This document shows positions 1 through 5,842 of a DNA stretch of 5,842 nt, one piece after another (within the stretch, counting starts at the first letter, position 1; each line of letters opens with the position of its first letter). This stretch comes from a virus. Taxonomy: Duplodnaviria; Heunggongvirae; Uroviricota; Caudoviricetes. The notes beneath the pieces are model-generated. The model did no database searches and was not told the DNA's origin. It saw only the letters and a list, made by a program, of their open reading frames with translations. The stretch is taken from the IMG/VR virus record IMGVR_UViG_2695420676_000007. One strand, 5' to 3'. The position numbers and the translations under genes were made by a program.

Positions 1-63
1 CTTGTGACCAGTAAGCATGAGCGAATGGCTGGCAGGTGCTACCAACACCCACCAGCCGCCCAT
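1..63 (-). CDS. Partial ORF, N-terminal fragment running off the window start (MGGWWVLVAPASHSLMLTGHK...); function unknown
   Basis: ATG at 63..61 on the minus strand, 20 bp downstream of the stop of the 84..278 gene; frame stays open to position 1. Only 21 codons visible and no clear Shine-Dalgarno, so the frame choice is uncertain. Confidence 0.2.
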   Translation of the reverse strand, partial: MGGWWVLVAPASHSLMLTGHK

Positions 64-83
64 TTTCACAAATTAAAAGTCCT

Positions 84-278
84 TCATAGCTGAAGGCGTC
101 TGTAACAGCCGAACTGGTAATCTGCCAGCCCCGCCATAACCAACTGGGTCAGTATTAACTGACAGCGTTCGCGTGAAAGATATGTGTTTTGTGCAATCTC
201 CCCGACTGTTGCCGGTTCGATGCTTAATTCATTAAAAACAACTTTCGCCGTTTCTGTCATATCTTGCTGTTTTAGCAT
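84..278 (-). CDS. Small hypothetical protein with a winged-helix/HTH-like core (TVGEIAQNTYLSRERCQLILTQL); putative DNA-binding protein
   Basis: Six-frame ORF 84..302. I prefer the internal ATG at 278..276 because it is preceded by AGAAGGAAAAAAGAC (AAGGA Shine-Dalgarno, about 8 nt spacing), whereas the ATG at 302 has no good RBS. The sequence resembles the N-terminal half of the 5221..5709 protein (P-x-T-x-G-[DE]-I-A ... [YL]-S-R-[QE]-R), suggesting paralogous wHTH domains. No family assignment possible without a search. Confidence 0.5.
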   Translation of the reverse strand: MLKQQDMTETAKVVFNELSIEPATVGEIAQNTYLSRERCQLILTQLVMAGLADYQFGCYRRLQL

Positions 279-360
279 GTCTTTTTTCCTTCTGGTTAAC
301 ATGACATACCAATAACTCTTGTCTAAAAAGCCAGCAAGATAAAAAGTCAGTATTCACGAC

Positions 361-400
361 CACCAGCGTGTTTACCGTACTGCACCAGGTTTACAGGTAC
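361..400. repeat. Tandem imperfect direct repeat, two copies of about 19 bp (CACCAG-cgt-GTTTACcGTAC / CACCAG-GTTTACaGGTAC)
   Basis: Copy 1 at 361..380 and copy 2 at 383..400 read directly from the sequence. It sits immediately next to the terminator hairpin and upstream of the 84..278 gene. Confidence 0.4.
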
Positions 401-426
401 AAAAAAACCCGCTCGACGGCGGGTTT
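401..426 (-). terminator. Rho-independent terminator, minus-strand orientation
   Basis: Perfect 8-bp stem (AAACCCGC / GCGGGTTT, 5 GC pairs) with a 6-nt loop. On the minus strand the hairpin is followed by a run of 7 T (401..407 are A on the + strand); on the + strand only TTT then AAG follows, so it is oriented for minus-strand transcripts. Confidence 0.7.
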
Positions 427-611
427 AAGTTGTGTGGCGAAGTAACCACTCTTGAGAGCATATCTGATTATTTACGATTGTAAATAATATATTCCCCCCA
501 ATAATTAGATTGAGAAAACATTACCATATTGATAATAAGGCAATTGACATAATTATAAAAATCATTCTTGGTTGATTTTAAAACAACAAATGCACGATAT
601 TTACCCAATCA

Positions 612-640
612 TTGATGAATACATCTCTAAATGTTATAAA
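612..640 (+). promoter_or_regulatory. Candidate sigma70 promoter for the 691..1962 gene
   Basis: -35 TTGATG (612..617), 17-bp spacer, extended -10 TGtTATAAA (632..640); AGGA Shine-Dalgarno at 677..680 before the ATG at 691. AT-rich context gives many promoter-like hexamers, so this is a prediction only. Confidence 0.4.
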
Positions 641-690
641 TTTATTGTTTTTCTAAAGATAACTCTCATTCATATCAGGAAAGATAAAAA

Positions 691-1962
691 ATGTCAGACA
701 TAAAAAATATACTAAAATGCATGTACTTTGATAAAAATAGATACTCAAACTTTGGCTCCGTAATTAAAAGTCTAGAGATAAATGGATTTCGAGGAATAAA
801 AAAACTAACATTAAATATAAATTTTCCGGTAACTGCAATATCAGGGCTAAACGGCGCTGGGAAAAGCACTCTTGGGCAGTTAGCAATATGCGCATATAAA
901 AAACCAGTTACAGCCCGTGAATATAAGAGATTATATATTAAAGATTTTTTCCCTGTATCTAAAGCCGATCCAGCCCCTTTCGATAATGACGCCAGTGTCA
1001 TTTATAAATATGAAACAAATGATTCAACGAAAACACAAGATGTGACTGTCACTCGCATAAAGTCTTCTTGGTCTGGATATAAAAGACAACCAGAAAGACA
1101 CTGTTTTTACATTGGTTTTACTGTCTATATTCCAAAAGTAGAACGTAGAGATATAAGTGTTTATGGCGGTAAAGACTTTGATTTAACAGAGAGAAGAAGC
1201 GTCGACCATTCAGTAATATTGAAGATGGCAAAAATAATAGGTCATCCATATGATGATATCGCATTCCAAGGAATTTCTCATAGAGCACGTCGTTCAGAAA
1301 TTGGTATTGTTGAAAGACTTGGGTATTCTTATTCTGAAAATAACATGGGGTTTGGCGAAGGAAGAGTTCTTTATACGGTTGATATGCTTGAAACAGCTCC
1401 AGAGCAAAGTCTTTTCGTACTAGAAGAACCAGAAACATCTCTTCATGAAAGCGCACAGTATGAATTTGCAAAATATTTAATGGAAGTATGTCAACGTAGA
1501 AAACATCAAATAATATTATCAACACACTCAAGTGTGATATTAAATGCTTTACCTCCTGATGCACGAAAATTACTTATTAGAGATCAGACTGGTGTCTATA
1601 TCAAAGATGGAATTTCAACAACTCATGTGAGATCAATACTGTCTGATGGGCAGTTTAAAGGGCTGCATATTTGCGTAGAAGACCAGTTTGCAAAAGTTTT
1701 ACTTAGTGAAGTAATTAGAGCAAAGCGGAGAGACATTCTTAAATCCATTCAAATCACTGATATTGGAGATAAAGATGCAGTCCGACAAGCAGTCGAGGTA
1801 TTCAAGAAAGCAGGCCTTAATGTTATTGCCGTAAGAGATGCAGATGTTGGAGAAAACATTAAAGATGATTTATTTTCTTTCCCTGGCAATAGGCCACCAG
1901 AAGTAGAAGTATTTCAACATGAGGAAGTAAAAAAAATTCCTCTACAAGGAGTATCATATTGA
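691..1962 (+). CDS. ABC-type P-loop ATPase (AAA_21/OLD-like) fused to a short C-terminal TOPRIM-like domain; candidate anti-phage defence or exclusion protein; 3' end apparently frameshifted
   Basis: 423-aa ORF with Walker A GLNGAGKST (aa 52-60, nt 844..870), Walker B LFVLEEPETSLH (aa 241-252, Asp replaced by Glu at 245) and H-loop ILSTHS (aa 275-280). The C-terminal region (aa ~320-390) has ICVED (E330) and VRDADVGEN (D383-x-D385), reminiscent of the TOPRIM Glu...DxD signature of OLD/DUF4435 nucleases. It lies on the strand opposite to all flanking prophage genes, in markedly AT-rich DNA with its own promoter and RBS. Confidence 0.85.
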   Translation: MSDIKNILKCMYFDKNRYSNFGSVIKSLEINGFRGIKKLTLNINFPVTAISGLNGAGKSTLGQLAICAYKKPVTAREYKRLYIKDFFPVSKADPAPFDNDASVIYKYETNDSTKTQDVTVTRIKSSWSGYKRQPERHCFYIGFTVYIPKVERRDISVYGGKDFDLTERRSVDHSVILKMAKIIGHPYDDIAFQGISHRARRSEIGIVERLGYSYSENNMGFGEGRVLYTVDMLETAPEQSLFVLEEPETSLHESAQYEFAKYLMEVCQRRKHQIILSTHSSVILNALPPDARKLLIRDQTGVYIKDGISTTHVRSILSDGQFKGLHICVEDQFAKVLLSEVIRAKRRDILKSIQITDIGDKDAVRQAVEVFKKAGLNVIAVRDADVGENIKDDLFSFPGNRPPEVEVFQHEEVKKIPLQGVSY

Positions 1963-2143
1963 TTTTGATTGGTTAATAAAAAAGGAAGGGATTAGTGATC
2001 ATCACAATTACACTCAAGCAATTGCTAAAGAAGCAGAATGTGAGGAGGAAGTAATTAGAACTTTAGCAATAAAAAAATATATTGAAATTATTGATGAGAA
2101 ATTTGACCCACTTATTACAAATATAGTAAGCAAAATAAAATAA
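1931..2143 (+). other. +1-frame open continuation of the ATPase gene (KKFLYKEYHIDFDWLIKKEGISDHHNYTQAIAKEAECEEEVIRTLAIKKYIEIIDEKFDPLITNIVSKIK*)
   Basis: The +1 frame is open from just after a TAA at 1928..1930 through to TAA at 2141..2143 (71 codons, no ATG). It begins inside the A8 run at 1929..1936, 30 nt before the annotated stop. An open frame of this length in roughly 30-35% GC DNA is unlikely by chance. Confidence 0.5.
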
Positions 2144-2153
2144 CAAACCAGCA

Positions 2154-2188
2154 GGCGCTAATTACTAAAAACCTTGTACATTAGCGCC
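2154..2188. repeat. Perfect 9-bp inverted repeat (GGCGCTAAT-N17-ATTAGCGCC) between the convergent ATPase and Q genes; possible terminator or operator
   Basis: Arms at 2154..2162 and 2180..2188 are exact reverse complements. On the minus strand a T-rich tract (TTTGTTATTTTATTTT) follows after a 6-nt gap; on the + strand no T-run follows. It lies 11 nt after the extended-frame stop at 2143. Confidence 0.45.
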
Positions 2189-2315
2189 ACCCTCAAATAA
2201 ATCAGTGGTTATTAAATCCCCACAAAAACATTAATATAAAGCACAAACAGTCCACCCTCCTTAATTTCATGCTAACAATACAAATTAAAAATCCAGATAC
2301 TCATAAAATATCTTT

Positions 2316-2687
2316 CTAGATATTTGAGTCCATTTCCAATTCTATTTCTAACATTATCAACATACCTTCAATGATGCCTTCTGCCTTTTGCAATAAGCGC
2401 CCAACCCAGCAATCAGAACGCCCATGTTTACGGGCAAGCGCCATAAACGTCATACCACCTACATAATAATCTACTAATAAATCGTGCAAATCGCTGTTGT
2501 TCTTTTTCAGACGGGCCATGCACCCGCAAATGATCATCGCGTCATCGTCACAACATTGCGGGCGGGATTTTACTTTTGAAGGAAGTAATCCCTTAAAACC
2601 GGCAGCAATGGACGACCAGGTCACATCCTCATGATTATTAGCCGCCCATGCCCCCCAACGTTCAAGAACCATTTGAATATCACGCAT
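2316..2687 (-). CDS. quuD: Late-gene antitermination protein Q (short QuuD/phage-82-type Q)
   Basis: The translation from the ATG at 2687 ([62 protein letters not shown]...) matches my recollection of the DLP12 QuuD antiterminator family, including the Cys-rich zinc motif. The six-frame start at 2702 is a TTG; the ATG at 2687 is preceded by GGAGGA with 6-nt spacing. Stop TAG at 2316..2318. Confidence 0.85.
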
Positions 2688-2704
2688 CAACTTCCTCCAC
2701 AAAA

Positions 2705-3385
2705 TCAGGCCAGCACGCCTATTGCCAGCGCACGATCGATAAAACGAAATATCAGCTCCAACTGGGAGCCATACTTCTCTTCAAATGCCACGGTATCCGC
2801 ATGCAGCTCGTCGTGATGCTTTCTGCACAAAGGCAACACAAAGAGGTCATGCGCTTTTGTACCCATTCCACCCTGACCGTGGCCTATCAGGTGGTGGGGA
2901 TCATCAGCAGGCTTTCCACAACATGCACACGGCTGTGTCTTAACCCAGCGCGTGTACTTTTCGTTAACCCAGCGGCGACGTTTTGGGCGTAACATAAAAG
3001 ACTCCGGCGACTCCGGATCCACTTTCAGCGCCAGCACCTTTTTCACTTTATCCTGGATGATGCTGGTGGCAGGAACCGAAGGAACAAGGTCACTTTCCCG
3101 GGTGACAGACGGCACAACAGGCTTCGGTAATCTCAGTGCCTTACGGGCTGCACTTTCCGGCAAGGCACCCGCCAGGTCATTACGAACCAGCCACCAGCAC
3201 AGTTCCGGCATTGTCACAACGTGACTGTCATCAAAACCGAGATCCCGACGCACAACAGACAACACCCAGCGGGCACAGTTATCCGTTGCCATTGATTCCA
3301 GCCGTTCCGTGAACTGATCGCGCAGCTGGTTATCGCAGTGCCAGCACAGACGGATTGCGCCCGGAGCGTGTCGCATTGTGGTCAT
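2705..3385 (-). CDS. DUF968-like (YdfU-like) Cys/His-rich phage protein; putative zinc-binding nuclease-like protein of the nin region
   Basis: 226-aa ORF with motif [44 protein letters not shown], which I recall as typical of DUF968 proteins found just upstream of Q in E. coli prophages. The ATG at 3385 overlaps the stop of the upstream ORF (ATGA). Family name from memory, not verified. Confidence 0.7.
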
Positions 3386-3690
3386 GTTCTCGCTGTGCCA
3401 GTCGGAATGAGGCCACTGGCAGCCAGTAACCAGCTTTCAAGACATTCCACGCCACCAGCACGACGGATCACTGCCTCATTGCGGAACACGGCCCGAACGG
3501 CAGGATCATCCGCCAGCGGTTGTGATGCCGCCGGAACGGCGCCACTGGCGAAAGATGAATAACTTTCCGGCTCAGGCTCCAGCAGGACACGCCCCTGCAT
3601 AAACAGGGGCATCAGCTCTGAACCAGGCCTGAACAATACGATCCCCATACGCGGGGCAATTTCAGGGGTCAGTAGTGCTCTCACGGTCAC
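3382..3690 (-). CDS. Hypothetical protein (about 100 aa or shorter); start codon uncertain
   Basis: ORF exactly filling the gap between the KilA-N gene stop (3692..3694) and the DUF968 gene start, with an ATGA stop/start overlap at 3382..3385. The first codon at 3690 is GTG with no clear Shine-Dalgarno; internal ATGs exist. It could be a separate gene or the detached N-terminal part of the downstream protein. Confidence 0.4.
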   Translation of the reverse strand: MTVRALLTPEIAPRMGIVLFRPGSELMPLFMQGRVLLEPEPESYSSFASGAVPAASQPLADDPAVRAVFRNEAVIRRAGGVECLESWLLAASGLIPTGTART

Positions 3691-3691
3691 C

Positions 3692-4489
3692 TCAATGAAC
3701 GGTATCGAGCAGCTTTAACAGCTCAGTGAATCGGGATTCGAAGAAATGCGGCTGCGTCTCGCGCGGATTTGCAGGACTGGTGATGTTCTTGCCGAACATG
3801 CAGCCTTTCGCCGTCAGCGACCAGAATTTTTTGATGTTGTTAATCGCTGTACGGCTGTATCGTTCGCGCTGTTCGACGATCCCCAGCTTCGCCATCTGGT
3901 GATATGCCTGATTAGCCGTCAGGCGGATACCATACTGCTTCAGCAGTGCACTCAGTGACAGCGTGGGGCGGCTTGAGCCATCAGGCGCGTCAGCAGGAGC
4001 ATCAATGGCATAACGCGGTGCCAGATTCGGTAAGCCAACAGCCTCCTGGAGTTTCTGACAGGCCCCAAGCACAGATGAGTTAGACAGATTTAACTCCCGG
4101 CGCATAAAGTCCAGCAGAATCACGCCAGCCTGCATCTTGTCAGCAGCCTGTCCGGATAACTTTTCCGGCGCGCTGGTTACCATATCGAAAGTACGGATCA
4201 CCTTCAGATGGAATGACGGGCTGATCCACATTGCATAGGCATACACCAGTTCCTTGCAGACATACGTTCCCTGGTTATTTCCACCTCGAATGACATTTAC
4301 TGGCGCTATATTGACCGAGTTGCAAATCTGCAACTCGCTTATTAAACGTTCAGTTTGCTCATTGCGGAGCCAGAATGCAGGCTTATGCTTATCCAGAGAA
4401 CCGGCAGCCCTGTGCAGATCGTTCAGGCTGTAACGACCATAAGCATCACGACGAACTTCAATACCATCAATAACCATCAGATTACTCAT
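3692..4489 (-). CDS. KilA-N domain protein with ANT/KilAC-like C-terminal region (Roi/antirepressor-like)
   Basis: N-terminus (LNDLHRAAGSLDKHKPAFWLRNEQTERLISEL ... VIRGGNNQGTYVCKELVYAYAMWISPSFHLKVIRTF) fits the KilA-N consensus; the C-terminal TLSLSALLKQYGIRLTANQAYHQMAKLGIVEQ resembles ANT/KilAC modules. ATG at 4489 is preceded by GAGGAG with 9-nt spacing. Confidence 0.85.
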   Translation of the reverse strand: MSNLMVIDGIEVRRDAYGRYSLNDLHRAAGSLDKHKPAFWLRNEQTERLISELQICNSVNIAPVNVIRGGNNQGTYVCKELVYAYAMWISPSFHLKVIRTFDMVTSAPEKLSGQAADKMQAGVILLDFMRRELNLSNSSVLGACQKLQEAVGLPNLAPRYAIDAPADAPDGSSRPTLSLSALLKQYGIRLTANQAYHQMAKLGIVEQRERYSRTAINNIKKFWSLTAKGCMFGKNITSPANPRETQPHFFESRFTELLKLLDTVH

Positions 4490-4508
4490 ACTTCGTTTCT
4501 CCTCTTAA

Positions 4509-4898
4509 TCAGGCGGCTGCACCCGCCGTTTTCTCGTACTTACTGATAGTGATTTCGACCTTCCCTTCCGGGATAACCGGCCCCCACTCCACCAGCATTC
4601 TTTTCACCTGGCTGTCGTCCACCCACACACCCGCGTGGGTCAGGGCGTCAAACAGCGCCTTGTTATAGTTGTCCAGATCGCGAAGCCGGTTATCCGGAGG
4701 AAACAACACGATCTCCACTGAAGCTGGTGCCGACGTTGGTTTCGGCAAACGACGTAACTGCTCAATGATGGCTGCACACGCTGCGCTCTGGAATTTTCGC
4801 CCCGCCGCGCTTATCAGGCTCTTACCTGCAAGCGCCCCTTTATTGGGGTGTCGCCAGTACGTGTTCACGCTGGGCGGAAAAGGCAGGATCAATTTCAT
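4509..4898 (-). CDS. rusA: RusA-family crossover junction endodeoxyribonuclease (Holliday junction resolvase)
   Basis: 129-aa protein with LPFPPSVNTYWRH near the N-terminus and the RLRDLDNYNKALFDALTHAGVWVDDSQV catalytic core, which align with E. coli RusA (LPWPPSNNRYYRH ... [28 protein letters not shown]). ATGA overlap with the upstream gene. Confidence 0.9.
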   Translation of the reverse strand: MKLILPFPPSVNTYWRHPNKGALAGKSLISAAGRKFQSAACAAIIEQLRRLPKPTSAPASVEIVLFPPDNRLRDLDNYNKALFDALTHAGVWVDDSQVKRMLVEWGPVIPEGKVEITISKYEKTAGAAA

Positions 4899-5221
4899 AC
4901 TTTCAGGCCCCTCTCATGTAACCAGTGGGCTGCACGCAGCCTGGCGTTTTCCTCACCGGCAAGCAGTGAGCGGATAATCCCGACCGCCTCGCTGTCGTCG
5001 TCCTTCACCGCGGTATGAAGAGTGATACCCCGGGCCACGCCACGCTTTATCGTGATGACGCCTTTTTTCTCCAGTGCGCGGAGGTGCTCCACAGCTGCAT
5101 TCACTGAACGGTATCCCAGCATGGTTGCCACCTCCTGATTGGTTGGCGGAAAGCCACGCTCTTTCTGATAAGAAATCAGCATATCCAGCACCTGCTGCTG
5201 GCATTGAGTTAACGTCGTCAT
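4895..5221 (-). CDS. LexA N-terminal DNA-binding-domain protein lacking the S24 peptidase domain
   Basis: MTTLTQCQQQVLDMLISYQKERGFPPTNQEVATMLGYRSVNAAVEHLRALEKKGVITIKRGVARGITL aligns closely with the LexA N-terminal wHTH ([65 protein letters not shown]). Only about 35 residues follow, so no protease domain. The six-frame start at 5254 is GTG; I prefer the ATG at 5221..5219, which overlaps the upstream stop (TAATG) and follows a GGGGG run. Confidence 0.75.
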   Translation of the reverse strand: MTTLTQCQQQVLDMLISYQKERGFPPTNQEVATMLGYRSVNAAVEHLRALEKKGVITIKRGVARGITLHTAVKDDDSEAVGIIRSLLAGEENARLRAAHWLHERGLKV

Positions 5222-5709
5222 TACGCCCCCACGTAATTCCCTGACAGATACCACTCTTCACCCGATGCAGCGCGCTTGCTGCTTTTCTGTAAGCACTGCT
5301 CACGACGCGCCAGAAAATTGTTTCGTTCTGGCTGGGAGTGGCTTTCACGGAATGCCGCCATCCACACGGTTGCAGCACGACGGTATAAGCCCCTTGACTC
5401 CAGTTCTTCAGCCTGGCGGGTCAGGCACAAAATCACCCGGGGCTCGTTAGTGCCGACATAGAAATTGCGCACAGGTCTGGTTTCACGAACTGGTTGTGGT
5501 TCCGGATCCTGCGCTCTCTCAGTCAGGCGCGGGAAATGTCTGTGTGTATCTCCTTCACAACGGTGAGCCACACGACCACTCTGACGTAACTTGCTTGCTG
5601 ACTGCAGAACGCGCTGCCGTGAGTAACCTGCAAAAGCATCCGCAATGTCTCCGGAAGTACACCCCGGATGGGCTTCAATGAATTTCTGAACTTCATTCAA
5701 AAGACTCAT
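5221..5709 (-). CDS. Putative transcriptional regulator: N-terminal wHTH-like region plus PerC/ANR-like C-terminal motif
   Basis: The C-terminal region AEELESRGLYRRAATVWMAAFRESHSQPERNNFLARREQCL matches what I recall of the PerC/Pch family motif (LE..GL[WY]RRAA..W), common in E. coli prophages. The six-frame start at 5715 is GTG; the ATG at 5709..5707 is preceded by AGGGGGTGA. Family assignment from memory, moderate confidence. Confidence 0.6.
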   Translation of the reverse strand: MSLLNEVQKFIEAHPGCTSGDIADAFAGYSRQRVLQSASKLRQSGRVAHRCEGDTHRHFPRLTERAQDPEPQPVRETRPVRNFYVGTNEPRVILCLTRQAEELESRGLYRRAATVWMAAFRESHSQPERNNFLARREQCLQKSSKRAASGEEWYLSGNYVGA

Positions 5710-5711
5710 GA

Positions 5712-5842
5712 TCACCCCCTGAATCCTGCCGGGATCTGGCTGTAGTCCACGTTGTCGTAACTGGCTTTGAAGTACGGGTCCTCGCGTCTGGCTGCAGATA
5801 CCGCAGGAACTTCCCAGGATTCTTCGAAATGACGATCCGGAC
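5712..5842 (-). CDS. Partial ORF, C-terminal 42 codons of an upstream nin-region gene running off the window end (...PDRHFEESWEVPAVSAARREDPYFKASYDNVDYSQIPAGFRG*)
   Basis: Minus-strand frame open from the window edge to TGA at 5714..5712, two nt before the next ATG (5709), consistent with the coupled gene spacing elsewhere in this operon. Another minus frame is also open here; this one was chosen on composition and stop position. Confidence 0.4.
   Translation of the reverse strand, partial: PDRHFEESWEVPAVSAARREDPYFKASYDNVDYSQIPAGFRG

Follow-up and report, generated by a model that had tools for sequence, protein, structure and literature searches.

The stretch of DNA analyzed here (the window, 5,842 nt) is part of an E. 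coli lambdoid prophage. Positions 1–2750 match ten complete chromosomes at 99.7–99.9% identity, and an eleventh complete E. coli chromosome covers 92% of this segment. On the minus strand the genes are found in the order PerC-like, LexA-like, rusA, KilA-N, DUF968 and then the antiterminator gene Q (2316–2687). Q is followed by an ATPase gene on the plus strand (691–2143) and by a small minus-strand open reading frame (84–302) of 64–72 aa, which is winged-helix/TrmB-like and starts the late-side genes. In the identical prophage L001, the minus strand beyond this small open reading frame carries a DNA methyltransferase, essD, rrrD, Rz, terminase and portal. The gene order and the late genes of L001 therefore give the minus strand as the direction of both early-right and late transcription. 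The intrinsic terminator that is the subject of this analysis is situated in the Q-to-lysis interval, and the small open reading frame is the first one downstream of it. Compared with L001, the window copy is frameshifted in two genes, the ATPase gene and the DUF968 gene, and the DUF968 gene displays a 10-bp deletion. From the sequence, the prophage copy may be decaying, or sequencing errors may be the source of the frameshifts.

The terminator is found at 401–426 on the minus strand and consists of AAACCCGC-CGTCGA-GCGGGTTT followed by a U-run. A minus-strand scan places the hairpin at 426–405 with 8 pairs (5 G-C), a 6-nt loop and a T7 tract that runs to position 401; the hairpin fold is −12 kcal/mol (z = −2.9). 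A sequence-only reading of this DNA had proposed a minus-strand terminator at this site, and by both scan and fold it is real. As that reading also remarked, there is no minus-strand gene immediately upstream: none is present for ~1.9 kb, where Q (2316–2687) is the nearest, and the plus-strand ATPase gene lies between. The hairpin is homologous to a VT1-Sakai feature annotated as "putative rho-independent terminator for pR' transcript" and to an annotated terminator of SfV as well. L001 has a stem variant, G-to-A at window position 408. A bidirectional terminator was considered and rejected; the plus-strand side of the hairpin has TTT only, and there is no plus-strand gene upstream.

A conserved promoter is situated 28 nt upstream of the terminator hairpin. 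The consensus promoter scan shows TTTACA-16-TATGCT at 484–457 (minus strand), with only a 9/12 match to the consensus. The −35 hexamer TTTACA (479–484), from the promoter scan, aligns with the annotated late promoter of VT1-Sakai and of Ss-VASD, and the −10 hexamer TATGCT (457–462) is given by both the scan and the alignment. A distant BLAST search of window positions 395–490 against phage genomes yielded 356 matching records. The matches to the Stx phages H-19B, VT1-Sakai and Ss-VASD have 80% identity over 93% of the query, and they coincide exactly with the VT1-Sakai annotations "putative late promoter", "putative Q-utilization" and "putative rho-independent terminator for pR' transcript"; the Ss-VASD match coincides exactly with the annotated "putative late promoter PR'". 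Positions 396–484 share ~80% identity over 89 nt with the pR', leader and first hairpin of H-19B and VT1-Sakai, and the −35, the 16-nt spacer, the −10, AAGAGTGGTTAC, GCCAC and the hairpin are all in register in the Stx phage alignment. From this alignment, pR', the leader and the first intrinsic terminator appear to form one compact unit at 396–484 of the minus strand. The proposal of a promoter-then-terminator late-leader module displaced from Q is thereby borne out, the unit being homologous to H-19B pR' and Q being 1.83 kb away. A late promoter directly adjoining the Q stop, the placement that the sequence-only reading had set against displacement, was looked for in 2144–2315. This interval shows no minus-strand promoter-like or terminator-like site and no conserved DNA, and no second copy of the leader motif is found there with up to 3 mismatches.

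The position of the start site is given by homology to the Sakai Stx phages. Sy et al., using dRNA-seq, place the pR' start of both of these phages 258 nt before the tR' 3' end found by Term-seq (PMC7547250). In VT1-Sakai (L009) the T-run of the second annotated terminator ends at position 1792, and the start, 258 nt back from this end, is thus A1535 of L009. A1535 lies in GATAAG-A-GTGG, seven bases past the −10, and aligns with window position 450, so that the putative transcription start in the window is the A at 450 (minus strand, ~±2 nt). From A450 to the last U (401) there are 50 nt, and the hairpin occupies +25 to +50 of the leader as a first late terminator of the tR' type. Because the conserved promoter is only 28 nt upstream of the hairpin, the predicted RNA is ~50 nt long, and the 6S-like transcript of 170–190 nt expected earlier is not supported. 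The hairpin may be a partial first stop rather than the main tR', since the 3' end of the Stx-phage pR' transcript (258 nt) lies beyond the homologous hairpin. A 49-nt product in Stx phages could have escaped ordinary RNA-seq libraries.

The start site and initial transcribed region, AAGAGTGGTTACTTCGCCAC (434–453, minus strand), is conserved and is present as a single copy in the window. It holds a 5' hairpin, GUGGU/GCCAC (+2 to +17), and a weak −10-like sequence, TACTTC (+7 to +12). AAGAGTGGTTAC is invariant in the two alignments A1 and A2, which were built from loci found through flanking homology. As a pause-element candidate, TACTTC has a 2/6 match and is without T at position 6; the H-19B candidate is TACATT with a 4/6 match. 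In the window, the initial transcribed region shows no convincing −10-like pause element. The 54-nt predicted leader folds with −20.1 kcal/mol (z = −4.2). A scan of the whole window with Rfam (E ≤ 1) shows no known RNA family, and the best result is a sub-threshold Trp-leader match on the terminator, with 22 bits against a gathering score of 41 bits.

A strongly structured leader of this kind that ends in a U-tail raises the question of a small RNA. The ~50-nt leader would consist of the 5' hairpin, a single-stranded CACAACUU and the terminator hairpin with its U-tail, and 3720 of the 5426 complete E. coli genomes carry the 89-nt module, cryptic prophages included. In addition, pR' of Stx lysogens is reported to be constitutive, and the terminated pR' product gave rise to StxS, an sRNA that binds Hfq (PMC7547250). 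The unit could accordingly be read as a source mainly of a trans-acting, StxS-like small RNA expressed in the lysogen, with antitermination secondary or lost. However, only nt 1–79 of the 258-nt Sakai transcript align with the window (450–372) and the 74-nt functional StxS part is absent, no Rfam family is matched, the conservation of the leader is equally explained by a DNA-level role in Q loading, and an intact cognate Q is present together with late genes. A main role as a small RNA is for these reasons very unlikely.

The Q open reading frame (2316–2687, minus strand, 123 aa) gives a full-length match to PF06530 (E-value = 1.6e-51) and is annotated in RefSeq as "antiterminator Q family protein". 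It is 80% identical to the H-19B Q over 123 residues and is related to the Q21 structures 6P18/6JNX (E-value = 2.7e-8). The name Q21/Q933W family for PF06530 Q proteins is that of Yin et al. (10.1101/651190). According to 10.1101/651190 and PMC6606751, Q proteins of this family bind a DNA element within pR', load on polymerase at a sigma-dependent pause in the initial transcribed region, and form a nozzle on the RNA exit channel that blocks formation of the terminator hairpin. The sole Q in the window is of PF06530, and a lambda-family Q (PF03589) is not found there. The homologue of the unit is correspondingly a pR' of the H-19B/933W type with a Q of the Q21/Q933W family (PF06530), and not lambda pR', on which the sequence-only reading had modeled it and which goes with a Q of the PF03589 family.

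In H-19B the final 21 codons of Q enter the promoter, with ...AGT TTA CGA TCG TAA covering the −35 and the start of the spacer. The window retains TTTACAATCGTAA at the position of the H-19B Q tail, but the window Q ends earlier (...LEMDSNI). The sequence from the Q core to base −36 is thus replaced by a cargo segment. The cargo may have been inserted into an H-19B-like ancestor, or H-19B may have been derived by loss of cargo; either direction is compatible with the sequences.

The cargo segment (485–2315) is AT-rich, with 24–39% G+C, and is outside the homology, which stops at 484 on one side and 2329 on the other. It contains an ATPase-Toprim (OLD-like) gene annotated as "ATP-dependent nuclease" (691–2143, plus strand), which has AAA_15/AAA_21 matches and is antisense to Q and pR'. 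The ATPase also matches PADLOC HEC-04 (E-value = 3.9e-47) and ATPase-Toprim_I-B. In the window the gene has a +1 frameshift at an A8 run (1923–1930); L001 has A7 and an intact 483-aa gene. Because the cargo segment is interposed, the Q stop (2316) and the −35 of the unit (484) are 1.83 kb apart, and the gap with its antisense gene departs from the textbook layout in which the late promoter adjoins Q. A comparison of 486–2315 with the phage collection yielded no match. Homologues of the ATPase in 57 other genomes, including Kluyvera and Serratia, show DNA similarity that begins at the ATG (691) and ends at ~2106–2119.

BLAST of window positions 1–2750 against related loci gives the breakpoints of homology. 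The terminator and the DNA downstream of it are common to every relative compared, and the upstream end of the homology varies. In SfV and a Stx2k phage, which carry a lambda-family Q (PF03589; the SfV Q was the one tested), homology ends at 425, which is the upstream edge of the hairpin. In three loci with the window-type Q and different cargo (L003, L004 and L005) it ends at 484, the first base of the −35. It ends at 472 in phiP27, which has a PF06530 Q, and at 453 in cdtI, whose PF06530-type Q is 51% identical to the window Q. The 58 nt at 427–484 contain the promoter-like TTTACA-16-TATGCT. On the Q side, L003 and L004 are again homologous from 2329, which is 13 nt from the Q stop. Two anchors appear to survive cargo exchange, one being the Q core as far as ...LEMD and the other the promoter from −36 onward.

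These breakpoints bear on a reading of the hairpin as an insulator, i.e. a terminator of the cargo or early region that has no promoter of its own and stops read-through before the late genes. Early transcripts extending beyond Q would cross the ATPase gene in antisense before reaching 426–401, and the scan predicts no other minus-strand terminator from 2315 to 426. But the terminator is outside the cargo, homology to loci with no cargo or with other cargo spans 1–484, and the conserved promoter and leader always precede the terminator at a fixed distance. Such a role is moreover compatible with a tR' function and is not an alternative to it. An insulator lacking its own promoter is extremely unlikely.

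On the minus strand, positions 599–609 read ATTGGGTAAAT, an exact 11-mer of the spacer end and −10 (TAAATT) of lambda pR' (positions 770–780 of the lambda locus, L012). The chance expectation is ~0.01 exact 11-mer matches per window. The sequence-only reading had likened this site to the lambda pR' −10 region and placed the promoter there, ~175–200 nt upstream of the terminator. The likeness holds for the 11-mer, but the flanks are unrelated: lambda pR' reads TTGACT-TATTGAATAAAATTGGG-TAAATT-TGACTC-AACGATGGG, whereas the window reads ...AGATGTATTCATCAATGATTGGG-TAAATA-TCGTGC-ATTTGTTGT, and 3/17 bases match upstream and 5/16 downstream. The hexamer at the 11-mer is TAAATA, with no T at −7 and without a usable −35, and TCGTGCATTTGT comes next. 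A lambda-type pause element, AACGAT at +1 to +6, is absent from the flank of 599–609. None of the 14 promoter-like sites listed by the consensus scan corresponds to the 11-mer; the best minus-strand site of the scan, a 10/12 match at 581–552, lies nearby. The 11-mer belongs to the cargo DNA, and the real promoter at 457–484 lies 115 nt downstream of it. A candidate promoter for the ATPase gene (611–639), proposed earlier as divergent from and back-to-back with the late promoter, is divergent from pR' but ~127 bp apart from it.

The stretch 486–700 is present in only 11 of 5426 E. coli genomes, all of which carry the ATPase cargo, and because it is confined to these 11 near-identical prophages it has no comparative power. 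The 200 nt upstream of the ATPase gene and the 11-mer are not conserved in any of the 57 other genomes with ATPase homologues, and 486–700 is likewise absent from loci in which a Q of the same type accompanies other cargo. The site might nevertheless be taken as a lambda-pR'-like promoter, with a −10 at ~598–603 (minus strand), which drives a 6S-like RNA of 170–200 nt to 401 and is the Q-responsive unit. The exact 11-mer, rare by chance, speaks for this, as do the 10/12 site at 581–552 and the frequency of weak promoters in AT-rich DNA. Against it are the defective −10, the missing −35, the absence from the scan output, the unrelated flanks without AACGAT, the confinement of 486–700 to one set of prophages, and the choice of the motif post hoc. 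The Q of the window is also of PF06530, and lambda Q is reported to be inactive on H-19B (Neely and Friedman 1998, cited in PMC6266700). A Q-responsive promoter at the 11-mer is scarcely credible. The 11-mer is treated as a coincidence, and a weak extra promoter in the AT-rich cargo DNA, though conceivable, finds no support.

A scan of IMG/VR for the leader motif AAGAGTGGTTACNTNGCCAC gave at least 120 loci, counted without de-replication, and the counts therefore describe the sample and not natural frequencies. Among the matches listed, a PF06530 Q was located in 104/120 loci, always upstream and on the same strand; in the other 16/120 the motif was near a contig end or Q was undetected. Again among the matches listed, the spacing between the Q match and the −35 is −10 nt in 18 loci (the H-19B type, in which the Q tail overlaps the promoter), 11–47 nt in 12 loci and 0.5–3.0 kb in 74 loci. 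When seven reference loci are combined with the matches listed, the displaced layout (a gap of at least 400 nt) is found in 81 of the 111 loci with a located Q. A hairpin with a T-run ends 47–61 nt past the inferred start in 124 of the 127 loci (matches listed and references). Several of the hairpins at that place are unrelated in sequence, e.g. CCCTGCC...GGCGGGG, CCTCGC...GCGGGG and CCCACC...GTGGG, which speaks for selection acting on termination itself at this position. In RefSeq, among the matches listed, the module is without annotation except where Q overlaps it. Recognition of the 89-nt module locates the late transcription start in prophages whose late promoter is away from Q, and the unit offers a precise sequence anchor for mining the Q-to-pR' cargo slot.

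The cargo found in the Q-to-pR' gap is varied. In the 81 loci with the displaced layout (matches listed and references) it forms 45 protein clusters, and it is antisense only in 65/81 of these loci. Of ten further cargo representatives, four have matches to candidate defence families (PDC-S20, PDC-M53A, NsnA/PD-T4-2 and HEC-04). The module also explains how antisense cargo such as porins and defence candidates can occupy the Q-to-lysis interval while staying outside the late transcript.

A candidate Q-binding element is situated within the promoter of the window. An imperfect palindrome, ACAATCGT, is found at 474–481 (minus strand; −31 to −24) and is followed by an A-rich AAATA (473–469). Among 100 loci the box at −31 to −24 is palindromic in each Q clade and is followed by an A-tract, but its sequence differs by Q clade. 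In the clade of H-19B and the window it reads ACGATCGT, ACAATCGT or ACGTACGT, the last of which is also found in DLP12-type loci. Among the matches listed, it reads GCGTACGC in the clade with a 113-aa Q (29 loci), GCGGTCCGC in the cdtI clade (31 loci) and GTTATAAC in a further clade (10 loci); phiP27 has GGAATTCC. The leader and terminator are common to the Q clades while the box changes, and the Q clades diverge most in the helix-turn-helix region of Q. The clade-specific palindromes would fit a Q-binding element built differently from that of phage 21, which has direct TGAGCA repeats. The linkage of box and Q clade may also come about through co-inheritance. A direct-repeat element similar to that of phage 21 was considered and rejected, as the second ATC in the spacer varies in position or presence among close relatives.

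It is suggested tentatively, at somewhat less than even chances, that the interval from the Q stop to the pR' −35 is a dedicated, reused cargo slot in Q933W-type prophages and that Q reads the palindrome at −31 to −24 with its A-tract. If this is true, the architecture of the Q-binding element differs from the direct TGAGCA repeats of phage 21. The Q-clade palindromes provide directly testable candidate Q sites for the 933W-type Q that controls Shiga toxin expression.

Taken by sequence comparison, positions 396–484 of the minus strand are very probably the late promoter pR' of the prophage, with a short leader and the first intrinsic terminator. Sigma-70 polymerase would start at about A450 and, without Q, stop at the hairpin and U7 tract (426–401) to give an RNA of ~50 nt, and the small open reading frame, DNA methylase, holin, lysozyme, Rz and terminase downstream would stay off. 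After induction, Q (2316–2687) would be made as the last gene of the early-right operon. It would then act in trans by binding pR' DNA at 457–484, probably at the ACAATCGT box at −31 to −24, and load on polymerase paused early in the leader, with predicted read-through of 401–426 and of later terminators. Read-through polymerase would continue into the small open reading frame, the methylase, and the lysis and morphogenesis genes. For this prophage, we infer the start site, the binding of Q to the box, the pausing and the Q-dependent read-through. Because Q is diffusible and acts in trans, its separation from pR' would have no effect on function, and the Q-adjacent layout is a positional habit rather than a mechanistic requirement.

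Among known systems, SfV shares the terminator and the downstream DNA (small open reading frame and methylase) with the window, with 97% identity to window positions 1–425. However, SfV has a 250-aa PF03589 Q, no cargo and a lambda-type pR' of its own, TTGCAT-17-TAAGAT-6-AACGATGGG, situated ~65 nt ahead of the T-run end. SfV thus exemplifies a true lambda-type pR' combined with this terminator, and nothing similar is found around window positions 599–609.

The likeness to lambda pR'-qut-tR' and 6S RNA is one of regulatory idea, i.e. a constitutive promoter, a short terminated leader and read-through with Q. The lambda pR' leader is 194 nt. Lambda has a Q of an unrelated family (PF03589), and its TTGACT-17-TAAATT-6-AACGATGGG arrangement is absent from the window. 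In phage 21, Q21 is a PF06530 protein like the window Q, and pR'21 displays the same logic of a Q-binding element in the promoter, a sigma-dependent pause in the initial transcribed region and a terminator downstream. Q21, at 162 aa, is only distantly related to the window Q. The phage 21 element is a pair of direct TGAGCA repeats in which the C:G pairs at −21 and −13 are key (PMC6606751), whereas the window displays a clade-specific palindrome at −31 to −24 and no direct repeat is evident.

A late-gene switch made up of promoter, ~50-base leader and terminator is a known prophage arrangement, for which Shiga-toxin phages are the best-studied case. The Stx phages H-19B, 933W and VT1-Sakai resemble the window in the 16-nt spacer, the hairpin from about +25 and the late genes downstream. 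Their Q is 144 aa long, and its last codons overlap the −35, with the stop 13 nt inside the promoter, whereas the window Q is 123 aa long and 1.83 kb away. The box is ACGATCGT in the Stx phages and ACAATCGT in the window, and the pause hexamer candidates are TACATT and TACTTC, respectively. The Stx phages have a 258-nt leader to a second terminator, which yields StxS, and that part is absent in the window.

DLP12 (qsr') of E. coli K-12 MG1655 shares with the window the Q clade, the module (GTTTACGTACGTAAAAAATTGGTTATGCTGTTAAGAGTGGTTAC...), the displaced layout with antisense cargo, and lysis genes downstream. Its order is quuD, IS5, nmpC (antisense), the module, and then essD, rrrD and rzpD. 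The DLP12 cargo is a porin (nmpC/ompC), whereas that of the window is the ATPase-Toprim gene. In addition, the DLP12 module is ~120 nt before essD, without a small open reading frame or methylase between, and the box is ACGTACGT. A Q-type antiterminator of the phage reportedly controls the DLP12 lysis operon (Rueggeberg et al. 2013, cited in PMC7918800). The displaced layout is common in the family and is present in E. coli K-12, and the terminator of the window is an ordinary instance of a well-understood system.

Among 5426 complete E. coli genomes, 3720 contain the promoter-leader-terminator module (window 396-484, minus strand), and as many as 6 copies occur per genome. Among the RefSeq rows listed for E. 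coli genomes, the module carries no annotation unless a Q gene overlaps it. The gap between Q and the late promoter pR' (window 485-2315) is a variable cargo slot; among the matches listed and the reference loci, 81 loci in all, it holds 45 protein clusters, and 65 of the 81 gaps contain antisense cargo only. In PADLOC, candidate defence families (HEC-04, PDC-S20, PDC-M53A and NsnA/PD-T4-2) give matches to the ATPase of the window and to 4 of the 10 further representatives of the cargo.

Two genes of the window are frameshifted relative to L001, the otherwise identical prophage of strain JX21CE35. The ATPase-Toprim gene (691-2143, plus strand) has a run of eight A residues at positions 1923-1930 in place of the seven in the intact 483-aa gene of L001, and the open reading frame is thereby broken at 1962. 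Either the gene is a pseudogene, or the extra A is a sequencing error in the homopolymer. In the DUF968 gene, a 10-bp deletion at position 3424 splits the coding region into open reading frames 2705-3385 and 3382-3690.

A plausible promoter for the ATPase cargo is present at 611-639 on the plus strand (TTGATG-17-TATAAA, where a preceding TGT gives an extended -10-like element). The site is about 50 nt ahead of the ATPase start codon and is divergent from pR', the two being about 127 bp apart; the promoter scan missed it, as the hexamer has an A in sixth place. The ATPase and Q genes converge, and between them, directly past the stop codon of the ATPase, is a 9-bp inverted repeat, GGCGCTAAT-N17-ATTAGCGCC (2154-2162 and 2180-2188). 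The repeat is absent from the terminator scan calls for the window; it may form the transcript end for the ATPase, Q or both. The minus strand at 81-96 carries a hairpin resembling a terminator, CCTTCAGCTATGAAGG with ACTTTTAATT after it, which overlaps the small open reading frame's stop codon, its last three bases being the first three of that codon. Within the late leader region, this hairpin may provide a second stop.

The stem of the leader terminator itself varies. In the JX21CE35 prophage, the outermost G-C pair has its G replaced by A on the minus strand (window 408, L001 position 6408), and in many relatives the stem is one G shorter (GAGCGGTTTTTTT). Thus terminator strength is predicted to differ from copy to copy. 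Phage phiSTEC1575-Stx2k has two copies of the window-type terminator, one at 2880-2912 and another at 3558-3589 of locus L007; one is situated about 107 nt after a lambda-type Q and the other after a 142-aa gene that has been inserted. The arrangement looks like an insertion of cargo behind the terminator along with a duplicate of the terminator.

In its first 17 nt the predicted leader has a small conserved hairpin, GUGGU-UACUUC-GCCAC (window 434-449, minus strand), which is also an inverted repeat at the DNA level. Candidate roles are a pause, Q loading or RNA stability. Upstream, at promoter positions -31 to -24 (window 474-481, minus strand), loci L003-L132, the comparison set, display a palindrome of 8-10 bp followed by an A-tract. 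The leader downstream of this box is common to the loci; the box itself varies with Q clade, the variants being ACGATCGT/ACAATCGT/ACGTACGT, GCGTACGC, GCGGTCCGC, GTTATAAC and GGAATTCC. From sequence comparison, the clade-specific palindromic box is a candidate Q-binding element. Phage 21 has direct repeats, whereas the window-type box is a palindrome instead.

Follow-up and report, generated by a model that had tools for sequence, protein, structure and literature searches.

Why should the antiterminator gene Q of a lambdoid prophage be followed by an AT-rich block carrying a gene on the opposite strand? The question was raised by an initial annotation of the window (the whole 5,842-nucleotide stretch of viral DNA analysed here, to which all positions refer). 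This described a G+C-poor, horizontally acquired island at 450–2310 that comes between Q and the late and lysis genes and may hold a toxic or tightly controlled gene. In our explanation, to which we give a probability of about 80%, segment 485–2328 is a horizontally exchanged 'moron'. It would occupy a variable slot between Q and the late promoter pR', carry a defence gene of the OLD-type/HEC-04 kind, be swapped by recombination, and be frameshifted in this copy. The features discussed below are collected in Table 1.

The block was clearly distinct in composition. Its G+C content was 32.9%, whether taken as 450–2310 or as 485–2328, compared to 44.6% for 1–484 and 53.5% for 2329–5842 (the mean for the E. 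coli genome is ~51%). Each 200-bp sliding window across 401–2400 contained 24–39% G+C, while most windows to the right of the block contained 45–61%, with two at 4201–4500 reaching only 46%. Codon usage followed the same pattern: GC3 was 21.5% in the plus-strand open reading frame (ORF) of the block, and 47–66% in eight minus-strand phage ORFs. Within the block, G+C content was 34% in the gene and 24.3% in the region 5' to it. Maximum-likelihood segmentation with two breakpoints placed the shifts in composition at 459 and 2375, with a gain of 114 nats in log-likelihood compared to a single composition. In alignments with related prophages that carry other cargo, BLAST homology broke at 484 on the left, and at 2329 (loci L004 and L005) or 2356 (L003) on the right. 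The island is therefore real by sliding-window G+C, GC3, segmentation and homology breakpoints alike, and its initial coordinates were accurate, deviating from the breakpoints at 484 and 2329 by no more than ~35 bp at the left end and 20 bp at the right. The cassette defined by homology reaches into Q, taking in its last four codons and stop codon (2316–2328). It holds one gene, on the plus strand and convergent with Q, which is the gene layout initially described (ORF at 691–1962, Q at 2316–2702).

Comparison with other genomes showed that the block is compositionally foreign, non-ancestral and swappable cargo of an E. coli lambda-like prophage. The cassette was present in 11 of 5426 complete E. 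coli genomes (~0.2%), with all copies at least 99.7% identical; 4551 of the 5426 matched some portion of the whole window. In sister prophages the same slot contains a porin (L003) or a 148-aa protein (L004, L005 and PhiR40_1). In phage 933W it is empty and the Q stop codon overlaps pR'. Presence of the cassette therefore varies among otherwise closely related phages and, like a composition distinct from that of the flanking phage genes, this is a feature of morons. A sensitive blastn search of the island against 50,697 phage records gave no match. DNA similarity to homologues in Klebsiella and in metagenomes was limited to the coding region, which ruled out that the non-coding flanks of the island travel with the gene in other genera. 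The acquired origin initially proposed is thus supported, and none of the related prophages compared was found to carry the block as conserved sequence with a phage function, the outcome that would have spoken for an ancestral element.

The position of the block became clear from the late promoter. On the minus strand, 484–398 aligned with the annotated pR' (TTTACG-16-TATCAT), qut and terminator of 933W (AF125520, 20666–20748), and the −35/−10 region aligned base for base with 933W pR'. The conserved element downstream of the promoter (AGAGTGGTTACTTCGCCAC) is unique in the window, where 0 matches are expected by chance. Phage Ayreon, whose Q is unrelated, has in common only the terminator, annotated at the position of tR', and the downstream sequence; it lacks the promoter element. 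No second pR'-type element was found next to Q within the island, and a late promoter inside the island was ruled out, as the pR'–qut motifs occur only at 484–398. Read from these motifs, the slot is the interval between the last codons of Q, with its stop, and the −35 element of the cognate pR'. To the left of tR', the order in relatives is the small ORF (an annotated CDS in L001, L002, L003, L005, L007 and L009), a DNA methyltransferase, holin, lysozyme and Rz. The block does follow Q and does separate it from the late and lysis genes, as initially stated. However, the late promoter is not split from the lysis genes, since pR', qut and tR' are intact to the left of the cassette. With the cassette placed upstream of pR', late transcription that depends on Q need not run through the cargo.

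The Q protein itself is of the quuD/933W type. Its gene is 87.6% identical in DNA to the Q gene of 434B, is named 'antiterminator Q family protein' in L001 and L002, and in RefSeq relatives starts at the position equivalent to 2687. The near-palindrome that overlaps the −35 element is a candidate Q-binding element. Across 105 loci among the matches listed, Q proteins formed eight clusters (at least 75% identity), each with its own type of palindrome, and palindrome type tracked Q cluster with 0 exceptions. Such covariation is as expected of a sequence bound by Q.

Table 1. Positions of the cargo cassette, its gene and the flanking late-control elements in the window.
Feature	Position	Strand	Basis
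Small ORF, first downstream of tR', 64 aa	84–278	−	phrog_331, 2.4e-35
Initial transcribed region: conserved AGAGTGGTTACTTCGCCAC (452–434), covering the qut annotated in 933W; then tR'	398–452	−	933W homology
Intrinsic terminator tR': stem plus T-run	stem 426–405	−	Terminator scan; −20.1 kcal/mol, z −2.6
Late promoter pR': −35 TTTACA (484–479), 16-nt spacer, −10 TATGCT (462–457)	457–484	−	Promoter scan; 933W alignment
Near-palindrome TTTACAATCGTAAA, candidate Q-binding element	484–471	−	Only such site in window
Cargo cassette by homology	485–2328		BLAST breakpoints, junction alignments, composition
5' non-coding region of cargo gene, 24.3% G+C	485–690	+	Read from sequence
Candidate promoter: TTGATG, 17-nt spacer, TGnTATAAA	612–617; 632–640	+	Predicted
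Predicted ribosome-binding site AGGAAAG	677–683	+	Read from sequence
Truncated ABC-ATPase/TOPRIM (OLD-type) nuclease ORF, 423 aa	691–1962	+	Pfam, PADLOC, alignment, fold search
A8 homopolymer causing frameshift	1929–1936	+	Pairwise alignments; other copies A7
Out-of-frame gene remainder: conserved C-terminal 68 aa of intact 483-aa protein	1937–2143	+	Translation of intact allele, L001:6691–8142
G+C-rich hairpin between convergent cargo gene and Q: stem GGCGCUAAU/AUUAGCGCC	2154–2188		Folding
Late-gene antiterminator Q, PF06530 (quuD/933W) type	2316–2702	−	Pfam Phage_antitermQ, 1.8e-51; phrog_79, 1.1e-51

The cargo gene belongs, by homology, to a known type of anti-phage ATPase–nuclease gene, and is broken in this copy. 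Pfam matched the protein to AAA_15 (7.9e-21) and AAA_21 (2.2e-14). The PADLOC model PDLC04149 for HEC-04 matched residues 5–410 with an E-value of 6.8e-47, compared to 2.2e-21 for the runner-up; this is a family-level relation, covering positions 7–403 of the 494 in the profile and with residue numbering shifted. The PADLOC 'Old' model was not among the best 25 of 129 matches listed, and an NCBIfam search for a curated name gave no model at cut-off. The best sequence match in the PDB was a class-1 OLD nuclease (6p74; phmmer 5.8e-7). Foldseek placed GajA (8x5i, 3.5e-14) and OLD (6p74, 1.1e-13) at the top, with the OLD effector of retron-Eco8 also among the leading matches (E-values from 1e-11 to 1e-14), although TM-scores were only 0.3–0.4. 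The predicted structure contains an ATPase and a TOPRIM domain; its overall pLDDT is 72, the ATPase half is of low confidence and several segments fall below 50. Residues of the Walker A (K58) and Walker B (E245/E246) motifs, H279, and the TOPRIM residues E330 and D383xD385 are all invariant in a 16-sequence alignment, and full-length homologues from many genera share 58–78% identity. A 148-aa minus-strand ORF at 1118–1564 is probably an AT-rich antisense by-product, as it lies wholly antisense to this strongly conserved coding region.

HEC-04 is an experimentally validated single-gene defence family that shields E. coli from phages, T4 and T5 among them, requires the Walker A lysine and the TOPRIM E/D/D residues to do so, and showed apparent toxicity when the tested representative was induced (Payne et al., bioRxiv 10.1101/2024.01.29.577857). 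Its plasmid-encoded homologue IbfA (R64, pUA1135) gives abortive-like interference, and roles beyond defence have been proposed as possible for IbfA homologues (PMC12111858). The cargo protein resembles both in having an N-terminal ABC ATPase and a C-terminal TOPRIM domain in a single polypeptide, and K58, E330, D383 and D385 correspond to K62, E319, D375 and D377 of the tested protein. It therefore has the profile match, the Walker A lysine, the E…DxD metal-binding residues and the fused domains of HEC-04, but in this copy lacks the intact frame. The settings also differ: HEC-04 came from within Hma systems and IbfA from IncI1 plasmids, whereas the gene in the window is a prophage moron, and frameshifted. 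Matches found by tblastn on enterobacterial plasmids, ~23% identical and annotated only as 'AAA family ATPase', are probably IbfA-type genes. The predicted defence function derives from family-level homology to one tested HEC-04 representative.

Class-1 OLD proteins (P2 Old and Thermus scotoductus OLD, 6p74) and GajA have the same ABC ATPase plus TOPRIM architecture. Like class-1 OLD, the cargo gene stands alone: a UvrD/GajB helicase, retron or AriB partner is absent, as there is no other gene in 485–2328. In this it differs from GajA of Gabija, which has GajB as its partner. The intact cargo protein, at 483 aa, is shorter than the 528-aa chain of 6p74, and identity to OLD and GajA is only 11–14%. 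P2 Old is ~586 aa.

The reading frame of the gene is disrupted, which the initial annotation had missed. Pairwise alignments with L001, L002 and L076 revealed a single extra A in the homopolymer at 1929–1936, and the 11 genome matches each span 1843 bp compared to the 1844 bp of the query. All 12 of the other copies examined have A7 and encode 483 aa, while the window copy has A8 and encodes 423 aa. The C-terminal part lost in this way contains near-invariant residues (D424, W427, H437, H438 and E447 in the 16-sequence alignment) and is modelled with pLDDT >90. Because the +1 frameshift removes these conserved 68 residues, the window copy has most likely lost its activity, provided that the extra A is not a sequencing error. 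Programmed frameshifting at A8 was ruled out, since 12 of 12 copies have A7 and one continuous 483-aa frame, as do all homologues.

Other signals around the gene, where a moron would have a promoter and terminator of its own, were less distinct. Besides the candidate promoter in Table 1, a consensus scan found weak plus-strand sites at 478–505 and 529–556. In total there were 13 promoter-like sites, compared to 10.1 ± 3.2 expected in shuffled sequence, and thus no enrichment. Conservation was uninformative about the promoter because all copies are near-identical. The hairpin between the cargo gene and Q is a candidate two-way transcription stop. Folding gave −17.1 kcal/mol and a z-score of −3.6 on the plus strand, but a z-score of only −1.2 on the minus strand, where a U-rich tail follows. 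The terminator scan made no call here, because of the overlong loop and the lack of a clean T-run on the plus strand.

How would such a gene work in a prophage? By analogy with HEC-04, class-1 OLD and GajA, the gene would be transcribed in the lysogen from an AT-rich promoter of its own. Its ATPase module would sense an infecting phage and license metal-dependent DNA cleavage by the TOPRIM domain, and cleavage would stop the superinfecting phage, possibly at the expense of the cell. Expression in the lysogen, independent of Q, is also what would be expected of cargo upstream of pR', in contrast to cargo downstream of it such as stx. Early rightward transcription past Q would meet the cargo gene head-on, and we infer that induction of the prophage itself may in this way silence the gene.

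Several other explanations of the block were considered. DNA downstream of Q in lambdoid phages is often AT-rich and holds pR' and tR', so the block might be ordinary ancestral late-regulatory DNA, containing the late promoter, a 6S-like RNA and a conserved phage gene. We regard this as extremely improbable: pR', qut and tR' lie outside the block, unrelated sequences replace it in near-identical prophages, and it is missing from 99.8% of complete E. coli genomes. A permissive-threshold Rfam search of 1–2800 for 6S-like, pR'-derived and antisense RNAs also gave no match. In the comparison with related prophages the idea failed. The sharp boundaries in composition and the single cargo gene might instead suggest insertion by a transposable or site-specifically integrating element. 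However, the block contains no transposase or integrase gene, only short, chance-level direct or inverted repeats were found at its ends, and different cassettes have the same junctions, within the 3' end of Q and at the −35 of pR', which makes insertion of this kind highly improbable. Exactly identical junctions in distinct cassettes fit replacement by recombination in the flanks, and the cassettes appear to be swapped through the conserved 3' end of Q and pR'–tR' rather than by transposition. It is also conceivable that the ATPase–nuclease serves the phage life cycle or acts on the host, for example in replication, in recombination or in killing recBC hosts as P2 Old does, and not in defence against other phages. 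Proteins of the OLD family came to light in phage P2, because of what they do to the host and to lambda, and the cargo protein family matches the phage protein family phrog_3940. The possible non-defence roles of IbfA homologues point the same way (PMC12111858). Yet the gene is dispensable, as nearly all such prophages lack it and the 933W slot is empty, and it lies on the opposite strand, outside the phage operons. Its homologues in Klebsiella sit in unrelated mobile elements, as is typical of defence cargo, and the PADLOC family that it matches gave direct anti-phage protection (bioRxiv 10.1101/2024.01.29.577857). We therefore consider a role outside defence improbable.

Two further explanations concern the state of the gene and not its origin. 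The A8 tract may be a homopolymer error of sequencing or assembly, in which case the gene would be intact in the organism and the window would hold a functional defence gene. The only change to the reading frame is one A added to a run of seven, a homopolymer slip is the commonest type of long-read error, and the island otherwise differs from the 12 other copies at only 1–3 positions. Against this, a 10-bp deletion in the same window splits a DUF968 gene at 3424. Homopolymer error does not account for this deletion, and it suggests genuine decay of the prophage. On balance an error is a serious contender, but we judge a genuine mutation the likelier of the two. The other explanation, from the initial annotation, is that the island is bound and silenced by H-NS, so that a toxic gene is kept off in the lysogen. 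AT-rich acquired DNA is the preferred target of H-NS in E. coli, and with 24% G+C in the 5' region and 34% in the gene the island would qualify. The apparent toxicity of the HEC-04 representative on induction fits as well, and lends indirect support to the claim of a toxic or tightly controlled gene. On the other hand, a fully silenced defence gene would not persist, and intact 483-aa copies kept at 58–78% identity across many genera argue that the gene is in use. Silencing by H-NS is accordingly a doubtful explanation. In the reading that we prefer, the cassette is an exchanged moron whose defence gene is, in this copy, frameshifted.

The slot is not peculiar to this prophage. The initial annotation treated opposite-strand cargo after Q as a departure from the lambdoid norm; the cargo is there, but for this Q family such a layout is nothing out of the ordinary. 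We surveyed the slot in IMG/VR at 109 loci among the first 120 matches listed, which include redundant phages, so that the fractions are illustrative and not population estimates. An insert of 0.5–3.0 kb with 31–42% G+C was present at 78 of the 109 loci, and in 66 of the 78 its largest ORF was on the opposite strand. About 30 different AT-rich inserts occupied the slot among the viral contigs sampled from the matches listed. Twenty representatives from the survey and the window cassette (21 cargo types) were scanned with PADLOC, which matched 8 types and left 13 without a match. The matches, to established or candidate defence families, were to Kiwa KwaB, PDC-S20, PDC-M53A, PDC-S42, PDC-M68A and NsnA/PD-T4-2, together with a second HEC-04-like protein and the protein encoded in the window. 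Most PADLOC-negative types tested also had no Pfam match. Other cargo among the matches listed included pairs, seen repeatedly, in which a soluble protein is accompanied by a small membrane protein; two proteins carrying the NA37 (nucleoid-associated protein) domain; and proteins of 339, 379 and 427 aa with neither a Pfam nor a PADLOC match. The 596-aa cargo of locus L095 matched PADLOC 'Old' at 2.4e-13.

This arrangement has parallels in known phages. DLP12 ('qsr') and 434B, in their quuD–nmpC layout, have the same Q family followed by opposite-strand cargo before the lysis genes, a likeness at the level of gene order. Their cargo, however, is the outer-membrane porin nmpC and not a nuclease. 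The porin of L003 occupies exactly the slot of the window cassette. Phage 933W shares the homologous −35 and −10 elements of pR', qut and tR', and downstream gene organisation is similar in relatives. It has no insert, and its cargo (tRNAs and stx) lies downstream of pR'–tR', on the same strand and under Q control, whereas the cassette of the window precedes pR', is carried by the opposite strand and is outside Q control. A hotspot described in temperate phages in 2022 (PMC9122126) likewise has a fixed intergenic position, conserved bounding genes and many alternative AT-rich defence cassettes. It belongs to another phage family and another position, while the slot described here lies between Q and pR' in lambdoid phages.

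We tentatively propose that lambdoid phages may have a dedicated defence hotspot, widespread and not yet catalogued, in the gap that separates the PF06530-type Q stop codon from the cognate −35. In the lysogen its cargo, which is nearly always AT-rich and points against the early operon, would be expressed and shielded from Q-driven transcription; at induction of the prophage itself, early transcription in the antisense direction would shut it down. A literature search, incomplete in coverage and weak as evidence, found no description of the Q–pR' gap as a defence hotspot.

On the evidence of homology, then, the window contains a further, rare and prophage-borne copy of a recently validated single-gene type of ATPase–nuclease defence, and since this copy is truncated the gene may do nothing here. 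For the window alone the result is modest: an island of unusual composition is explained by a rare defence gene, most likely inactivated by a one-base slip. The slot itself may be of wider use. With many AT-rich inserts, and matches to established or candidate defence families in 8 of the 21 cargo types scanned among the matches listed, it could be mined cheaply, by 'guilt by position', for candidate lambdoid defence systems, like the hotspots of P2 and P4. The palindrome that covaries with Q type predicts, in a way that can be tested, which element is bound by Q in several uncharacterised subtypes. If the gap is indeed a defence hotspot, the uncharacterised types of cargo in it would be new anti-phage systems.

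The AT-rich block at 485-2328, here called the island, is a cassette that is exchanged horizontally and carries a defence gene; both the kind of cassette and the type of variable position it occupies are already known. Its G+C content was 32.9%, compared to 53.5% in the right flank and 44.6% in the left. In a sliding-window profile, every 200-bp window spanning 401-2400 had 24–39% G+C, and those to the right of the island mostly 45–61% (two, at 4201-4500, just 46%). GC3 was 21.5% in the plus-strand ORF, compared to 47–66% in the phage genes, and two-breakpoint likelihood segmentation, which gained 114 nats, placed composition shifts at 459 and 2375. BLAST against prophages with other cargo always gave a left breakpoint at 484 and a right one at 2329, or at 2356 for the porin type. 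Sliding-window G+C, GC3, segmentation and homology breakpoints thus all showed that the composition island described in the initial annotation is real and was correctly delimited. The left junction adjoins the −35 hexamer of the late promoter pR' (alignment A1). The right junction lies four codons upstream of the Q stop (alignment A4), so that every cassette brings its own final Q codons and stop. The island contained no transposase and no meaningful terminal repeats.

The window is a portion of an E. coli lambda-like prophage, presented against the direction of phage transcription. Of 5426 complete E. coli genomes, 4551 had at least a partial match to it, with at least 80% of the window covered in 10 only. 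In the closest relatives, the sequence leftward past the window end encodes a DNA methyltransferase, holin, lysozyme and Rz/spanin, and on the basis of these lysis genes the late and lysis region lies where it had been assumed to be. Divergence from the nearest relatives was almost nil over 1-2600 (the island, pR' with its terminator tR', a small ORF and most of Q), and climbed to 2–10% over 2600-5842, with a strongly divergent patch at 4300-4400 relative to strain H8. Such a profile is typical of lambdoid mosaics and suggests that the cassette moves jointly with its Q and pR' flanks.

Features of the window, with evidence for some of them
Feature	Coordinates	Strand	Evidence
PerC-family gene	5221-5715	minus	
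LexA-DNA-binding-domain gene	4895-5254	minus	
rusA	4509-4898	minus	
KilA-N gene	3692-4489	minus	
DUF968 (YdfU-type) gene, split in two in the window	2705-3690	minus	
Late antiterminator Q	2316-2702	minus	PF06530, E 1.8e-51
Hairpin	2154-2188		plus-strand fold −17.1 kcal/mol, z −3.6
Candidate ribosome-binding site of the cargo gene	677-683	plus	read from sequence
Candidate cargo promoter (TTGATG, 17-nt spacer, TGnTATAAA)	612-617, 632-640	plus	read from sequence
pR' (TTTACA, 16 nt, TATGCT)	484-457	minus	promoter scan
Intrinsic terminator with T-run	426-405	minus	terminator scan; fold energy −20.1 kcal/mol, z −2.6

The cassette is rare in E. coli: it was found in 11 of the 5426 complete genomes, each copy at least 99.7% identical, and had no match among 50,697 phage records. 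Related prophages carry other contents in the same slot, namely an opposite-strand porin gene in strain PEC41 and, in phage PhiR40_1 and strains UTME-1 and EC2341, an opposite-strand gene whose 148-aa product has an N-terminus that reads as a putative lipoprotein signal sequence. The slot of phage 933W is empty, with the Q stop overlapping the late promoter. Given this rarity and these other occupants, the possibility that the block is ancestral, conserved phage sequence, which would have overturned the initial annotation, does not hold.

The cargo gene, a plus-strand ORF at 691-1962 (423 aa), had Pfam matches to AAA_15 and AAA_21, and its best PADLOC match was the single-gene defence family HEC-04 (6.8e-47), 25 orders of magnitude better than the next one. 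In relatives, the intact allele encodes 483 aa and is annotated as an 'ATP-dependent nuclease'. Homologues of 482–484 aa with 58–78% identity occurred in Klebsiella, Vibrio, Pseudomonas, Aeromonas, Shewanella, Methylomonas and others, and Walker A K58, Walker B E245/E246, H279, TOPRIM E330 and D383xD385 were invariant in the alignment. The top PDB sequence match was the class-1 OLD nuclease 6p74 (5.8e-7). An AlphaFold model (pLDDT 72 overall; >90 across the TOPRIM domain and the C-terminal helices, low in places within the ATPase) had GajA, 6p74 and the retron-Eco8 OLD effector as its top fold matches (E 1e-11 to 1e-14, TM 0.3–0.4). HEC-04, an ABC ATPase fused to TOPRIM, shields E. coli from several phages, loses activity in K62A or E319A/D375A/D377A mutants, and was not inducible with IPTG owing to apparent toxicity (bioRxiv 10.1101/2024.01.29.577857). 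Its homologue IbfA, from IncI1 plasmids, has an abortive-infection-like phenotype (PMC12111858). Matches found by tblastn on enterobacterial plasmids, ~23% identical to the cargo protein and annotated just as 'AAA family ATPase', are probably IbfA-type genes. Judged by these sequence comparisons, the cargo protein is a distinct branch of the HEC-04/IbfA family.

Four Klebsiella contigs (L010-L013) carry a 75%-identical nuclease homologue at 6001-7452 in a different phage-like context. Similarity to the island was confined to the coding sequence, and the gene has 37% G+C compared to 47–62% in its flanks. Genes for a ClpP-protease/capsid fusion, a HEPN protein and an AAA_25 protein adjoin it, and the surroundings have the look of a phage remnant or a satellite-like element. 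In the window, the strand opposite the nuclease gene holds a 148-aa ORF (1118-1564, minus strand), probably a chance ORF in AT-rich antisense sequence; it recurs as a cluster in our survey solely because one IMG/VR copy (L076) has the same island.

The run of A's at 1929-1936 is eight long in the window and seven long in L076, in two relatives with an intact island (L001 and L002) and, judged by match length, in all 11 E. coli genome copies. Strains MEI008 and H8 are examples of lysogens with the intact island. The island has one more homopolymer that differs in length: the C6 run at 494-499, upstream of the cargo gene, is C7 in L076. The extra A gives eight wrong residues before the frame stops at 1962, and deletes 68 C-terminal residues, including the near-invariant D424, W427, H437, H438 and E447. 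The nuclease gene is probably inactivated in the window copy. A read error in the A8 run, with the gene in fact intact, is less likely than real decay because the DUF968 gene of the same window is also damaged: a 10-bp deletion at 3424, harder to ascribe to a simple read error, leaves ORFs of 226 and 102 aa, whereas all five relatives compared have an undeleted, single 329-aa gene (990 bp with stop codon). Taken together, the frameshift and the deletion suggest that the prophage is decaying or that the assembly is imperfect.

The main correction to the initial annotation concerns the late promoter: the cassette lies between Q and pR', rather than separating pR' from the lysis genes. With pR' to the left of the cassette, Q-modified polymerase from ~450 never needs to traverse it. 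The promoter-terminator stretch matches the annotated pR' (TTTACG-16-TATCAT), antitermination site qut and first terminator of 933W base for base (AF125520 20666-20748). Phage Ayreon, which has an unrelated Q, has the terminator and all downstream sequence in common with the window, but not the promoter part. A palindrome over the −35 and spacer (471-484 in the window) differed between Q-protein clusters and followed the cluster in every one of the 105 loci listed from IMG/VR and references; its types were TTACGATCGTAA, GCGTACGC, GCGGTCCGC, TGTTATAACA and GGAATTCC. Among the loci listed, it was followed by an A-run in most and by ATTTT or AAATT in a minority. Covariation with the Q cluster is the behaviour expected of a Q-binding element, and the palindrome is a candidate for this role, including for several uncharacterised Q subtypes. 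Its position agrees with that of qut, which lies partly between −35 and −10 (PMC6266700). No second copy of the palindrome or of the conserved initial transcribed motif was present in the window. Constitutive transcription from pR' stopping at tR' would yield a ~50-nt RNA (~398-450, minus strand). This region had no Rfam match; in Stx phages, the homologous by-product is reported to act in lysogens as a small regulatory RNA (PMC8065619).

Scanning IMG/VR with the pR' initial transcribed motif (AGAGTGGTTACWTYGCCAC) gave matches in at least 120 contigs. The survey set, a redundant sample and not a census, comprised 109 loci with a recognisable upstream Q: 105 viral contigs among the matches listed and four references. 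Among these, the Q stop lay 0–10 bp from the promoter in 31/109, and the gap was 0.5–3.0 kb in 78/109. In all 78, gap G+C was 31–42%, compared to 42–49% for the adjoining Q, and the largest gap ORF was on the opposite strand in 66. With roughly 30 distinct inserts among the matches listed, the Q-to-pR' slot serves as a general site for cargo.

A PADLOC scan of 21 cargo types (20 representatives from the matches listed plus the window's own) left 13 types without a match and gave matches for eight: Kiwa KwaB with a membrane-protein partner (3.5e-150), the P-loop NTPase PDC-S20 (3.3e-177), PDC-M53A, PDC-S42, the HNH protein PDC-M68A, NsnA/PD-T4-2 adjoining a putative cytosine methyltransferase, a second HEC-04-like ATPase-TOPRIM protein of 596 aa, and the window's own HEC-04-type nuclease. 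Ten cargo representatives searched against Pfam comprised seven without a match, two NA37 proteins and one metallo-beta-lactamase fold. Many inserts are opposite-strand two-gene units, in which a soluble protein of ~270–360 aa accompanies a membrane protein of 130–190 aa (survey loci L026, L058, L060, L098, L106, L023/L097 and L020/L094). One such pair is Kiwa and most others had no PADLOC or Pfam match; the unmatched pairs could be Kiwa-like or new defence pairs.

For the window's cassette, the cargo gene's identity, domain content, catalytic residues, convergence with Q, position upstream of pR' and sporadic distribution are established here. In the lysogen, the gene would be transcribed from its own AT-rich promoter, for which the candidate was statistically indistinguishable from background in the promoter scan; H-NS silencing of the island is plausible. 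In line with proposals for HEC-04, OLD and GajA, the ATPase would detect infection and then license cleavage by the TOPRIM domain. Downstream of the gene, the hairpin may keep the convergent units of transcription apart. When the prophage is induced, early transcription that is antiterminated and runs beyond Q could hamper the cargo gene, and such interference would spare the prophage's own replication. Just downstream of Q within the cassette is a 22-codon minus-strand ORF (2202-2270; MKLRRVDCLCFILMFLWGFNNH), whose basic N-terminus, followed by a hydrophobic stretch, is reminiscent of small toxin or membrane peptides. The ORF lacks a clear ribosome-binding site, and all copies are identical, so that conservation is uninformative.

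The classical precedent for this layout comes from DLP12 and phage 434B, whose quuD-nmpC arrangement places an opposite-strand porin after a Q of the same family as that of the window. The general case is covered by the moron concept. In contrast to the window, 933W carries its stx cargo downstream of pR', under Q control. The closest analogue of a position-defined defence reservoir is provided by the P2 and P4 hotspots (PMC9122126). Our literature search, itself incomplete on key papers, turned up no account of the Q-to-pR' gap as a hotspot for defence genes. The main value of the analysis is that it brings to light a regular slot architecture and a pool of unannotated cargo.

What the first reader, a model, noticed from the sequence alone, without database searches (positions are those of the whole stretch)
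691..2143. Compact ABC-ATPase fused to a TOPRIM-like domain as an opposite-strand moron next to Q: candidate single-gene anti-phage system
The 423-aa protein (about 483 aa if the frameshift is repaired) combines a complete ABC/OLD-type ATPase core (Walker A K58, Walker B E245/E246, H-loop H279) with a short C-terminal region carrying Glu (E330) and DxD (D383/D385) motifs in TOPRIM-like spacing. ATPase-plus-TOPRIM is the architecture of OLD-family nucleases and of PARIS and Gabija effectors, but this protein is much smaller than those I recall, so it may be a minimised or distinct family. It sits in AT-rich foreign-looking DNA, convergent with Q and opposite to the whole prophage operon, which is a typical place for prophage-encoded exclusion genes.
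Basis: partly seen in the sequence, partly recalled or inferred. Interest (0 to 1): 0.85.

Follow-up and report, generated by a model that had tools for sequence, protein, structure and literature searches.

The report
Frameshifted prophage ATPase-TOPRIM defence nuclease gene

Summary
ORF 691-1962 (+) encodes 423 aa. An A8 tract at 1929-1936 shifts the frame, and the +1 frame continues to a stop at 2140-2142. Eleven complete E. coli genomes carry the same DNA with A7 and an intact 483-aa CDS, annotated 'ATP-dependent nuclease'.

The protein is not a new family. Its best PADLOC match is HEC-04 (E 4e-47), a single-gene ABC-ATPase-TOPRIM defence whose Walker A and TOPRIM mutants lose defence. It is also a distant homologue of plasmid IbfA.

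It has no conserved partner gene. It sits in an AT-rich cargo slot between Q and the lysis genes, and sibling prophages hold other defence-like cargo there.

The window copy lacks the last 68 residues, including invariant W427 and H437/H438, so it is probably inactive. The truncated allele is a minority: 13 contigs against 460 for the intact one.

Verdict: a new, frameshifted member of a known kind. Trigger and substrate (DNA or tRNA) are unknown.

The parts
691..1962 (+). Frameshifted ORF: 415 native residues plus 8 aberrant residues (IPLQGVSY), then TGA. It holds the ATPase domain and the TOPRIM core.
677..683 (+). Shine-Dalgarno-like AGGAAAG, 10 nt before the ATG at 691. The start codon is supported by end-to-end alignment with 483-aa homologues.
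   Evidence: read from the sequence; homologue lengths and N-termini
691..1650 (+). ABC-type ATPase domain (about aa 1-320). Walker A K58 is at 862-864, the signature SENNMGFGEG at about 1333-1362, Walker B E245/E246 at 1423-1428, and H-loop H279 at 1525-1527.
   Evidence: Pfam AAA_15 7.9e-21 and AAA_21 2.2e-14 (2.2e-19 and 3.4e-14 on the repaired protein); invariant columns; Foldseek hits to OLD, GajA, PtuA, SMC and Rad50
1651..2139 (+). OLD-type TOPRIM domain with a C-terminal helical bundle (aa about 321-483 of the intact protein). E330 is at 1678-1680, D383 at 1837-1839, D385 at 1843-1845 and E404 at 1900-1902. The part after 1936 is read in the +1 frame.
1929..1936 (+). A8 homopolymer. 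It has one A more than the A7 of the intact allele, and this is the frameshift site.
1937..2142 (+). +1-frame continuation that encodes residues 416-483 of the intact protein (includes invariant W427 and H437/H438) and the TAA stop. It is not translated from this allele unless slippage occurs.
2154..2188 (.). GC-rich hairpin (GGCGCTAAT...ATTAGCGCC) between the convergent ATPase-TOPRIM and Q genes. A U-rich tail follows it only on the minus strand.
   Evidence: z = -3.6 on the + strand; sequence
454..2315 (.). AT-rich (33% G+C) variable cargo module. The left boundary is sharp at 453/454. The right boundary falls within or just past the 3' end of Q.
2316..2702 (-). QuuD-like antiterminator Q (context; convergent neighbour).
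   Evidence: PF06530 at 1.8e-51; annotation

Best explanation
The locus is a frameshifted allele of a prophage cargo gene. The intact gene encodes a 483-aa single-polypeptide ABC-ATPase-TOPRIM nuclease of the OLD superfamily. Its closest described relatives are the HEC-04 defence system and plasmid IbfA.

Inferred mechanism of the intact protein: in the lysogen it is made from its own promoter, on the strand opposite to the prophage late operon. The N-terminal ABC ATPase acts as a sensor or gate; ATP binding or hydrolysis is required in HEC-04, P2 Old and Vc OLD. On infection by another phage, the ATPase licenses the C-terminal TOPRIM domain. That domain uses acidic residues E330, D383, D385 and E404 for metal-dependent phosphodiester cleavage, which stops the infection.

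The substrate is not shown. I lean slightly (about 55:45) to a host tRNA or RNA target with an abortive outcome, as for P2 Old and PARIS AriB, and consistent with IbfA leaving phage DNA replication intact. The alternative is nicking of phage DNA, as for Vc OLD.

The copy in this window has an extra A in an A7 tract. It therefore lacks the last 68 conserved residues and is most likely inactive.

What is shown: sequence, frameshift, homology, fold, context and allele frequencies. What is inferred: defence function, gating, substrate, and loss of function.
For: Frameshift and intact allele.

ATPase motifs: they are invariant, with Pfam AAA_15 and AAA_21 hits.

TOPRIM:
- The top eight Foldseek hits for that model are all OLD-family TOPRIM regions.
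- For the whole protein, Foldseek puts Ts OLD first at 4.9e-15, followed by GajA and retron Eco8.
- hhalign of the family against P2 Old gives 97.4% probability and E 9e-12. It aligns CVED with VEG and RDAD with DCD.
- PF20469 matches 11 of 31 relatives, best E 3.8e-7.

Known family:
- PADLOC HEC-04 matches at 3.9e-47 over 80% of the model.
- All 41 sampled relatives also hit HEC-04.
- An IbfA-like plasmid protein aligns at 23% identity over 391 aa, E 2e-18, with the catalytic motifs in register.
- HEC-04 defence requires its Walker A lysine and its E/D/D residues.

Single gene, mobile and defence-linked:
- There is no conserved neighbour in E. coli, Klebsiella or Pseudomonas.
- Neighbours include AbiC, HEPN and ThsB-TIR genes.
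- The gene is present in 11 genomes, whereas the left flank is found in 1418.
- The same slot in a sibling prophage holds a PD-T4-2/NsnA-like DUF262 plus HEPN pair.

Pseudogene status:
- The lost residues include invariant W427 and H437/H438.
- The exact truncated protein is on 13 contigs, against 460 for the intact one.
- The same contig carries a second lesion, a 10-bp deletion in the DUF968 gene.
Against: No experiment exists on this subfamily.

It matches HEC-04 at 159 bits, which makes it a divergent relative and not a core member. The last ~70 residues do not align to the HEC-04 model.

The Pfam TOPRIM hit on this protein itself is below threshold (E 0.16). A profile of the C-terminal domain found no PDB sequence. 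Foldseek TM-scores for the domain are only 0.40-0.47.

The helical dimerisation insert typical of Ts OLD and GajA is not seen in the model, although that region has low pLDDT.

The truncated allele keeps the whole ATPase and the acidic TOPRIM residues, so residual or altered activity cannot be excluded.

The substrate preference is a guess drawn from relatives that disagree with each other.
Confidence: 0.75

Rival explanations
1. The A8 allele is not dead. Either the 423-aa protein keeps activity, since it has the ATPase plus E330, D383, D385 and E404, or RNA polymerase or ribosome slippage on the A8 run restores a little full-length protein. That would give an attenuated, low-dose version of a toxic defence gene.
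For: All catalytic acidic residues lie upstream of the shift. The allele persists in several assemblies with otherwise identical sequence. HEC-04 is toxic when induced (methods passage), so down-tuning could be selected. From general knowledge, long A runs are prone to transcriptional slippage.
Against: The lost 68 residues form three to four confident helices of the domain and hold invariant W427 and H437/H438. The A run is not conserved in the Klebsiella homologue, which has VKNF, so it is not a designed switch. The truncated allele is rare (13 contigs against 460). Several of its accessions look like one sequencing project, which suggests one clonal mutation. The same contig has another inactivating deletion.
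Confidence: 0.12
2. The intact protein does not defend against phages. It serves the prophage itself (replication, recombination or DNA processing through a TOPRIM enzyme), or it acts as a selfish addiction or toxin module.
For: TOPRIM domains also occur in primases, topoisomerases and RecR. Pfam's AAA_21 name mentions a toxin. P2 Old kills recBC hosts (PMC10568477).
Against: The gene is sporadic cargo: 11 genomes have it while 528 genomes carry most (at least 80%) of the left flank. It is AT-rich and on the opposite strand. It also occurs outside prophages, next to defence genes. No NCBIfam housekeeping model reaches its cut-off. The best structural and profile matches are all defence nucleases.
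Confidence: 0.08
3. Same protein family, but the effector step is nicking or degradation of phage DNA during replication (as for Vc OLD, Ts OLD and GajA). It is not tRNA or RNA cleavage.
For: Vc OLD, a single-gene Class 1 enzyme, is a DNA nickase that disrupts phage genome replication (PMC12392090). Ts OLD and Bp OLD cut DNA in vitro (PMC10568477). Both are top structural matches.
Confidence: 0.4

Closest known systems
HEC-04 (Hma-embedded candidate 04; PADLOC PDLC04149; Payne et al., bioRxiv 10.1101/2024.01.29.577857)
   Same: Both are single polypeptides of about 490 aa with an ABC ATPase fused to an OLD-like TOPRIM. HEC-04 is the best profile match (E 3.9e-47, model positions 7-403 of 494). 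The catalytic layout is the same: K62, E319 and D375/D377 in HEC-04, and K58, E330 and D383/D385 here. The HEC-04 paper describes a beta-rich Insert 1 that extends the PS1-PS2 hairpin of the ATPase, and this model also shows a beta-rich insert.
   Different: This protein is a divergent relative (159 bits) and its last ~70 residues do not align. It is carried in a lambdoid prophage between Q and the lysis genes, not embedded in an Hma system. This subfamily has not been tested. The copy in the window is frameshifted.
IbfA of IncI1 plasmids (R64, pUA1135; PMC12111858)
   Same: Both are ATPase-TOPRIM single proteins. An IbfA-like plasmid protein (521 aa) aligns over 391 residues with the VED and DxD motifs in register. 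It also hits HEC-04. Both are carried on mobile elements.
   Different: Identity is only 23%. IbfA is plasmid-borne and longer. Its reported abortive-infection phenotype has not been shown for this protein. I did not verify that the plasmid protein I compared is IbfA itself. It is an IbfA-like AAA ATPase from an IncF plasmid.
Class 1 OLD family nucleases (P2 Old, Thermus scotoductus OLD 6P74, Vibrio cholerae Vc OLD)
   Same: Both are single-gene N-terminal ABC ATPase plus C-terminal TOPRIM proteins. Ts OLD is the best PDB match by sequence (5.8e-7) and by fold. P2 Old aligns by hhalign from the signature motif to DxD. Like P2 old, the gene is prophage-encoded and expressed against other phages.
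   Different: This protein is shorter (483 aa, against 528 for Ts OLD and 586 for P2 Old). The model shows no helical dimerisation insert in the ATPase. Sequence similarity outside the motifs is very low (11-18% in structural alignments).
PARIS AriB, Gabija GajA, and the retron Eco8 / type I-B ATPase-Toprim effector
   Different: No partner genes are present: no AriA/AriB split, no GajB helicase, and no reverse transcriptase or ncRNA. The fused AriAB model matches only residues 219-285.

Membership tests
OLD superfamily (ATPase-coupled TOPRIM nucleases) | N-terminal ABC-type ATPase with Walker A, signature, Walker B and H-loop motifs | tested here: met
   AAA_15 7.9e-21 and AAA_21 2.2e-14 (repaired protein). 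Invariant K58, G220/G222/E223, E246, H252 and H279. Fold matches to OLD, GajA, PtuA, SMC and Rad50.
OLD superfamily (ATPase-coupled TOPRIM nucleases) | C-terminal TOPRIM domain with a conserved Glu and DxD metal-binding motif | tested here: met
OLD superfamily (ATPase-coupled TOPRIM nucleases) | Helical dimerisation domain inserted in the ATPase (seen in Ts OLD and GajA) | tested here: inconclusive
   DSSP of the model shows beta strands at 93-137 and a single helix at 169-179 between Walker A and the signature motif, with no helical bundle. However, residues 140-157 and 199-217 have pLDDT below 50.
OLD superfamily (ATPase-coupled TOPRIM nucleases) | ATP-dependent or ATP-regulated metal-dependent nuclease activity | not testable with these tools
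   This needs purified protein.
Class 1 OLD (single-gene) | Stand-alone gene with no conserved partner | tested here: met
   Neighbours differ completely in the E. coli prophage, the Klebsiella island and the Pseudomonas chromosome.
Class 2 OLD / Gabija | Adjacent UvrD-like helicase gajB | tested here: not met
   The downstream neighbour is a convergent Q gene. There is no helicase in 25.8 kb of strain H8.
Class 3 OLD / retron type I-B | Adjacent reverse transcriptase and msr/msd ncRNA | tested here: not met
   No RT is annotated, and there is no Rfam family in the window. The PADLOC ATPase-Toprim_I-B hit reflects the shared effector fold only.
Class 4 OLD / PARIS | Separate AriA ATPase and AriB (DUF4435) TOPRIM proteins, or a fused AriAB | tested here: not met
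   It is a single fused protein. The PADLOC AriAB model matches only residues 219-285. No DUF4435 Pfam hit was found. AriB resembles it only in fold.
HEC-04 | Match to the PADLOC HEC-04 profile over most of its length, as a single gene | tested here: met
   E 3.9e-47, 159 bits, protein residues 5-410 against model positions 7-403 of 494. This is stronger than the IbfA-like protein's 111 bits. PADLOC's own cut-offs could not be consulted.
HEC-04 | Defence that depends on the Walker A lysine and on the TOPRIM E/D/D residues | not testable with these tools
   The equivalent residues are present and invariant. The phenotype is known only for the HEC-04 representative.

The most novel reading that the evidence does not exclude
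The 482-484-aa subfamily is highly conserved (57-78% identity from E. coli to Pseudomonas, Vibrio and Acidithiobacillus). It could be a functionally distinct clade of compact OLD-like nucleases with its own trigger and substrate, for example a specific tRNA. In lambdoid prophages its placement antisense to the Q-dependent late transcript could switch it off during the prophage's own induction. The A7/A8 tract could act as an occasional off or low-dose switch.
Probability: 0.15. Interest if true: 0.5.

Novelty: new member of a known kind. Interest (0 to 1): 0.27.

Why it matters
If the intact allele is active, it adds a prophage-borne, widely distributed and strongly conserved clade to the single-gene OLD / HEC-04 / IbfA defences. 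It would be a convenient small model (483 aa, no partner) for asking how an ABC ATPase gates a TOPRIM nuclease, and whether such enzymes cut DNA or tRNA. It also marks the Q-to-lysis interval of QuuD-type lambdoid prophages as a swap site for opposite-strand defence cargo, which could be mined for new systems. For the window itself the practical message is modest: the gene is a known type and is broken here.

Tried and rejected
- A profile of the C-terminal domain searched against PDB sequences found nothing meaningful, so TOPRIM identity had to come from fold and hhalign evidence.
- Megablast against the phage collection found no match. tblastn found only a distant, split homologue in Burkholderia phage phiE094.
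- NCBIfam gave only sub-threshold hits to many ABC and SMC ATPases, so I rejected a housekeeping ATPase.
- I looked for the Q-dependent late promoter between the Q stop and the hairpin. No sigma-70-like site with at least 8 of 12 matches was found. The general promoter scan was not above shuffled expectation (13 found against 10.1 expected). The promoters of the gene and of the late operon therefore stay unassigned.
- I considered programmed frameshifting or phase variation at the A tract and judged it unlikely. The tract is not conserved in homologues and the A8 allele is rare.
- Rfam and tRNA scans of the window were empty.
I used P0001 (479 aa, lacking the first four residues) and sub-sequences instead.

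Full report
**1. Observation**

The window contains an ORF at 691..1962 (+) of 423 aa. An A8 run at 1929-1936 is followed, in the +1 frame, by an open stretch that ends at TAA 2140-2142.

Megablast of window 500-2300 against 5,426 complete E. coli genomes found 11 chromosomes with at least 99.7% identity. All were 1,800 bases long against the query's 1,801. In strain H8 the region is annotated as a 1,452-bp CDS, 'ATP-dependent nuclease' WP_032083250.1.

A base-by-base alignment shows the only difference in this 1.8 kb is the extra A at 1929. Removing it reproduces the H8 protein exactly. The frameshift keeps residues 1-415, adds eight aberrant residues and loses 416-483.

**2. What the protein is**

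Pfam gives strong AAA_15 and AAA_21 hits, but only a sub-threshold OLD-like_TOPRIM hit (E 0.16-0.18).

The family is large and length-conserved:
- 736 word-index hits, the top 120 being 57-78% identical and mostly 482-484 aa long. They come from Klebsiella, Vibrio, Pseudomonas, Aeromonas, Shewanella, Methylomonas and Acidithiobacillus.
- In an exhaustive search of 50%-identity representatives, 3,085 clusters at E <= 1e-3, 969 at <= 1e-10 and 126 at <= 1e-30, mostly 480-530 aa.

Across 57 close homologues the Walker A, signature (SENNMGFGEG), Walker B, D-loop His and H-loop are invariant. So are E330/D331, D383/D385, E404, W427 and H437/H438 (P0001 numbering + 4).

Across 41 relatives down to 21% identity, including an IbfA-like plasmid protein, N54, K58, T60, G220, G222, E223, E246, H252, H279, E330, D331, D383 and E404 remain invariant. 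D385 is at least 90% conserved.

**3. Is the C-terminal domain TOPRIM?**

A full-length AlphaFold model (pLDDT 80) has Thermus scotoductus Class 1 OLD as its best PDB match (E 4.9e-15). Gabija GajA and retron Eco8 follow, all ahead of ATPase-only proteins.

A separate model of residues 316-483 (pLDDT 95, pTM 0.89) gave these results:
- In Foldseek, the top eight hits were only OLD-family TOPRIM regions: AriB, Xanthomonas and Burkholderia OLD C-terminal regions, Ts OLD and GajA. E-values were modest (3e-3 to 2e-2) and TM-scores were 0.40-0.47.

hhalign of the family alignment against P2 Old gave 97.4% probability and E 9e-12. The alignment runs from the signature motif through Walker B and the H-loop, then pairs CVED with VEG and RDAD with DCD.

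Eleven of 31 relatives' C-terminal domains hit PF20469, best E 3.8e-7, and no other family recurs. A C-terminal profile found no PDB sequence, so the link is remote. Even so, the evidence is consistent: the domain is an OLD-type TOPRIM with a helical C-terminal bundle.

**4. Relation to known systems**

In PADLOC-DB the best match by far is HEC-04 (E 3.9e-47, 159 bits, 80% of the model). Next is the retron type I-B ATPase-Toprim effector model (2.5e-22, residues 238-470). AriA, NsnB and GajA hits are confined to the ATPase. All 41 sampled relatives hit HEC-04, best E 2.7e-73.

[quoted passage not shown] It protects E. coli against several phages and loses defence with K62A or E319A/D375A/D377A (bioRxiv 10.1101/2024.01.29.577857).

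IbfA of IncI1 plasmids is reported as a HEC-04 homologue that causes abortive infection of a P22-like phage. It does so without blocking phage DNA replication (PMC12111858). An IbfA-like plasmid protein aligns with ours at 23% identity over 391 residues with the motifs in register. It scores lower on HEC-04 than our protein does.

By the published class scheme (PMC12392090; PMC10568477), a stand-alone ATPase-TOPRIM gene is Class 1-like. The partners that define Classes 2-4 are absent here.

The protein differs from Ts OLD and GajA in lacking a visible helical dimerisation insert. The model shows a beta-rich insert instead, as described for HEC-04, but part of that region is low-confidence.

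**5. Context**

In strain H8 the gene lies in a lambdoid prophage integrated at a tRNA-Thr next to proA. It sits between a QuuD-type Q antiterminator on one side and, on the other, a 64-aa gene, an N6/N4 methyltransferase and the lysis cassette. It is on the opposite strand to all of them.

The cargo is 33% G+C, against 46% for the left flank and 53% for the right flank.

The left flank (window 1-453) occurs in 1,418 E. coli genomes, and homology stops sharply at 453. The ATPase-TOPRIM gene occurs in only 11.

In sibling prophages the same slot, also on the opposite strand, holds other cargo:
- a DUF262 protein that matches NsnA / PD-T4-2_A, with a HEPN-like nuclease and a cytosine methyltransferase;
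- a 'nucleoid-associated protein' plus a hypothetical protein, with no PADLOC hit.

Elsewhere the family is also solitary and sits among mobile or defence genes:
- In Klebsiella it is in an integrase/AlpA island with AbiC-like, HicB, HEPN and capsid-protease genes.
- In Pseudomonas it lies next to a ThsB-TIR-like gene.

**6. Status of the copy in the window**

The exact truncated protein occurs on 13 contigs in several assemblies. These include the 5,842-nt contig CYDJ01000056.1 of GCA_001284985.1, which matches the window's length and gene coordinates. The exact intact protein occurs on 460 contigs. The frameshift is therefore a real but minority allele.

The lost segment forms confident helices and holds invariant residues. 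The A run is not conserved in the Klebsiella homologue.

The same contig has a 10-bp deletion that splits the DUF968 gene, which fits a decaying prophage. I infer loss of function. Residual activity or slippage-restored expression is a minor rival.

**7. Mechanism**

What is shown is homology, fold, conserved catalytic residues and mobile, solitary, defence-linked context.

From relatives I infer the following. The ABC ATPase senses or gates, and the TOPRIM domain cleaves nucleic acid by acidic-residue metal catalysis. The result is failure of the superinfecting phage.

The substrate is open. Vc OLD nicks DNA and Ts and Bp OLD cut DNA in vitro. Against that, P2 Old severs tRNA anticodon stems, PARIS degrades tRNA and IbfA does not reduce phage DNA replication. 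I lean slightly to an RNA or tRNA target.

**8. Verdict**

This is a frameshifted member of a known, already modelled kind. Interest is low to moderate, mainly for the conserved subfamily and for the Q-lysis cargo slot.

Noticed in passing
window 454-2330; L012 4954-7900; L013 4953-7413: The interval between Q and the 64-aa gene / methyltransferase / lysis cassette of QuuD-type lambdoid prophages behaves as a cargo-swap site. The left boundary is sharp at window 453. Sibling prophages carry different opposite-strand cargo there. One holds a PD-T4-2/NsnA-like DUF262 plus a HEPN nuclease (with a Dcm methylase). Another holds a 'nucleoid-associated protein' plus a 408-aa hypothetical protein with no PADLOC hit, which could be an undescribed defence pair.
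   Followed up: partly
window about 3424 (DUF968 gene, 2705-3690, minus strand): A 10-bp deletion relative to strain H8 splits the 329-aa DUF968/HNH-like gene into ORFs of 226 and 102 aa. This is a second inactivating lesion on the same contig, which suggests a decaying prophage.
   Followed up: yes
window 405-426 (minus strand) and 2154-2188: A strong intrinsic terminator on the minus strand (stem plus T7 run) lies in the conserved left flank. A GC-rich hairpin, with a U-rich tail only on the minus strand, lies between the convergent Q and ATPase-TOPRIM genes. No sigma-70-like late promoter was recognisable between the Q stop and the hairpin. So it is unclear where the Q-dependent late promoter is, and whether late transcription runs antisense through the cargo gene.
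   Followed up: partly
L003 2328-3940 (Burkholderia phage phiE094, a P2-like Peduoviridae phage): A distant homologue (30% identity) lies next to the integrase. It is annotated as two adjacent 'AAA family ATPase' CDSs (gp49 and gp48), so it is possibly also split by a frameshift. A large deaminase-family gene follows it.
   Followed up: no
L004-L007 1-9452 (Klebsiella pneumoniae): The 75%-identical Klebsiella homologue sits at the end of a small integrative island with integrase, AlpA, putAbiC, HicB, an AAA_25 replication protein, HEPN and a ClpP-capsid fusion. This layout looks like a capsid-forming phage satellite. In L007 the island abuts a prophage head-tail module.
   Followed up: no
window 84-302 (minus strand): A small conserved ORF (64 aa as called in databases, 72 aa from the first ATG in the ORF list) has no Pfam family. 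It is present in the flank shared by more than 1,000 E. coli genomes. One genome annotates the homologous region as a TrmB-family regulator.
   Followed up: no

What the first reader, a model, noticed from the sequence alone, without database searches (positions are those of the whole stretch)
1929..2143. Frameshift at an A8 homopolymer truncates the ATPase gene; +1 frame continues for about 70 codons
The annotated frame stops at 1960..1962, but the +1 frame opens inside the A8 run (1929..1936) and runs to 2143, encoding a protein-like, helix-prone tail. One fewer A would fuse the frames (...EEVKKFLYKEYHIDFDW...). This may be a homopolymer sequencing error, a genuine inactivating mutation, slipped-strand phase variation of a potentially toxic defence gene, or programmed slippage.
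Basis: seen in the sequence. Interest (0 to 1): 0.7.

Follow-up and report, generated by a model that had tools for sequence, protein, structure and literature searches.

The report
Frameshifted prophage anti-phage nuclease gene
One extra A in a run of seven A's has broken a prophage-borne anti-phage nuclease gene in this E. coli lineage; it is a real, inherited, ordinary loss-of-function mutation rather than a recoding signal or a dedicated on/off switch.

Summary
There is an A8 run at 1929..1936, frame 0 stops at 1960..1962 (423 aa), and the +1 frame stays open to 2143. Removing one A gives a 483-aa protein.

All 11 complete E. coli genomes carrying this 1.85-kb low-GC island have A7 and an intact 483-aa "ATP-dependent nuclease". 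Exact look-ups find A7 on 460 contigs, A8 on 13 (at least 24 in a second index) and A6 on 1. Relatives at 47-79% identity in many phyla are mostly 482-484 aa. They conserve the tail (invariant W427, H437, H438) but not the A-run.

The protein is a stand-alone ABC-ATPase/Toprim (OLD-like) nuclease, and its best defence-model match is HEC-04. The frameshift removes 68 residues, about 4.5 confident helices packed after the Toprim core.

Within the window's own prophage, A7 copies match the consensus at every site over 5.8 kb. A8 copies differ only by the extra A plus a few private SNPs, so A8 is a recent, heritable, derived allele.

Other broken alleles of the gene also exist. No recoding signals were found. 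Verdict: genuine homopolymer-slippage pseudogene; low novelty.

The parts
691..2143 (+). Whole pseudogene: a stand-alone ABC-ATPase/Toprim (OLD-like, HEC-04-like) nuclease gene. The intact allele is 1452 nt and 483 aa with A7.
   Evidence: All 11 complete E. coli genomes with the island annotate a 483-aa 'ATP-dependent nuclease' WP_032083250.1 here. The indel is mapped.
691..1962 (+). Frame-0 ORF as it stands in the window: 423 aa, made of native residues 1-415 plus 8 aberrant residues (IPLQGVSY), then TGA.
   Evidence: This exact product is found on at least 24 contigs and on 13 contigs by the cluster look-up.
844..870 (+). Walker A / P-loop G52-LNGAGKS-T60 (K58) of the ABC-type ATPase head. 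It is retained in the truncated product.
1678..1683 (+). Toprim acidic residues E330-D331 in the motif C-V-E-D. They are retained in the truncated product.
   Evidence: Invariant in the alignment (E326/D327 in P0004 numbering). Inferred by motif and position, not by a direct alignment, to be equivalent to HEC-04 E319, which is needed for defence.
1837..1845 (+). Toprim DxD motif D383-A-D385 within A-V-R-D-A-D-V-G. It is retained in the truncated product.
1929..1936 (+). A8 homopolymer, A7 in the intact allele. This is the site of the +1 A insertion.
   Evidence: A6 and A8 alleles both exist. The run is not conserved in orthologues.
1937..2143 (+). Stranded +1-frame tail: residues 416-483 of the intact protein plus TAA. 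It comprises about 4.5 helices following the Toprim core and contains invariant W427 (1970-1972) and D436-H437-H438 (1997-2005).
450..2300 (.). Low-GC island (25-37% GC against 46-61% in the flanks) that carries only this gene. It sits between the Q antiterminator gene and the late/lysis region of a lambdoid prophage, and the gene is oriented opposite to the phage genes.
   Evidence: Composition. Gene context. Present in 11 of 5426 complete E. coli genomes and in no deposited phage.

Best explanation
The gene is a stand-alone defence-type nuclease: an ABC-ATPase head fused to a Toprim nuclease domain with a C-terminal helical region. It is OLD-like and most similar to the PADLOC HEC-04 model. 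It is carried as an accessory gene in a lambdoid prophage of E. coli.

In the lineage sampled by this contig, replication slippage added one A to a 7-A run that encodes Lys414-Lys415. Translation therefore leaves the native frame after residue 415, reads 8 wrong residues and stops. The product keeps the ATPase head and the Toprim acidic residues. It loses 68 conserved residues (about 4.5 helices, including the invariant W427 and D-H-H 436-438) that pack after the Toprim core.

What is shown and what is inferred:
- Shown: the allele is real, heritable, derived and rare.
- Inferred: the truncated protein has lost nuclease and defence function, so this is a loss-of-function pseudogene allele.
- Inferred: it persists because losing a costly or toxic accessory defence gene is neutral or mildly beneficial.

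The A-run is a mutational hot spot and not a designed signal.
For: 1. Intact state.
- 11 of 11 complete genomes have A7 and a 483-aa CDS.
- Exact look-ups give 460 contigs with the A7 product, 13 with A8 and 1 with A6.
- Homologues at 57-78% identity, and at 47-79% in the 30 species loci, are nearly all 482-484 aa and cover about 100% of the fused protein.

2. Real and heritable.
- The exact 423-aa product occurs on at least 24 contigs from NCBI isolate assemblies, Logan and an ENA metagenome.
- A8 copies include sub-lineages with private SNPs; L010, L012 and L014 share 2870A/2872C/2882G.

3. Derived and recent.
- Contigs with the window's exact KilA-N protein carry either 483 or 423 aa.
- The five A7 copies match the consensus at every site over 5842 bp.
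- Each A8 copy equals that consensus plus the extra A and one or more private changes: up to four substitutions and, in some copies, the C7 insertion.

4. Functional importance of the tail.
- It holds invariant and nearly invariant residues and has pLDDT above 90.
- In class 2 OLD, side chains from both the Toprim and the helical domain form the active site (PMC7049728).

5. Gene identity.
- PADLOC HEC-04 3.9e-47 and ATPase-Toprim_I-B 2.5e-22, the latter covering 238-470.
- HEC-04 defends against phages, needs its Walker A and E/D/D residues, and induction was avoided because of apparent toxicity (bioRxiv 10.1101/2024.01.29.577857).

6. Hot-spot behaviour.
- Indel rates rise exponentially with run length (PMC8510543).
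- Other broken alleles exist: A8 at the 2071 run (464 aa, 2 contigs), a 366-aa restart product (8 contigs) and a 418-aa form (4 contigs).
Against: - Loss of function is inferred, not measured. The truncated protein keeps Walker A, E330/D331 and D383/D385, so residual or altered activity cannot be excluded.
- No reads were available, so heterogeneity of tract length within the sample could not be examined.
- The A8 allele is seen in at least two prophage contexts: the window's group, and L005/L011 with two island SNPs and a deleted right arm. This means either repeated slippage or recombination after one event, and I could not decide which.
- A second length-variable tract (C6/C7 at 494..499) changes state within the A8 set only. 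Simple one-off decay does not predict this.
Confidence: 0.8

Rival explanations
1. Adaptive phase variation (contingency locus). The A-run, perhaps together with the upstream C-run, switches a toxic prophage defence gene off and on by reversible slippage. A8 would be the OFF state.
For: - Three tract lengths exist in nature: A6, A7 and A8.
- A8 occurs in more than one prophage context.
- A second tract, C6/C7 at 494..499, varies only among A8 copies. It lies in the spacer of a weak promoter-like match, TTGTAA-N16-AATAAT.
- For the related HEC-04, induction was avoided because of apparent toxicity, so an OFF switch could be useful.
Against: - About 95% of copies are A7.
- No A7 copy carries the A8 sub-lineage SNPs, so no reversion is visible.
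- The run is absent from the closest orthologues (Kluyvera and Serratia read GTT AAA GAA TTT) and from most others.
- The Lys-Lys it encodes is not conserved.
- The gene is also broken at other places, as expected for undirected decay.
- Seven or eight A's is short compared with classical contingency tracts (my own knowledge), and E. coli has active mismatch repair.
- Promoter-like matches are not enriched over shuffles (12 found against 9.1 +/- 3.1).
Confidence: 0.1
2. Sequencing or assembly error. The isolate really has A7, and the extra A is a homopolymer miscall in a draft assembly.
For: - The contig is a short draft contig.
- The deposited record has an unresolved N at 3425 that creates a false 10-bp gap in the DUF968 gene, so the assembly is imperfect.
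- Homopolymers are classic error sites.
Against: - The identical A8 product is found on at least 24 contigs from different assemblies and assemblers: isolate assemblies, third-party re-assemblies, Logan and a metagenome contig whose k141-style name suggests MEGAHIT.
- The identical contig is seen in 3 samples.
- A8 copies share lineage-specific SNPs.
- All A7 copies of the same prophage agree among themselves.
Confidence: 0.04
3. Programmed recoding. From A8, both a 423-aa and a full-length product are made on purpose, by +1/-2 ribosomal frameshifting or by transcriptional slippage.
For: - tRNA-Lys on A-runs is slip-prone, and A-runs can cause RNA polymerase slippage (PMC5009743 was listed but not read; PMC1088944).
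- A GAGGA Shine-Dalgarno-like sequence lies just 5' of the run.
Against: - The frameshifted arrangement is a rare derived allele, not the conserved state.
- There is no stable RNA structure downstream (z +0.9 and +0.7).
- Rescue needs loss of one A. E. coli RNA polymerase gave about 10% deletion-type rescue on T8 and none on the poly(A) runs tested (PMC6260861).
- Selection against runs becomes evident only from about 9 nt (PMC1088944).
- The A-site codon after a +1 slip is a common Lys codon, not a slow or stop codon (read from the sequence).
Confidence: 0.02

Closest known systems
[quoted passage not shown]
   Same: - It is the best defence-model hit: E 3.9e-47, residues 5-410 on profile positions 7-403 of 494.
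- Same architecture in a single polypeptide.
- The Walker A lysine and the E / DxD acidic residues that HEC-04 needs for defence are invariant here.
   Different: - The best aligned stretch stops before the tail.
- The tested HEC-04 came from inside an Hma system, whereas this gene is an accessory gene of a lambdoid prophage.
- No phage assay exists for this subfamily.
- No curated NCBIfam model reaches its cut-off.
IbfA of IncI1 plasmids R64 / pUA1135 (ATPase + TOPRIM, abortive-infection-like interference with P22-like phages and others)
   Same: - It is reported as a HEC-04 homologue with the same two-domain layout (PMC12111858).
- It is carried on a mobile element of enterobacteria.
   Different: - Plasmid-borne relatives found by tblastn are only about 23% identical over residues 25-392 and do not align over the tail.
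- That these hits are IbfA is my inference from host, plasmid type and annotation.
Class 1 OLD-family nucleases (P2 Old; Thermus scotoductus OLD, PDB 6P74)
   Same: - Stand-alone gene, N-terminal ABC ATPase and C-terminal Toprim.
- It is prophage-borne, like P2 old.
- 6p74 is the best PDB sequence hit (2e-11).
   Different: - Sequence similarity is limited to the ATPase signature region.
- TsOLD lacks a C-terminal helical bundle, whereas this protein has about 4.5 helices after the Toprim core.
- The protein is shorter than P2 Old (586 aa, from my own knowledge).
PARIS AriA/AriB and class 2 OLD (Gabija GajA; B. pseudomallei OLD C-terminal region, PDB 6NK8)
   Same: - That means a Toprim core plus a following helical region, as in these proteins.
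- AriA and GajA HMMs hit the ATPase part.
   Different: - PARIS has two separate proteins, and Gabija needs the GajB helicase.
- Here there is one gene with no conserved neighbour.
Homopolymer-slippage pseudogenes and transcriptional-slippage rescue (for example Citrobacter rodentium tssM, endosymbiont poly(A) genes)
   Same: A coding A-run gained one base and split the ORF. In principle, polymerase or ribosome slippage could restore some full-length product.
   Different: The tssM paper (PMC4256274) was listed but not read. From my own knowledge, known rescued cases have longer runs of at least 9-11. Here A8 needs a deletion-type slip, which E. coli RNA polymerase did not show on poly(A).

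Membership tests
OLD-family (ABC ATPase + Toprim) nucleases | N-terminal ABC-type ATPase head with a Walker A motif and ABC-like motifs | tested here: met
   [not shown]
OLD-family (ABC ATPase + Toprim) nucleases | C-terminal Toprim fold with a conserved glutamate and a DxD metal-binding motif | tested here: met
   [not shown]
OLD-family, Class 1 | Stand-alone gene with no adjacent UvrD-like helicase (class 2) and no reverse transcriptase or ncRNA (class 3) | tested here: met
   The island holds only this gene, and its neighbours are phage Q and a 64-aa ORF. Neighbourhoods in seven other species are unrelated to one another by inspection of the flanking ORF translations; no domain scan was run on them. 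The class definition comes from PMC10568477.
OLD-family (ABC ATPase + Toprim) nucleases | ATP-dependent nuclease activity | not testable with these tools
   This needs biochemistry. The RefSeq name 'ATP-dependent nuclease' is an annotation only.
HEC-04 / IbfA defence proteins | Significant match to the HEC-04 profile in a single ATPase-TOPRIM polypeptide | tested here: met
   PDLC04149 HEC-04 at E 3.9e-47 and 159 bits, covering residues 5-410. The tail lies outside the best stretch.
HEC-04 / IbfA defence proteins | Close sequence relationship to the experimentally studied members | tested here: not met
   Plasmid-borne relatives (presumed IbfA) are about 23% identical over residues 25-392. I did not have the sequence of the tested HEC-04 protein.
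HEC-04 / IbfA defence proteins | Protection against phages that depends on Walker A and the E/D/D residues | not testable with these tools
   This was shown for HEC-04 only. It needs plaque assays with the A7 and A8 alleles.
Phase-variable contingency locus | Tract-length polymorphism among close relatives | tested here: met
   A6 on 1 contig, A7 on 460 and A8 on 13. A7 and A8 both occur within one near-identical prophage.
Phase-variable contingency locus | Frequent, reversible switching with both states common and interleaved on the tree | tested here: inconclusive
   A8 is about 3-5% of copies. No A7 copy carries A8-lineage SNPs. There are too few informative sites to build a tree, and host phylogeny is not available.
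Phase-variable contingency locus | Repeat tract maintained by selection, that is, conserved in orthologues | tested here: not met
   Kluyvera and Serratia (79% identity) read GTT AAA GAA TTT. Most of the 30 loci have no run at this position, and KK is not conserved.
Phase-variable contingency locus | Tract-length heterogeneity within a culture or sample | not testable with these tools
   No reads were available.
Programmed frameshift / transcriptional-slippage gene | The split-frame arrangement is the conserved state in homologues | tested here: not met
   11 of 11 complete genomes and essentially all homologues have a single continuous ORF.
Programmed frameshift / transcriptional-slippage gene | A stimulatory element next to the slip site, such as a downstream stem-loop or pseudoknot | tested here: not met
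   Downstream 60-81 nt fold no better than shuffles (z +0.90 and +0.67). There is no Rfam match in the window.
Programmed frameshift / transcriptional-slippage gene | Measurable production of the trans-frame product | not testable with these tools
   The literature indicates no deletion-type rescue by E. coli RNA polymerase on poly(A) runs up to this length (PMC6260861). A Western blot is needed.

The most novel reading that the evidence does not exclude
The A7/A8 run in the coding region, together with the C6/C7 run about 190 nt upstream that lies in a possible promoter spacer, acts as a reversible two-tract switch. It lets E. coli lysogens turn a toxic prophage-encoded OLD-like defence nuclease off and on. 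That would be contingency-locus behaviour of a kind that is well known in Haemophilus, Neisseria and Campylobacter but is uncommon for defence genes in E. coli (my own knowledge).
Probability: 0.07. Interest if true: 0.55.

Novelty: new member of a known kind. Interest (0 to 1): 0.2.

Why it matters
Mostly it matters for annotation. The 423-aa "AAA family ATPase" entries in the databases are a frameshifted allele of a 483-aa stand-alone ATPase-Toprim nuclease. The stranded tail belongs to that gene.

It also adds a small data point to a broader pattern. This prophage-borne defence-type gene shows several independent broken alleles (about 6% of sampled contigs), with homopolymer runs among the break points. 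That fits defence genes being costly and frequently lost.

The intact family is worth biochemical attention in its own right:
- It is strikingly conserved, at 47-79% identity across Proteobacteria and Bacteroidota.
- It has no curated NCBIfam model.
- It has an invariant D-H-H motif in a helical extension after the Toprim core.

That interest is separate from the frameshift.

Tried and rejected
1. **"Second lesion, decaying prophage" — retracted.** Early on I read the 10-bp gap at about 3424, which splits the DUF968 gene, as a real deletion shared with metagenome contig L013. That is wrong. The deposited contig has a single N at 3425, and the window shows it as A; this is the only difference between the window and the record. 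L013 simply diverges at 3388, a mosaic junction.

2. **"A8 on three independent prophage backgrounds" — weakened.** L006's divergent right flank comes from an assembly (GCA_000356905.1) that also holds a separate contig, L061, with the window-type right flank. Two co-resident prophages or repeat resolution may explain it. Only L005/L011 remain clearly distinct.

I reached A7 copies of the same prophage through the window's KilA-N protein instead.

4. **No match to the island in 50,697 deposited phage genomes**.

5. **No Rfam family in the window**.

6. **No RNA structure downstream of the tract**.

7. **No NCBIfam model above its cut-off**.

9. **Tract-1 slip products are not in the collection.** The N-terminal fragments predicted for +/-1 slips at the 798..804 run were not found. 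The cause of the 366-aa and 418-aa N-terminally disrupted alleles therefore remains unknown.
Full report
**1. The observation**

The window is a whole 5842-bp draft contig of an E. coli isolate (GCA_001284985.1, CYDJ01000056.1).
- Bases 1929..1936 are eight A's flanked by T.
- The ORF 691..1962 encodes 423 aa. V413 is GTA at 1927-1929, K414 and K415 follow, then eight residues (IPLQGVSY) and TGA at 1960..1962.
- The +1 frame is open from 1931 to TAA at 2141..2143 and has no ATG, GTG or TTG, so it cannot start on its own.
- A 68-codon stop-free run arises in 8.6e-4 of shuffles. A 60-codon off-frame run also exists inside the gene, so the comparative data below are what make the case.

**2. What the intact state is**

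The 1.85-kb low-GC island (25-37% GC against 46-61% around it) is present in 11 of 5426 complete E. coli genomes at 99.7% identity or better.
- In all 11 the match is one base shorter.
- Base-by-base comparison places that difference in the A-run: A7 in the relatives, A8 in the window.
- All 11 annotate one 483-aa CDS, "ATP-dependent nuclease" (WP_032083250.1 in ten, WP_126328009.1 in NCTC9041).
- Exact-sequence look-ups find the A7 product on 460 contigs, A8 on 13 and A6 on 1. A9 and A10 are not found.
- A homology search returned 736 relatives. Those at 57-78% identity (Klebsiella, Vibrio, Pseudomonas, Aeromonas, Shewanella and many metagenomic sequences) are nearly all 482-484 aa and cover about 100% of the fused query.

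The opposite holds.

**3. The tail is conserved; the tract is not**

In an alignment of 48 family members, the part encoded after the tract contains invariant W427, H437, H438, I460 and F471 and about ten nearly invariant positions, including D436 (a D-H-H motif). These are full-length numbers, equal to the P0004 numbering plus 4.

The Lys-Lys that produces the A-run is variable (VKN, VKS, VSS, VQK). At the DNA level the closest non-E. coli orthologues (Kluyvera and Serratia, 79% identity) read GTT AAA GAA TTT, and most of the 30 loci from other species have no run there. The run is thus a by-product of an AT-rich, lysine-rich gene in the E. coli allele. The intact E. coli gene has three A7 runs.

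**4. What the gene is**

- Pfam sees only the ATPase head: AAA_15, AAA_21, AAA_23 and SMC_N.
- PADLOC's best model is HEC-04 (3.9e-47, residues 5-410), followed by the retron-type ATPase-Toprim_I-B model (2.5e-22, residues 238-470) and AriA, GajA and PtuA models.
- No NCBIfam model approaches its cut-off.
- An AlphaFold model of the intact protein (pLDDT 78.6, with the C-terminal 90 residues at 90-94) has an ABC-type head that matches SMC, Rad50, retron ATPases, PtuA, AriA, TsOLD, GajA and retron-Eco8 OLD.
- The Toprim acidic residues E330/D331 (C-V-E-D) and D383/D385 (R-D-A-D) are invariant.

The gene stands alone. In the window it is flanked by the phage Q gene (convergent) and a 64-aa ORF, and the neighbourhoods in other species are unrelated to each other by inspection of the flanking ORFs. 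By the published definition (single gene, no helicase, no reverse transcriptase; PMC10568477) it is a Class 1-type OLD-family protein. It differs from TsOLD in having a helical extension after the Toprim core (PMC7049728).

HEC-04 is an experimentally tested single-gene defence. Its activity needs the Walker A lysine and the E/D/D metal site, and induction was avoided in the assays because of apparent toxicity (bioRxiv 10.1101/2024.01.29.577857). IbfA of R64/pUA1135 is a reported homologue (PMC12111858). The plasmid-borne relatives I found are only about 23% identical over residues 25-392, so the window's protein is a distinct branch.

**5. What the frameshift removes**

The frames diverge after residue 415. 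That point lies inside helix 108-118 of the domain model, which is P0004 407-417.
- Half of that helix and four further helices are lost. This is 68 of the 180 residues of the nuclease domain, all modelled at pLDDT 90-96.
- In class 2 OLD, conserved side chains of both the Toprim and the helical domain build the active site.

I therefore infer that the truncated protein has lost nuclease and defence function, although it retains the ATPase head and the acidic Toprim residues. This step is inferred, not shown.

**6. Real mutation or artefact?**

The exact 423-aa product is on at least 24 contigs in 28 index blocks. They come from several isolate assemblies, third-party re-assemblies, Logan assemblies and an ENA metagenome, and the identical contig is seen in three samples. 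A systematic miscall is very unlikely to reproduce across these pipelines while all A7 copies agree with each other.

One caution emerged. The apparent 10-bp deletion at about 3424 that splits the DUF968 gene coincides with a single N at 3425 in the deposited record, which the window shows as A. It is therefore an unresolved assembly gap and not a second lesion. I withdrew my earlier idea of a decaying prophage.

**7. Origin of the A8 allele**

Looking up the window's exact KilA-N protein retrieved the same prophage both with a 483-aa gene (L052, L053, L054, L059, with L057 partial) and with a 423-aa gene (L055, L056 and the window).

Site by site over 5842 bp:
- The five A7 copies match the consensus at every position.
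- Each A8 copy equals that consensus plus the extra A and one or more private changes: up to four substitutions and, in some copies, the C7 insertion.
- L010, L012 and L014 share a patch at 2870/2872/2882.

A8 is thus a recent derived state on an otherwise identical A7 haplotype, followed by some diversification. That is the pattern of one slippage event spreading clonally, although repeated events on an identical background cannot be excluded.

A8 also occurs in L005/L011, which have two island SNPs (275A, 2071T) and a different right arm. L006 looked like a third background, but the same assembly contains a contig with the window-type right flank (L061), so it may reflect two co-resident prophages.

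**8. One hot spot among several**

Exact look-ups of predicted products show other broken alleles:
- a +1 slip at the third A7 run (464 aa, 2 contigs);
- a 366-aa restart product indicating an N-terminal disruption (8 contigs);
- a 418-aa N-terminally shortened form (4 contigs);
- the A6 allele at 1929 (1 contig).

Roughly 6% of sampled contigs carry a broken copy, through at least five different lesions. Indel rates rise exponentially with run length (PMC8510543). This fits undirected loss of an accessory, possibly costly gene, with homopolymers as the likeliest break points.

**9. Recoding**

- The sequence downstream of the tract folds no better than shuffles (z +0.90 and +0.67).
- Rfam finds nothing in the window.
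- Rescue would need loss of one A in the transcript. With E. coli RNA polymerase, deletion-type rescue was about 10% on T8 and absent on the poly(A) runs tested, and no activity was detected below eight A's (PMC6260861).
- Selection against coding runs becomes evident at about nine nucleotides in many bacteria (PMC1088944).

Trace +1/-2 ribosomal slippage on A-runs is possible but unproven here. The comparative data rule out a programmed arrangement.

**10. Phase variation**

Points in favour:
- three tract lengths occur in nature;
- A8 occurs in more than one context;
- for HEC-04, induction was avoided because of apparent toxicity;
- a second variable tract (C6/C7 at 494..499) changes state within the A8 set only. 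It is C7 in 6 of 10 A8 loci and 0 of 15 A7 loci, and it is homoplastic relative to the shared SNP patch.

That C-run lies in the spacer of a weak promoter-like match, but such matches are not enriched over shuffles.

Points against:
- A7 dominates;
- no reversion is visible;
- the tract is not conserved in orthologues;
- other lesion types exist.

I give this reading about 0.1. It needs reads and a host phylogeny to settle.

**11. Verdict**

This is a genuine, heritable +1 A slippage mutation. It truncates a prophage-borne, stand-alone ABC-ATPase/Toprim (OLD-like, HEC-04-like) nuclease gene and most likely inactivates it (confidence 0.8). The phenomenon is ordinary. The gene family itself is under-characterised and moderately interesting. 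Interest 0.2.

Noticed in passing
window 3425 (ORFs 2705..3385 and 3382..3690, - strand): The DUF968 gene is one 329-aa ORF in relatives but appears split in the window by a 10-bp gap. The deposited contig has a single N exactly there, which the window shows as A. The split is therefore an unresolved assembly gap and not a mutation.
   Followed up: yes
window 494..499: This C6 run is C7 (one extra C) in 6 of 10 A8 loci and in none of 15 A7 loci. Its state differs between A8 copies that share a private SNP patch. It lies in the spacer of a weak promoter-like match, TTGTAA-N16-AATAAT (478..505), about 190 nt upstream of the ATG. The cause is unknown: mutator background, altered selection on expression, or noise.
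   Followed up: partly
window 798..804 and 2071..2077; cluster members P0135, P0136, P0005, P0003: The same gene has other broken alleles in public data. They are a +1 slip at the 2071 A-run (464 aa, 2 contigs), a 366-aa restart product (8 contigs), a 418-aa N-terminally shortened form (4 contigs) and an A6 allele at 1929 (427 aa, 1 contig). The lesions behind the 366-aa and 418-aa forms were not identified.
   Followed up: partly
window 450..2300: A low-GC island carrying a single gene sits between the Q antiterminator gene (2316..2702, - strand) and the late/lysis genes. The gene is oriented against the phage genes and converges on Q, so late phage transcription would probably run antisense through it. 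The island is present in only 11 of 5426 complete E. coli genomes and in none of 50,697 deposited phage genomes.
   Followed up: partly
window 1921..1942: A perfect 6-bp inverted repeat, GAGGAA ... TTCCTC, brackets the A-run and puts it in the loop of a small hairpin. The 91-nt fold has z -1.8. GAGGA also resembles a Shine-Dalgarno sequence. The encoded residues are not conserved, so this is probably coincidence.
   Followed up: no
window 405..426, - strand: An intrinsic-terminator-like hairpin (AAACCCGCCGTCGAGCGGGTTT followed by a T-run) lies at the left edge of the island. It may be the phage late-operon terminator that Q-modified polymerase reads through.
   Followed up: no
window 2870, 2872, 2882 (DUF968 gene): Three clustered substitutions are shared by the window, L012 and L014 only. 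They look like a small recombination patch and mark a sub-lineage within the A8 copies.
   Followed up: no
L006 and L061 (both GCA_000356905.1): One assembly holds the A8 island joined to a divergent right arm (L006). It also holds a separate 2.5-kb contig with the window-type rusA-KilA-N-DUF968 segment (L061). This suggests two related lambdoid prophages in that genome, or an ambiguous repeat join.
   Followed up: partly
L031, L034, L048, L049 (other species): In several loci from other species, mostly metagenome-assembled genomes, the homologous ORF is interrupted or truncated although the tblastn match continues. These may be further pseudogenes or assembly errors.
   Followed up: no
window 1997..2005 (+1 frame) and alignment A1: The family is unusually conserved, at 47-79% identity from Enterobacteria to Desulfovibrio, Rhizobium and Bacteroidota. 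It has an invariant H-H within a D-H-H motif and an invariant W in the helical extension after the Toprim core. No NCBIfam model or solved structure covers this extension.
   Followed up: partly

Follow-up and report, generated by a model that had tools for sequence, protein, structure and literature searches.

The SOS response controls mutagenesis, the induction of prophages and of Shiga toxin, and antibiotic tolerance. The LexA repressor carries a C-terminal S24 peptidase and dimerisation domain, with a Ser119-Lys156 dyad and self-cleavage at Ala84-Gly85, and it is through this C-terminal domain that LexA dimerises and contacts RecA. Mobile elements are known to carry anti-SOS factors, such as the DinI-like proteins and the plasmid protein PsiB. 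At the N-terminal end of E. coli LexA, the residues of helix III that contact the DNA are Ser39, Asn41, Ala42, Glu44, and Glu45 (PMC3091678), the role of Glu44 being taken from this source only. When it is joined to a dimerising partner, the LexA DNA-binding domain represses at CTGT-N8-ACAG, as occurs in the LexA two-hybrid systems (PMC12430536). The sole characterised phage protein of the kind described here is gp6 of GIL01, a truncated LexA homologue of 66 aa whose target is a non-LexA palindrome and which acts as an activator of the late promoter P3, while gp7 of the same phage is a further anti-SOS factor of a mobile element (PMC6182141).

The present analysis deals with a gene of a tailed phage, found in a stretch of 5,842 nucleotides (hereafter, the window), whose product, the LexA-head protein of the window, is given the working name LexN. 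The LexN coding sequence occupies positions 4895-5221 of the minus strand, stop codon included, and both the list of open reading frames and the sequence itself place the ATG at 5221-5219 and the TGA at 4897-4895, which yields a protein of 108 aa (MTTLTQCQQQ...HERGLKV). This protein is 100% identical to the RefSeq entry WP_000210164.1 (327 nt, “LexA family transcriptional regulator”), and it aligns over its full length with phrog_362 (residues 1-108 against profile positions 1-106 of 106, E 1.4e-59), whose PHROG label is “transcriptional repressor”. A GTG at 5254, which would extend the protein to 119 aa, was rejected as the start, given that the homologues and the RefSeq annotation use the ATG.

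Upstream of LexN lies a PerC-like gene of the yfdN type (5221-5715, minus strand), identified by PF06069 PerC (E 7e-9), phrog_1324, and the RefSeq name yfdN, and within its 3' end a GGGGG run resembling a Shine-Dalgarno sequence can be read 4 nt before the LexN ATG (5226-5230, minus strand). The TAA of the PerC-like gene (5223-5221) shares one base with the LexN start, in the form TAATG, and the ATG (4898-4896) of the downstream gene, which encodes a RusA Holliday-junction resolvase (4509-4898, minus strand; PF05866, E 1.1e-14), overlaps the LexN TGA in the form ATGA. The initial annotation, which had proposed translational coupling to both of these neighbours, was right in its coordinates and overlaps, and at the level of the sequence LexN is real and was correctly described there.

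The N-terminal part of LexN is a LexA-type winged helix-turn-helix domain (residues 1-65; 5027-5221, minus strand), identified by PF01726, by the LexA proteins in the PDB, and by its fold. The LexA_DNA_bind model (PF01726) is matched over all of its 65 positions by LexN residues 1-65 (E 2.9e-19; score of 69 bits, cut-off 23.7), and the search of the PDB sequences returned LexA proteins only, with E. coli LexA (1lea, 3jso) matched at E ~1e-15 over residues 2-69, a value that improves to E 7e-26 when the profile of the LexN family is used. The AlphaFold model has a mean pLDDT of 83 and the topology of LexA, with helices at residues 6-22, 28-35, and 40-52 followed by a two-strand wing, and it superimposes on 1lea and 3jso with an rmsd of 1.0-1.3 A over 67-70 residues (~50% identity). 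A profile search capable of assigning the protein to some other winged helix family thus led to LexA_DNA_bind from end to end, and the initial claim of a complete LexA N-terminal domain, DNA-reading helix included, stands, with an rmsd of ~1.1 A.

The recognition helix, RSVNAAVEHLRAL, was placed by alignment to E. coli LexA at residues 38-50 (5072-5110, minus strand). Four of the five LexA contact residues are identical in LexN (S39, N41, A42, and E45), and the fifth, E44, is replaced by V, as is P40 of LexA within the same helix, while the wing motif R64-G65-I66 (RGI) is common to both proteins. In the family alignment, most lineages retain S39, N41, and an acidic residue at position 45, and no member has an acidic residue at position 44; conservation across the family is highest in the DNA-reading helix and in the wing, at S39, N41, R64, G65, and I66.

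The part of LexA that follows this domain has no counterpart here. The Pfam profile search gave no match to Peptidase_S24 (PF00717) in LexN, and the full-length lexA model TIGR00498 reached 70.8 bits, below its cut-off of 110.95, with only model positions 1-91 of 203 aligned; LexN ends 39 residues after the wing. LexN therefore has the N-terminal winged helix-turn-helix of LexA proper and lacks the C-terminal S24 domain with its Ser119-Lys156 dyad, in agreement with the original description of a 108-aa protein without the autocleavage domain. Given the absence of the catalytic domain, self-cleavage is excluded on structural grounds, and RecA therefore cannot inactivate LexN by this route. A heterodimer of LexN with host LexA, about which the initial annotation had been reserved, is also unlikely, given that LexA dimerises through the C-terminal domain that LexN does not have.

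Instead of this domain, LexN has a tail specific to its family (residues 73-108; 4898-5005, minus strand), which went unmentioned in the initial annotation and which is predicted by AlphaFold to form two helices (73-88 and 93-103), with pLDDT values of 86-88 over residues 73-103. The motif xIIRALLAGEENARxRAxxWLxERG is kept in the close homologues and in relatives down to 39% identity, and A97 and L101 are invariant in the alignments of the family. Profile searches with the tail found no Pfam or PDB match. Its reading as a homologue of the LexA hinge, which arose from a single-sequence alignment that set LLAGE opposite VAAGE, was dropped, as the family profile gives no homology beyond residue 74. 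The tail is probably a candidate dimerisation element that stands in for the C-terminal domain of LexA.

The position of LexN among its neighbours bears on when it would be made. The rest of its operon (2316-4489, minus strand), identified through Pfam, PHROG, and annotated relatives, consists of a KilA-N protein (3692-4489), a DUF968/HNH protein (2705-3690), and the antiterminator Q (2316-2702). The DUF968/HNH gene is a single ORF of 329-330 aa in the relatives and is divided in the window by a 10-nt deletion at ~3424 into the segments 3382-3690 and 2705-3385 (minus strand), so that in the window the gene has either become a pseudogene or been misassembled. In the relatives, cI (an S24 repressor) is divergent from a series formed by cro, ymfL, a replication protein, PerC (with or without dam), LexN, RusA, KilA-N, DUF968, and Q, after which the annotated relatives have a variable insert and then the lysis genes. 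Across the 80 viral contigs, the genes from PerC through DUF968 form a block with 86-100% conservation, while Q and the region beyond it are variable. The prophage setting initially attributed to LexN can thus be specified as the early rightward operon of the lambdoid relatives, between the replication genes and Q, and, given that this is a lytic operon, LexN would probably be made after induction or infection rather than in the quiescent lysogen.

Scans of the window for promoters and terminators found no convincing private promoter for LexN, and a search for short inverted repeats found no convincing operator or conserved non-SOS palindrome there. The putative promoter of SfV dam, annotated within the PerC gene, was considered and set aside as weak, with the -35 in the window further degraded from TTGCGC to TGGCGC. 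Rfam gave no RNA family match in the window.

Some other elements of the window were recorded. Between Q and the late genes, a moron is found on the opposite strand (691-1962, plus strand), in a low-GC tract (501-2500) of 30-35% GC, against 50-58% in the nin region. Its product is an AAA_15/AAA_21 ATPase (phrog_3940; RefSeq “ATP-dependent nuclease”) with a match (E 6.8e-47) to HEC-04, a candidate defence protein in PADLOC, and in comparison with strain MEI008 the window has an extra A in an A-run at ~1929, which shortens the product from 483 to 423 aa. A small ORF of 72 aa (84-302, minus strand) belongs to phrog_331, sits in the position of SfV orf47, and has weak winged-helix matches (DprA_WH and TrmB, E ~0.005), with a terminator-like hairpin upstream of it (405-426, minus strand).

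The conservation of this gene order allows for the possibility that LexN acts mainly through protein contacts, either as an accessory of RusA or of the DUF968 nuclease or as a binder of RecA or host LexA. In lineages with 39-51% identity, LexN lies directly or nearly directly upstream of RusA-DUF968-Q, and the gene order LexN-RusA(-DUF968) persists down to 39% identity, in many cases with overlaps of 4 nt; genes related to RecA (DinI and a RecA_C-like ORF) are neighbours of LexN in distant lineages, and the tail resembles no known dimerisation fold. On the other hand, the best-conserved residues are in the DNA-reading helix and the wing, the C-terminal domain that LexA uses for RecA contact and for dimerisation is absent, and the order of genes in phage nin regions often reflects timing rather than physical interaction. 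In the synteny set, composed of 80 viral and 10 distant loci, RusA is missing in L216 alone, where LexN persists without it, and inserts separate LexN from RusA in L093 and L089. Given this, a role mainly through protein contacts seems improbable.

With regard to the operators that LexN might occupy, the window itself offers little. The initial annotation had seen no SOS box in it by eye, and the counts bear this out, as CTGT-N8-ACAG is found at chance level (23 occurrences with at most two mismatches against 22.2 expected) and without a single exact match. The wider search used a 20-nt matrix built from ~21 LexA sites of E. coli, which is uncurated and serves as a lead, and on which the known sites score 13-27. 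On this uncurated matrix, 54 boxes scoring at least 20 were found in 45 of the 80 viral LexN loci (1.28 Mb), while block shuffles of these loci, of equal size, gave 0-1 and a control of 80 lambda-type NinG loci without LexN (1.25 Mb) gave only one.

These boxes are spread over separate mosaic modules. In the first, a canonical box such as TACTGTATGTAAAAACAGTA is found within the coding sequence of cI, in the linker that connects the HTH domain to the S24 domain (6330-6349 in L007, where cI is at 5866-6558 on the minus strand; 836-855 in L003; 20204-20223 in L088), and three diverged alleles (NTVCKNS, STVFINS, and TTVYKSS) have it at the same codons, while the surrounding residues of the linker differ. 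An internal promoter in the sense of cI, TTTACC-17-TACTGT, is possible by eye only.

In the second module, the box TACTGTAAAAATAAACAGTG (score 22.3) lies over codons 3-9 of a late-region DNA methyltransferase downstream of Q (19907-19926 in L087; 34170 in SfV, L002; 12208 in phiNP, L088). The 20-mer is identical in the Citrobacter phage phiNP, despite a module identity of only 86%, and in the nearest relative of the window, from strain MEI008 (98.3% identical), this methylase box falls 75-94 nt beyond what is the left end of the window.

In the third module, the box TACTGTATTTATGAACAGTG is placed in a 183-nt spacer between RusA and a KilA-N variant of 67% identity, beside the promoter-like TTGATA-17-TAAGTT (10765-10784 in L072; also in L055, L074, L075, and L082). 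This arrangement suggests that the KilA-N variant, possibly antirepressor-like, may be a LexA-controlled gene.

The association of LexN with these modules is close in the phage records of E. coli and Shigella, where LexN is also present in all 27 records with the methylase module and in all 13 with the cI module. In phiNP, by contrast, the methylase box is present and so is the one within cI, but no LexN was found in positions 15064-39433 of its 44932 nucleotides, a stretch that covers the whole of the early rightward operon. The presence of the boxes thus does not depend on LexN, and they may serve host LexA only. As the distance from LexN to the modules does not exceed ~5 kb and the loci have a common ancestry, the co-occurrence of LexN and SOS boxes may reflect linkage rather than function.

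A different arrangement is found in four lineages with 39-42% identity to LexN, in which a canonical SOS-box promoter heads the LexN operon itself (513-1518 in L216; 4242-5405 in L214; 4530-5408 in L089; 4530-5357 in L092). On the uncurated matrix, the box of L089 scores 21.0 and that of L092 scores 26.4, and the two loci have the same layout of terminator, -35 TTGCAx, -10 AATAxT, and box. In L214, tandem boxes (26.3 and 17.7 on the same matrix) are followed by a RecA_C-like ORF, a stand-alone protein of 95 aa corresponding to the RecA C-terminal domain, while in L216 a box with a score of 27.0 on that matrix is followed by a DinI gene. The order of these distant operons is thus the box, DinI (L216) or the RecA_C-like ORF (L214), a conserved ORF of 75-82 aa, and LexN. 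The recognition helix is altered in three of the four lineages (SQNTVFIH, SSNAVLLH, and SPYAAYEH), beside canonical upstream boxes, so that these proteins, at least, may recognise a different sequence; in these three, the SOS box may do no more than make the operon SOS-inducible.

An alternative is that LexN is a dedicated phage regulator, in which the domain derived from LexA has drifted to a phage-specific, non-SOS operator, and which activates or represses phage promoters in the manner of GIL01 gp6 at P3. The truncated LexA homologue gp6 provides a model, given that it binds GaCACA..TGTGaC and activates P3 (PMC6182141), and the replacement of E44 and P40 by V within the recognition helix of LexN, the variation of the helix in distant members whose upstream boxes remain canonical, and the SOS boxes of phiNP, retained in a phage with no LexN in the stretch fetched, are all consistent with such a change of target. 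Against this, the inverted-repeat search of the window yielded no conserved non-SOS palindrome, and no candidate for an activator site of the gp6 type, overlapping a -35, was found there either. The late genes of the phages that carry LexN already depend on Q, and the helix of LexN is much closer than that of gp6 to gammaproteobacterial LexA, BLASTP finding no alignment between the two phage proteins. A private operator is thus possible, with the doubts on its side outweighing what favours it.

The distribution of LexN shows that, as an object, it is not new; it is common, already annotated, and belongs to PF01726 and PHROG 362, which the initial annotation overlooked. Of 5426 complete E. coli genomes, 2233 (41%) contain the gene, almost always at 95-100% identity, and it occurs in 50 phage records, among them SfV (orf42), SfII, SfIV, mEp460, cdtI, 2H10, and the Stx2a, Stx2c, and Stx2k phages, where its annotation ranges from “unknown” to “LexA DNA binding domain protein”. 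A species-wide genome scan with a narrow alignment recovered mostly true LexA genes together with six loci of the LexN family, one of them a disrupted copy. In the full-text literature, no functional study of the LexN protein in E. coli or Shigella was found. What is new here is the conservation of the tail throughout the family, the LexN-RusA-DUF968-Q order that extends to 39% identity, and the strong link with canonical SOS boxes.

The only defence-system match that PADLOC gave for LexN is a weak CARF-like one (E 3.6e-4), which is taken as generic similarity between winged helix-turn-helix domains. Six other proteins of 140-350 aa (P0132, P0148, P0152, P0153, P0186, and P0211) have two tandem LexA_DNA_bind stretches, an architecture unlike that of either LexA or LexN.

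As the window carries two disrupted genes, i.e., the split DUF968 gene and the truncated ATPase, the prophage may be decaying, and LexN could be imagined as a functionless remnant of a captured lexA that is itself in decay. Its ORF is intact, however, the same allele (100% identical) recurs in many of the E. coli genomes counted above and the gene is also present in plaque-forming phages, and the full architecture, tail included, is kept down to 39% identity. The 51 nucleotide alleles of the fetched loci have 51 synonymous codon variants against 13 nonsynonymous ones, and LexN is therefore a maintained protein rather than a gene remnant, which makes decay a most improbable explanation.

The mechanism that we favour, with a confidence that is about even, is that LexN, produced early in lytic growth, acts as a RecA-proof “mini-LexA” that re-occupies LexA-type operators. 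The LexA-type winged helix and the conserved two-helix tail would probably form a dimer, held together through the tail, and LexN is transcribed, with translational coupling, as part of the early rightward operon that runs from the replication gene through PerC, LexN, RusA, KilA-N, and DUF968 to Q. LexN would then appear after induction or infection, at a time when host LexA has already been destroyed, and it would most likely recognise LexA-type CTGT half-sites, canonical SOS boxes being the expected targets. By re-occupying the SOS boxes on the phage DNA, and probably or possibly those on the DNA of the host, it could damp or time the genes under SOS control. The LexA-like contacts, the precedent of dimerised LexA DNA-binding domains, the resistance to RecA, the timing, and the company of SOS boxes and RecA modulators together make this the most economical mechanism.

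The early suggestion that such a protein might sit on SOS boxes as a non-inducible occupant has become more plausible after the analysis, on account of the contact residues, the LexA two-hybrid precedent, and the box-rich phages. The domain identity of LexN, the lack of the protease, the gene context, the conservation, and the SOS-box-rich genomic company are observed. Counting against the mini-LexA are the lack of a box in the window, the case of phiNP, the linkage and descent of the loci, V44 and V40, the altered helices of the distant lineages, the retargeting of gp6, and the uncurated nature of the scoring matrix.

A more specific form of the mini-LexA mechanism, which we put forward tentatively and hold to be rather doubtful, is that LexN re-imposes repression after the cleavage of LexA, both on the boxes of its own genome (inside cI, at the late methylase, and ahead of KilA-N or of the LexN-Q operon) and on the SOS regulon of the host, so that together with DinI-like proteins it would make up a phage “SOS shut-off” module. 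If this were true, the prophage content of a strain would shape the strength and duration of its SOS response, given that the gene is in 41% of the complete E. coli genomes, with effects on mutagenesis, on the induction of co-resident prophages and Shiga toxin phages, and on colicin release. A protein that sits at the operator and is immune to removal by RecA would offer prophages a simple way to reset or silence the SOS response and to time their own SOS genes. A role in induction would also be medically relevant, given the presence of LexN in the Stx2a, Stx2c, and Stx2k phages and in the serotype-converting phages of Shigella. The association with SOS boxes and the operons that combine an SOS box, DinI, and LexN give the question of LexN function some substance.

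In comparison with the known systems, LexN has the same fold as the N-terminal domain of E. coli LexA, with ~50% identity over residues 1-69, the RGI wing, and four of the five contacts of helix 3, but it differs from LexA in the lack of the hinge, the cleavage site, the S24 domain, and LexA-type dimerisation, in V44 and V40, and in having a 36-residue tail of its own. The fusions with LexA's DNA-binding domain used in two-hybrid systems resemble LexN in combining this head with a foreign dimerising element, and they repress a reporter independently of RecA (PMC12430536); they are artificial, on the other hand, and built on the authentic LexA domain, whereas in LexN the dimerisation through the tail and the operator specificity are predicted features.

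The gp6 proteins of the Bacillus tectiviruses GIL01 and Bam35 are, like LexN, LexA DNA-binding domains of temperate phages without the protease part, gp6 is also encoded in an early operon, and the switch of GIL01 uses host LexA boxes (PMC6182141). Unlike LexN, gp6 has no tail, its helix is VSHKTAHRYL, with a critical K38, and it is an activator at a non-LexA site (PMC6182141). In a MAFFT alignment, gp6 has K-T where LexN has N-A, so that the critical Lys38 is not in LexN, and, as BLASTP found no alignment of the two, gp6 and LexN are therefore independent truncations of different LexA lineages, i.e., analogues and not orthologues. If LexN does use a private operator, phages would have recycled the LexA head as a regulator a second time, independently of GIL01 gp6.

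Finally, DinI, PsiB, and gp7 act on RecA or stabilise LexA on the DNA, whereas LexN would replace LexA at the operator, and a DinI gene is present in the operon of a distant LexN relative (L216). If the mini-LexA mechanism is true, the outcome would be the same as that of DinI, PsiB, and gp7, that is, an SOS response damped by a mobile element.
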